A stretch of DNA of 32,000 nucleotides, from NCBI RefSeq assembly GCF_000022265.1, contig NC_011979.1, positions 3,150,001 through 3,182,000 of the forward strand, in the 5' to 3' direction. Under the pieces are notes generated by a model. That model had not been told where the DNA came from. It saw nothing but the letters and a program-made list of their open reading frames with translations, and did no database searches. Shown one piece after another: positions 1-32,000 of this stretch; within the stretch, counting starts at the first letter, position 1; every line of letters starts with the position of its first letter. The translations under genes were made by a program, and so were the position numbers. The stretch comes from Geotalea daltonii FRC-32. Its GTDB lineage: Bacteria; Desulfobacterota; Desulfuromonadia; Geobacterales; Geobacteraceae.

Positions 1-667
1 CTACTATTTTGGCTGCGGCAGTGGAAGCAGTACCAGGTTCTATTTTATCACTGAAACCGGTGACCTTGGCAGATGGCTTCTGAACCAAATGCCACAGCGG
101 ATACTGTGTCCTAGGGAGTATAAGAAAGAAAAAAGCCGTCAGAGGGATGATAGCCAAAGACATTAGCAGGGAAGAGGTCAATATCTTTTTCATCCCCGGG
201 CAGCTGATATTCATTTGGGGGTCCTTCCCGTGAAAAGTCAACAGCACCATGGAAACCGTGATCAGCACCAACTGAACGAGCAGGTAAACAAGGAAAACAG
301 CATCCAGACTATAGAGCGAAGAAGCGGCAAGTGCTATCAGGGCAAGCACGAAAACCTGCAGATGATTTCTTCCACTCTTCTCACTGATGAGCCTTACCCC
401 GAGCAGTAGAATGATGGCATTCGCCGCTGGGGAAAGCACGTTGTCTCTACTGAACTGCACCATATAGAATGCAAAAAAAAGGATAGAAACCAGGGTGGTA
501 ATAGATGCTGCCGGATATCGGTTCCGGTAATCGGCAAGGATCCCTGCAGCAAAGGCAGCCAAAAAGAGAAATCTGGGGGCTGGCTCAATGTACGGGAAAA
601 GAGGTATGAACCCGAGCAGGGCTATGCAGAAGGTAAGAAAAAGAAGGGGGATCCTAATTCTGATCAT
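1..667 (-). CDS. DUF3488/transglutaminase-like (TgpA-type) polytopic membrane protein, N-terminal ~222 codons; 3' end lies off the window
   Basis: ATG at 665-667 overlaps the DUF58 stop by 14 nt. I checked every in-frame triplet down to position 1 and found no stop. Translation MIRIRIPLLFLTFCIALLGF...LSPAANAIILLLGVRLISEKSGRNHLQVFVLALIALAASSLYSL...GFSDKIEPGTAS is a string of TM helices like the N-terminus of TgpA-like proteins, which usually follow MoxR-DUF58. Absent from the ORF track because it runs off the edge. Confidence 0.6.
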   Translation of the reverse strand, partial: MIRIRIPLLFLTFCIALLGFIPLFPYIEPAPRFLFLAAFAAGILADYRNRYPAASITTLVSILFFAFYMVQFSRDNVLSPAANAIILLLGVRLISEKSGRNHLQVFVLALIALAASSLYSLDAVFLVYLLVQLVLITVSMVLLTFHGKDPQMNISCPGMKKILTSSLLMSLAIIPLTAFFFLILPRTQYPLWHLVQKPSAKVTGFSDKIEPGTASTAAAKIV

Positions 668-1484
668 AGAGCGCCAACTCCGTCAGCAAGCGGAGCCTGT
701 GTGATTTTGAGGCCTTCGGCTTTATTATCCTGTCACTGATCCTGAGGCCGACAGGGCGGTTGTCACGGATAAGACGGTTAATGAGAAATACTGCAGAGGA
801 AAGGCGCGCCTCCAGGGTCGAACCTGGTAACAGGCGAGGGTCGAGGATCACAGGCTCTCCCCCCCCAGCGCTCATCTCTTTGACCTTTAACAGCGGGTGC
901 TTTGCCGAGAGGCGCCAATGGATCATTTTAAGTGGATCGCCACCGGCATAATCCTTGATCCTGTTCACCTCTCCCTCCATCCCTCTGCTCAGCGGCAAAG
1001 GATCGGTGTTCGGTTGACCTTGTTCGGCTGCAGTTGCAAAAGAGGCATGGATGGGGGCTGGAAACACTATGAATTCATCTTCGAGGCGTAGACGGTTGCA
1101 TCGGACGAAGAAATTGACCGGAAAAGGGGAAAATACCAGCGCCTCTCCCATGGGTTGTAGCCCCCTATGGGTGAATTTGACGACGACGGAATCTGTTTCG
1201 GTGGAAGAGCTGCTTATGTAGTTGAAATCCGTAGACTTGCCACAGACCATGATCTGCAGGAGGAATGATGGCATGAGCCGTTTTGTGTTGGTAAGCTTAA
1301 TCACCGCAAGAGTTTCAGCACCGGCGTAAATCTCCTCGGGAAGAACTAACTGCAGTTTCAGGCCCCTTATATTGGCCCAACCGGCAACACCGGATACTGC
1401 CATGAATCCGAGCATTGCGGATACTATAAGGAAAAGAAGATTATTGCCGGTATTCACCGCGGCAAAACCGAGAAACAGCGTCAA
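654..1484 (-). CDS. DUF58 domain-containing protein (MoxR-associated)
   Basis: 276-aa ORF. N-terminal TM hairpin with the NTGNNLLFL motif typical of DUF58. Lies directly downstream of a MoxR ATPase. The listed start is TTG, 16 nt after a GGGAGGTG SD, so the exact start is uncertain. Confidence 0.8.
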   Translation of the reverse strand: MTLFLGFAAVNTGNNLLFLIVSAMLGFMAVSGVAGWANIRGLKLQLVLPEEIYAGAETLAVIKLTNTKRLMPSFLLQIMVCGKSTDFNYISSSSTETDSVVVKFTHRGLQPMGEALVFSPFPVNFFVRCNRLRLEDEFIVFPAPIHASFATAAEQGQPNTDPLPLSRGMEGEVNRIKDYAGGDPLKMIHWRLSAKHPLLKVKEMSAGGGEPVILDPRLLPGSTLEARLSSAVFLINRLIRDNRPVGLRISDRIIKPKASKSHRLRLLTELALYDQN

Positions 1485-1516
1485 TGCTATATAAATGCCA
1501 CCTCCCTTTGTTATCC

Positions 1517-2458
1517 TTAAGACAGCGGCACGGGTATCTTTTTTACGATTGACCGTAACAACTCCTCCTTGTCGAGGCTTTGGCTTTCTTCTTTCGTAAT
1601 GAGCCGATGGGAACCGACGGCGACGATTATCTCCCTCACATCCTCCGGGATGATGAAATCCCGTCCCTCCAGGTAGGCCACCGACCTGGCTGCGTCGGCC
1701 AGATTGATCCCTCCCCTGGTGGATATACCCGACAGTACCAGGGGATGGTCGCGAGTCGCGGCAATTATGGCAAAAATATAGCCAACAATATTATCGGCCA
1801 AATGGATTCGTCCCCTGATTTCTCCCTGGGCGGCAATAATATCCTCTTGAGTAAGCATTGCCTGGATAGTACGGATCTCATCGCGAAGGCTACCATACCT
1901 GATAATTGATTTTTCCATGTCCTCCGGTGGATAGCCGATGCCGGTCCTGATTATGAACCTGTCCAGTTGGGATTCCGGAAGCGGATAAGTTCCCACCTGT
2001 TCCACCGGGTTCTGGGTAGCGATGACCAGAAAAGGCTCAGGAAGCTGGTAGGTCACTCCTTCCACCGTCACCCGTCGCTCCTCCATGGCCTCCAGCAGAG
2101 CACTCTGGGTCTTCGGCATGGCCCTGTTGATCTCATCCACCAGCAGAATATTGTTGAAAACCGGCCCGTTAATGAAGTGAAAGGAGTTCAACTCTCTGTT
2201 AAAGATGGAGAGCCCGGTTATATCCGACGGCAGCAGATCACTGGTACACTGTATCCTGCCGAAGGATAAACCCATGGAATTGGCAAGGACAAGGGCCAAG
2301 GTCGTTTTACCAAGTCCGGGAATATCCTCCAGAAGCACATGTCCGCCGCTCAATAAAGCAACGAAGCATAGCCTCACGGCGTGAGCTTTGCCTTTCAGAT
2401 ACCGCAGAGACAGGGTATCCACGACACTTACAATTTTATCCCTTGTTGCAGATTGCAT
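1517..2458 (-). CDS. MoxR-family AAA+ ATPase
   Basis: 313 aa. Walker A GLGKTTLA, Walker B LLVDEINRA, then ATQNP and the conserved MoxR C-terminal lid region. Classic MoxR-DUF58 pairing. Confidence 0.9.
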   Translation of the reverse strand: MQSATRDKIVSVVDTLSLRYLKGKAHAVRLCFVALLSGGHVLLEDIPGLGKTTLALVLANSMGLSFGRIQCTSDLLPSDITGLSIFNRELNSFHFINGPVFNNILLVDEINRAMPKTQSALLEAMEERRVTVEGVTYQLPEPFLVIATQNPVEQVGTYPLPESQLDRFIIRTGIGYPPEDMEKSIIRYGSLRDEIRTIQAMLTQEDIIAAQGEIRGRIHLADNIVGYIFAIIAATRDHPLVLSGISTRGGINLADAARSVAYLEGRDFIIPEDVREIIVAVGSHRLITKEESQSLDKEELLRSIVKKIPVPLS

Positions 2459-2516
2459 TTAAAAACCTTCTCTCAAAACTGTCGACTGTTTTAGGATACA
2501 GTGCTGCCACCATTTT

Positions 2517-3206
2517 TCAATGGTCCGGTCGGACATTAAGCAACCGGCCCCACTCCTGCCACTGGTTAGCATCGAAAGTGAGGAGGATGGCAGCCGGAAT
2601 CACAGTATCAAGTTCATTCAACTGAAACTTTAACAGTTCACCCGTAAACATCTTGAACAACATCAGTTCGTTCTGAAAAAGACGGATGAATTCGAAGCGG
2701 ATTTGCGGCAGAGAAATGGGTTCTTTCCCGACGAAATTGAGGCTGCAGAGTGCCGGGTCCATGATTTCGCCTCCCATATCAACCAGAGGCAGTCCGTGGA
2801 GCCGGCAGGTCATGGGACGATGCTCGTAGACCAGACATCGACCACTTTCATCAAGGAGAACACAAGGCGTTTCATCCTCATTGGGCATTATTTTATCCCA
2901 TTCCTCGTCTGAACGGTGATTCAGGGTAAAGGGCGGTGCAAACTCGGGCCAGATAGCCCTGATTGCTTCAAGCCGTATGCGTGCATTGTCTGCCACTTTT
3001 TGCTGCACCCCCTGCCCCAGATTATCGAATCCGCTTTTCAGGAAACAGGCATCGAGAAGGGTAATGTCGAAGAGACCTCGGCAACAATGGGAACAGCCTT
3101 TGCTGCAGTGAATATCTTCGGGAACCGCTGATAAACAACGCCCGAACCAGGCGTCAACGCTTGAAAGAAGCTGACCGTATAGGGTAAGAATGTTGTCAAC
3201 CTGCAT
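2517..3206 (-). CDS. YkgJ-family (CxxCxxCC) cysteine-cluster protein
   Basis: 229 aa with CSKGCSHCCRG plus a second Cys group, CVLLDESGRCLVYEHRPMTCRLHG. This is the pattern of the putative Zn/Fe-chelating UPF0153/YkgJ family. Confidence 0.7.
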   Translation of the reverse strand: MQVDNILTLYGQLLSSVDAWFGRCLSAVPEDIHCSKGCSHCCRGLFDITLLDACFLKSGFDNLGQGVQQKVADNARIRLEAIRAIWPEFAPPFTLNHRSDEEWDKIMPNEDETPCVLLDESGRCLVYEHRPMTCRLHGLPLVDMGGEIMDPALCSLNFVGKEPISLPQIRFEFIRLFQNELMLFKMFTGELLKFQLNELDTVIPAAILLTFDANQWQEWGRLLNVRPDH

Positions 3207-3284
3207 GAAAATGTCCTGTATTCAATGAAAAAGGGCAGCGAATCAATTCGCCACCCTTTGAACAGTTACCGTAAATGCATCAGA

Positions 3285-3833
3285 TCAAGCCAGCACTTCG
3301 GACTTGGTGAAGATCGATTTAAGCCAGTATCCCTCTTTCTCTATATTTTCACGTCCACCCTCTTCGCGATCCACGAGTGTTACCACGCCGAGTACCTTGA
3401 GACCTTCTTCTTCCGCCCTTTTAATGGCCTTGATAGAAGAACCGCCGCTGGTGACAACATCCTCAACGATGACTACCCGTGCTCCGGGTTTGAAATTTTT
3501 CCGTCCTTCCAGCCATGCGCCCGTCCCGTGGCCTTTCGGCTCTTTTCGGATGATGAACGCAGGAATCGGCTGCTTTTCCAGAAAGCTGACGACAGAGGTA
3601 GCAGTGGCAATGGGGTCAGCGCCAAGGGTTAATCCCCCTACCCCTTCAACCTGTTCAACGTCCTTTATCGCTTCGAAAAAAAGCTTGCCGGTCAGATAGC
3701 CACCTTCAGGATGAAGAGTGGTCTGCTTGCCGTCGAAATAAAAATCGCTTTCCCGGCCCGAGGCCAGCACGACCTTTCTTTTCTCGTAGGAAAGCTCAAG
3801 GATGATCTGTTTTAGCCTAGCCTTGTCACTCAT
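3285..3833 (-). CDS. pyrE: orotate phosphoribosyltransferase
   Basis: PRPP-binding motif [13 protein letters not shown] and overall OPRTase-like sequence. I prefer ATG 3833 (MSDKARLK), which has an AAGGAG SD 10 nt upstream and overlaps the purF stop as ATGAGTGA. The ORF-track start is 3854. Confidence 0.9.
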
Positions 3834-5250
3834 ATTCTGGAAGCTCCTTTTCAAATAGGTCTAGCTGGGGCGCAATGCCCAGCTTAGGGAATTTAACGGG
3901 ATAACTCCCGGTGAAGCAGGCACGACAATAGCTGGTATTTTCGGTCCCGACAGAACTGATCAGACCATCCTCCGACAGGTATCCCAAGGTGTCGGCAGTT
4001 ATATACTTGCGGATCTCATCAATGGTATGGGATGAAGAGATCAATTCCTTGCGGTTGGGGGTGTCGATGCCGTAATAACAGGGATAACTGGTTGGGGGAG
4101 AAGAGATTCTCACATGGACCTCTTTGGCTCCCGCATTACGGATCATCTTGACGATCTTGCGTGAAGTGGTGCCGCGGACTATGGAATCGTCGATGACAAC
4201 TACCCGTTTGTCCTTGAGGACCTCCCTTACCGGATTCAGCTTGATCTTCACCCCGAAATGGCGGATCGCCTGCTGAGGCTCGATGAAGGTGCGTCCCACG
4301 TAATGGTTGCGGATCAGCCCCAGCTCAAAAGGTATTCCCGACTCTTCGGCGTAACCGAGAGCGGACGGCACTCCGGAATCGGGAATGGGAATGACAATGT
4401 CGGCATCCACCTGATGTTCCCGTGCCAGTTGGCGACCCATTTCCTTGCGTACCTGATAAACATTCTTGCCGAAGATATATGAGTCCGGACGGGCAAAATA
4501 GACGAACTCAAAAATGCACGGGGTCGGATTCGCCTTTTGCAGCGGGAAGTAGGAGGTCATCCCCTCATTGGTAATGATGATCGCCTCTCCCGGCTCAATT
4601 TCGCGGATGAATTCGGCGTCGATGAGGTCAAGGGCGCAGCTTTCCGACGCGACCACATAGGAACTGCCCAGCTTGCCCAGACACAGGGGCCTGAAACCGT
4701 TAGGATCACGGACGGCAACCATTCTCGTTTCCGTGAGAAAGAGCAGGCAATAGGCCCCTTTGATGCGGTTCAGGGAGTCGGAAATCCTGTCGAGGAGAGA
4801 ATTGGCCTTTGAGGTGGCAAGCAGATGGACAATGATCTCCGTGTCCATGGTCGTCTGAAATATTGAGCCGTATGCTTCCAGCTCATCCTTAATGATCTGG
4901 GCATTGACAATGTTACCGTTATGGGCAACGGCAATGGACCCTCTTGAGTAGTCGACCATGATCGGTTGAACGTTTTTTATGACTGAGGAACCGGTGGTTG
5001 AGTAGCGTACATGGCCGATTGCCGATTTTCCGGGCAGTGATTTGAATATTTCCTGGTTGCCGAAGACATCCGCCACAAGACCCATGCTTTTATGGGCATG
5101 GAGAGAAGAGCCGTCCGAGGAGACGATACCGCAGCTTTCCTGCCCACGGTGCTGCAGAGCATAGAGGCCTAGATAAGTCAGATTGGACGCCTCGGGATGG
5201 TTGAATATTCCGAAAATACCGCATTCTTCTTCTGGTCGTTGTAACTTCAT
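3826..5250 (-). CDS. purF: amidophosphoribosyltransferase (glutamine-PRPP amidotransferase), 4Fe-4S type
   Basis: Ntn-nucleophile context [13 protein letters not shown] loop [13 protein letters not shown] and C-terminal Cys ligands (CYYGID, CRACFTG). ATG 5250 ([10 protein letters not shown]) gives a short propeptide as in the B. subtilis enzyme. The alternative is GTG 5313. Confidence 0.92.
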
Positions 5251-5321
5251 AACGTAAACGTACTCCTTCCCCTGAATGGGATCTTCAAGGGATGTTCGTT
5301 GTAGGGGCTGCACCGCAAAGC

Positions 5322-6146
5322 TCAGAAGTCGTTCTTCACATAATCTGCAGCGTTCCTGAAAAGAACAAGACCGTCGCCGTCTTCCGGCAGGTTTTCCCGA
5401 GTCCAGCGGGGGTGCTGGATGCGGTTGACGAAAGCCTCGGGGTGGGGCATCAGTCCCATGATCCTGCCGGATTCACTGCTTATGCCGGCAATGGCATTGA
5501 CCGAGCCGTTGGGATTGAGGGGGAATTCCATGGTGGCAGACGTATATGCAGGATCGGAATAGACGAGCACGGCAAGATTGCCTTTCTCGATCCGCTCCAG
5601 CGTTTCCGTACCATCCACGACAAATTTACCTTCCCCGTGCCTGATTGGCAGGTAAAGACCTTTTTCCACACCGCGGGTGAAAATACAGTTGGAGGCGGTG
5701 TTGTTTTTAAGATAGACCCAACGATCCTGAAAACGTCCACTGTCGTTGAAGGTAAGGGTTGCCACCTGCTGGCGGCCATTATTGGCAAAACCCGGCAATA
5801 GACCCATCTTTACCAGCAGTTGAAAGCCGTTACAAACACCCAGCACCAGCTTTCCGTCATCGATAAAGCGCTGCAACTGTTCAAAGAGATGTTCGTTGCC
5901 GCCCTGGGTCTTGGCATAACGAAGGCGATTGGCTTGGGCCTTTGCGCTGCCAAGGTCATCACCGTCAAGAAAGCCGCCGGTGAGATTCAAAAAGTGAAAA
6001 TCGTCCAGCCTTATTTCGCCGGAGAGAAGATCGGAAATGTGGGCAATCCGGGCTTCATCGAAGCCACCGAGCCGGCAGGCATGGGCAGCCTCCATCTCGC
6101 AGTTTGTGCCGTTACCCGTTATGATCAACGCCTTTGCTTTAGCCAT
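5322..6146 (-). CDS. purQ: phosphoribosylformylglycinamidine synthase, glutaminase subunit
   Basis: Class-I amidotransferase with GVCNGFQLL nucleophile elbow and MPHPE near the C-terminus. ATG 6146 ([11 protein letters not shown]) follows a GGGAG SD. The upstream extension to 6212 would overlap the purL stop. Confidence 0.88.
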
Positions 6147-6165
6147 TAAAAAACTCCCGAAACTA

Positions 6166-9153
6166 TTACAGTGATTGCAGCGGAGACTGCCATGCTTCTT
6201 TAAGATTGGCAATCTCAGCTTTAACGACTACTTTACCAGAAACGCCTGTGATGGTTAAAGTGGTATCTGCCGTGACCTGACCAATGCGGGCAACCGCCTG
6301 ACCGGACATCACATTTTCAAATGCTGCTGACTTGCCGGGATCTACCGTGATAAGAAGCCGTGATGCTGATTCGGAAAAAAGGATGGCCTCGTCGTCCAGT
6401 GATGCACTCGCCTTGATGGGTACCGCATCGAGATTCACCGCAAGACCGAAACCTCCGGCAAAAGCGGATTCAGCAGCAGCGACGGCAAGTCCACCGTCGG
6501 AAAGATCATGGCAGGAAGCGACTAATCCTTCCACCACCGCGGCATGATAGGCCCGGTAACTGTTCAAGGCCTTTTCGGCGTTGACCTGTGGTACTCTGTT
6601 ACCGGTAAAGCCTTTCGCTGCCAGGTATTCAGAGCCGCCCAGCTCGTCAGCTGTCTCCCCCAGTATATAAACCACGTCACCAGGTCTTTTGACATCCATG
6701 GTCACAGCCTTGCGGGCATCCTCCATTTTCCCTATGACTGAAAAGAGCAGCGTCGGTGGAATGGATATTTTGGTGGTCCCGTCATAGAAGTCGTTTTTCA
6801 TGGAATCCTTGCCGGATATAAGAGGAATGCCGAAAGCCACGCAGTAATCGTAAAGGGCCTTGTTGGCCCGCACCAGCTGGGCCATCTTGTATTCACCGTC
6901 GGGAGTCTTTTCCGATTTGACCGGGTCGCACCAGCAGAAGTTGTCCAGACCGGCCACCAGGTTCGGCGAGCCGCCGACGGCGATATAGTTGCGCAGTCCT
7001 TCGTCTATGGCATTGGCGGCCATATGGTAAGCATCTATGTCACTGTACCGGGGACAGATACCGTGTCCGACAACGACCCCCTCGAAGGAGTCGAGGATGG
7101 GTCTGACGACAGCAGCGTCCGAAGGGCCATCATTATTGACACCGGTAAAGGGTTTGACGACGCTCCCCCCCTGCACCTCGTGGTCGTAACGGCGGACCAC
7201 CGACTCTTTTGAGCAGATATTCAGCGAGCCGAGCAGTTTGAGCAGGTCTTCGGTGTAGTCGCTCTTGTCGGCAGGCTTCGGCTCTTCATGATGTTTGATC
7301 TCCCAGACCCCCCGCATCTCCATGGGTGGCAACCCGCCGTGAAGGAAGCTGATCGGCAGAAAGGCCACTGTTGTTTCGCCATGGAGGATATGGAAATAGC
7401 CGGAGTCGGTAAATTCTCCCAACACCGTCGCCTCAACCCCCATAATCCTGGCCAGAGCCAGGAATTCGTCGATTTTAGCAGGAGGAACGGCAAGACTCAT
7501 ACGCTCCTGGGCCTCGGAAATGAGGATTTCCCATGGATCCAGCCCGGCGTACTTGAGGGGTGCCTTGGACAGGTCCAGACGGCAGCCGCCGCACTCTTCG
7601 GACATCTCTCCAATTGAAGAAGAAAGGCCGCCGGCGCCGTTGTCGGTAATGAAATTGTAAAGACCGCGGTCCCGGGCCCGCAGGAGAAAATCGGTCATCC
7701 GTTTCTGGGTGATGGGATCCCCTATCTGTACCGCTGAAACCGGAGATGATTCATTCAGCTCCTCGGAGGAAAAAGTGGCGCCGTGGATACCATCCTTGCC
7801 GATGCGTCCGCCGGTCATAACGATCAGGTCACCAGGATCTATCCGCTTCACATGGGATGGTTCGCCGTTGATAACGGCCGGCATGATGCCGGCGGTGCCG
7901 CAGAAGACAAGGGGCTTGCCGGCAAAGCGGTCATCGAAGACCAGCGAGCCGTTGACCGTGGGAATGCCGCTCTTGTTTCCCCCGTGCTCAACCCCTTCGA
8001 TGACCCCTTCATAGATACGGCGCGGATGAAGCAGCCGAGCAGGAAGCGGCTTATCGTAAAAGGGCGAGGCGAAACAGAAGACATCGGTGTTGAAAATGAG
8101 CCTGGCTCCTTTGCCGGTGCCGAACGGGTCCCGGTTGACACCGACGATGCCGGTGAGCGCTCCGCCGTATGGATCCAGTGCGCTGGGCGAATTGTGGGTT
8201 TCCACTTTGAAGACCAGGGAGTAGTCATCATTGAACCTGATTACTCCGGCGTTATCCTTGAATACCGACAGGCAGAAGTCCTTGTCGCCAAGGTTCTCGC
8301 GGACCGTAGCCGTGGTCCTCTGGATAAAGCTTTTAAACAGGGAGGAAATCTGTTCCCGGTTCCCCTTCTCGTCAACATATTCGACGTTTCCGGAAAAGAT
8401 CTTGTGTTTGCAGTGTTCGGACCAGGTCTGGGCCAGGGCTTCCAGTTCCACGTCCGTCGGCCGGTCACCCAAGCCCTGACTGCGGCGGGCGGCGAGAACC
8501 AGGTCGTCCCGGTAATGTGCCTGGATGATCTTCATCTCATCTAGAGTGAGAGCAAGAACGCCTTCGCGACTGATGCGCAGCAACTCCTCATCGGTCACAT
8601 TCAGATCGATCTCTTTAACAGTGCCTGTGGCGTGAACGGCAACCTTGGGCACATAAGCCTGCATACCTTTCTGCGCCACAAACGATGCGTGATCGAGTAT
8701 CTGGTAACGCTGGATGAGTGTATTGCAGAGAAGCCCTGTAGCTATGCCTTCCATCTCCTTGAGGTCCAACCCGCAGGTGAACAGATACTGGACAGATGTA
8801 TAGACACCTTCACCTTCCCGTAAGGGGCGGCCAATGATGTACTCGATAGCCTCTTTGGCGGTCCTGCCCACGTTGTCTGTAACACCGGGCCGGAACCCCA
8901 CCTCCACGACAAAATCAAAATTGCGACCGATAGGCACATCGATGGCAAAATCCTGAATGACAGGATCGGAAAAAGGACCGGCAGCTGCCAGTTCAAGTTC
9001 GGCGGCAGTGAGATCGGCATCGACGGTAAACACATCTATTGTCCTGACCTGCTTGACCGGTACGTCTAGAAAGTGCTCTATCTCGCTCCTGATCCGTTCT
9101 CCCCGCGCGTCGCGAACGTTATCCTTCAAAGCTATTTCAATTCTATGGGCCAT
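6166..9153 (-). CDS. purL: phosphoribosylformylglycinamidine synthase subunit PurL with fused N-terminal PurS-like/linker region
   Basis: About 995 aa. AIR-synthase-like repeats (ETHNSPS, DNGAGGLSS, GKDSMKN). An N-terminal region of about 200 aa (MAHRIEIALKDNVRDARGERI...) resembles PurS or the N-domain of large PurL. ATG 9153 has an AAGGA SD and lies 2 nt after the MscS stop. Confidence 0.9.
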   Translation of the reverse strand: MAHRIEIALKDNVRDARGERIRSEIEHFLDVPVKQVRTIDVFTVDADLTAAELELAAAGPFSDPVIQDFAIDVPIGRNFDFVVEVGFRPGVTDNVGRTAKEAIEYIIGRPLREGEGVYTSVQYLFTCGLDLKEMEGIATGLLCNTLIQRYQILDHASFVAQKGMQAYVPKVAVHATGTVKEIDLNVTDEELLRISREGVLALTLDEMKIIQAHYRDDLVLAARRSQGLGDRPTDVELEALAQTWSEHCKHKIFSGNVEYVDEKGNREQISSLFKSFIQRTTATVRENLGDKDFCLSVFKDNAGVIRFNDDYSLVFKVETHNSPSALDPYGGALTGIVGVNRDPFGTGKGARLIFNTDVFCFASPFYDKPLPARLLHPRRIYEGVIEGVEHGGNKSGIPTVNGSLVFDDRFAGKPLVFCGTAGIMPAVINGEPSHVKRIDPGDLIVMTGGRIGKDGIHGATFSSEELNESSPVSAVQIGDPITQKRMTDFLLRARDRGLYNFITDNGAGGLSSSIGEMSEECGGCRLDLSKAPLKYAGLDPWEILISEAQERMSLAVPPAKIDEFLALARIMGVEATVLGEFTDSGYFHILHGETTVAFLPISFLHGGLPPMEMRGVWEIKHHEEPKPADKSDYTEDLLKLLGSLNICSKESVVRRYDHEVQGGSVVKPFTGVNNDGPSDAAVVRPILDSFEGVVVGHGICPRYSDIDAYHMAANAIDEGLRNYIAVGGSPNLVAGLDNFCWCDPVKSEKTPDGEYKMAQLVRANKALYDYCVAFGIPLISGKDSMKNDFYDGTTKISIPPTLLFSVIGKMEDARKAVTMDVKRPGDVVYILGETADELGGSEYLAAKGFTGNRVPQVNAEKALNSYRAYHAAVVEGLVASCHDLSDGGLAVAAAESAFAGGFGLAVNLDAVPIKASASLDDEAILFSESASRLLITVDPGKSAAFENVMSGQAVARIGQVTADTTLTITGVSGKVVVKAEIANLKEAWQSPLQSL

Positions 9154-9155
9154 TA

Positions 9156-10232
9156 TCAGTCCTTTTCCATCAGTACCGTTCTCGTTGGATACGGTATCTG
9201 TACGCCGTTTTCCTGAAATCTTTTTGCGATCAGACAATTAATCTGATCGGTAACTGAAAAAACCTTTGTGTAATCCTCTACCCAGAAAAAAAGTGAAACA
9301 TTCAATGCGCTGTCGCCAAAGGAGACGAAAAAAGCCTCCGGAGCAGGATCTTTGCGGACATGTGGTATCTCAAGGGCTGTATTGACCAGCAGCGCTTTGA
9401 CGGCAGAAATGTCGCTCCCGTAGGCAACCCCCAGGTTGATCCGCCCTTTGCTGAGGACATCGGGAAAAGCCATGTTGATCAGCACCGTGTTGCACAACTC
9501 CGAGTTGGGAATAATCAGATAGGTATTATCAAGGGTCTTGATCTTCGTGCTGCGAAGGCCAATATCAATTACATCGCCAATCTGACCGCCGGCAAGCTGA
9601 ATGCGGTCACCGATGTGAAAAGGGCGATCCAGCATCAGAGTGAATCCGGAGATCATGTTGGCCAGGGTGTCCTTTGCTGCCAGACCTATGGCAAGAGAAC
9701 CGATACCGAGAGCGGTAATTATGGACCAAATGTCATAATTGAAATGTTTGAGGGTAATTATCAGCGCTGTGCCGATGAGAAAGATGCTGATCAGCTTTTC
9801 AACCAATGGTATCAATTGCCGCAGACCGCTGCTCTCCACGCCGGTCATCCTGGCTGCATACCACTGGAGAAACTCATCGGCAGCCCTGTATGCAATGATG
9901 GTGAGGATTATCATATTGATGACGAAGAGAATTCCCGAGGTGATAACATGGGCTTTTTCGGGCAACGGCAGTGAGGCTACCGCAAAATAGAGGCCGGCGA
10001 ACATGAGCAGAAGAGACACCGGCGGCGTCACACGCCGCAGGATTCGGTCATCAAGATCGGTCTTGGTAAAGGAGGTGAAGCGAGGCCCCCAAGTTACCAG
10101 CACATGCCCAAGCACCAGGGCAAGCAAATAAAAAGAGGCAAATATGATGACGGCAATGAGGCTTTCCTTCAGCCAGAAAAGGAGCAGCCCGTCTGCCGCC
10201 TCAAGTTGAAAAAACCGTATCAGGTTATCCAC
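9156..10232 (-). CDS. mechanosensitive ion channel family protein (MscS-like)
   Basis: 358 aa. Several N-terminal TM helices followed by the MscS beta-domain signature ISGFTLMLDRPFHIGDRI. GTG start overlaps the purB stop (GTGGATAA). Confidence 0.85.
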   Translation of the reverse strand: MDNLIRFFQLEAADGLLLFWLKESLIAVIIFASFYLLALVLGHVLVTWGPRFTSFTKTDLDDRILRRVTPPVSLLLMFAGLYFAVASLPLPEKAHVITSGILFVINMIILTIIAYRAADEFLQWYAARMTGVESSGLRQLIPLVEKLISIFLIGTALIITLKHFNYDIWSIITALGIGSLAIGLAAKDTLANMISGFTLMLDRPFHIGDRIQLAGGQIGDVIDIGLRSTKIKTLDNTYLIIPNSELCNTVLINMAFPDVLSKGRINLGVAYGSDISAVKALLVNTALEIPHVRKDPAPEAFFVSFGDSALNVSLFFWVEDYTKVFSVTDQINCLIAKRFQENGVQIPYPTRTVLMEKD

Positions 10233-11520
10233 CGAATACCCTCGTAAAAATGGTATCTACGTGCTTCAGGTGATAATTGAGGTTGAAGGCTTCCTTGATC
10301 TGCTCCTCCGAAAGAGTATTGCGGACCTCGGCATCGTTCAACAACTCGGTCTGGAAATCCTTCCCTTCTTCCCAGACCTTCATGGCGTTTCTCTGCACCA
10401 GTGCATAGGCGTTCTCGCGGGAGACGCCATTATTGGCCAACTCCAGCAGTATCCGCTGGGAGAAGATCAGACCACGCATCAGGTTCAGGTTTTTCATCAT
10501 GTTCTCCGGATAAACAACCAGATTATCTATCAGGCCAATGCAGCGGTTCAACATGAAATCCATGAGAATGGTGGCATCGGGGCCGATGATACGTTCAACC
10601 GAAGAATGGGAGATATCCCGCTCGTGCCACAAGGCAACATTTTCCATGGCGGAAACGGCATAACCGCGGATGAGCCTGGCCAGGCCGGTAAGATTTTCCG
10701 AAAGCACCGGATTCCGTTTGTGGGGCATGGCTGAAGAGCCTTTTTGACCCTTGCTGAAGAATTCCTCGGCTTCAAGAACTTCGGTACGCTGCAGGTGTCT
10801 TATTTCAACGGCAAATTTTTCGATTGAAGAGGCAATGATGGCCAAGGCAGAGAAGAATTCCGCATGGCGGTCACGCTGTATCACCTGCGTGGAGCACGGA
10901 GCTGGCTTCAGACCTGCCTTGGCGCAGACATATTCCTCCACCTTCGGATCTATGTTGGCGAAAGTTCCTACGGCACCGGAGATCTTGCCGTAGGCGACCG
11001 TTTCACGCGCTGCTTCCATGCGCCTCAGGTTTCGGCGCATCTCGTCATACCAGAGAGCCATTTTCAGGCCGAACGTCACCGGCTCGGCATGAATACCGTG
11101 GGATCTCCCCATCATGGGGGTATCCTTATGCTCCAGGGCTCTTTTCTTTATCACTTCCATCAGCTTTTTGATGTCCGCAATGATCAGATCGCTGCTCTCC
11201 TTGAGCAGCATTGCCAGGGATGTGTCAAGAACATCCGAAGAAGTCAGCCCAAGGTGAACGAAACGTGAATCGTCCCCGATATAATCGGCTACTGAAGTAA
11301 GAAAGGCGATTACATCGTGCTTCACCGTTTTTTCAATTTCGTCTATGCGGGGAACGTCAAATTTTGCATTGGCCTTGATCCGGTCTACCGCTTCCTGGGG
11401 AATATTTCCAAGCTGGGCATGGGCCTCGCAGGCGTATATCTCAATCTCCAACCACTTCTGGTAACGGTTCTCGGGTTCCCAGATCCTGGTCATTTCCGGG
11501 CGGCTGTAACGTTCGATCAC
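10225..11520 (-). CDS. purB: adenylosuccinate lyase
   Basis: 431 aa. Fumarate-lyase signature GSSAMPHKRNP. N-terminus MIERYSRPEM..IW is typical of PurB. Confidence 0.93.
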   Translation of the reverse strand: MIERYSRPEMTRIWEPENRYQKWLEIEIYACEAHAQLGNIPQEAVDRIKANAKFDVPRIDEIEKTVKHDVIAFLTSVADYIGDDSRFVHLGLTSSDVLDTSLAMLLKESSDLIIADIKKLMEVIKKRALEHKDTPMMGRSHGIHAEPVTFGLKMALWYDEMRRNLRRMEAARETVAYGKISGAVGTFANIDPKVEEYVCAKAGLKPAPCSTQVIQRDRHAEFFSALAIIASSIEKFAVEIRHLQRTEVLEAEEFFSKGQKGSSAMPHKRNPVLSENLTGLARLIRGYAVSAMENVALWHERDISHSSVERIIGPDATILMDFMLNRCIGLIDNLVVYPENMMKNLNLMRGLIFSQRILLELANNGVSRENAYALVQRNAMKVWEEGKDFQTELLNDAEVRNTLSEEQIKEAFNLNYHLKHVDTIFTRVFGG

Positions 11521-11585
11521 TTTATGATTCTCCTGTGAAATTAATAATCAGACGACAAGGTCTGTAATCAGTAAGCGTGGCTGAA

Positions 11586-12362
11586 TCAGCCATTGATACA
11601 AAAGATTTCACTCACCTGGTCCTGAGTGCCGACTATCAGCTTGGGTGAGCAGATATTAGTCGACGCAAGCATGATTGTGGCAGCGCTGTGAGCCAGACTT
11701 GGATCATTGTTGACTTCAGAAAGATGGGCGAGGAAAACACCTTCGAGACAAGGATGGAGTATTTCTTCAAGTAAGGCAGCAGAATCATTGTTGGAAAGAT
11801 GACCATGACGGGATCTGATACGCTGTTTCAGATGCCAGGGGTATGGCCCGTTCATCAACATGTCCTCATCATGGTTTGATTCAACTATGACAATGCGGCA
11901 TTTCTGCAGTTTATCAACAACGAGCCTTGTGGCAATGCCAAGATCGGTAGCTACCCCCATGGCCCCGTCACTGCTTTCGATAACGAAGCCTACCGGATCA
12001 CAGGCATCATGGGTAATGGGAAACGGGTCGATGGCAAGATCTCTGAAACAGAAAGAATAACCTGACTCAAATTCAATGACCTGCGTTTTGGCCAGATAGC
12101 GCGATGCTTCCTTATGGGTCGGATAGCTGAGAATGACAGGGATCTTTAACTTGCGTGCAAGGGCTCCCGCCCCTCTGATATGATCCTGATGCTCATGACT
12201 GATCATGATCGCATTAATTTCGCTGCCTTCAACTCCTATTGCATGAAGCCTGCGCAAGATCTCCACGGCGGAAAGGCCTGCATCAAGCAAAAGTTTCGTT
12301 TCACCGTTTTCGATGAAAAGAGAATTGCCCTTGCTGCCACTGGCAAGCAGGCAGGCTCGCAT
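11586..12362 (-). CDS. MBL-fold metallo-hydrolase (YycJ/PhnP-like)
   Basis: HxHxDH motif (SHEHQDH) plus downstream His/Asp ligands (ESNHD, HGHLSN). Likely start ATG 12362 (MRACLLASGSKGNS). The ORF-track start is 12395. Confidence 0.8.
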   Translation of the reverse strand: MRACLLASGSKGNSLFIENGETKLLLDAGLSAVEILRRLHAIGVEGSEINAIMISHEHQDHIRGAGALARKLKIPVILSYPTHKEASRYLAKTQVIEFESGYSFCFRDLAIDPFPITHDACDPVGFVIESSDGAMGVATDLGIATRLVVDKLQKCRIVIVESNHDEDMLMNGPYPWHLKQRIRSRHGHLSNNDSAALLEEILHPCLEGVFLAHLSEVNNDPSLAHSAATIMLASTNICSPKLIVGTQDQVSEIFCING

Positions 12363-12467
12363 ATAAAAACTCCTGAGCAGTTTTTTTAACGGCAAGGAAA
12401 TCGGCAGGAAAACTTTGTATATATACAGGAAAACAGGAATGGATTCAAGGCCAATTTTCTAATGTTA

Positions 12468-14306
12468 TCAGTGGAGCAGATTCATGTAATCAAGTGACGA
12501 ATCCCCCACCAGCGGATTCAACGGCAGGAGTATGTGAAAAATGGAACCGGAACCGCTATCTGAATTATACCCTGGAGATTCAACCCATATTTCTCCACCG
12601 TGCATATCGACGATTCCCTTGGCAATAGACAGTCCGAGCCCTGCTCCTTTGGCTTTGAATGCAACTTTGCCGGTGCTGTGCTCTTCGATGTTTCCCGCTT
12701 CATAAAATTTGTCGAATATACGGACCTGATCCTCACGGTCGATGCCGATGCCGGTGTCGGCAACAGCTATTTCTACATATAGGTGGTGTTCCTTGCCTAT
12801 ATTCACTATCGATTGACCCTGGACGCTGTCGGCAGACTGCTTGCTGCGCAGGAGGTATTTCGCGCTTGTGGTCACTGTAATTTCACCACCATCGGGAGTG
12901 AATTTGATTGCATTGCCGAGAACGTTGGAAAAAAGCTGTACGAGCCGAAACATGTCTCCCTTGATTGTAGGAATGCTTTCATCCAGCTGGAGGGTCAATT
13001 TCTGCTTACGCATGGAGAAGAAAAAGGCGAGTTCCTTTACTGCATCCCGTACCAGCTGATTTACATGGACATCATCTATTTTTAGCTGCAGCCTCTTTTC
13101 GTCAATCATGGAGACGTCAACCATATCCTTGATTATATTGTCCAGACGCATGGCAGCACTTGAGATATTTCCCACCATCTCAAGTACCGTGTGATCGACT
13201 TTATCGGCCATGTCCGTGGTAATCAGCTCGGCATACCCCATGATAACCGTCAGAGGAGTTTTGAGTTCGTGGGAGGCCAGACCGAGGAAAGAATCCTTCA
13301 TTTTGTTGAGCCTGACAAGGTCGGCGGCGCTCTTTTCCAGATTCATCATGATTTCCCGTTCTTTGGTTACATCCCGGAATATGGCCTGAACAAGACGGTC
13401 ATTGCCGCTTTCGATGCTGCTGGCATGCAGCCTGGAAACTACCAGTGCCCCACCTTTTTTAACAATCTGCATTTCCTCGGCAATATGCAGCCCCTTGGAA
13501 GCATCTTTGAATATCTTATGTATCTTCGGGATATTTTCTATGTTCAACAGGAGCAGCATCTTTGTCAACGGCAGGCCGACCAGTTCCCGTGCACTGTAAC
13601 CAAAAAACTCTTCAGCCATTTTGTTTACCATTTTCACGGACTCGTCTTCACCTACCACGACAATTGCATCACTGGCGTCCTCCATCAAAGATTTATAAAG
13701 CTCTTCCGATTTCTCCAGCTCATGGCTTAGGTGCTCCAGTTTAAGATACGAGGAATGGAGTTCACTGTGGGTTCTTTCAAGCTCTTGATAGTTTTTCCTG
13801 ATCTCCTCATCACGGTTTTTAAGATATGCGGACATTACATTGATATTTTTAGCCAGTTCATTGAATTCATAAACAGGCACTTCCTGGATCCGCACATCGA
13901 ATCCCCCCTCAGAGATTTGTTTGACGCCCTTAAGCAGAACAGAAACAGGCTGAATGATGCTTTTTTTCATGAAAATCACTACCAGGGAAAAGGAAAATAG
14001 CAGAAAAACCAGCAGCAGAAAGACCGAGCGAAGAATCATACCTTTGACCTTGGCAGATATGATCGATTCCTCAAAACCTATATGGACCTGTGCTGTGGGC
14101 TTTCCATCGGCAGTTTTGACAATTGTTACCGTATCATAAAAAGCGGGATCTTTGCCGACGAGGTTTATCTGAACGGTTGGATTGGATGTGTAGGAACGAC
14201 TCGCTCCCCTGATGGCTAGATTTTGGAATTTGGGGTCACTCAGATATAAAATATTGCCATCCAAGTCGGTTATTATACAATAAGCTATATCTGGATTACC
14301 ATCCAC
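12468..14306 (-). CDS. sensor histidine kinase (TM2-HAMP-PAS-HisKA-HATPase), lacking its own TM1/N-terminus
   Basis: H-box SHELKTPLT, N-box LGNAIKFT, G1 DTGIGI and G2 GAGLGLSIAKG. Also a PAS-like segment (LMEDASDAIVVVGED...) and a TM helix plus HAMP around residues 90-160. The listed start is GTG, and the frame stays open upstream to 14360. Confidence 0.85.
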   Translation of the reverse strand: MDGNPDIAYCIITDLDGNILYLSDPKFQNLAIRGASRSYTSNPTVQINLVGKDPAFYDTVTIVKTADGKPTAQVHIGFEESIISAKVKGMILRSVFLLLVFLLFSFSLVVIFMKKSIIQPVSVLLKGVKQISEGGFDVRIQEVPVYEFNELAKNINVMSAYLKNRDEEIRKNYQELERTHSELHSSYLKLEHLSHELEKSEELYKSLMEDASDAIVVVGEDESVKMVNKMAEEFFGYSARELVGLPLTKMLLLLNIENIPKIHKIFKDASKGLHIAEEMQIVKKGGALVVSRLHASSIESGNDRLVQAIFRDVTKEREIMMNLEKSAADLVRLNKMKDSFLGLASHELKTPLTVIMGYAELITTDMADKVDHTVLEMVGNISSAAMRLDNIIKDMVDVSMIDEKRLQLKIDDVHVNQLVRDAVKELAFFFSMRKQKLTLQLDESIPTIKGDMFRLVQLFSNVLGNAIKFTPDGGEITVTTSAKYLLRSKQSADSVQGQSIVNIGKEHHLYVEIAVADTGIGIDREDQVRIFDKFYEAGNIEEHSTGKVAFKAKGAGLGLSIAKGIVDMHGGEIWVESPGYNSDSGSGSIFHILLPLNPLVGDSSLDYMNLLH

Positions 14307-14335
14307 AAGCTCTCGACATTTCTCGGAAATTCCTG

Positions 14336-14539
14336 CTATATCTCTAATGTCGAGCCCAGGTTAAGGACTTTCTCGATGCTTCCCTTCATAGATGCGCTAA
14401 GGCTCTGTGATCTGAGAAACAGTGCGTTTATATAATCCTTTCTGAATCCGATAATATCCAGACCTGCACTGACTAGAATAGTCAAAAACAGGATCAGAAA
14501 CGAGAAAAGGATAATTCGTTTTTCGAGAGTTCTTTTCAT
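14336..14539 (-). CDS. N-terminal fragment of the same sensor kinase (TM1 plus start of the extracytoplasmic domain), separated by a frame change
   Basis: MKRTLEKRIILFSFLILFLTILVSAGL... is a signal-anchor helix. The ORF stops at TAG 14336-14338. The -1 frame then continues PGLDIRDIAGISEKCRELVDGNPD into the kinase ORF. Confidence 0.6.
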   Translation of the reverse strand: MKRTLEKRIILFSFLILFLTILVSAGLDIIGFRKDYINALFLRSQSLSASMKGSIEKVLNLGSTLEI

Positions 14540-14688
14540 TTTGCTCTGGTTTAGGCTATTTTTAAGCAGAAGCATAATATTACCACAAATGCCTCTGAGA
14601 AAAAGATGAATTTTTTTCAGGGTCTGGCACCTTCCCCATTATTCCTTGTTGATAGTTTTTACATTTTTTGAATTTATTAAATAAAATC

Positions 14689-14717
14689 TTGACCATAGAG
14701 CCTTAATTTGTTAAATA
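14689..14717 (+). promoter_or_regulatory. candidate sigma-70 promoter for gap-pgk-tpiA-secG
   Basis: TTGACC (14689-14694), 17-nt spacer, TAAATA (14712-14717). An AT-rich UP-like tract lies upstream. AGGAGG SD at 14769-14774. Confidence 0.35.
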
Positions 14718-14770
14718 ATTTGAGTTATGAGTAAGTATTTATAAATTACTCTAATTAATCTCTCTACTAG

Positions 14771-15778
<1,008 letters not shown>

Positions 15779-15803
15779 AGTCATTCACTGCCACGCTTCA
15801 AGC

Positions 15804-15831
15804 AAAAGGGGGAATTTTCCCCTTTTGTTTT
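15804..15831 (+). terminator. hairpin plus T-tract between gap and pgk (partial terminator or attenuator)
   Basis: AAAAGGGG (15804-15811) pairs with CCCCTTTT (15819-15826), followed by GTTTT. Confidence 0.4.
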
Positions 15832-15868
15832 GCCCAGTGCCCAAGAACCATTTTCACATGAGGAGGGG

Positions 15869-17071
15869 ATGATGTCCATTCTGTATATTGACGAGATTAA
15901 AGATTTACGCGAAAAACTTGTATTCATACGAGTCGATTTTAACGTCCCGCAAGACGATAATGGGAATATAACAGAAGACACACGAATTGTCGGCGCTGTG
16001 CCGACGATTAAATACGCCATTGAGAATGGGGCAAAAGTTATCCTCGCCTCTCATCTCGGCAGACCAAAGGGTGAGAAAAAGCCGAAATATACAATGGCCC
16101 CTGCGGCACGGCGCCTGTCGGAACTGTTGGGGAAAGAGGTGAAACAAGCTACTGATTGCTTCGGCCCTGATGTCGATGCCATGGTTGCTGCCCTTCAGCC
16201 CGGCGATGTCCTCATGCTGGAGAATGTGCGATTTTACCCGGGCGAGGAAAAGAACGACCCCGACTTCGCCTGTAAGCTGGCAAATGGCTGCGAGATCTAT
16301 GTGAACGATGCATTTGCAGTGTCACATAGGGCCCATGCCTCGGTACATGCCATTACAAAATGCATTCCCGTTATTGCAGCAGGATTCCTGATGAAGAATG
16401 AGATGACTTTTTTCGAAAAAGCGATGACCCGCCCGGTCCGTCCGTTGGCGGCCATTCTCGGAGGAGCGAAGGTTTCAGGCAAGCTGGAGGTTCTCGAGAC
16501 GTTGGTCGGCAAGGTCGACATAATAATAATCGGCGGTGGAATGGCATTCACTTTTCTTAAAGCCCGGGGCCTTTCGGTAGGGAAATCTTTAGTAGAAGAC
16601 GATTTGATCGACACTGCGAAAAGGATCCTCGATAACGCTGCGAAAAGGGGCATTGAATTCTTACTCCCCGAAGATTGCGTAGTCGCCGACAGGTTTGCCG
16701 CCGATGCCGACTGCAAGACCGTTTCAGTTAATGACATCCCCTCTGAATGGATGGCCCTTGATGTCGGCCCCGCATCAACAGCGCGTTTCTCAGATGCCTT
16801 GAAAGAAGCTAATACCGTAATATGGAACGGTCCGATGGGAGTTTTCGAAATGGACCGTTTCGCTAAGGGAACATTTGCCATAGCCGATGTCGTTGCTGGT
16901 CTCAAGAATGCAACCACCATCATTGGCGGCGGAGACACCGACTCCGCAGTCCGCAAAGCCGGAGTAGCCGATAAAGTCAGCTATATCTCCACCGGCGGCG
17001 GTGCATTCCTTGAACTGCTTGAAGGAAAGAAGCTGCCCGGCGTCGAAGTCCTTGAGCAGAGCGGGAAATAA
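15869..17071 (+). CDS. pgk: phosphoglycerate kinase
   Basis: N-terminal RVDFNVP motif, then SHLGRP. AGGAGG at 15861-15866 sits just before the tandem ATGs at 15869 and 15872, so the ORF-track start 15830 is probably too far upstream. Confidence 0.93.
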
Positions 17072-17105
17072 CACAATCTTGTACTAAAGCATTTATGGAG
17101 GACAT

Positions 17106-17861
17106 ATGAGAACGCCTGTGATTGCTGGAAATTGGAAGCTTTACAAAACTGCGGGCCAGGCACTCGAACTGGTTGGCGGCCTGCTCCCGCTTGTCGCCCA
17201 GACTAAAGGGGTTGAAATTGTTGTCGCTCCTGTATTTACCGTACTTGGTAAAGTTGCCGAGGCTCTCGCCGGGTCGAACATTCACCTTTCTGCCCAGGAT
17301 TGTTTTTGGGAGGAAGAAGGTGCCTTTACCGGCGAAATTTCGAGCACCATGTTGATTGATGCGGGCTGCAGCCATGTCATTATCGGCCATTCGGAGCGCA
17401 GACAATTCTTCGGTGAAACGGATGCTACGGTAAATAAAAAAATCAAAGCTGCCATCAAGGCAGGTTTGACCGTTTTATTCTGTATTGGTGAGACTCTCCA
17501 GGAACGTGAGGGGGATCAGACCTTCGATGTCCTGAGGCGTCAGGTTACCCAGGGGCTGAGGGACCTATCCCAGGAACAGCTGAAAAAGGTAATTATTGCC
17601 TACGAACCAGTCTGGGCCATCGGCACAGGGAAAACTGCCACTGACAGCCAGGCTCAGGAAGCTCACCAATTCATTCGTGGTGTTATCGCAGGTTTATATG
17701 ACAAGGATGCAGCAGAAGAAATGCGAATTCTTTACGGTGGAAGTGTAAAACCGGAAAACATCGGTGGCTTGATGGCCCAAGCCGATATCGATGGAGCCCT
17801 GGTTGGCGGAGCAAGTCTCAAGGCCGATTCATTCGCAGCCATTGCCAAGTTGGGTAAATAA
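17106..17861 (+). CDS. tpiA: triose-phosphate isomerase
   Basis: 251 aa. AGNWKL, IGHSERR and the active-site block AYEPVWAIGTG. Confidence 0.95.
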   Translation: MRTPVIAGNWKLYKTAGQALELVGGLLPLVAQTKGVEIVVAPVFTVLGKVAEALAGSNIHLSAQDCFWEEEGAFTGEISSTMLIDAGCSHVIIGHSERRQFFGETDATVNKKIKAAIKAGLTVLFCIGETLQEREGDQTFDVLRRQVTQGLRDLSQEQLKKVIIAYEPVWAIGTGKTATDSQAQEAHQFIRGVIAGLYDKDAAEEMRILYGGSVKPENIGGLMAQADIDGALVGGASLKADSFAAIAKLGK

Positions 17862-17926
17862 CCCTTGGCTTTTGTTGTGCAATTATGTTAAAAGAGTCTT
17901 TTATCATTTTGGAGGAAAAAGCGTAG

Positions 17927-18313
17927 ATGACCACTCTATTAGTTATTTTACACATCATTGTCTCTCTGGCTTTGATAGTAATCGTTCTCCTGCAGTCCGG
18001 AAAAGGCGCAGAAATGGGCGCATCCTTCGGTGCCGGAGGAAGTCAATCTGTCTTCGGTGCAGGGGGTGGTACTACCTTTCTCAGTAAGCTGACCACCAGC
18101 GCAGCCATCATTTTTATGCTGACTTCTCTTACCCTTGCTTTTCTCTCAGGCAAAGGCGGAAGCTCATCCATAATGTCCTCCAAACAAAAAGCCAAACCAG
18201 CACAACAGGTGCCGGCACAAGCACCTGCACAGAAGCAGCCATCGGGCCAGCCGTTGACGAGTCAACCTCCACAGACTCAACCGACGCCACAGGCCCCGGC
18301 AACACCGAAGTAA
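17927..18313 (+). CDS. secG: preprotein translocase subunit SecG with a P/Q-rich C-terminal tail
   Basis: LLQSGKGAEMGASFGAGGSQSVFG signature flanked by two TM helices. Conserved tpiA-secG-tRNA-Leu synteny. GGAGG SD upstream. Confidence 0.85.
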   Translation: MTTLLVILHIIVSLALIVIVLLQSGKGAEMGASFGAGGSQSVFGAGGGTTFLSKLTTSAAIIFMLTSLTLAFLSGKGGSSSIMSSKQKAKPAQQVPAQAPAQKQPSGQPLTSQPPQTQPTPQAPATPK

Positions 18314-18369
18314 TCGGTAATTTTTTATTGACTTGATGATCAGTTAATGATAAAAGAGTTTTCTTCATT

Positions 18370-18456
18370 GCCGAAGTGGTGGAATTGGTAGACACGCCAT
18401 CTTGAGGGGGTGGTGGGCGACAGCCCGTACGAGTTCGATTCTCGTCTTCGGCACCA
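18370..18456 (+). tRNA. tRNA-Leu (anticodon GAG), type II with long variable arm, CCA encoded
   Basis: Hand-folded. Acceptor GCCGAAG/CTTCGGC. Anticodon stem CCATC/GGTGG with loop TTGAGGG. T-arm GAGTTCGATTCTC. 3' end ACCA. Confidence 0.9.
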
Positions 18457-18465
18457 TCTAAATTC

Positions 18466-18512
18466 AAAAAGCTTTCTCATTTTTTTGCATAGCAAATGAG
18501 AAAGCTTTTTTT
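18466..18512 (+). terminator. rho-independent terminator after tRNA-Leu(GAG)
   Basis: 15-bp perfect stem AAAGCTTTCTCATTT / AAATGAGAAAGCTTT followed by a T-run. An A-run on the left side could allow bidirectional use. Confidence 0.7.
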
Positions 18513-18690
18513 ATTGCCTTTCCCTCTGAAATCATCATCACCAACCCCCTCATTTAAACCCGATTCTACAAACAAGGAGAGTCTTGTTGAAGTCAACCGA
18601 CCTTCAGTTTGCTTTGTACAGGAAACCAAAGCAGACAAATTTTAAATTTTCGATATAATTATATTCATTTTTAATTCTATGGAGGGAACG

Positions 18691-19245
18691 ATGGATAAAC
18701 TAAGTCTTTTGTTGGTTCTGGCCCTGGCCCTTCCCAGTTGCGCCCATGTCATAACCGAAGAAGCCAGGAAGCAGATTGATAAAAATATTGATTTCAATGA
18801 TGTAAAAAAGAGTGCGGATGCGTTCATCGGCAAGAAGATACTGGTTGGTGGGAAAATTGCTGGTGTCAGGAATTACAATGAAGGGGGGCGAATGGAGGTA
18901 GTACAGTTCACTCTGGACAAAACCGGATTCCCCATTGAAATCTCAAAATCTGCCGGTCGCTTCATTGCCACCAGTCCTGATTTTATTGATCCAATCATCT
19001 ACAAGACCGGCAGGCTCGTCACCTTGGCCGGAGAAGTCAAGGGCAAAAAAACCGGGACAGTTGACGGCGCAGAATATACGTTCCCAGTTATCGGCATAAA
19101 AGAAATTTTCGCATGGAAACAGAATGAAGACGAAAAGGGATTCACTTCCCCCTCCCCTTCTTTCTATAATAATTACAACCCCTATGACTTCAGCCACGAT
19201 GTCCCACTCTGGTACCGACCAACCGGGCCCGTCTTCCGCCAATGA
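18691..19245 (+). CDS. Slp-family outer-membrane (lipo)protein
   Basis: Signal peptide MDKLSLLLVLALALPSC. The body matches my recollection of E. coli Slp blocks (F.G..I..GG.I..V.N, GRFIA...F.DP.IY, VT.AGEV.G). GGAGG lies 5 nt before ATG 18691. The ORF-track start is 18679. Confidence 0.75.
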   Translation: MDKLSLLLVLALALPSCAHVITEEARKQIDKNIDFNDVKKSADAFIGKKILVGGKIAGVRNYNEGGRMEVVQFTLDKTGFPIEISKSAGRFIATSPDFIDPIIYKTGRLVTLAGEVKGKKTGTVDGAEYTFPVIGIKEIFAWKQNEDEKGFTSPSPSFYNNYNPYDFSHDVPLWYRPTGPVFRQ

Positions 19246-19313
19246 TTTTCAGATAAAAACGTATTTTTTTGCTTGCAGAGCGCCAAAAAGGATGATATAT
19301 AACTTGTCTCATT

Positions 19314-19400
19314 GCCGAAGTGGCGGAATTGGTAGACGCGCTAGATTCAGGTTCTAGTGGGGGTTCCCTCGTGCTGGTTCGATTCCAGTCTTCGGCACCA
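19314..19400 (+). tRNA. tRNA-Leu (anticodon CAG), type II, CCA encoded
   Basis: Hand-folded. Acceptor GCCGAAG/CTTCGGC. Anticodon stem CTAGA/TCTAG with loop TTCAGGT. T-arm GGTTCGATTCC. The 5' half is nearly identical to E. coli tRNA-Leu(CAG) as I remember it. Confidence 0.9.
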
Positions 19401-19410
19401 TGAAAAGATC

Positions 19411-19446
19411 AAGGGTTTGCGAATATTCGCAAACCCTTTTCTTTTT
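19411..19446 (+). terminator. rho-independent terminator after tRNA-Leu(CAG)
   Basis: AAGGGTTTGCGAA / TTCGCAAACCCTT stem followed by TTCTTTTT. Confidence 0.65.
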
Positions 19447-19546
19447 CAAATGTAACCATCTGTGATGGGAGCTACCGCAGATTGACAGAAATAACAGAAA
19501 GGATAGTTATTCGGTTTCTTGAATATGCTAAACAAGGGGTGAGTCT

Positions 19547-19723
19547 ATGCCGATTTTTGAATATCACTGCCAGTCGTGCGGCAACGATTTCGAAAAGATC
19601 CTGAAAACAAGTGGTGAAGATAGTGCCACATGTCCTGAATGCGGCAGCAAGAGAACCAGGAAAAAAATCTCTGCCTTCTCGGAAATTAAAAAAACATCCA
19701 AACCATGCTTCAGCGGGGGCTGA
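19547..19723 (+). CDS. FmdB-family zinc-ribbon protein (CxxC...CxxC), 58 aa
   Basis: My own translation: MPIFEYHCQSCGNDFEKILKTSGEDSATCPECGSKRTRKKISAFSEIKKTSKPCFSGG*. The MP.(F/Y)EY.C..CG..FE opening is the family signature. AAGGGGTGA SD is 4-6 nt upstream. Too short for the 60-aa ORF track. Confidence 0.8.
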   Translation: MPIFEYHCQSCGNDFEKILKTSGEDSATCPECGSKRTRKKISAFSEIKKTSKPCFSGG

Positions 19724-19793
19724 AAGATATAGTCATCGCCAGTTTGGCGTATCAAGCAACGAAAGCACCGAGATGAGGATGTTCCTTTAAAGA

Positions 19794-19835
19794 AAGAGGC
19801 CGGGTATTCCCGGCCTCTTGACGTTTGCTTTTTAT
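19794..19835. terminator. GC-rich hairpin between convergent genes (likely bidirectional terminator)
   Basis: AAGAGGCCGGG-TATT-CCCGGCCTCTT, an 11-bp stem with T-rich flanks on both strands. Sits between the FmdB gene (+) and the cupin gene (-). Confidence 0.5.
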
Positions 19836-19860
19836 CTTTGCTGATTTTCCAGGACCAGCC

Positions 19861-20178
19861 TTAGTCGCCTTGCCCGGTAATTGACGCAATTACCAAGTTG
19901 TCGCTGGAAGAATTCCTTATGCCGTGGTCTTCCAAAGCAGGCACTACGACAATTTGACCGACACCGATGGGCTGTGATTTTTTGCCGCAAAGAAGCTCCC
20001 CCTTACCTTCTATCACCGTCCAGATGTGGCTGCCATGGTGTGTATGGGTAATAACCTCCTGCCCCGGCTTCAGGCAGAGCAGGCTTACCTTGGCATGTTC
20101 ATCACTCCAGATGATTTCATGATGCCTCTTTTCATCGTTGAACTTTTTCAGCTTGGCTACTTCGAATACCTCTGCCAT
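19861..20178 (-). CDS. cupin domain-containing protein
   Basis: 105 aa. Cupin motif 1 PGQEVITHTHHGSHIWTVIEGKG and motif 2 G.IVVVPALEDHGIRN. Confidence 0.8.
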   Translation of the reverse strand: MAEVFEVAKLKKFNDEKRHHEIIWSDEHAKVSLLCLKPGQEVITHTHHGSHIWTVIEGKGELLCGKKSQPIGVGQIVVVPALEDHGIRNSSSDNLVIASITGQGD

Positions 20179-20215
20179 TTTTCCTCCTTTTCCAGGTTTT
20201 GATTCATAACGTTTT

Positions 20216-22123
20216 TTATGCCTTGTGAAAAATCTTCAGTACCCTGCCGATTAAGGCCGAGGCTTTATTGAAAAAACCTGAGCCATTAGCCACCTTTATC
20301 TCTTTCTGATATTCGCCATAACTGGAAAATGTTGCGCCCAGTTTCGAGGAAAGCTGATTTGTCGCACCCATATCATGCTCATCGCCTTCTCCTGCCCCGG
20401 CCATAATAAGTAATCCCTTGCCGTCAGAAGAGAAATTGCTGAGCACCCGGATCTCGTCATCTTTCAATCTGCTACCGGCTGTGGATTCACCGAAAATCAT
20501 CCAAATCTGGCTATAATCGGCAAGGTGTTTGTCGGTCAGATGGTGTGCTTGGCTGCGATCGATAACTTTAACGGTGAAGCCATGTTTCTGCAGGGCATTC
20601 TGTAGGGGTTCAAACTTGACTGTATCATTTCCGCCACGGCGCCAGCTACCATAGATGAGAATTGTTTTTTTCGAATTGATTCCGTCTTTTTCGAGCCATT
20701 GGGCAGCATTGGAAAAATAAATAAGGTTATCAAGCCGGGCGGCATCTTTAAGACGGTCCAGAGCAGCGTCGAAAATAATCCCTCCTTGTCCACCAATGGG
20801 ATCGCTGTCGGCAACGGCGATCGTCCTCCTGTCATTGACGTCCAGGATAACCCTCACATTGGGTCCCTTCTTTTCAATAACTGCCGACGGCCCACCCGAA
20901 AGATGCCCCACCCCTCTGAACAGTGCATTGCCAGTATCTACACCGGGCACAAAGACAAGAACCTTGGAACCATAAGCAATAAGAATCGTGCCGACGATAC
21001 AGACCACCAGGTACAGGACGAAGACGCGCTTTTTGAAAACGGACCAGAAGAGCGCCAAGGTGGGTATAGCTGTCACAGGCCCGCCGACAATGAAGGCTAG
21101 AGCAGCGCCGGAATCCAAAGTGCCATGGAGAGAGCTCTTGATGTGGGCAAGAATGCTGGAGGCGCTGATCTGGTGCAAGAAAAGCGGGACCGAGCCAAAA
21201 GTCACCCAGACTATGCTGAGGGGATCCTTGCTGCCAAAAAGCTGGTATATCCACTGGTAAGGCACATATCTTTCGACAATGGAACCGACTGCAACGCCCA
21301 CCAGAATGTATTTACCTACTGGCCAGCACATCTCCGCCGATTTTGCGAGGAAAATGAGGAATTTGTTGCTGGTCTTTACAGCCACCCTGTTGCCGAATTT
21401 CTCCCGGCAATTACAGCGTAGCCTCTCGTCAGGATAATCCTCATCGTGAAAATCGCCACGGACTATAGCCCCTTCAACGAAAAGCTCCTTGGTCTTGAAC
21501 CCCCTGTTCCGGAGCAGGTGGGCCACCAATCCGGCAAAGACCCCCATGGCATAGGCAGAAACCGTTCTTATGACTGTCCATTCCGGTCCAAGGTCGTTTA
21601 GGGTAAGGAGAAATGCAGAGGGACTCAGCAGTGGAGAGGTGACAAGTAGAGACATAACTGGAGCTAGCGGCAGCCCGGCAAAGAGCAGGCTGATAGCCGT
21701 GGTAAGGGTGCCGCAGGCGCAGAGGGGGGTGATGATGCCGATGAGAGAGGCAAGAAAGACACTGGCGATACCATAGCGTCGAAGAGAAGCCTGAAGCTTC
21801 ACAGCCACTTTATAGGTCCGCAGGTACCCCCCCAGAAGCAGACCGACAAGGAAGTAAGGCAATATATCCCAGAGCTCTGCCAGGATACCATGATTATTGG
21901 AAAAAAGGTCCAGCAACTCCCCCCAGAGGAGAAGTGGAAAAGCTTTATCAACAGAGTCACCAGCAGCCCAATGGCCGCTTGGACCGTATGTCCAGACATG
22001 CCAGACAATCAGGCTCAAGGATGCAGCTATCATCCACAACAATGTCCGATTGGCTGCTTTGGACGATGCCCCGTGAACCCCACACGCATCAGCTTTCTTC
22101 ATAAAAGTCAGGCCCAAGTTCAT
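20216..22123 (-). CDS. UPF0718/ArsP-type permease fused to an uncharacterised ~230-aa C-terminal soluble domain
   Basis: Roughly the first 400 residues are polytopic and carry the family-typical PLCACG Cys pair and a second half-repeat. The last ~230 aa (TILIYGSW..., IWMIFGEST..., GKGLLIMAGAGEG) alternate beta and alpha segments like a flavodoxin/GATase1-type fold. Confidence 0.7.
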   Translation of the reverse strand: MNLGLTFMKKADACGVHGASSKAANRTLLWMIAASLSLIVWHVWTYGPSGHWAAGDSVDKAFPLLLWGELLDLFSNNHGILAELWDILPYFLVGLLLGGYLRTYKVAVKLQASLRRYGIASVFLASLIGIITPLCACGTLTTAISLLFAGLPLAPVMSLLVTSPLLSPSAFLLTLNDLGPEWTVIRTVSAYAMGVFAGLVAHLLRNRGFKTKELFVEGAIVRGDFHDEDYPDERLRCNCREKFGNRVAVKTSNKFLIFLAKSAEMCWPVGKYILVGVAVGSIVERYVPYQWIYQLFGSKDPLSIVWVTFGSVPLFLHQISASSILAHIKSSLHGTLDSGAALAFIVGGPVTAIPTLALFWSVFKKRVFVLYLVVCIVGTILIAYGSKVLVFVPGVDTGNALFRGVGHLSGGPSAVIEKKGPNVRVILDVNDRRTIAVADSDPIGGQGGIIFDAALDRLKDAARLDNLIYFSNAAQWLEKDGINSKKTILIYGSWRRGGNDTVKFEPLQNALQKHGFTVKVIDRSQAHHLTDKHLADYSQIWMIFGESTAGSRLKDDEIRVLSNFSSDGKGLLIMAGAGEGDEHDMGATNQLSSKLGATFSSYGEYQKEIKVANGSGFFNKASALIGRVLKIFHKA

Positions 22124-22159
22124 TTCAGTATTCCGTTCTGAGTAAAAATAATCTCAGAT

Positions 22160-22188
22160 ATATAACCGGTTTTCTGCGCAGCAGTCAA
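22160..22188 (-). promoter_or_regulatory. candidate sigma-70 promoter for the permease gene
   Basis: On the minus strand: TTGACT (22188-22183), 17-nt spacer, TTATAT (22165-22160). About 35 nt upstream of ATG 22123. Confidence 0.3.
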
Positions 22189-22421
22189 CGCAAGAACTGA
22201 ATCAGGAGCATGAAAATAATTTTTATGATTAAATGCCCTTCATCAGTTATCCCGTTTGGGCATTTCGTCCTCTCTGTTATTTGTTCTATAGATTAAATTA
22301 GGTATGTCTTGGTATTTATTGCCACTGATAATAGATGGCGTGGTGCATGAAGATGCAGTGGACAACTCTAAAGGGAGGAAATAAGCTGCAGTTCTATAGA
22401 TGGGGGCACTGGCTCTGGATC

Positions 22422-22459
22422 GGGGGCAACAACTGGAGATGGACCAGGCTGTTGCCCCC
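22422..22459 (-). terminator. GC-rich extended hairpin 12 nt downstream of the M24 peptidase stop (no U-tract)
   Basis: GGGGGCAACA/TGTTGCCCCC outer stem plus inner CTGG/CCAG. No T-run follows on either strand, so it may be a stabiliser or a terminator. Confidence 0.3.
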
Positions 22460-22471
22460 ACGGCATTTGAA

Positions 22472-23641
22472 CTAAAGACTTATCATTTCGTCAGCCATGC
22501 CGGTGATCTTTATTCCCCCACCGCTACTCACAGCAAAAGTGTTCTCAATGCCGACCGCACCCAGCCCGGGCAAGACAAATTTGGGTTCTATGGCTATTGT
22601 CTGCCCAACCTGAAGTGGGACCTTGAATCCTTGAGCCAGCACTGGATACTCGTCCAGCTCCAGCCCGACACCGTGACCGACGAAACGCGCATTTTCACCA
22701 GGTGCCCCCATAAAGTTGCGGCCGAGGCCGGCATCTTCAGCCATGGATGCAGCAACAAGAAAAAGATCTTCACAGATCATTCCGGGCTTCAGATTTTCGA
22801 CGAGGTATTGCTGAATGGCAATTGCGGTGGCAAAGGCTTTTTCCAGCTCGGGCTTCGGTTGGCCAAAAACAAACATTCGCGTCATATCCACAATATAGCC
22901 GTTGAAAACAACTGTGTAATCAAGAAGAACCGGGCTGCCGGCGACAATCTTTTCCACAGAAGAACCTTGGGGAGAGGCGGCAGAAAGCCCGCGACCGCTT
23001 ACCGCACCGTCAAAAAAGCCCGGCTTGTCGGAGGTGGCACCGCTGACAGCCAGTCCGTGGAAGAGTTCCTGGTTGAAGGCACGCATTCTTACGTATCCTT
23101 CTCCCCCGGCTTTCCTGAGTCGGCACTCAAATTCCGCCGACAGGTCGAGCTCTCGCATGCCCTCCTTGAGGAATTCGGGCACCTGGGCAAACACACTGCA
23201 CAGGCAGTCGCCGCTATGGCGCATCTGTTCCAGCTCCCACTCTGACTTTACCGAACGAAGTTCCCGGTTTATTGGTGAAATATCCGTAAATTCGCGTCCA
23301 GGCAACATCTTTGAATAGTACTGATACTGCTGCACCGGTAAAATGTCAAAGGTGAAGCCTATTCTTTTGATCTGGGGACCGAACAGGTTGGGGAATTCCC
23401 TGCTTGACGGAAAAGGCCTGGTATCTTCGATGAGACTCTCGGTAGTAGCCCTGGCGTAGCTCTTGCGCACCAAGAGCATGGGATTACCTTCAGTGGGGAC
23501 CCAGAGGGTTGAATTCTGGCGGGTGCCGGTAAAGTAATAGACATCAATGGGATAGACGAACAGCGCTCCATCCAGTTCCATTTTATTCAACGCCTTCTGC
23601 AACCTGATGATCCGTTGTTCCGATTCCATCTTTATCAGCAT
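22472..23641 (-). CDS. M24-family Xaa-Pro peptidase (aminopeptidase P/prolidase-like)
   Basis: 389 aa. N-terminal creatinase/prolidase-type domain, then a pita-bread domain with metal-ligand blocks (LLDYTVVFNGYIVDMTR, HGVGLELDE, IEP...GIENTF). Confidence 0.85.
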   Translation of the reverse strand: MLIKMESEQRIIRLQKALNKMELDGALFVYPIDVYYFTGTRQNSTLWVPTEGNPMLLVRKSYARATTESLIEDTRPFPSSREFPNLFGPQIKRIGFTFDILPVQQYQYYSKMLPGREFTDISPINRELRSVKSEWELEQMRHSGDCLCSVFAQVPEFLKEGMRELDLSAEFECRLRKAGGEGYVRMRAFNQELFHGLAVSGATSDKPGFFDGAVSGRGLSAASPQGSSVEKIVAGSPVLLDYTVVFNGYIVDMTRMFVFGQPKPELEKAFATAIAIQQYLVENLKPGMICEDLFLVAASMAEDAGLGRNFMGAPGENARFVGHGVGLELDEYPVLAQGFKVPLQVGQTIAIEPKFVLPGLGAVGIENTFAVSSGGGIKITGMADEMISL

Positions 23642-23676
23642 GCTTTATTCCCCCCCGTTTTTAATCATTAGCCATA

Positions 23677-24723
23677 TCATATTATTGAATGATGCTCGAC
23701 CACGGCCTGATAGCTGCGGTGTGCTGCCAGATAACGGCCATCCTCTGCATAGGTGGTCGGATATACCTGTGGCACAGGCTGGTGATTCAACTTGTCATCC
23801 ACATTGACAAAGGTAAAGAGGCAGGAATTTGAAAGCGCGTTTGCAGTGCGGTCGCGGCTGATACGCTCGATGCCCGCCTCGACGCAGACGAAGCTGCCAT
23901 TTGTATAGACGACTCTAGAGGTAAAATGCAGCTTGTCCCCCATCCGTACCGGATGAAAAAAATTGATGCGGTTGACGGCGGCAATTATGGAACGGTTGGG
24001 CGCAACAAGCTCGGAACAGATGGCGGAAAGCTCATAGGCACGCCTGATCAGATACCCACCGAAAATCTTTTGCGGCACATTCTCTTGTTCGGGATACATG
24101 CGTTCCCAGGCATCTGTCACCAGCCGCCCAGCCAAATGCCCATAAAAGCCGGGATTTTCCTGGGCATCATGGAGCCGGGTAAGCATTTCATACTCTTTTC
24201 GGCTTGGTGGCTCGTGCAGGGCTGCCTGCTGTTGCTTGTACTCCTGCCTACGAGCGACAGCCTTGCCAAAACGTTCCTTTTCATAGCCATCAGCATAATC
24301 AAGGGGCGGCAAAGCAACGCTCACCGCGCCTTCTCCAATTCCGGAGCGGGCAACCATGGTGAAATAGCAGGAAGCGATATGATTCGCAGGTTCGCCAGGC
24401 TGTTCAACACGGATCCCCACCTCTATGGATGACTTGCCAACATGATTGATGCGGGCGTGGCAGACTATATCCCTGGTCACATCTGCTGGGCGGCGGACGA
24501 AGATATTGTCGATGGCAGCCGTCACCACCCTCGCCTCTGGATGAAAGCGATTCACGTACTTGAGGGAGGCTTCCTCTGCCACCTTGTCCAACACCTCAAG
24601 GAGAAGTCCAAAACGGAGGTTGCCAAGCAGCGGCTCGTCTACCACCATGAAACGGCGACGCAGCTTAAGGTCGCTTGAAAGCGGCAATGTTTGGTAGAAA
24701 GAGGTTTCAGCAGGTGTGGTCAT
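23677..24723 (-). CDS. acyl-CoA thioesterase, tandem hotdog-fold
   Basis: About 348 aa with two hotdog-like halves (…VVTAAIDNI.F..P..V…VG.SS.EV…; …IAAVNRINFFHPVRMGD.L.F…V.V). AGGAG SD lies 5 nt before ATG 24723 (MTTPAETS). Family call is from pattern only. Confidence 0.6.
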   Translation of the reverse strand: MTTPAETSFYQTLPLSSDLKLRRRFMVVDEPLLGNLRFGLLLEVLDKVAEEASLKYVNRFHPEARVVTAAIDNIFVRRPADVTRDIVCHARINHVGKSSIEVGIRVEQPGEPANHIASCYFTMVARSGIGEGAVSVALPPLDYADGYEKERFGKAVARRQEYKQQQAALHEPPSRKEYEMLTRLHDAQENPGFYGHLAGRLVTDAWERMYPEQENVPQKIFGGYLIRRAYELSAICSELVAPNRSIIAAVNRINFFHPVRMGDKLHFTSRVVYTNGSFVCVEAGIERISRDRTANALSNSCLFTFVNVDDKLNHQPVPQVYPTTYAEDGRYLAAHRSYQAVVEHHSII

Positions 24724-24807
24724 ATGGACTCCTGAATGGAATAATTCTACGATAGGCAAGGCAAAAGAGTGTCAGACAACCATAATATTTTTCATCTTTT
24801 CTGTGTG

Positions 24808-24837
24808 AACATATCGTCAGTTTCACGTGCCTGTCAA
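24808..24837 (-). promoter_or_regulatory. candidate sigma-70 promoter for the thioesterase gene
   Basis: Minus strand: TTGACA (24837-24832), 18-nt spacer, TATGTT (24813-24808). The leader would be about 75 nt. Confidence 0.3.
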
Positions 24838-24980
24838 GGATAAATAAAACATTTTTTTACTAAACAACATGAGGTTTTGCGAGGGAAAGTAAAAATAATT
24901 GAGACTGTAGAATTGCCGGATGGGCACCATCTAATAACTGCCAGATGATCACCTACCGAGGGCTGAACTATGTGACAGAT

Positions 24981-25011
24981 AAAAAAAGAGCCGGCATCAA
25001 GAGCCAGCTCT
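24981..25011 (-). terminator. rho-independent terminator after sppA
   Basis: Minus-strand RNA AGAGCUGGC-UCUUGAU-GCCGGCUCU followed by UUUUUUU. Begins 32 nt after the sppA stop. Confidence 0.6.
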
Positions 25012-25042
25012 TTCCATATCGGGAATACTTCCTATTCGTGTT

Positions 25043-25939
25043 TTAATATCCATAGTTGCCGTTCATCTCATAATTCACGGTCAGCCCTTTTTCCTGAACT
25101 GCAAAACTGCTTATCCTCTCCGCTGCCGATTCCACCAACAAATCGATAAATACCTTTTTTTTCTTCGGTGGGCGGATGATTTCAGGTTCTCCCTTGATTC
25201 CTCCCAGCCTGCCAGCCTCTTCCACCGCATCCTGCAGGGTTCCGAGCTGGTCAATCAGCTTGAGCGCCAGGGCCTGTTCACCAGAATAGATCCGACCATT
25301 GGCCAGGGACCGAACCTCTTCCACCGGCAGTTTCCTGCCTTCGGCAACGGCTTTTATAAACTGCCCATGGGTGCTATCAATAACACTTTGCAGCATCTCT
25401 TTTTCCTGGTCGGTCATGGTCCTGGCAGGTGAACCCACATCTTTGAACTTGCCGGTTTTCAAGGTGAAGGCCTTCATGCCGACCTTGTCCATCAGCCCCT
25501 CAATATTGGAAAACTTCATCAGTACACCGATGCTGCCGGTAATGGTTCCGGGATTGGCAAATATCTTCGTGGCGGGAACAGCAATGTAATAGCCCCCGGA
25601 AGCAGCAAGACTTCCCATGGAAACCACCACCTTCTTCTTCATGTTCAGTTTCTTTACCGCGTCATGAATTTCCTGGGAAGGACCGACCACACCGCCGGGA
25701 GAATCTATTCGAAGGACGACAGCCTTCACTTTTTCGTTTTTTCGTAAAGCCTGCAGCTGTTTTACCGTTTCCTGCGGGTCGAGAATGATTCCTTTGACCT
25801 CGACGAGACCGACTCCTTCGCCGTGTATCGCTTCTTCCGTATCGGAAAAAACACTCTTCATGACAGAGATCGTGAAAACGGAAAAAAGAACCGTCACGGC
25901 GACAACTATAAGAACAATAATAAGCCACTTGTTTTTCAT
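25043..25939 (-). CDS. sppA: signal peptide peptidase SppA, 36K type
   Basis: 298 aa. N-terminal TM anchor, then the ClpP/crotonase-like S49 domain with GSLAASGGYYIA (Ser nucleophile) and DSPGG. Confidence 0.9.
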   Translation of the reverse strand: MKNKWLIIVLIVVAVTVLFSVFTISVMKSVFSDTEEAIHGEGVGLVEVKGIILDPQETVKQLQALRKNEKVKAVVLRIDSPGGVVGPSQEIHDAVKKLNMKKKVVVSMGSLAASGGYYIAVPATKIFANPGTITGSIGVLMKFSNIEGLMDKVGMKAFTLKTGKFKDVGSPARTMTDQEKEMLQSVIDSTHGQFIKAVAEGRKLPVEEVRSLANGRIYSGEQALALKLIDQLGTLQDAVEEAGRLGGIKGEPEIIRPPKKKKVFIDLLVESAAERISSFAVQEKGLTVNYEMNGNYGY

Positions 25940-25990
25940 ATTTCTCCGAAAATTACCTTGCCATTGGGAGTGACTCTATCATAGGATCAA

Positions 25991-26497
25991 ATGGAAATAT
26001 CGGAACAGCAAAGAGTTGAATCGGTCATGAATATTTTAGTTCTCTCGGATACCCACGGCAATTATCCCTTGGCCATCAAAGCCCTCGACGCAGCAGGCCC
26101 AGTGGATCATATTGTCCATCTGGGAGACGGACTTGATGATGCGGTGATCATCGAGGATATTTCAGGGCTGCCCACCACCAAAGTCGTCGGTAACTGTGAC
26201 TTCAGCAGTTCAGCAGTCAAAGACGCTATCATAAGCCTTGCAGGCCAGAGCATCTTTATCACCCATGGCCACAGATACAGCGTCAAATCCGGATTGGATG
26301 GCCTTTACCGAAAGGCTTTGGATGGAGGTGCATCCGTTGTTCTCTTCGGGCACACTCATCTTCCTCTGATAGAGAATGTGCACGAGGTACTGTTTATAAA
26401 TCCCGGCTGCCTCAGTCAAAGTTGCCAGACCACCACCTATGCCATGCTCAGTATAATTTGCGGAAAGGTGACCGCAAGAATCGTCCCTGTTGCCTGA
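25991..26497 (+). CDS. YfcE/MJ0936-family metallophosphoesterase
   Basis: Motifs LSDTHGN, GDG, GNCD, HGH and GHTH in canonical order. An alternative start is ATG 26027 (MNILVLSDTHG). Confidence 0.85.
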   Translation: MEISEQQRVESVMNILVLSDTHGNYPLAIKALDAAGPVDHIVHLGDGLDDAVIIEDISGLPTTKVVGNCDFSSSAVKDAIISLAGQSIFITHGHRYSVKSGLDGLYRKALDGGASVVLFGHTHLPLIENVHEVLFINPGCLSQSCQTTTYAMLSIICGKVTARIVPVA

Positions 26498-26503
26498 GAA
26501 AGA

Positions 26504-26896
26504 TTAGCACCCACAACCGCAATTATGACAGACCTTGCGGTTATGGGCTTCCGGCGCAATGGTTTCAGGGGCAAATGCCACCCTATTCACGGCCCGCTTC
26601 AGATCTTCCATAAGATCAAGGTTGGGACTTTTGTCAATGATGTGCCCGACACATGTATTGCCGATATTGTCGGCAGGTGAGGATATTCTGACGGCGTTAA
26701 GCACATCCGCATAGCTGTTCACGTTAATGACCATCTCATTATTCTGAGCATGCTGTAATTTTATGCCGAATTTCTGCAGATCATCGGTCAACTCAATCAG
26801 GAACATTTGGAAATACGCACAGGAAGTATCTACCTTCCAGTCAGGTCTAATGTGATCCTGCCGGTAAAATGTAATCAATATATCTTTTCCTGCCAT
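26504..26896 (-). CDS. hypothetical protein, 130 aa, C-terminal CHNCGCGC cysteine tail
   Basis: GGTGAGG SD 8 nt before ATG 26896. No signal peptide. Six Cys, four of them in the last 8 residues. Last gene of the conduit operon. I recognise no family. Confidence 0.6.
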   Translation of the reverse strand: MAGKDILITFYRQDHIRPDWKVDTSCAYFQMFLIELTDDLQKFGIKLQHAQNNEMVINVNSYADVLNAVRISSPADNIGNTCVGHIIDKSPNLDLMEDLKRAVNRVAFAPETIAPEAHNRKVCHNCGCGC

Positions 26897-26928
26897 CTAC
26901 AAACCTCACCTTTTGTCGTTTTGTTGTT

Positions 26929-27312
26929 TCAGCTCGCCGCTTTCCTTTGCATGGAGCTGAAGATCATGTTCAGCACGTCTTTTTGCTTGGCTTCATACTT
27001 GTTAAGCACGGCAAGGCATGTCCCCATGGGAAAGTGCTCGTGAAGGTAATCAGCATCCCGGCCAGACAGGATGACAATCCTGTTTTTGTCGATTCCGGCA
27101 TCGGTAGCATATTTGAATATCTTGGCGCCATCCAGCATGGGCATTTCCAGGTCCACCAGCAACAGATCGATCTTTTGCTTCCTGATGGCATTCAAGGCTT
27201 TGACCGGACTGGTACAGGTTTCCACATCTAAAAGTGGATAGTAGGTTTTTATATAATTACCCAGAATATCCAGGAAAGTGGCGTCATCGTCAACTATCAA
27301 AATTTTACCCAT
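26929..27312 (-). CDS. stand-alone response-regulator receiver (CheY-like)
   Basis: MGKILIVDDD acidic pocket, phospho-acceptor in LLLVDLEMP, ILSG, and a later Lys. No output domain. ATG 27312 has an AGAGG SD. The ORF-track TTG 27336 is less likely. Confidence 0.85.
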   Translation of the reverse strand: MGKILIVDDDATFLDILGNYIKTYYPLLDVETCTSPVKALNAIRKQKIDLLLVDLEMPMLDGAKIFKYATDAGIDKNRIVILSGRDADYLHEHFPMGTCLAVLNKYEAKQKDVLNMIFSSMQRKAAS

Positions 27313-27343
27313 TAAAACCTCTGATCCCTTTTGCAACTTTCAA

Positions 27344-28321
27344 TTACTTTACAATCTTGGTCGAAATATTCAACACCTGGATAGGAACATTCAAGTCAAG
27401 CAACTTGGCAGCTTTCAAATTTATCACCAGATCTACTTTTTTCGGTGTCGCCACTGGAATCTGCCCCTGCTTCTTTCCCTGAAGGATAGCTGATACACAT
27501 TCTCCGGCCAGCTGTCCCTGTTCGTAGGTATTAATTTCCAATGTAACCAGAGCACCTTTGTCGGCGGCTTCAGGTACATGGGAAATCACTGGAATACCGT
27601 GATCCCTGGCCCTAAAAATGACTTTTTCCAGGCTGCGAGTCACCAGCGTGCTTTCGGCAGCATAGATAAAATCGACATCCGATGAGGTCAAGGTACCAAG
27701 TGCCGAATCCAGCATATTAGCCGAAGACACATTAAGCTCAACCACCGAAAAACCCATTTGTGCAGCTAGACGTCTTATCTCTTTCAGCTGGATTACGGAA
27801 CCGATTTCCCTTCCATTATACAGAATACCCAGCGATTTGATGTGTTTGATGTCATTGGCTGCTTTTATCAGGGTGATCATTGGAACTTTGGAACTGACAC
27901 CGGTGAGATTTCTGCCGGGAGCAGCCATGCTTCGTGTGACACCGGCTTCAACAGGCCCATAGACATCGACAAAGACAATGGGAATATTATCCACTTCCCG
28001 AATGGCTGCGAGGGTAACCGGCGCTCCATAGGTAATTATGATGTCGGAACCGATGCCGTTGAATTTCCTGATGGTGTTTGCCCAGGAAATGGGGTCAGGG
28101 TTTGGTGTCTGAACGACCAGTTCTACTTTACTCTGGTCAAGGCCCTTCAGTGCCAGAGTTTTCACTAAAGCCCGGTGGGACTCTTTGTAGCGTGTGATAT
28201 CGCTTGTCAGAACTGCCGCAACAAGCTTCCTGCCGGCATATGACGGTAAAACACATGTCAATGACAGTAAAAACAGTATCAGATAAAAACAGCTTCTCAC
28301 AGGCACTCTACCATTTGGCAC
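27344..28321 (-). CDS. periplasmic ABC_sub_bind (PF04392-type) substrate-binding protein
   Basis: Signal peptide (...LTCVLPSYA-GRK). Family-typical blocks: LTGVSS, IKSLGILYN, VDFIYAA, GIPV, GALVTLEI, LAGE...ILQGKK.GQIPV, DLVINLKAAK.L. The start codon is uncertain (GTG 28321, 28306 or 28300). Confidence 0.8.
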   Translation of the reverse strand: MPNGRVPVRSCFYLILFLLSLTCVLPSYAGRKLVAAVLTSDITRYKESHRALVKTLALKGLDQSKVELVVQTPNPDPISWANTIRKFNGIGSDIIITYGAPVTLAAIREVDNIPIVFVDVYGPVEAGVTRSMAAPGRNLTGVSSKVPMITLIKAANDIKHIKSLGILYNGREIGSVIQLKEIRRLAAQMGFSVVELNVSSANMLDSALGTLTSSDVDFIYAAESTLVTRSLEKVIFRARDHGIPVISHVPEAADKGALVTLEINTYEQGQLAGECVSAILQGKKQGQIPVATPKKVDLVINLKAAKLLDLNVPIQVLNISTKIVK

Positions 28322-30413
28322 TCACGTAAGCCGTTATGGAATGAACCGTTCCATCGAATTGGGAATAAAATTTATCATAGTAATCCTGCAACATATATTC
28401 CATCGAGCAGGTCAGGTTTCTGGTAAACCTGTAATTGCCACGGGCAGAAAAGGAGGTCTCAACCGTTTTTGACCGTGAAAGCTCGGTAATACCGCTTGTG
28501 TATCCATAAGGATCAGGAAATGTCTTGTTTTCAGGCTTGAACTCCGAGAGCGAGTGCACCTCCTGCAAGGTCAGGGAAAGATCCGCTTTTTCGGTGAAAC
28601 GATAGGCCGTACCCAAAGAATAAAGATGGGACGCGGACCTGTAATTGGATGCTGCCAGGCTGCCATCTCCGGTTATGGAAAACATCAGTCCCTGATCCAT
28701 ATCGTTTTGCAGGAACCCGTAACTGGCAGTAATGGTAAGTTTTGGGAAAGGGCTGAACCACGCGGCGGTCGTGAAGTTGCGGGTGGTCTTGTCTCTTGAT
28801 AAAAGGGGAGAGAACTGGGCGTATTCAACGGGAGGGGTGGAGGAACTAATAACCCTTCTTTGCATCTCATCATTGAGTTCTCGGCTGTTGCGATAGCTTG
28901 CCGTGAAGCCGAGCCTTCCGGACAGGTTGTAGTTGGAGGTCAATTCTCCTTCATGCTTTTGGGCGAAAGACGTGCCATATGATGGGTGGTCGGTTGAGGT
29001 ATAGCCGTAACGGGCAGTCACCCTGAGTCCCTTCAAGGGACGACTGATAACGGAAATGGACCCCTTGTGGGTACTCTCGTTTTCATTGAGATACCAATTG
29101 AGGGTTTCGTCAAGGTAATGAACCAGGTTGCGATGCAGGAATTCACCTTTGTATTCACCCTTGACCGTAAGTTGGTTGGTGGGACGAAATAACAGGGTCG
29201 CCAGAATTACGTCCTTTTCTGTGCCAATGGAAGGGCGAACAGCCAGGATGTTATTGATAAAAAAGCTATTGGTGATGGTGGAGGGGTTGCGGTTCTCCAC
29301 CTCCTGCCGCCGGTATTTAAACCCTAACGACAGCTCCTTGAACGGCGTATAAACCAGATCACCGGCGTAATTATGCAGATTTGCCGAAGTCTGATCGGCT
29401 CCCGTAGTGTCGTTCAACCGTGACAGGTTGTCCCTCTTGCCGTAGGTATAGGATCCTGCCCCCACAAGGCCGCCTGCCAGTGAAGTGTGTAATTTCACCG
29501 TATGGGCAAAATAACGGCTGTCCGTATCTTCATTATGTTCCTGTATGCCAGACCTGTGAATGCTGCCAAAGACATTGCGCTCGACATAATTATCCCTGAG
29601 TTGTTCGGCTTTATTGATGAACTGCCTGATCTGGAAGTTGTATATCAGGTCGATCGGACCCAGATGAGTATCGAAGCCTATCTTTCCCTCATGTGTCTCA
29701 CGATTTACGGATCTGGATCTGGCAAAGAAGTTGTTCAGCGTCCCTTCAAAGGCAATATCCGCAAAGCGTATCTGACTTGTACCTTCTTTTACCATGCGCC
29801 AGTAGCCCAAGTTCACATGCAGTGGAAAGTCATGGATTTTGTAACGCAGACTGGCCGAATCCTGTTCGGTCTTCAGGCCGTACCCGGTCAGGGAAGAATC
29901 CTGATGGGGAATATAAGCGATACCTGGAAAATCAATCGGCTCGCTAAATAGTATTTCTCCGGTCGTATTGTGAAACAGAGCCTCGGTGCGCAGATGAAAG
30001 CGGTATTCACCGGCATAGTCGAAATTCAGATCGCCGTAATAATCTTTGTCGTTAAGATAGTTACCGTCCAGGGTAAATTTAAGGTCCTGCCCCAGCCTGT
30101 TGTAACTGGCACCGCCAATAATACCTGAATGCAGATAATTGTATTTGGAAGCGCGTCCGCCATAGTTGTCGATGGTCAGAAATCTGTATCCGGTGTATCC
30201 CTCCAGCAAAGAATGGGTCTCTGCAGCTTTTGCAGGAAATGCCTCTTGCAGCAGGGCTTCATCCAGCTCCGATAATTCGGAGCCGTCAGCAAGGTGGTTT
30301 TCTGTCTCGGTCGAAGTATCTGGTTTCTCCGAAGCCAAAGCATTGATAACCGAGAGATTAAACACAACTAATGCTGCCGCAAGCAAACAGGTCAATCTTA
30401 AGAGCTTTATCAC
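28308..30413 (-). CDS. large outer-membrane beta-barrel protein, MtrB/PioB-like (decaheme-associated porin)
   Basis: About 700 aa. AAGGAG SD 7 nt before GTG 30413 gives signal peptide MIKLLRLTCLLAAALVVFNLSVINALA-SE. Dozens of alternating-hydrophobicity strands (LTITASYGF, YSLGTAYRF, FSARGNYRF). C-terminal aromatic ...YVSAKW. The size and the position directly after an MtrA-type cytochrome match MtrB/PioB/MtoB. Confidence 0.65.
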   Translation of the reverse strand: MIKLLRLTCLLAAALVVFNLSVINALASEKPDTSTETENHLADGSELSELDEALLQEAFPAKAAETHSLLEGYTGYRFLTIDNYGGRASKYNYLHSGIIGGASYNRLGQDLKFTLDGNYLNDKDYYGDLNFDYAGEYRFHLRTEALFHNTTGEILFSEPIDFPGIAYIPHQDSSLTGYGLKTEQDSASLRYKIHDFPLHVNLGYWRMVKEGTSQIRFADIAFEGTLNNFFARSRSVNRETHEGKIGFDTHLGPIDLIYNFQIRQFINKAEQLRDNYVERNVFGSIHRSGIQEHNEDTDSRYFAHTVKLHTSLAGGLVGAGSYTYGKRDNLSRLNDTTGADQTSANLHNYAGDLVYTPFKELSLGFKYRRQEVENRNPSTITNSFFINNILAVRPSIGTEKDVILATLLFRPTNQLTVKGEYKGEFLHRNLVHYLDETLNWYLNENESTHKGSISVISRPLKGLRVTARYGYTSTDHPSYGTSFAQKHEGELTSNYNLSGRLGFTASYRNSRELNDEMQRRVISSSTPPVEYAQFSPLLSRDKTTRNFTTAAWFSPFPKLTITASYGFLQNDMDQGLMFSITGDGSLAASNYRSASHLYSLGTAYRFTEKADLSLTLQEVHSLSEFKPENKTFPDPYGYTSGITELSRSKTVETSFSARGNYRFTRNLTCSMEYMLQDYYDKFYSQFDGTVHSITAYVSAKW

Positions 30414-30448
30414 CAGCAATCTCCTTCTGCGCAAACGGAACGGTTTTT

Positions 30449-31444
30449 TTACTGACGCATTGTGCCCAGGCCGGTTACACCAGTTGACGGAATATCACTT
30501 CCATGAATCTGTGAATGGCAATCCGTGCAGCGATTGGAAAAGAGCTGTTTTGTTCCAGTGGTTCCGGCCATATGACCTGCATGGCACTGCAGGCAAAGAA
30601 ATGGCATCGTTGTATTCAGAAGCTGGTTGTTGGTTGACCCGTGGGGGGAATGGCAATTGGTGCAATTCTCAGTGACATCGCCATGCTCGAAGACGAAGGG
30701 ACCCTGTTTCTCCATGTGGCATTTCGTGCATGTTTCCTTTGGAGTATCGCCTTTAAGGAGGCTTTCCTGTGTGGACCCGTGGACATCATGACAGTCGGCA
30801 CAGGCCATCTTTTTCTCCACCAGGGGGTGATGTGAATACAAGTTGTTTTCAATTCTTACCTGTGGATGGCAGCCATAGCATAACTCAGCCATCTCTTCAT
30901 GCTTGACTTTCTGCTGTGGCCCCTGATGCAGCTTATGGCAATCAAGGCAACTCACGTCACTCAATGCGTGGGCACTGGCATTCCAGTGGGCCAGGGTCGG
31001 GATGGAAGCTGCGGAATGGCATTTAAGGCAGATAAGTGACTGGGCCTGGGCGGGGAGGTTCAGAATATCGAGGAATGTCTTGGAATCGCATTTTGTTTTC
31101 CTGGCGTCGTTCAATTCAGGGTCTTCAGGAAGGTCCATTATGGCAAGGCTTCCCGGACCATGGCAAGATTCGCAGTTGACCAGCGGCAGTCCTGTTCCCG
31201 GTTTTATCTGCTCACCATGGACGCTGTGCCGGAAATCGTCGGTTATCTTGTCATGGGCATGGCATTTGGCAACGCAATTGTCGGTTCCCACATAATCCGC
31301 ATCAAACCTGCCGACGATCATTCTTTCATAGTCAGAAACCGGCAGAAGCGGTTTTGTCTGCTTCAGCTGGGAACAGGCTGCCGACAGCACAGCAACAGCC
31401 ACGGCAATGAAAACACGGCACAGCATTCCCCTGTTGACTGTCAT
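30449..31444 (-). CDS. decaheme c-type cytochrome, MtrA/DmsE/PioA/MtoA family
   Basis: 331 aa with ten CxxCH motifs: CVAKCH, CESCH, CLKCH, CLDCH, CYGCH, CADCH, CTKCH, CTNCH, CLQCH, CTDCH. Signal peptide present. Collinear with S. oneidensis MtrA as I recall it (333 aa, 10 hemes), for example SHHPL...CADCHDVHGS and EKQGPFVFEHGDVTENCTNCHSPHGS...LCLQCHA. Confidence 0.88.
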   Translation of the reverse strand: MTVNRGMLCRVFIAVAVAVLSAACSQLKQTKPLLPVSDYERMIVGRFDADYVGTDNCVAKCHAHDKITDDFRHSVHGEQIKPGTGLPLVNCESCHGPGSLAIMDLPEDPELNDARKTKCDSKTFLDILNLPAQAQSLICLKCHSAASIPTLAHWNASAHALSDVSCLDCHKLHQGPQQKVKHEEMAELCYGCHPQVRIENNLYSHHPLVEKKMACADCHDVHGSTQESLLKGDTPKETCTKCHMEKQGPFVFEHGDVTENCTNCHSPHGSTNNQLLNTTMPFLCLQCHAGHMAGTTGTKQLFSNRCTDCHSQIHGSDIPSTGVTGLGTMRQ

Positions 31445-32000
31445 CTAATCCCCTCGTATTCCCTTTGTTGTCGTGTAGATGAAACCCTTTACGATCGGAT
31501 TCTCGCTCTTTTTGATCTGTGCCGGAGAGCCTACCTCGATAATCTTGCCTCCATGCATCATGGCAATACGGTCTGAAATGTAGAGTGCAAAATTCAAATC
31601 ATGGGTGACTATAACGGTCGTATTTTTAGTAGTTTCCTTGAGTTTCAAAATAGTATTGGCAAGCTCGTCCGTAGTTACCGGGTCCAGCTCTGCAGTGGGC
31701 TCGTCATAAAGTATCAGATCAGGGTTCATGGCCAGGGAACGGGCAATGGCAACCCTTTTTTTCATCCCCCCCGAAAGTTCGGAGGTCCTCAAATTTTCCG
31801 TGTCCTGCAGGCCTACCTTTTCCAGTTTTTCAGTTATGATCTGCCTGATCCTCACTTCCTTGCAGATGCGCTTTTCGCGCAACCAAAGACCGACGTTTTC
31901 GCCAACTGTCAGTGAATTAAAGAGCGCAGAAGACTGAAAGACCATGCTGTAGCGGTAGTCTCTGATGGAGTTGTTTTTAATCCTGTTGAAAATGGGATTG
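31445..32000 (-). CDS. ABC transporter ATP-binding protein, MlaF-like; 5' end off the window
   Basis: Q-loop MVFQSSALF, signature LSGGMKKRVAIAR, Walker B LILYDEPTAELD, H-loop VTHD, and a C-terminal NPIVKGFI like MlaF (DPRVRQFL). The frame is open to position 32000 (…NPIFNRIKNNSIRDYRYS-MVFQ). Confidence 0.85.
   Translation of the reverse strand, partial: NPIFNRIKNNSIRDYRYSMVFQSSALFNSLTVGENVGLWLREKRICKEVRIRQIITEKLEKVGLQDTENLRTSELSGGMKKRVAIARSLAMNPDLILYDEPTAELDPVTTDELANTILKLKETTKNTTVIVTHDLNFALYISDRIAMMHGGKIIEVGSPAQIKKSENPIVKGFIYTTTKGIRGD

What the first reader, a model, noticed from the sequence alone, without database searches (positions are those of the whole stretch)
26504..32000. Six-gene operon linking an MtrAB-type porin-cytochrome conduit to an ABC ATPase, a periplasmic binding protein, a receiver domain and a Cys-tailed orphan
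All six genes are on the minus strand and tightly packed.
- The ATPase stop abuts the cytochrome start (TAG then ATG, 0 nt).
- The cytochrome-to-barrel gap is 35 nt to the SD-supported GTG.
- The barrel stop overlaps or abuts the binding-protein start.
- The binding-protein-to-receiver gap is 31 nt, and the receiver-to-orphan gap is 32 nt.

The electron-conduit loci I know are mtrCAB/omcA, mtrDEF, dmsEFAB, pioABC, mtoAB(+cymA/mtoD) and Geobacter ombB-omaB-omcB. They pair the porin and periplasmic cytochrome with extracellular cytochromes, terminal reductases or HiPIP-type carriers. None pairs them with an Mla-type ATPase, a PF04392 binding protein or a CheY-like receiver.

So this may be an undescribed variant of extracellular electron transfer. 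Possibilities are a regulated or sensing conduit, or a conduit coupled to envelope transport. The rest of the window is housekeeping, which makes this block stand out.
Basis: partly seen in the sequence, partly recalled or inferred. Interest (0 to 1): 0.85.

Follow-up and report, generated by a model that had tools for sequence, protein, structure and literature searches.

The report
Outer-membrane electron conduit with binding-protein partner
In Geotalea (Geobacter) daltonii, a two-protein wire that carries electrons across the outer membrane is always encoded next to a periplasmic binding protein and signalling genes, so it may act as an environmental sensor as well as a respiratory exit.

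Summary
The window is Geotalea daltonii FRC-32, genes Geob_2908 to Geob_2913: six tightly packed minus-strand genes.

- **Cytochrome:** a DmsE/MtrA-family decaheme lipoprotein.
- **Barrel:** its predicted fold matches MtrB best.
- **ATPase:** MlaF-type.
- **Binding protein:** PF04392.
- **Receiver:** intact.
- **Orphan:** a narrow family with an invariant C-terminal CHNCGCGC.

The 10 kb recovered upstream holds no MlaE or MlaD.

About 90 related loci fall into three layouts.

- **Geobacteraceae:** ATPase, cytochrome, barrel, binding protein, receiver, orphan.
- **Desulfuromonadales:** MlaE, MlaF, MlaD with a helical needle, then cytochrome, barrel, binding protein.
- **A third clade:** cytochrome, barrel, binding protein, then a methyl-accepting chemotaxis protein, with no ATPase.

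The conserved core is therefore cytochrome, barrel and binding protein. The ATPase is a relic of an ancestral MCE transporter. The variable partners are signalling proteins.

My best reading is an MtrAB-type conduit whose binding-protein partner feeds chemotaxis or response-regulator signalling. The conduit part rests on homology. The sensing part is inferred from gene neighbourhood only.

A 2024 survey already noted the ABC genes beside these conduits in one sentence. It did not report the chemoreceptor layout or the Mla ancestry. I class this as a new variant of a known kind, interest about 0.6.

The parts
31445..32000 (-). 3' two-thirds of the MlaF-type ABC ATPase Geob_2913. The full gene is 276 aa and runs past the window end; it is L001 9170-10000.
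   Evidence: PF00005. The best solved relatives are A. baumannii MlaF (7d06_B, 6z5u_K, 6ic4_I) and the Mce ATPase 8fed_G. It is 65-68% identical to ATPases that sit between MlaE and MlaD in Desulfuromonadales loci. Walker A, the signature motif and Walker B are intact in 34 of 34 orthologues, and the H-loop in 33 of 34. With a median identity of 80%, it is the most conserved gene of the block.
30449..31444 (-). Decaheme c-type lipoprotein cytochrome Geob_2912, 331 aa, of MtrA/DmsE type.
   Evidence: TIGR03508 scores 274 bits against a cut-off of 192. PDB 6r2q_A (MtrA) matches at E 8e-43. It carries 9 CXXCH motifs plus one CX3CH (CVAKCH), giving 10 heme sites, and has a signal peptide ending in a lipobox-like Cys. 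GenBank names it 'lipoprotein cytochrome c, 10 heme-binding sites'.
28308..30413 (-). Outer-membrane beta-barrel Geob_2911, 701 aa from the GTG start, MtrB-like.
   Evidence: The AlphaFold2 model has pLDDT 79 and is an all-beta barrel with roughly 26-29 long strands. Its best PDB match is 6r2q_B MtrB at E 4e-19 and TM 0.62/0.67; the next hits are TonB-dependent barrels at TM about 0.36. The protein itself has no PF11854 or TIGR03509 hit, only 78 bits to NF041027 (GSU2204 family). Orthologues do carry PF11854.
27344..28300 (-). Periplasmic PF04392 binding protein Geob_2910, 318 aa. Alternative starts are at 28306 and 28321; RefSeq calls a 273-aa version.
   Evidence: PF04392 scores 156 bits. 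TrpX NF041285 scores 145 bits, below its 390 cut-off. Its solved relatives are 3lkv, 6hni and 3lft. It follows the barrel directly in all three locus layouts.
26929..27312 (-). Single-domain response-regulator receiver Geob_2909, 127 aa.
   Evidence: PF00072 scores 51.5 bits against a cut-off of 30.2. The DDD motif at residues 8-10, the DLEMP aspartate and the NKY lysine are conserved in 32 orthologues. It occurs only in the Geobacteraceae layout.
26504..26896 (-). Orphan Geob_2908, 130 aa, cytoplasmic, with an invariant C-terminal CHNCGCGC.
   Evidence: No Pfam or NCBIfam hit. It has 1097 close homologues, the 120 listed almost all 130 aa. Only 21 clusters at 50% identity exist among 1.84 billion representatives. 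The AlphaFold2 model has pLDDT 86 and an alpha/beta fold with a disordered tail. Structural matches are only weak and thioredoxin-fold-like, all with E above 0.04. C82, G84, H85 and residues 123-130 are invariant.

Best explanation
The block encodes a Desulfuromonadia-specific version of the MtrAB/MtoAB two-protein outer-membrane electron conduit. A lipoprotein decaheme cytochrome (Geob_2912) is threaded through an MtrB-like barrel (Geob_2911). No MtrC-type surface cytochrome is encoded nearby.

The conduit's near-constant genomic partner is a periplasmic PF04392 binding protein (Geob_2910). The variable partners are signalling proteins: a CheY-like receiver plus a small Cys-tailed protein in Geobacteraceae, and a methyl-accepting chemotaxis protein in another clade.

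**Working model.**
1. The cytochrome-barrel pair exchanges electrons with an extracellular redox-active substrate. This step is inferred from homology to MtrAB.
2. The binding protein works on the periplasmic side of the conduit. It either docks on it or captures a small, possibly aromatic or redox-active, ligand that the conduit produces or admits. This step is inferred.
3. The binding protein passes that information to a chemoreceptor or to a phosphorelay that ends in the receiver. The cell can then steer or regulate itself according to what the conduit 'sees' outside. This step is inferred from gene neighbourhood only.

The ATPase (Geob_2913) is what remains of an ancestral MlaE-MlaF-MlaD(needle) MCE transporter. 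That transporter is still complete at the same position in Desulfuromonadales. In Geobacteraceae the ATPase is intact and strongly conserved, so it presumably works with a membrane partner encoded elsewhere, or with the adjacent 145-aa and 33-aa membrane proteins. It is not essential to the conduit module.
For: **Conduit identity.**
- TIGR03508 is passed above its cut-off.
- MtrA is the only solved sequence relative.
- MtrB is by far the best structural match of the barrel model.
- The cytochrome has 10 heme sites.

**Operon-like packing.** Gaps of 0-35 nt and Shine-Dalgarno-like sites are seen. There are no internal terminator or promoter signals above background.

**The binding protein is the core partner.** It follows the barrel in 55 of 55 Geobacteraceae-type loci with room and in 8 of 8 Desulfuromonadales-type loci from the two scans. 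It also follows it in five further Desulfuromonadales-type loci and in six third-type loci. The barrel-to-binding-protein junctions range from overlaps to about 85 nt, although the barrels of the other two layouts are only 26-29% identical to the G. daltonii barrel.

**Signalling link.** Six loci (L076, L087, L092, L094, L095, L096) have cytochrome, barrel, binding protein, then an MCP with HAMP and MCPsignal domains. The gaps are 30-67 nt, or the gene calls overlap. Barrels of five of these loci are 39-53% identical to the L076 barrel. In Geobacteraceae the same position holds an intact receiver.

**The ATPase is a relic.** MlaE (PF02405) and MlaD (PF02470, with a Helical_needle match) flank its 65-68% identical orthologue in Desulfuromonadales. 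Both are absent from every Geobacteraceae locus and from the recovered upstream DNA. The third layout has no ATPase at all.

**Precedent.** In Shewanella, mtrBC/omcA and an MCP are both required for congregation around insoluble electron acceptors (PMC5789149).
Against: - No experiment bears on this locus. I found no paper that names Geob_2908 to Geob_2913.
- The sensing step rests only on gene order.
- The Desulfuromonadales layout has the binding protein but no signalling gene. One locus (L090) has cytochrome and barrel with neither binding protein nor MCP.
- Wider synteny is also conserved within Geobacteraceae: the unrelated Metallophos and S49 genes are kept too. Adjacency inside that family is therefore weak evidence on its own.
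- The three solved PF04392 proteins bind L-Trp, L-Tyr or L-Phe (PMC10443332). The binding protein could simply be an amino-acid binder.
- No kinase is encoded next to the receiver.
- The barrel fails the sequence models for MtrB/PioB.
Confidence: 0.5

Rival explanations
1. Purely respiratory conduit with hitch-hiking neighbours. Geob_2911 and Geob_2912 are one more Fe(III)- or electrode-reducing porin-cytochrome pair. The ATPase is the cell's housekeeping MlaF, separated from MlaE and MlaD by rearrangement. The binding protein, receiver and orphan are unrelated genes kept adjacent by vertical inheritance.
For: - Synteny in Geobacteraceae extends to clearly unrelated genes such as Metallophos_2 and the S49 peptidase. 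Parts of the wider region are shared even with Trichloromonas.
- The ATPase is a typical MlaF by its solved relatives.
- OmcI (GSU1228), placed in the same homologous group by PMC11492766, is reported to affect growth on Fe(III) citrate and Fe oxides when deleted (PMC9248073 citing Aklujkar 2013).
- D. acetexigens MtrA and MtrB homologues are expressed on electrodes (PMC12133095).
Against: - The binding protein stays directly after the barrel in three layouts whose other flanks differ completely. The upstream genes are the HDAC block in two layouts and Rrf2 or sulfur-assimilation genes in the third; the downstream genes are a convergent Mem_trans gene, an MCP, or the receiver. Several junctions overlap.
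- No locus carries the permease genes a transport binding protein would need.
- The ATPase-to-cytochrome junction is 0-9 nt in Geotalea and Geomonas.
Confidence: 0.25
2. Reductive metal-uptake system, as suggested in PMC11492766. The conduit reduces or solubilises an extracellular metal. The binding protein captures it in the periplasm. An ABC importer powered by Geob_2913 brings it in. The Cys-tailed orphan receives it as a cytoplasmic metallochaperone.
For: - The 2024 survey proposes uptake of metals on the basis of the ABC annotations.
- The orphan's invariant CHNCGCGC tail contains a CxxCGC motif. From my own knowledge, that is the pattern of the high-affinity Ni site at the N-terminus of E. 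coli HypB. It also has an invariant C-G-H at residues 82-85.
- An Rrf2-family (iron-dependent regulator) gene precedes the third layout.
Against: - The ATPase is MlaF-type. Its orthologues pair with MlaE and an MCE protein, not with binding-protein-dependent permeases.
- No permease is present in any of the roughly 90 loci.
- The third layout has the binding protein but no ATPase.
- The Desulfuromonadales layout has no orphan.
- The three solved PF04392 proteins bind aromatic amino acids, not metals.
- The binding protein has no CXXCH motif; other metal-binding motifs were not examined.
Confidence: 0.12
3. Envelope-transport coupling. An MCE tunnel (MlaE, MlaF and MlaD with a periplasm-spanning helical needle) delivers a hydrophobic molecule, such as a lipid, quinone or cofactor, to or from the outer-membrane conduit. 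Geobacteraceae keep a reduced form of this machine built from the ATPase and the small membrane proteins.
For: - In 13 Desulfuromonadales-type loci, MlaE, MlaF and MlaD sit directly upstream of the cytochrome. The five loci with Pfam gene calls were checked for a needle domain, and MlaD showed a Helical_needle (PF28544) match in four of them, L086, L088, L089 and L091.
- The ATPase stays fused to the cytochrome gene start in G. daltonii and is the most conserved gene of the block.
- A 145-aa four-helix membrane protein and a 33-aa membrane ORF are conserved just upstream.
Against: - The 145-aa protein shows no relation to MlaE (hhalign probability 0.1%).
- No MCE protein exists in any Geobacteraceae locus.
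- The third layout works without any ABC component.
- MlaD-to-cytochrome gaps in Desulfuromonadales are about 85-300 nt, longer than the other junctions.
Confidence: 0.1

Closest known systems
MtrAB of Shewanella (structure 6R2Q), within MtrCAB
   Same: A decaheme periplasmic cytochrome is encoded directly upstream of a large outer-membrane barrel. The cytochrome is a TIGR03508 member and matches 6R2Q_A at E 8e-43. The barrel model matches 6R2Q_B best.
   Different: - No MtrC/OmcA-type surface cytochrome appeared among the genes identified in the 21-kb locus L001 (10 kb on either side of the cytochrome gene).
- The cytochrome is a predicted lipoprotein and its first heme site is CX3CH.
- The barrel fails PF11854 and TIGR03509.
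- It has a constant PF04392 neighbour, which Mtr loci lack to my knowledge.
MtoAB and PioAB, the two-component conduits of Fe(II) oxidisers
   Same: They are cytochrome-plus-barrel pairs without an extracellular cytochrome partner in the operon.
   Different: From my own knowledge, those loci add CymA/MtoD or the HiPIP PioC. This one adds a binding protein, a receiver, an orphan and an MlaF relic. The direction of electron flow here is unknown.
GSU2203 (OmcK) and GSU2204 pair, and OmcI (GSU1228), of Geobacter sulfurreducens
   Same: - They belong to related families. The cytochrome scores 245 bits on NF041028 and the barrel 78 bits on NF041027.
- GSU2204-family barrels are MtrB/PioB-like and carry a CXXCH motif. 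Most Desulfuromonadales-type and third-type barrels found here do as well.
- PMC11492766 groups OmcI with DmsE, MtoA and MtrA.
   Different: - Both scores are below the family cut-offs of 325 and 350, so this is not a member.
- The G. daltonii barrel has no CXXCH.
- Orthology to OmcI could not be tested, because no G. sulfurreducens sequence was reachable.
MlaFEDB and needle-bearing MCE transporters such as PqiB
   Same: The ATPase's closest solved relatives are MlaF chains. Its orthologues sit between MlaE and an MlaD that has a Helical_needle match.
   Different: In G. daltonii and all Geobacteraceae loci, the permease and the MCE protein are missing from the locus.
Binding-protein-mediated chemoreception (for example maltose-binding protein with Tar, or PstS with CtpL)
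   Same: A periplasmic binding-protein gene lies directly upstream of an MCP gene in six loci. Binding proteins that stimulate chemoreceptors are established (PMC8050422 abstract; PMC10443332).
   Different: The binding protein here is welded to an electron conduit instead of a transporter. No ligand is known. In G. daltonii the MCP is replaced by a stand-alone receiver.
Shewanella 'congregation' (energy taxis) around insoluble electron acceptors
   Same: It requires both Mtr outer-membrane components and an MCP (PMC5789149). That is a functional link between a conduit and taxis.
   Different: As listed in that paper's abstract, the Shewanella genes carry locus tags that are not adjacent (SO_1776-1779 and SO_2240), and no binding protein is mentioned. 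Here conduit, binding protein and MCP form one gene cluster.

Membership tests
MtrAB/MtoAB/PioAB porin-cytochrome conduit | Periplasmic decaheme cytochrome of the DmsE/MtrA family | tested here: met
   TIGR03508 scores 274 bits against a cut-off of 192. There are 10 heme sites, 9 CXXCH plus 1 CX3CH. 6r2q_A matches at E 8e-43.
MtrAB/MtoAB/PioAB porin-cytochrome conduit | Adjacent MtrB/PioB-family outer-membrane barrel, judged by sequence models PF11854 and TIGR03509 | tested here: not met
   The G. daltonii protein has no hit at E below 0.01 to either model. Many orthologues do carry PF11854. One relative, L040, scores 32.6 bits on TIGR03509, far below the 240 cut-off.
MtrAB/MtoAB/PioAB porin-cytochrome conduit | MtrB-like large barrel fold able to sheathe the cytochrome | tested here: met
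   The AlphaFold2 model (pLDDT 79) matches 6r2q_B best at E 4e-19 and TM 0.62/0.67. The next hits have TM about 0.36. Threading of the cytochrome through the barrel was not modelled.
MtrAB/MtoAB/PioAB porin-cytochrome conduit | [quoted passage not shown] | not testable with these tools
   This needs proteoliposome or genetic assays.
MtrCAB (three-component) | MtrC/OmcA-type extracellular decaheme cytochrome in the cluster | tested here: not met
   No second multiheme gene appears among the genes called in L001 or in the window.
GSU2203/GSU2204 family (NF041028 / NF041027) | Scores above the NCBIfam cut-offs; CXXCH (or selenocysteine) site in the barrel | tested here: not met
   The scores are 245 against 325 and 78 against 350. 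The Geobacteraceae barrels have no CXXCH.
Mla/MCE ABC transporter | MlaF-type nucleotide-binding subunit | tested here: met
   The best solved relatives are MlaF chains and MceG. The ATPase is orthologous (65-68% identical) to ATPases flanked by MlaE and MlaD. All nucleotide-binding motifs are intact. NF008809 MlaF scores 125 bits, below its equivalog cut-off of 441, on the window fragment.
Mla/MCE ABC transporter | MlaE permease (PF02405) and MCE protein (PF02470) in the operon | tested here: not met
   Both are absent from the window, from 10 kb upstream and from all Geobacteraceae loci. The 145-aa neighbour is unrelated to MlaE. The rest of the genome could not be searched.
PF04392 binding-protein-dependent ABC importer (TrpX type) | PF04392 binding protein | tested here: met
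   156 bits against a cut-off of 25.9.
PF04392 binding-protein-dependent ABC importer (TrpX type) | TrpX equivalog score and cognate permease genes nearby | tested here: not met
   NF041285 scores 145 bits against 390. No permease was seen at the conduit cluster in any locus examined.
Two-component or chemotaxis signalling | Receiver domain with the phospho-acceptor pocket | tested here: met
   PF00072 scores 51.5 bits. The conserved acidic pair, the aspartate of DLEMP and the lysine of NKY are present.
Two-component or chemotaxis signalling | Cognate kinase or chemoreceptor in the same cluster | tested here: not met
   G. daltonii has none between 26504 and the recovered upstream end. An MCP occupies this position in six third-type loci.
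Geobacter Pcc/Ext porin-cytochrome clusters (OmbB-OmaB-OmcB, ExtABCD and others) | Octaheme periplasmic cytochrome, porin and surface multiheme lipoprotein | tested here: not met
   The cytochrome here is an MtrA-type decaheme and no surface cytochrome gene is present. The definition of Pcc is taken from the PMC4245776 abstract.

The most novel reading that the evidence does not exclude
The cytochrome-barrel pair is the input module of a trans-envelope sensor, not primarily a respiratory exit. A molecular wire samples the redox state or nature of extracellular minerals or electrodes. A dedicated periplasmic binding protein then relays that reading to a chemoreceptor (in Desulfuromonas-type loci) or to a CheY-like receiver and a Cys-tailed partner (in Geobacteraceae). 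This would give these bacteria a hard-wired 'electron-acceptor sense'.
Probability: 0.3. Interest if true: 0.85.

Novelty: new variant of a known kind. Interest (0 to 1): 0.6.

Why it matters
How metal-respiring bacteria find and recognise insoluble electron acceptors is an old open question. From my own knowledge, Geobacter chemotaxis towards Fe(II) was reported in 2002. Shewanella needs both Mtr proteins and an MCP to congregate at minerals (PMC5789149).

A conduit that is genetically welded to a binding protein and then to an MCP or a receiver provides a small, defined gene set in which to test that link. The candidates are Geob_2908 to Geob_2913 here and the four-gene cassette in Desulfuromonas.

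The result also corrects how these loci are read. The 'ABC transporter' annotations do not add up to a transporter. The ATPase is a relic of an MCE system, and the binding protein has no permease. The published suggestion of metal uptake is therefore not the best-supported reading.

If the neighbours prove irrelevant, the locus is still a widespread, uncharacterised MtrAB-type conduit family of Geobacteraceae and Desulfuromonadales.

Tried and rejected
- **Promoter and terminator scans** over L001 5000-15600 found 16 promoter-like and 10 terminator-like sites. Shuffles gave 13.6 and 10.0, so the scans say nothing about the operon.
- **Rfam** at E up to 1 over the same stretch found nothing, so there is no GEMM or other riboswitch.
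- **A sigma-54 consensus search** between the TPR gene and the ATPase in 31 loci found nothing.
- **Is the 145-aa membrane protein a degenerate MlaE?** Rejected: hhalign probability 0.1%.
- **Orphan fold search against the PDB** gave no significant match. Only thioredoxin-fold-like hits appeared, all with E above 0.04, so I do not claim a fold family.
- **Literature searches** for Geob_2910 to Geob_2913 and GSU1225 to GSU1231 returned no papers.
- **The supplements of PMC12133095** held as text do not list the neighbours of the D. acetexigens MtrAB genes, nor G. daltonii. No supplements of PMC11492766 are held.
- **Orthology to G. sulfurreducens OmcI (GSU1228)** could not be tested. The single genome scan was pattern-limited and did not return G. 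sulfurreducens.
- **A neighbour-joining tree of barrels** did not separate the Desulfuromonadales and third layouts cleanly. I make no claim on whether they are orthologues or paralogues.
- **The apparent 446-aa ORF upstream of the L076 cytochrome** is an Arg/Pro-rich wrong-frame artefact of high-GC DNA.

Full report
**1. Observation**

I read the junctions directly.
- The ATPase stop TAG abuts the cytochrome ATG.
- 35 nt separate the cytochrome stop from a GTG preceded by GAAGGAGA.
- The barrel stop lies 7 nt before the called binding-protein start, or overlaps it if the upstream GTG at 28321 is used.
- 31 nt and 32 nt separate the last three genes, each with a purine-rich ribosome-binding site.
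- A convergent Metallophos_2 gene ends 6 nt from the orphan's stop and closes the unit.

Consensus promoter and terminator scans give no more sites than shuffled sequence, and none in the junctions. No Rfam family matches.

An exact protein look-up identifies the source as Geotalea (Geobacter) daltonii FRC-32. The genes are Geob_2908 (orphan) to Geob_2913 (ATPase). The rest of the window is housekeeping.

**2. What each gene is**

*Cytochrome (331 aa).* It passes the DmsE-family decaheme model TIGR03508 (274 bits, cut-off 192). Its only solved sequence relative is MtrA of the Shewanella baltica Mtr complex, 6R2Q chain A (E 8e-43). It has nine CXXCH motifs plus one CX3CH (CVAKCH). It also has a signal peptide ending in a lipobox-like cysteine that is kept in all orthologues.

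*Barrel (701 aa).* It has no Pfam hit of its own and fails TIGR03509, although many orthologues carry PF11854. An AlphaFold2 model from 25 homologues (pLDDT 79) is an all-beta barrel. Its best PDB match by a wide margin is MtrB, 6R2Q chain B (E 4e-19, TM 0.62/0.67). The next hits are 22-strand TonB-dependent transporters at TM about 0.36.

*ATPase.* It has intact Walker A, signature, Walker B and H-loop motifs. Its best solved relatives are Acinetobacter MlaF chains and the mycobacterial Mce ATPase.

*Binding protein.* It is PF04392 (156 bits) but scores far below the TrpX equivalog cut-off. The three solved PF04392 proteins bind L-Trp, L-Tyr or L-Phe.

*Receiver.* It keeps the acidic pocket, the phospho-acceptor aspartate and the conserved lysine.

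*Orphan.*
- It has no family assignment.
- It has 1097 close homologues, the 120 listed almost all 130 aa, but only 21 clusters at 50% identity among 1.84 billion representatives.
- Its model is confident (pLDDT 86): an alpha/beta fold with a disordered tail.
- It gives only non-significant, thioredoxin-fold-like structural hits.
- C82, G84, H85 and the last eight residues, CHNCGCGC, are invariant.
- From my own knowledge, CxxCGC is the pattern of the high-affinity nickel site of E. coli HypB. That is a lead, not a test.

**3. Upstream DNA**

A metagenome contig identical to the window supplied 10 kb beyond position 32000 (L001). Upstream of the ATPase there is no MlaE and no MlaD. Reading upstream from the ATPase, the genes are:
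- a 145-aa membrane protein with about four hydrophobic segments (Geob_2914), unrelated to MlaE;
- a conserved 33-aa membrane ORF, probably Geob_2915;
- after a 125-731 nt gap to the 145-aa gene, within which the 33-aa ORF lies, three overlapping genes: a histone-deacetylase-family protein, a 280-aa protein without a family, and a TPR protein.

**4. Comparative genomics**

I collected related loci in four ways: a scan of one genome per species with a barrel alignment, a metagenome scan, a homologue search with a divergent barrel, and twelve context look-ups in all, eleven of them for relatives. Together these give about 90 related loci. tblastn and Pfam sort them into three layouts.

*Layout B (Geobacteraceae).* It occurs in Geotalea, Geomonas, Geobacter sp. 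AOG1, G. argillaceus, Geomobilimonas, Geoanaerobacter and Geomesophilobacter. The order is HDAC, h280, TPR, 33-aa ORF, 145-aa protein, ATPase, cytochrome, barrel, binding protein, receiver, orphan. Where the contig leaves room:
- the ATPase is present in 54 of 54 loci;
- the binding protein in 55 of 55;
- the receiver in 51 of 51;
- the orphan in 49 of 51.

*Layout A (Desulfuromonadales).* It occurs in Desulfuromonas versatilis, Trichloromonas and several MAGs, 13 loci in all. The order is HDAC, h276, TPR, a small ORF, a 49x-aa secreted repeat protein, MlaE, MlaF, MlaD, cytochrome, barrel, binding protein, then a convergent gene. MlaD has a C-terminal repeat region that gave a Helical_needle Pfam match in four of the five loci with Pfam gene calls. 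There is no receiver and no orphan.

*Layout C.* It occurs in six loci, one named Desulfuromonas sp., whose barrels are 39-53% identical to the L076 barrel. The order is cytochrome, barrel, binding protein, then a roughly 790-aa methyl-accepting chemotaxis protein (HAMP plus MCPsignal). An Rrf2 regulator often precedes it. Junctions are 2-67 nt or overlap. There is no ABC component.

One further locus (L090) has only Rrf2, cytochrome and barrel.

Between layouts A and B the ATPase is 65-68% identical, the cytochrome 55-60%, the binding protein 38-43% and the barrel 26-29%. Three conclusions follow.
- Cytochrome, barrel and binding protein form the conserved core.
- The ATPase of G. daltonii is the orthologue of a genuine MlaF. 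Its permease and MCE partners were lost from the locus in the Geobacteraceae lineage. It remains the most conserved gene of the block, at 80% median identity.
- The position after the binding protein is filled by signalling proteins in two of the three layouts.

**5. Literature**

- No paper in the library names Geob_2910 to Geob_2913.
- PMC11492766 (BMC Genomics 2024) reports DmsE/MtoA/MtrA/OmcI homologues in Desulfuromonadia next to MtrB/PioB-like genes. [quoted passage not shown] The adjacency is therefore already on record. The receiver, the orphan, the Mla ancestry and the chemoreceptor layout are not mentioned there.
- OmcI (GSU1228) deletion is reported to affect growth on Fe(III). I could not test whether it is the orthologue.
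- GSU2203 (OmcK) and GSU2204 form a related but distinct pair.

**6. Mechanism**

*Shown by homology and structure prediction:* an MtrAB-type cytochrome-in-barrel conduit without an MtrC partner, resembling MtoAB and PioAB in composition.

*Inferred from conserved, tightly coupled gene order across layouts whose other flanks differ:* the binding protein works with the conduit.

*Inferred from the MCP in layout C and the receiver in layout B:* the binding protein's output is signalling, that is, taxis or regulation in response to what the conduit encounters. Shewanella offers a functional precedent, because Mtr components and an MCP are both needed for congregation at insoluble acceptors.

I rate the conduit assignment at about 0.9, the conduit-binding-protein partnership at about 0.55 to 0.6, and the sensing output at about 0.3 to 0.35.

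The rivals are set out with their evidence in the rival section:
- a purely respiratory conduit with hitch-hiking neighbours (0.25);
- reductive metal uptake, as the 2024 paper suggests (0.12);
- an MCE tunnel coupled to the conduit (0.10).

The metal-uptake reading is weakened for three reasons. MlaF-type ATPases pair with MlaE and MCE proteins, not with binding-protein-dependent permeases. No permease occurs in any locus. Layout C has the binding protein without any ATPase.

**7. Novelty and verdict**

The thing itself is a member of a known kind, an MtrAB-type porin-cytochrome conduit. It has a conserved accessory set that no characterised conduit has. Part of the adjacency was noted in 2024.

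To my knowledge and within the library searched, three points are new:
- the binding protein as the constant partner;
- the chemoreceptor-linked layout;
- the origin of the ATPase as an MCE-transporter relic.

I class it as a new variant of a known kind, with interest 0.6. It is not categorically new, and it rests on neighbourhood evidence. It does yield a compact, testable gene set for the question of how metal reducers sense extracellular electron acceptors.

Noticed in passing
L001 8544-8645 (upstream of the window; between Geob_2916 and Geob_2914): A 33-aa single-helix membrane ORF (MFGFSSGDWLFIALVMVTIFACVAISDMNRKNK) is conserved in Geobacteraceae loci that cover this position and weakly in one Desulfuromonadales locus. 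It is probably Geob_2915. Gene callers listed 44-46-aa ORFs at the same place in D. versatilis and relatives.
   Followed up: partly
L001 5600-8536 (upstream of the window): Three overlapping genes, a histone-deacetylase-family protein, a 280-aa protein with no family, and a cytoplasmic TPR protein, precede the conduit module in both the Geobacteraceae and the Desulfuromonadales layouts, but not in the chemoreceptor layout. Their link to the conduit is unexplained.
   Followed up: partly
L042 9854-11914 and other barrels of the Desulfuromonadales and chemoreceptor layouts (about residue 180-235): Most of these barrels carry one CXXCH heme-binding motif inside the barrel protein, as the GSU2204 family does. 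All Geobacteraceae barrels, including the one in the window, lack it. The barrel alignment also has several invariant histidines (H148, H199, H250, H293).
   Followed up: partly
window 31264-31281 (minus strand; cytochrome residues 55-60): The first heme site of the cytochrome is CX3CH (CVAKCH) rather than CXXCH. The Trichloromonas orthologue has the same pattern (CLGKCH).
   Followed up: partly
L042 7496-8584; L086 6795-7883: The MlaD-like protein of Desulfuromonadales has one MCE domain followed by about five 21-residue repeats (GSLGRLVND..LY). These gave a weak or faint Helical_needle (PF28544) match in four of the five loci with Pfam gene calls, which suggests a periplasm-spanning tube encoded next to the conduit.
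   Followed up: partly
L042 4424-5902; L086 3641-5128: A secreted protein of about 490 aa, rich in repeated WP[LF]F-type motifs and with no Pfam or NCBIfam match, precedes MlaE in every Desulfuromonadales-type locus that extends far enough upstream.
   Followed up: no
window 27344-28321: Start-site ambiguity for the binding protein. There are three in-frame GTGs, at 28321, 28306 and 28300. GenBank has 318 aa and RefSeq 273 aa.
   Followed up: no
L020 6609-7016: L020 (Geomonas limicola) has an extra 135-aa ORF between the 33-aa ORF and the 145-aa membrane protein. It looked CoA-binding-like by eye but was not scanned. The other Geomonas loci have a similarly enlarged gap. The mem145-to-ATPase gap is up to 489 nt there.
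   Followed up: no
L012 8187-9492: One Geobacteraceae MAG lacks the orphan and the Metallophos_2 gene. There the receiver is followed directly by the S49 peptidase gene.
   Followed up: no
window 14307-14779: The lowest-GC stretch of the window is the 1-kb composition bin at 14001-15000 (0.395). It covers the 473-nt divergent intergenic region between a sensor histidine kinase (minus strand) and gap-pgk-tpi-secG (plus strand).
   Followed up: no

Follow-up and report, generated by a model that had tools for sequence, protein, structure and literature searches.

The closest described relatives of the pair studied here are of the OmcI type, whose likeness to MtrA and MtrB and whose ABC-gene neighbours were published in 2024: an MtrB/PioB-like porin is encoded in one operon with ABC ATP-binding and substrate-binding genes (PMC11492766). 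A cytochrome of G. uraniireducens NIT-SL11 with nine CX2CH and one CX3CH motifs has as its closest proteins OmcI (GSU1228) in G. sulfurreducens and Geob_2912 in Geotalea (Geobacter) daltonii FRC-32 (PMC9961858, Table 3). As judged from these best matches of a third genome, Geob_2912 is probably the ortholog of OmcI. Growth on Fe(III) citrate and on Fe oxides was affected when OmcI was deleted (Aklujkar 2013, cited in PMC9248073). In G. sulfurreducens grown by DIET, where it is the electron-accepting partner, omcI is expressed more strongly (PMC10580878). A second MtrAB-like pair of decaheme and barrel, OmcK/OmcL (GSU2203/GSU2204), is found in Geobacter and syntrophic sulfate reducers (PMC10553843). 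In Shewanella, the response to insoluble acceptors that depends on chemoreceptors and CheA receives its input from Mtr-type cytochromes (PMC5789149).

The window analysed is a stretch of 32,000 nucleotides of the G. daltonii FRC-32 genome (NC_011979.1, positions 3,150,001 to 3,182,000). The host is a Desulfobacterota anaerobe, as an earlier, sequence-only reading of the window had supposed, and the title of one reference describes the strain as a reducer of Fe(III) and U(VI). Geob_2912 and Geob_2911 were found on the minus strand exactly where that reading had placed a cytochrome and a barrel (Table 1). The stop codon of Geob_2913 abuts the start codon of Geob_2912. For Geob_2911, GenBank uses the GTG at 30413, which gives 701 aa, and the TTG start gives 708 aa. 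No further multiheme or molybdoenzyme genes lie downstream of the pair in the window or in the 10 kb that precede the cytochrome in the same genome (locus L001), and nothing MtrC-like was detected in the window or these 10 kb, in agreement with the predicted absence of an adjoining MtrC/OmcA or DmsAB partner.

Table 1. Features of the Geob_2908 to Geob_2913 region (positions in the window).
Feature	Position	Strand	Description
Geob_2908 uncharacterised protein	26504-26896	minus	130 aa, invariant C-terminal CHNCGCGC
Geob_2909 CheY-like receiver	26929-27312	minus	single-domain response regulator, PF00072
Geob_2910 periplasmic binding protein	27344-28300	minus	PF04392 (ABC_sub_bind), 7 nt after barrel
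Geob_2911 outer-membrane barrel	28308-30434	minus	708 aa from TTG; MtrB-like by fold
Geob_2912 decaheme cytochrome	30449-31444	minus	331 aa, lipoprotein c-type, MtrA/DmsE family, OmcI type
Geob_2912 invariant C119 outside heme motifs	31088-31090	minus	within insertion absent from MtrA
Geob_2912 first heme motif, atypical CX3CH	31259-31276	minus	C57-V-A-K-C61-H62
Geob_2912 signal peptide	31373-31444	minus	ends in lipobox LSAA-C24
Geob_2913 MlaF/MceG-like ABC ATPase	31445-32000	minus	C-terminal 185 codons; gene extends beyond window end

Geob_2912 is labelled 'lipoprotein cytochrome c, 10 heme-binding sites' in GenBank (ACM21255). In the DmsE-family profile search that had been proposed as a check, it matched TIGR03508 (DmsE/MtrA family) with 274 bits for a cut-off of 192 (E 1e-81), values which argue against a chance match, and it aligned with the MtrA chain in the structure of the Mtr complex (PDB 6R2Q_A) with an E-value of 8e-43. 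All ten heme motifs are in register with those of MtrA, as their predicted order implied, MtrA showing a gap of one residue at motif 1. The earlier count of ten CxxCH needs correction at this position: nine motifs are CXXCH but the first is CX3CH, where MtrA has CX2CH. The same composition, with CX3CH first, was observed in 119/119 close, 8/8 distant and 65/66 metagenome homologs. A lipobox, identified by direct reading of the sequence and with a PROSITE-type lipobox pattern, is present in about 100 of the 119 close homologs and in 7 of the 8 distant ones, and [AGS]C stands ahead of the tether in all 66 metagenome homologs. C119 forms an invariant alignment column in a region opposite a gap in MtrA. 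The lipobox, the N-terminal tether, the heme-1 CX3CH and the extra invariant Cys are common to members from Geobacteraceae through Nitrospirota MAGs. These results show Geob_2912 to be a decaheme of the MtrA/DmsE family and not an NrfB-like protein.

Geob_2911, annotated in GenBank as 'outer membrane channel, putative', carries a signal peptide and ends in SAKW, so that the predicted barrel of about 700 aa with a signal peptide and a terminal Trp was recovered. Scanning of the whole sequence detected neither CxxC nor CxxCH motifs, consistent with the predicted lack of an N-terminal CxxC. The AlphaFold2 model of the protein alone (pLDDT 78.4, pTM 0.67) contains 26 strands that are 9 residues or longer, matching the expected number. 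Its top Foldseek match is MtrB (6R2Q_B; E 9e-19, TM 0.62/0.67), and the next ones are TonB-dependent receptors with E-values about ten orders of magnitude worse. The curated MtrB/PioB sequence models TIGR03509 and PF11854 did not match Geob_2911, NF041027 matched weakly (78 bits for a cut-off of 350), and MtrB was not found when the PDB was searched with the Geob_2911 family profile. Among 32 relatives, 13 match PF11854 and 5 match TIGR03509. The proposed membership in the MtrB/PioB family therefore stands for the fold but not for these sequence models; by its modelled fold, Geob_2911 is an MtrB-like large barrel.

The product of the next gene, Geob_2910, matched PF04392 (E 1.5e-45) and PDB 3LKV (4e-31). 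A homolog of Geob_2910 follows the barrel in all 34 related loci with sequence there, in 7/7 distant loci and in 55/56 metagenome loci. In every Desulfuromonadia locus reaching that far, the binding protein is followed by a receiver of the Geob_2909 type (median gap 36 nt). Geob_2908 has no Pfam or NCBIfam match; it has 1097 homologs, of which the organism-named ones belong to Geobacteraceae, the gene is present in 24 loci, and its AlphaFold2 model (pLDDT 86) gave no match to PDB folds at E<=0.001. Full-length Geob_2913 (276 aa, from locus L001 of the same genome) has MlaF chains as its best PDB matches (7D06_B, 1.4e-48), and no permease gene is adjacent to it or present in the block. Over about 30 loci, the median gaps between the ATPase, cytochrome, barrel, binding protein, regulator and 130-aa genes are 20-36 nt.

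All 33 examined loci of Desulfuromonadia, and G. metallireducens as well, share the block from ATPase to response regulator in synteny, the ATPase itself being found in 31 of the related loci and absent from L031 and L033. Within the family, synteny also reaches unrelated housekeeping neighbours, so part of the gene linkage may reflect inheritance and not function. In G. daltonii the block is flanked by housekeeping genes, its GC content is ordinary and no mobile-element genes were found among the window genes. Together, these data contradict the horizontal acquisition that the sequence-only reading had envisaged; the module is best explained as an ancient core operon that Geobacteraceae and Desulfuromonadia have inherited vertically. 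Nor does an Mtr-type module stand here instead of a Geobacter-type Pcc module, as Pcc clusters coexist in the same genome (PMC4245776).

In the wider family, which includes Nitrospirota MAGs, the order cytochrome, barrel, PF04392 binding protein is kept. In a set of 80 metagenome loci, the gene after the cytochrome encodes the barrel in 64 of 65 cases; in the genome loci the two genes are always adjacent. For 41 of 44 metagenome loci, the binding-protein gene is immediately followed by one for a chemoreceptor. The metagenome loci were all selected for their similarity to a single distant cytochrome, and at 70% identity they fall into 8 clusters. Near the metagenome cassettes, genes for CheW and an MtrC-like cytochrome are often found, and CheW, CheA or a chemoreceptor flanks 6 of 8 independently chosen distant loci. 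This family-wide cassette of cytochrome, barrel and PF04392 binding protein, with its chemoreceptor neighbour, is a new observation.

We propose that Geob_2912 and Geob_2911 form an OmcI-type, MtrAB-type porin-cytochrome module, in which the lipid-anchored ten-heme cytochrome would be threaded through the 26-strand outer-membrane barrel. The resulting heme wire would link the periplasmic cytochrome pool with the cell exterior, and its redox state, or a product of the wire, would be read out by a signalling pathway; the module would thus not simply feed a dedicated terminal reductase. We give this reading a probability of roughly 0.55. The data show the family of the cytochrome, the fold of the barrel and a conserved gene order; what we infer for the pair is the complex itself, the passage of electrons with its direction, and the coupling to sensing. 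The read-out is suggested by the constant partners found throughout the family, a binding protein and a signalling protein (the response regulator here, chemoreceptors and CheW in distant loci), which hint at a sensing role. This scheme does not account for two observations. The periplasmic binding protein has no explained route to the cytoplasmic receiver in Geobacteraceae, since neither a chemoreceptor nor a kinase is adjacent in these loci, and the MlaF-like ATPase fits nowhere in it.

A possible, though distinctly less probable, alternative is a plain respiratory conduit: outer-surface cytochromes encoded elsewhere would take over its respiratory electrons and pass them to Fe(III) or Mn(IV), to electrodes or to partner cells. 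In that case the ATPase, the regulator and the binding protein would be unrelated neighbours or serve expression control only. The MtrA homology and MtrB fold agree with this alternative, MtrAB alone is able to carry electrons across a membrane (PMC4245776), omcI is induced during DIET (PMC10580878) and the host, according to the title mentioned above, reduces Fe(III) and U(VI). The OmcI phenotype, as cited in PMC9248073, is also in its favour; it fits a plain respiratory role equally well. However, in loci from two phyla the barrel is followed almost without exception by the binding protein, and then nearly always by a signalling gene; this recurrence makes the neighbours hard to call coincidence. 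Dedicated Pcc conduits are, moreover, already present in the genome (PMC4245776).

The sequence-only reading itself, a horizontally acquired PioAB/MtoAB-like module for Fe(II) oxidation or electron uptake, appears unlikely as a whole. It draws on the two-gene layout lacking an MtrC-like gene in the window and the 10 kb upstream, on Fe(II)-oxidising Mtr clusters, which often lack mtrC (PMC4245776), and on the increase of omcI in the electron-accepting DIET partner (PMC10580878). The layout holds but the likeness ends there, the pair lying within a block of ATPase, PF04392 binding protein and response regulator. No PioC-, MtoD- or CymA-type partner is adjacent, an MtrC-like decaheme is found beside the same cassette in some relatives, and the deep synteny in an ordinary chromosomal position speaks against acquisition. 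It is improbable, too, that barrel, binding protein and ATPase constitute a transport system moving a substance such as a reduced metal across the envelope, as suggested by Soares et al. 2024 (PMC11492766) and by the ABC ATPase and ABC-type binding protein flanking the pair. The block has no permease gene, and its ATPase is MlaF-like, whereas PF04392 binding proteins usually go with another type. This ATPase is missing from two loci of Desulfuromonadia as well as from the distant cassettes, where an unrelated AAA_22 ATPase occurs instead. Besides, in relatives the binding-protein gene directly adjoins a chemoreceptor gene, overlapping it in some loci, and not transporter genes. Finally, a purely periplasmic NrfB-like cytochrome beside an unrelated porin by chance, which weak Pfam matches to NrfB-like, c7 and c3 models and the barrel's failure against the MtrB/PioB sequence models might suggest, is very improbable given 35 bits for the NrfB-like model versus 274 for the DmsE family, the wide margin of MtrB as best fold match and the near-universal adjacency of the two genes.

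The heme-wire reading can be set against known systems. The G. daltonii pair shares with Shewanella MtrA and MtrB (6R2Q) ten hemes in about 330 aa with motifs in register and a barrel of about 700 aa, 26 strands and the same fold, and with MtrCAB the gene order from cytochrome to barrel. Unlike MtrA, Geob_2912 is a lipoprotein with a CX3CH at heme 1, an insertion with an invariant Cys and a conserved N-terminal tether; unlike MtrB, Geob_2911 lacks CxxC and escapes the MtrB/PioB sequence models; and in place of mtrC the operon continues with the PF04392 binding protein and the receiver. With PioAB/MtoAB the pair has in common the layout of a decaheme and a barrel without an outer cytochrome gene, whereas here the host is an Fe(III) reducer, PioC-, MtoD- and CymA-type partners are lacking and the conserved operon around the pair is longer. 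In the Pcc conduits of Geobacter (OmaB-OmbB-OmcB, Ext clusters), which are also present in G. daltonii, hemes likewise lead from the periplasm through a porin to the surface (PMC4245776), but the protein families are unrelated: the periplasmic cytochrome has 8 hemes, the porin is smaller and the outer lipoprotein has 12 hemes. The OmcK and OmcL families are the next-best NCBIfam matches of Geob_2912 and Geob_2911, below their cut-offs (245 vs 325 and 78 vs 350), and the absence of CXXCH sets Geob_2911 apart from that pair. With redox sensing and congregation in Shewanella, the cassette of cytochrome, barrel, binding protein and chemoreceptor would share the concept; the link is physiological there, with no reported gene linkage, and genomic here. 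Nothing essential distinguishes the pair from the OmcI type, of which it is the G. daltonii member.

ORF calling placed both genes of the module, the decaheme cytochrome Geob_2912 and the barrel protein Geob_2911, on the minus strand exactly where the sequence-only reading had put them, and locus tags were assigned to the pair via tagged neighbours. An exact look-up of Geob_2912 returned accession ACM21255, named "lipoprotein cytochrome c, 10 heme-binding sites" in GenBank and "DmsE family decaheme c-type cytochrome" in RefSeq. The protein scores 274 bits against the DmsE family model TIGR03508 (cut-off 192.2), over profile positions 1–257 of 258, and MtrA of PDB entry 6R2Q was aligned to its residues 52–320 (E 8e-43) with all ten heme motifs in register. 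The sequence-only reading, which had counted ten CxxCH motifs in MtrA order, is thus correct as to number and order but not as to type, since nine motifs are CXXCH and one, the first, is CX3CH (C57-VAK-C61-H62). All 119 close and all 8 distant homologs show this 9+1 pattern, as do 65 of 66 metagenome homologs. Judged from its sequence, Geob_2912 is a member of the DmsE/MtrA family (TIGR03508). Two other assignments were rejected: an NrfB-like periplasmic cytochrome, for which the Pfam match reached 35 bits versus 274 for TIGR03508, and the OmcK family (GSU2203, NF041028), where 245 bits were obtained against a cut-off of 325.

The cytochrome carries a lipobox (LSAA-C24), which Shewanella MtrA is not known to have. 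In the alignment, the lipid-modified cysteine is followed by a strongly conserved tether, ...KQS[KR]P[IL]LPVxEYE[KR]MIVGRLDAxYVG. A further cysteine, C119, is invariant from Geobacteraceae to Nitrospirota relatives in the cytochrome alignment; it may serve as an axial ligand of a heme or as a redox-active thiol.

Geob_2911 (accession ACM21254) has 100% identity to the Geotalea (Geobacter) daltonii FRC-32 protein named "outer membrane channel, putative". Its sequence comprises a signal peptide followed by a disordered acidic N-terminal stretch, and ends with an invariant Trp. Profile searches, which had been proposed for both proteins and succeeded for the cytochrome, gave no match of Geob_2911 to the MtrB/PioB family models TIGR03509 and PF11854 at E<=0.01. 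Its family is linked to MtrB/PioB all the same: among its relatives, 13 of 32 match PF11854 and 5 of 32 TIGR03509, the latter also being matched by 25 of 50 more distant members. MtrB (6R2Q_B) was not found in the PDB at E<=10, whether the query was the sequence of Geob_2911 alone or a 32-sequence family profile. The link to 6R2Q_B came from fold search alone: the AlphaFold2 model (pLDDT 78.4, pTM 0.67) contains 26 strands of >=9 residues, and its top Foldseek match in the PDB is 6R2Q_B (E 9e-19, TM 0.62/0.67), followed by TonB-dependent receptors at E ~2e-8 and TM <0.45. The strand count equals the 26 reported for MtrB (PMC12133095). According to the model, Geob_2911 is a large MtrB-like barrel of about 26 strands, as its size, signal peptide and terminal Trp had led the sequence-only reading to propose, and not a small or unrelated outer membrane protein. 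Its superfamily is small: a search of 1.84 billion representatives gave 449 clusters at E<=0.001.

According to the sequence-only reading, Shewanella MtrB bears an N-terminal CxxC. As that reading had noted, none is found there in Geob_2911; neither CxxC nor CxxCH occurs anywhere in the protein, and CxxC is also absent from eight distant barrels. Membership of the OmcL family (GSU2204, NF041027) was rejected (78 bits against a cut-off of 350, no CXXCH). Two homologous gene calls have an unusual architecture. P0491 is a 996-aa call in which a SPOR-like N-terminal part is joined to the barrel, and P0551 is a 1004-aa call named DmsE-family decaheme that shares a 90% cluster with a 692-aa barrel. 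Both may be real fusions, or read-through or assembly artefacts.

Coordinates of the module, its neighbours and related features. Positions are those of the window unless preceded by a locus handle; L001 is the same genome, in a region extending 10 kb upstream of the cytochrome, and the other handles denote related loci.
Feature	Position	Strand	Description
Geob_2908	26504-26896	minus	130 aa; C82, H85 and C-terminal CHNCGCGC invariant
Geob_2909		minus	single-domain response-regulator receiver, downstream of the binding protein
Geob_2910		minus	PF04392 periplasmic binding protein, starts 7 nt after the barrel
Geob_2911	28308-30434	minus	barrel; 708 aa from TTG; deposited start GTG at 30413 gives 701 aa
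Geob_2912	30449-31444	minus	decaheme cytochrome, 331 aa (ORF call)
C119 of Geob_2912	31088-31090	minus	Cys outside heme motifs, in an insertion without counterpart in Shewanella MtrA
Geob_2913	31445-32000, continuing past the window (L001 9170-10000)	minus	ABC ATPase, 276 aa in the genome
Small membrane protein	L001 8647-9147		upstream of the ATPase
Histidine kinase	12468-14306	minus	sCache_3_2-HAMP-PAS sensor
P0491	L042 212-3202		SPOR-like part joined to barrel
MtrC-like lipoprotein multiheme	L054 5711-7957		complete, beside the cassette
MtrC-like lipoprotein multiheme	L065 5376-7946		complete, beside the cassette
MtrC-like lipoprotein multiheme	L090 5724-7946		complete, beside the cassette
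Lipoprotein multiheme cytochrome	L045 6470-8221		beside the cassette
Lipoprotein multiheme cytochrome	L127 11893-12672		beside the cassette

The genes around the pair are tightly packed. The stop codon of Geob_2913 abuts the start codon of the cytochrome, and 14–35 nt separate cytochrome and barrel, depending on the barrel start. Among solved structures, Geob_2913 is closest to MlaF/MceG, ATPases of lipid transport; the block has neither an MlaE-like nor any other permease near it, and its counterpart is absent from two Desulfuromonadia loci (L031 and L033). In most Desulfuromonadia loci the ATPase is preceded by a conserved small membrane protein of 145–166 aa with three to four hydrophobic segments, the second of which contains a CxxC; no family was assigned to it. 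At the other end of the block, Geob_2908 belongs to a family of ~1100 sequences, whose members carrying an organism name are Geobacteraceae, and it follows the receiver gene in 24 loci. Its confident AF2 model (pLDDT 86) has no PDB fold match at E<=0.001, with vague thioredoxin-like resemblances only.

Further upstream, 10 kb of sequence hold the small membrane protein, a TPR protein, an unknown, a deacetylase-family protein, Amt, a regulator and a class-I (Glu/Gln-type) aminoacyl-tRNA synthetase. An MtrC-like gene immediately upstream of the module was looked for, and these 10 kb contain no cytochrome gene. The remaining window encodes housekeeping functions (purine synthesis, gap-pgk-tpi, MscS, a histidine kinase, SppA and others), with no mobile-element gene and, as the sequence-only reading had noted for the genes following the pair, no second cytochrome. 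In distant relatives, the chemoreceptors encoded after the binding protein have the same sensor-domain type as the histidine kinase; as the kinase is 14 kb away from the module and separated from it by unrelated genes, this match may be a coincidence. Between this kinase and gap, in their divergent intergenic region, GC drops to 0.395 (positions 14001–15000), against ~0.49–0.50 elsewhere. A promoter and terminator scan of the 26–32 kb region gave counts no higher than in shuffled sequence.

A species-level genome scan yielded 33 loci, all from Geobacteraceae, Desulfuromonadaceae or unclassified "Deltaproteobacteria" MAGs. All 33 share the order deacetylase, unknown, TPR, membrane protein, ATPase, cytochrome, barrel, binding protein and receiver, the ATPase being missing in two, and in some the order continues with the 130-aa protein, a phosphoesterase and SppA; within Geobacteraceae, this synteny also takes in unrelated neighbours. 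The same block is present in G. metallireducens, where it reaches the aminoacyl-tRNA synthetase gene. Median gaps are 20–36 nt between the ATPase, cytochrome, barrel, binding protein, receiver and 130-aa genes, and the barrel directly follows the cytochrome in all genome loci as well as in 64 of 65 metagenome loci. The conserved order in the 33 loci and G. metallireducens indicates that the module is ancestral and vertically inherited in the Desulfuromonadia lineage. Horizontal acquisition, which the sequence-only reading had raised, was rejected in view of this deep synteny, the housekeeping flanks, a GC content over both genes (0.49) equal to that of the flanks and the lack of mobile-element genes. 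The companion idea of an Mtr-type module in place of a Geobacter-type Pcc module is not borne out either: G. daltonii also carries Pcc clusters (PMC4245776), so the module supplements and does not replace them. These results correct a tempting inference, in that Mtr-type modules in Desulfuromonadia are ancestral there and not recent imports.

Existing annotation and literature already cover this locus and its likeness to MtrAB. Soares et al. (2024) reported that DmsE/MtoA/MtrA/OmcI homologs adjoin MtrB/PioB-like porin genes across Desulfuromonadia, with flanking ABC ATP-binding and substrate-binding genes in Geobacterales, for which a transport role was suggested (PMC11492766). A G. uraniireducens NIT-SL11 OmcI-type cytochrome is listed with a 9+1 heme-motif pattern, its closest proteins being omcI/GSU1228, Geob_2912 and Gura_2291 (PMC9961858 Table 3); from this listing, hence via a third genome, we infer that Geob_2912 is probably the G. 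daltonii counterpart of OmcI. The tag Gmet_1868 belongs to an unrelated 4-heme cytochrome. With Fe(III) citrate or Fe oxides, deletion of OmcI is reported to affect growth (Aklujkar 2013, as cited in PMC9248073). In DIET-grown G. sulfurreducens, omcI is induced (PMC10580878). For syntrophic sulfate reducers, the paralogous pair OmcK/OmcL (GSU2203/2204) has been considered as a conduit (PMC10553843). A literature search by locus tag returned nothing for Geob_2911–2913. Since it is already in the annotation and in the 2024 survey, an MtrAB-like pair without MtrC in a relative of Geobacter adds little by itself; the part worth following up is the conserved binding protein and signalling partners.

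Eight distant barrel homologs (20–27% identity) were taken from the representative search, picked blind to context; two of their loci map to Nitrospiraceae/Nitrospirota MAGs. An OmcI-like lipoprotein decaheme lies directly upstream of the barrel in all eight, and a PF04392 binding protein directly downstream in all seven loci with downstream sequence. In six of the eight, the cytochrome-barrel-binding-protein block has chemoreceptor, CheW or CheA genes no more than two genes away. The distant cytochromes (alignment A5), used as query for a metagenome scan, gave 80 loci (GC 0.39–0.64), which group into 55 clusters at 90% identity and into 8 when the threshold is 70%. This sample is biased towards one distant clade; partner genes were searched with custom-built HMMs. 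The binding protein comes next after the barrel in 55 of 56 of these loci and is itself followed by a methyl-accepting chemotaxis protein in 41 of 44, the two genes abutting to the base in many loci according to HMM match coordinates. In 13 of 29 loci, CheW is encoded upstream at a distance of at most 3.5 kb.

In 10 of 29 metagenome loci, a cytochrome matching an MtrC-like model is encoded just upstream of the decaheme gene. Those in the three loci examined are lipoproteins of 740–856 aa with ten heme motifs, two of which match PF22113 (48–65 bits, cut-off 30). The MtrC/MtrF domain II/IV model is matched by the cytochromes of L054, L065 and L045, all non-Geobacter relatives. An MtrC-like gene upstream of cytochrome and barrel recreates the mtrC-mtrA-mtrB order in some relatives, where it is preceded by CheW and an AAA_22 ATPase. 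The lipobox, tether, CX3CH motif and extra cysteine are common to the cytochromes across the distant and metagenome family. We propose to group these loci as a chemoreceptor-linked cytochrome-barrel-binding-protein cassette. The Geotalea module carries the lipobox, the tether GR[L]DAxY[VI]G, a CX3CH motif for heme 1 and a PF04392 binding protein after the barrel; neither the window nor any Desulfuromonadia locus has a chemoreceptor directly after the binding protein, and a single-domain response regulator is present there instead. A literature search found no description of a cytochrome-barrel-binding-protein-chemoreceptor linkage.

By analogy with the solved Mtr complex, the cytochrome would be housed in the barrel, heme 1 lying on the periplasmic side and heme 10 facing the exterior, and electrons could thus pass in either direction. 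Gene linkage suggests that the periplasmic binding protein and the product of the next gene, a receiver in Geotalea and a chemoreceptor elsewhere, may read or relay the state of this wire. We tentatively propose, with a probability of about 0.3, that the OmcI-type module works as a "redox antenna" that supplies a chemosensory or behavioural pathway with its input from outside the cell, and not mainly as a respiratory outlet. The heme wire would report on the redox state of external minerals, electrodes or partner cells, and a dedicated PF04392 protein would read its periplasmic end, formed by the tether, the CX3CH heme 1 and the extra cysteine. The signal would then pass to chemoreceptors and CheW in Nitrospirota and other relatives, or to the CheY-like receiver in Geobacteraceae. 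A plain respiratory role, with which a sensory one is compatible, fits the cited OmcI deletion phenotype equally well. As for Fe(II) oxidation or electron uptake by the module, the data speak neither for nor against it.

Precedents for how metal reducers find and recognise insoluble acceptors, electrodes or syntrophic partners include Geobacter chemotaxis and Shewanella congregation. If the sensory proposal holds, taxis towards insoluble electron acceptors would have a direct molecular route in a family-wide MtrAB(C)-binding protein-chemoreceptor cassette. By joining a heme wire, a binding protein and chemoreceptors or a CheY-like receiver, the cassette attaches defined genes, Geob_2908–2913, to the question of acceptor finding; the OmcI region has counterparts in G. 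sulfurreducens and G. metallireducens, and deletion mutants have been reported in both organisms.

The nearest concept to the cassette linkage is cytochrome-dependent redox sensing in Shewanella (PMC5789149). Compared with Shewanella MtrA, the first heme motif of Geob_2912 is CX3CH in place of a CX2CH-type motif, and an insertion adds C119. Geobacter Pcc clusters combine an 8-heme periplasmic cytochrome, a porin and a multiheme outer lipoprotein, whereas the Geotalea module has a ten-heme MtrA-like cytochrome, a 26-strand barrel and no outer cytochrome gene, on which grounds a Pcc-type conduit was rejected. With PioAB and MtoAB, to which the sequence-only reading had likened the pair, it shares the two-gene layout of decaheme and barrel without an outer cytochrome gene. 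The likeness does not extend to the neighbourhood, where an ATPase, a binding protein, a receiver, a TPR protein and unknowns stand in place of an adjacent PioC-, MtoD- or CymA-type partner, and the pair is not specifically PioAB-like. The best description of the module is that of a distinct and so far uncharacterised Mtr-type variant.
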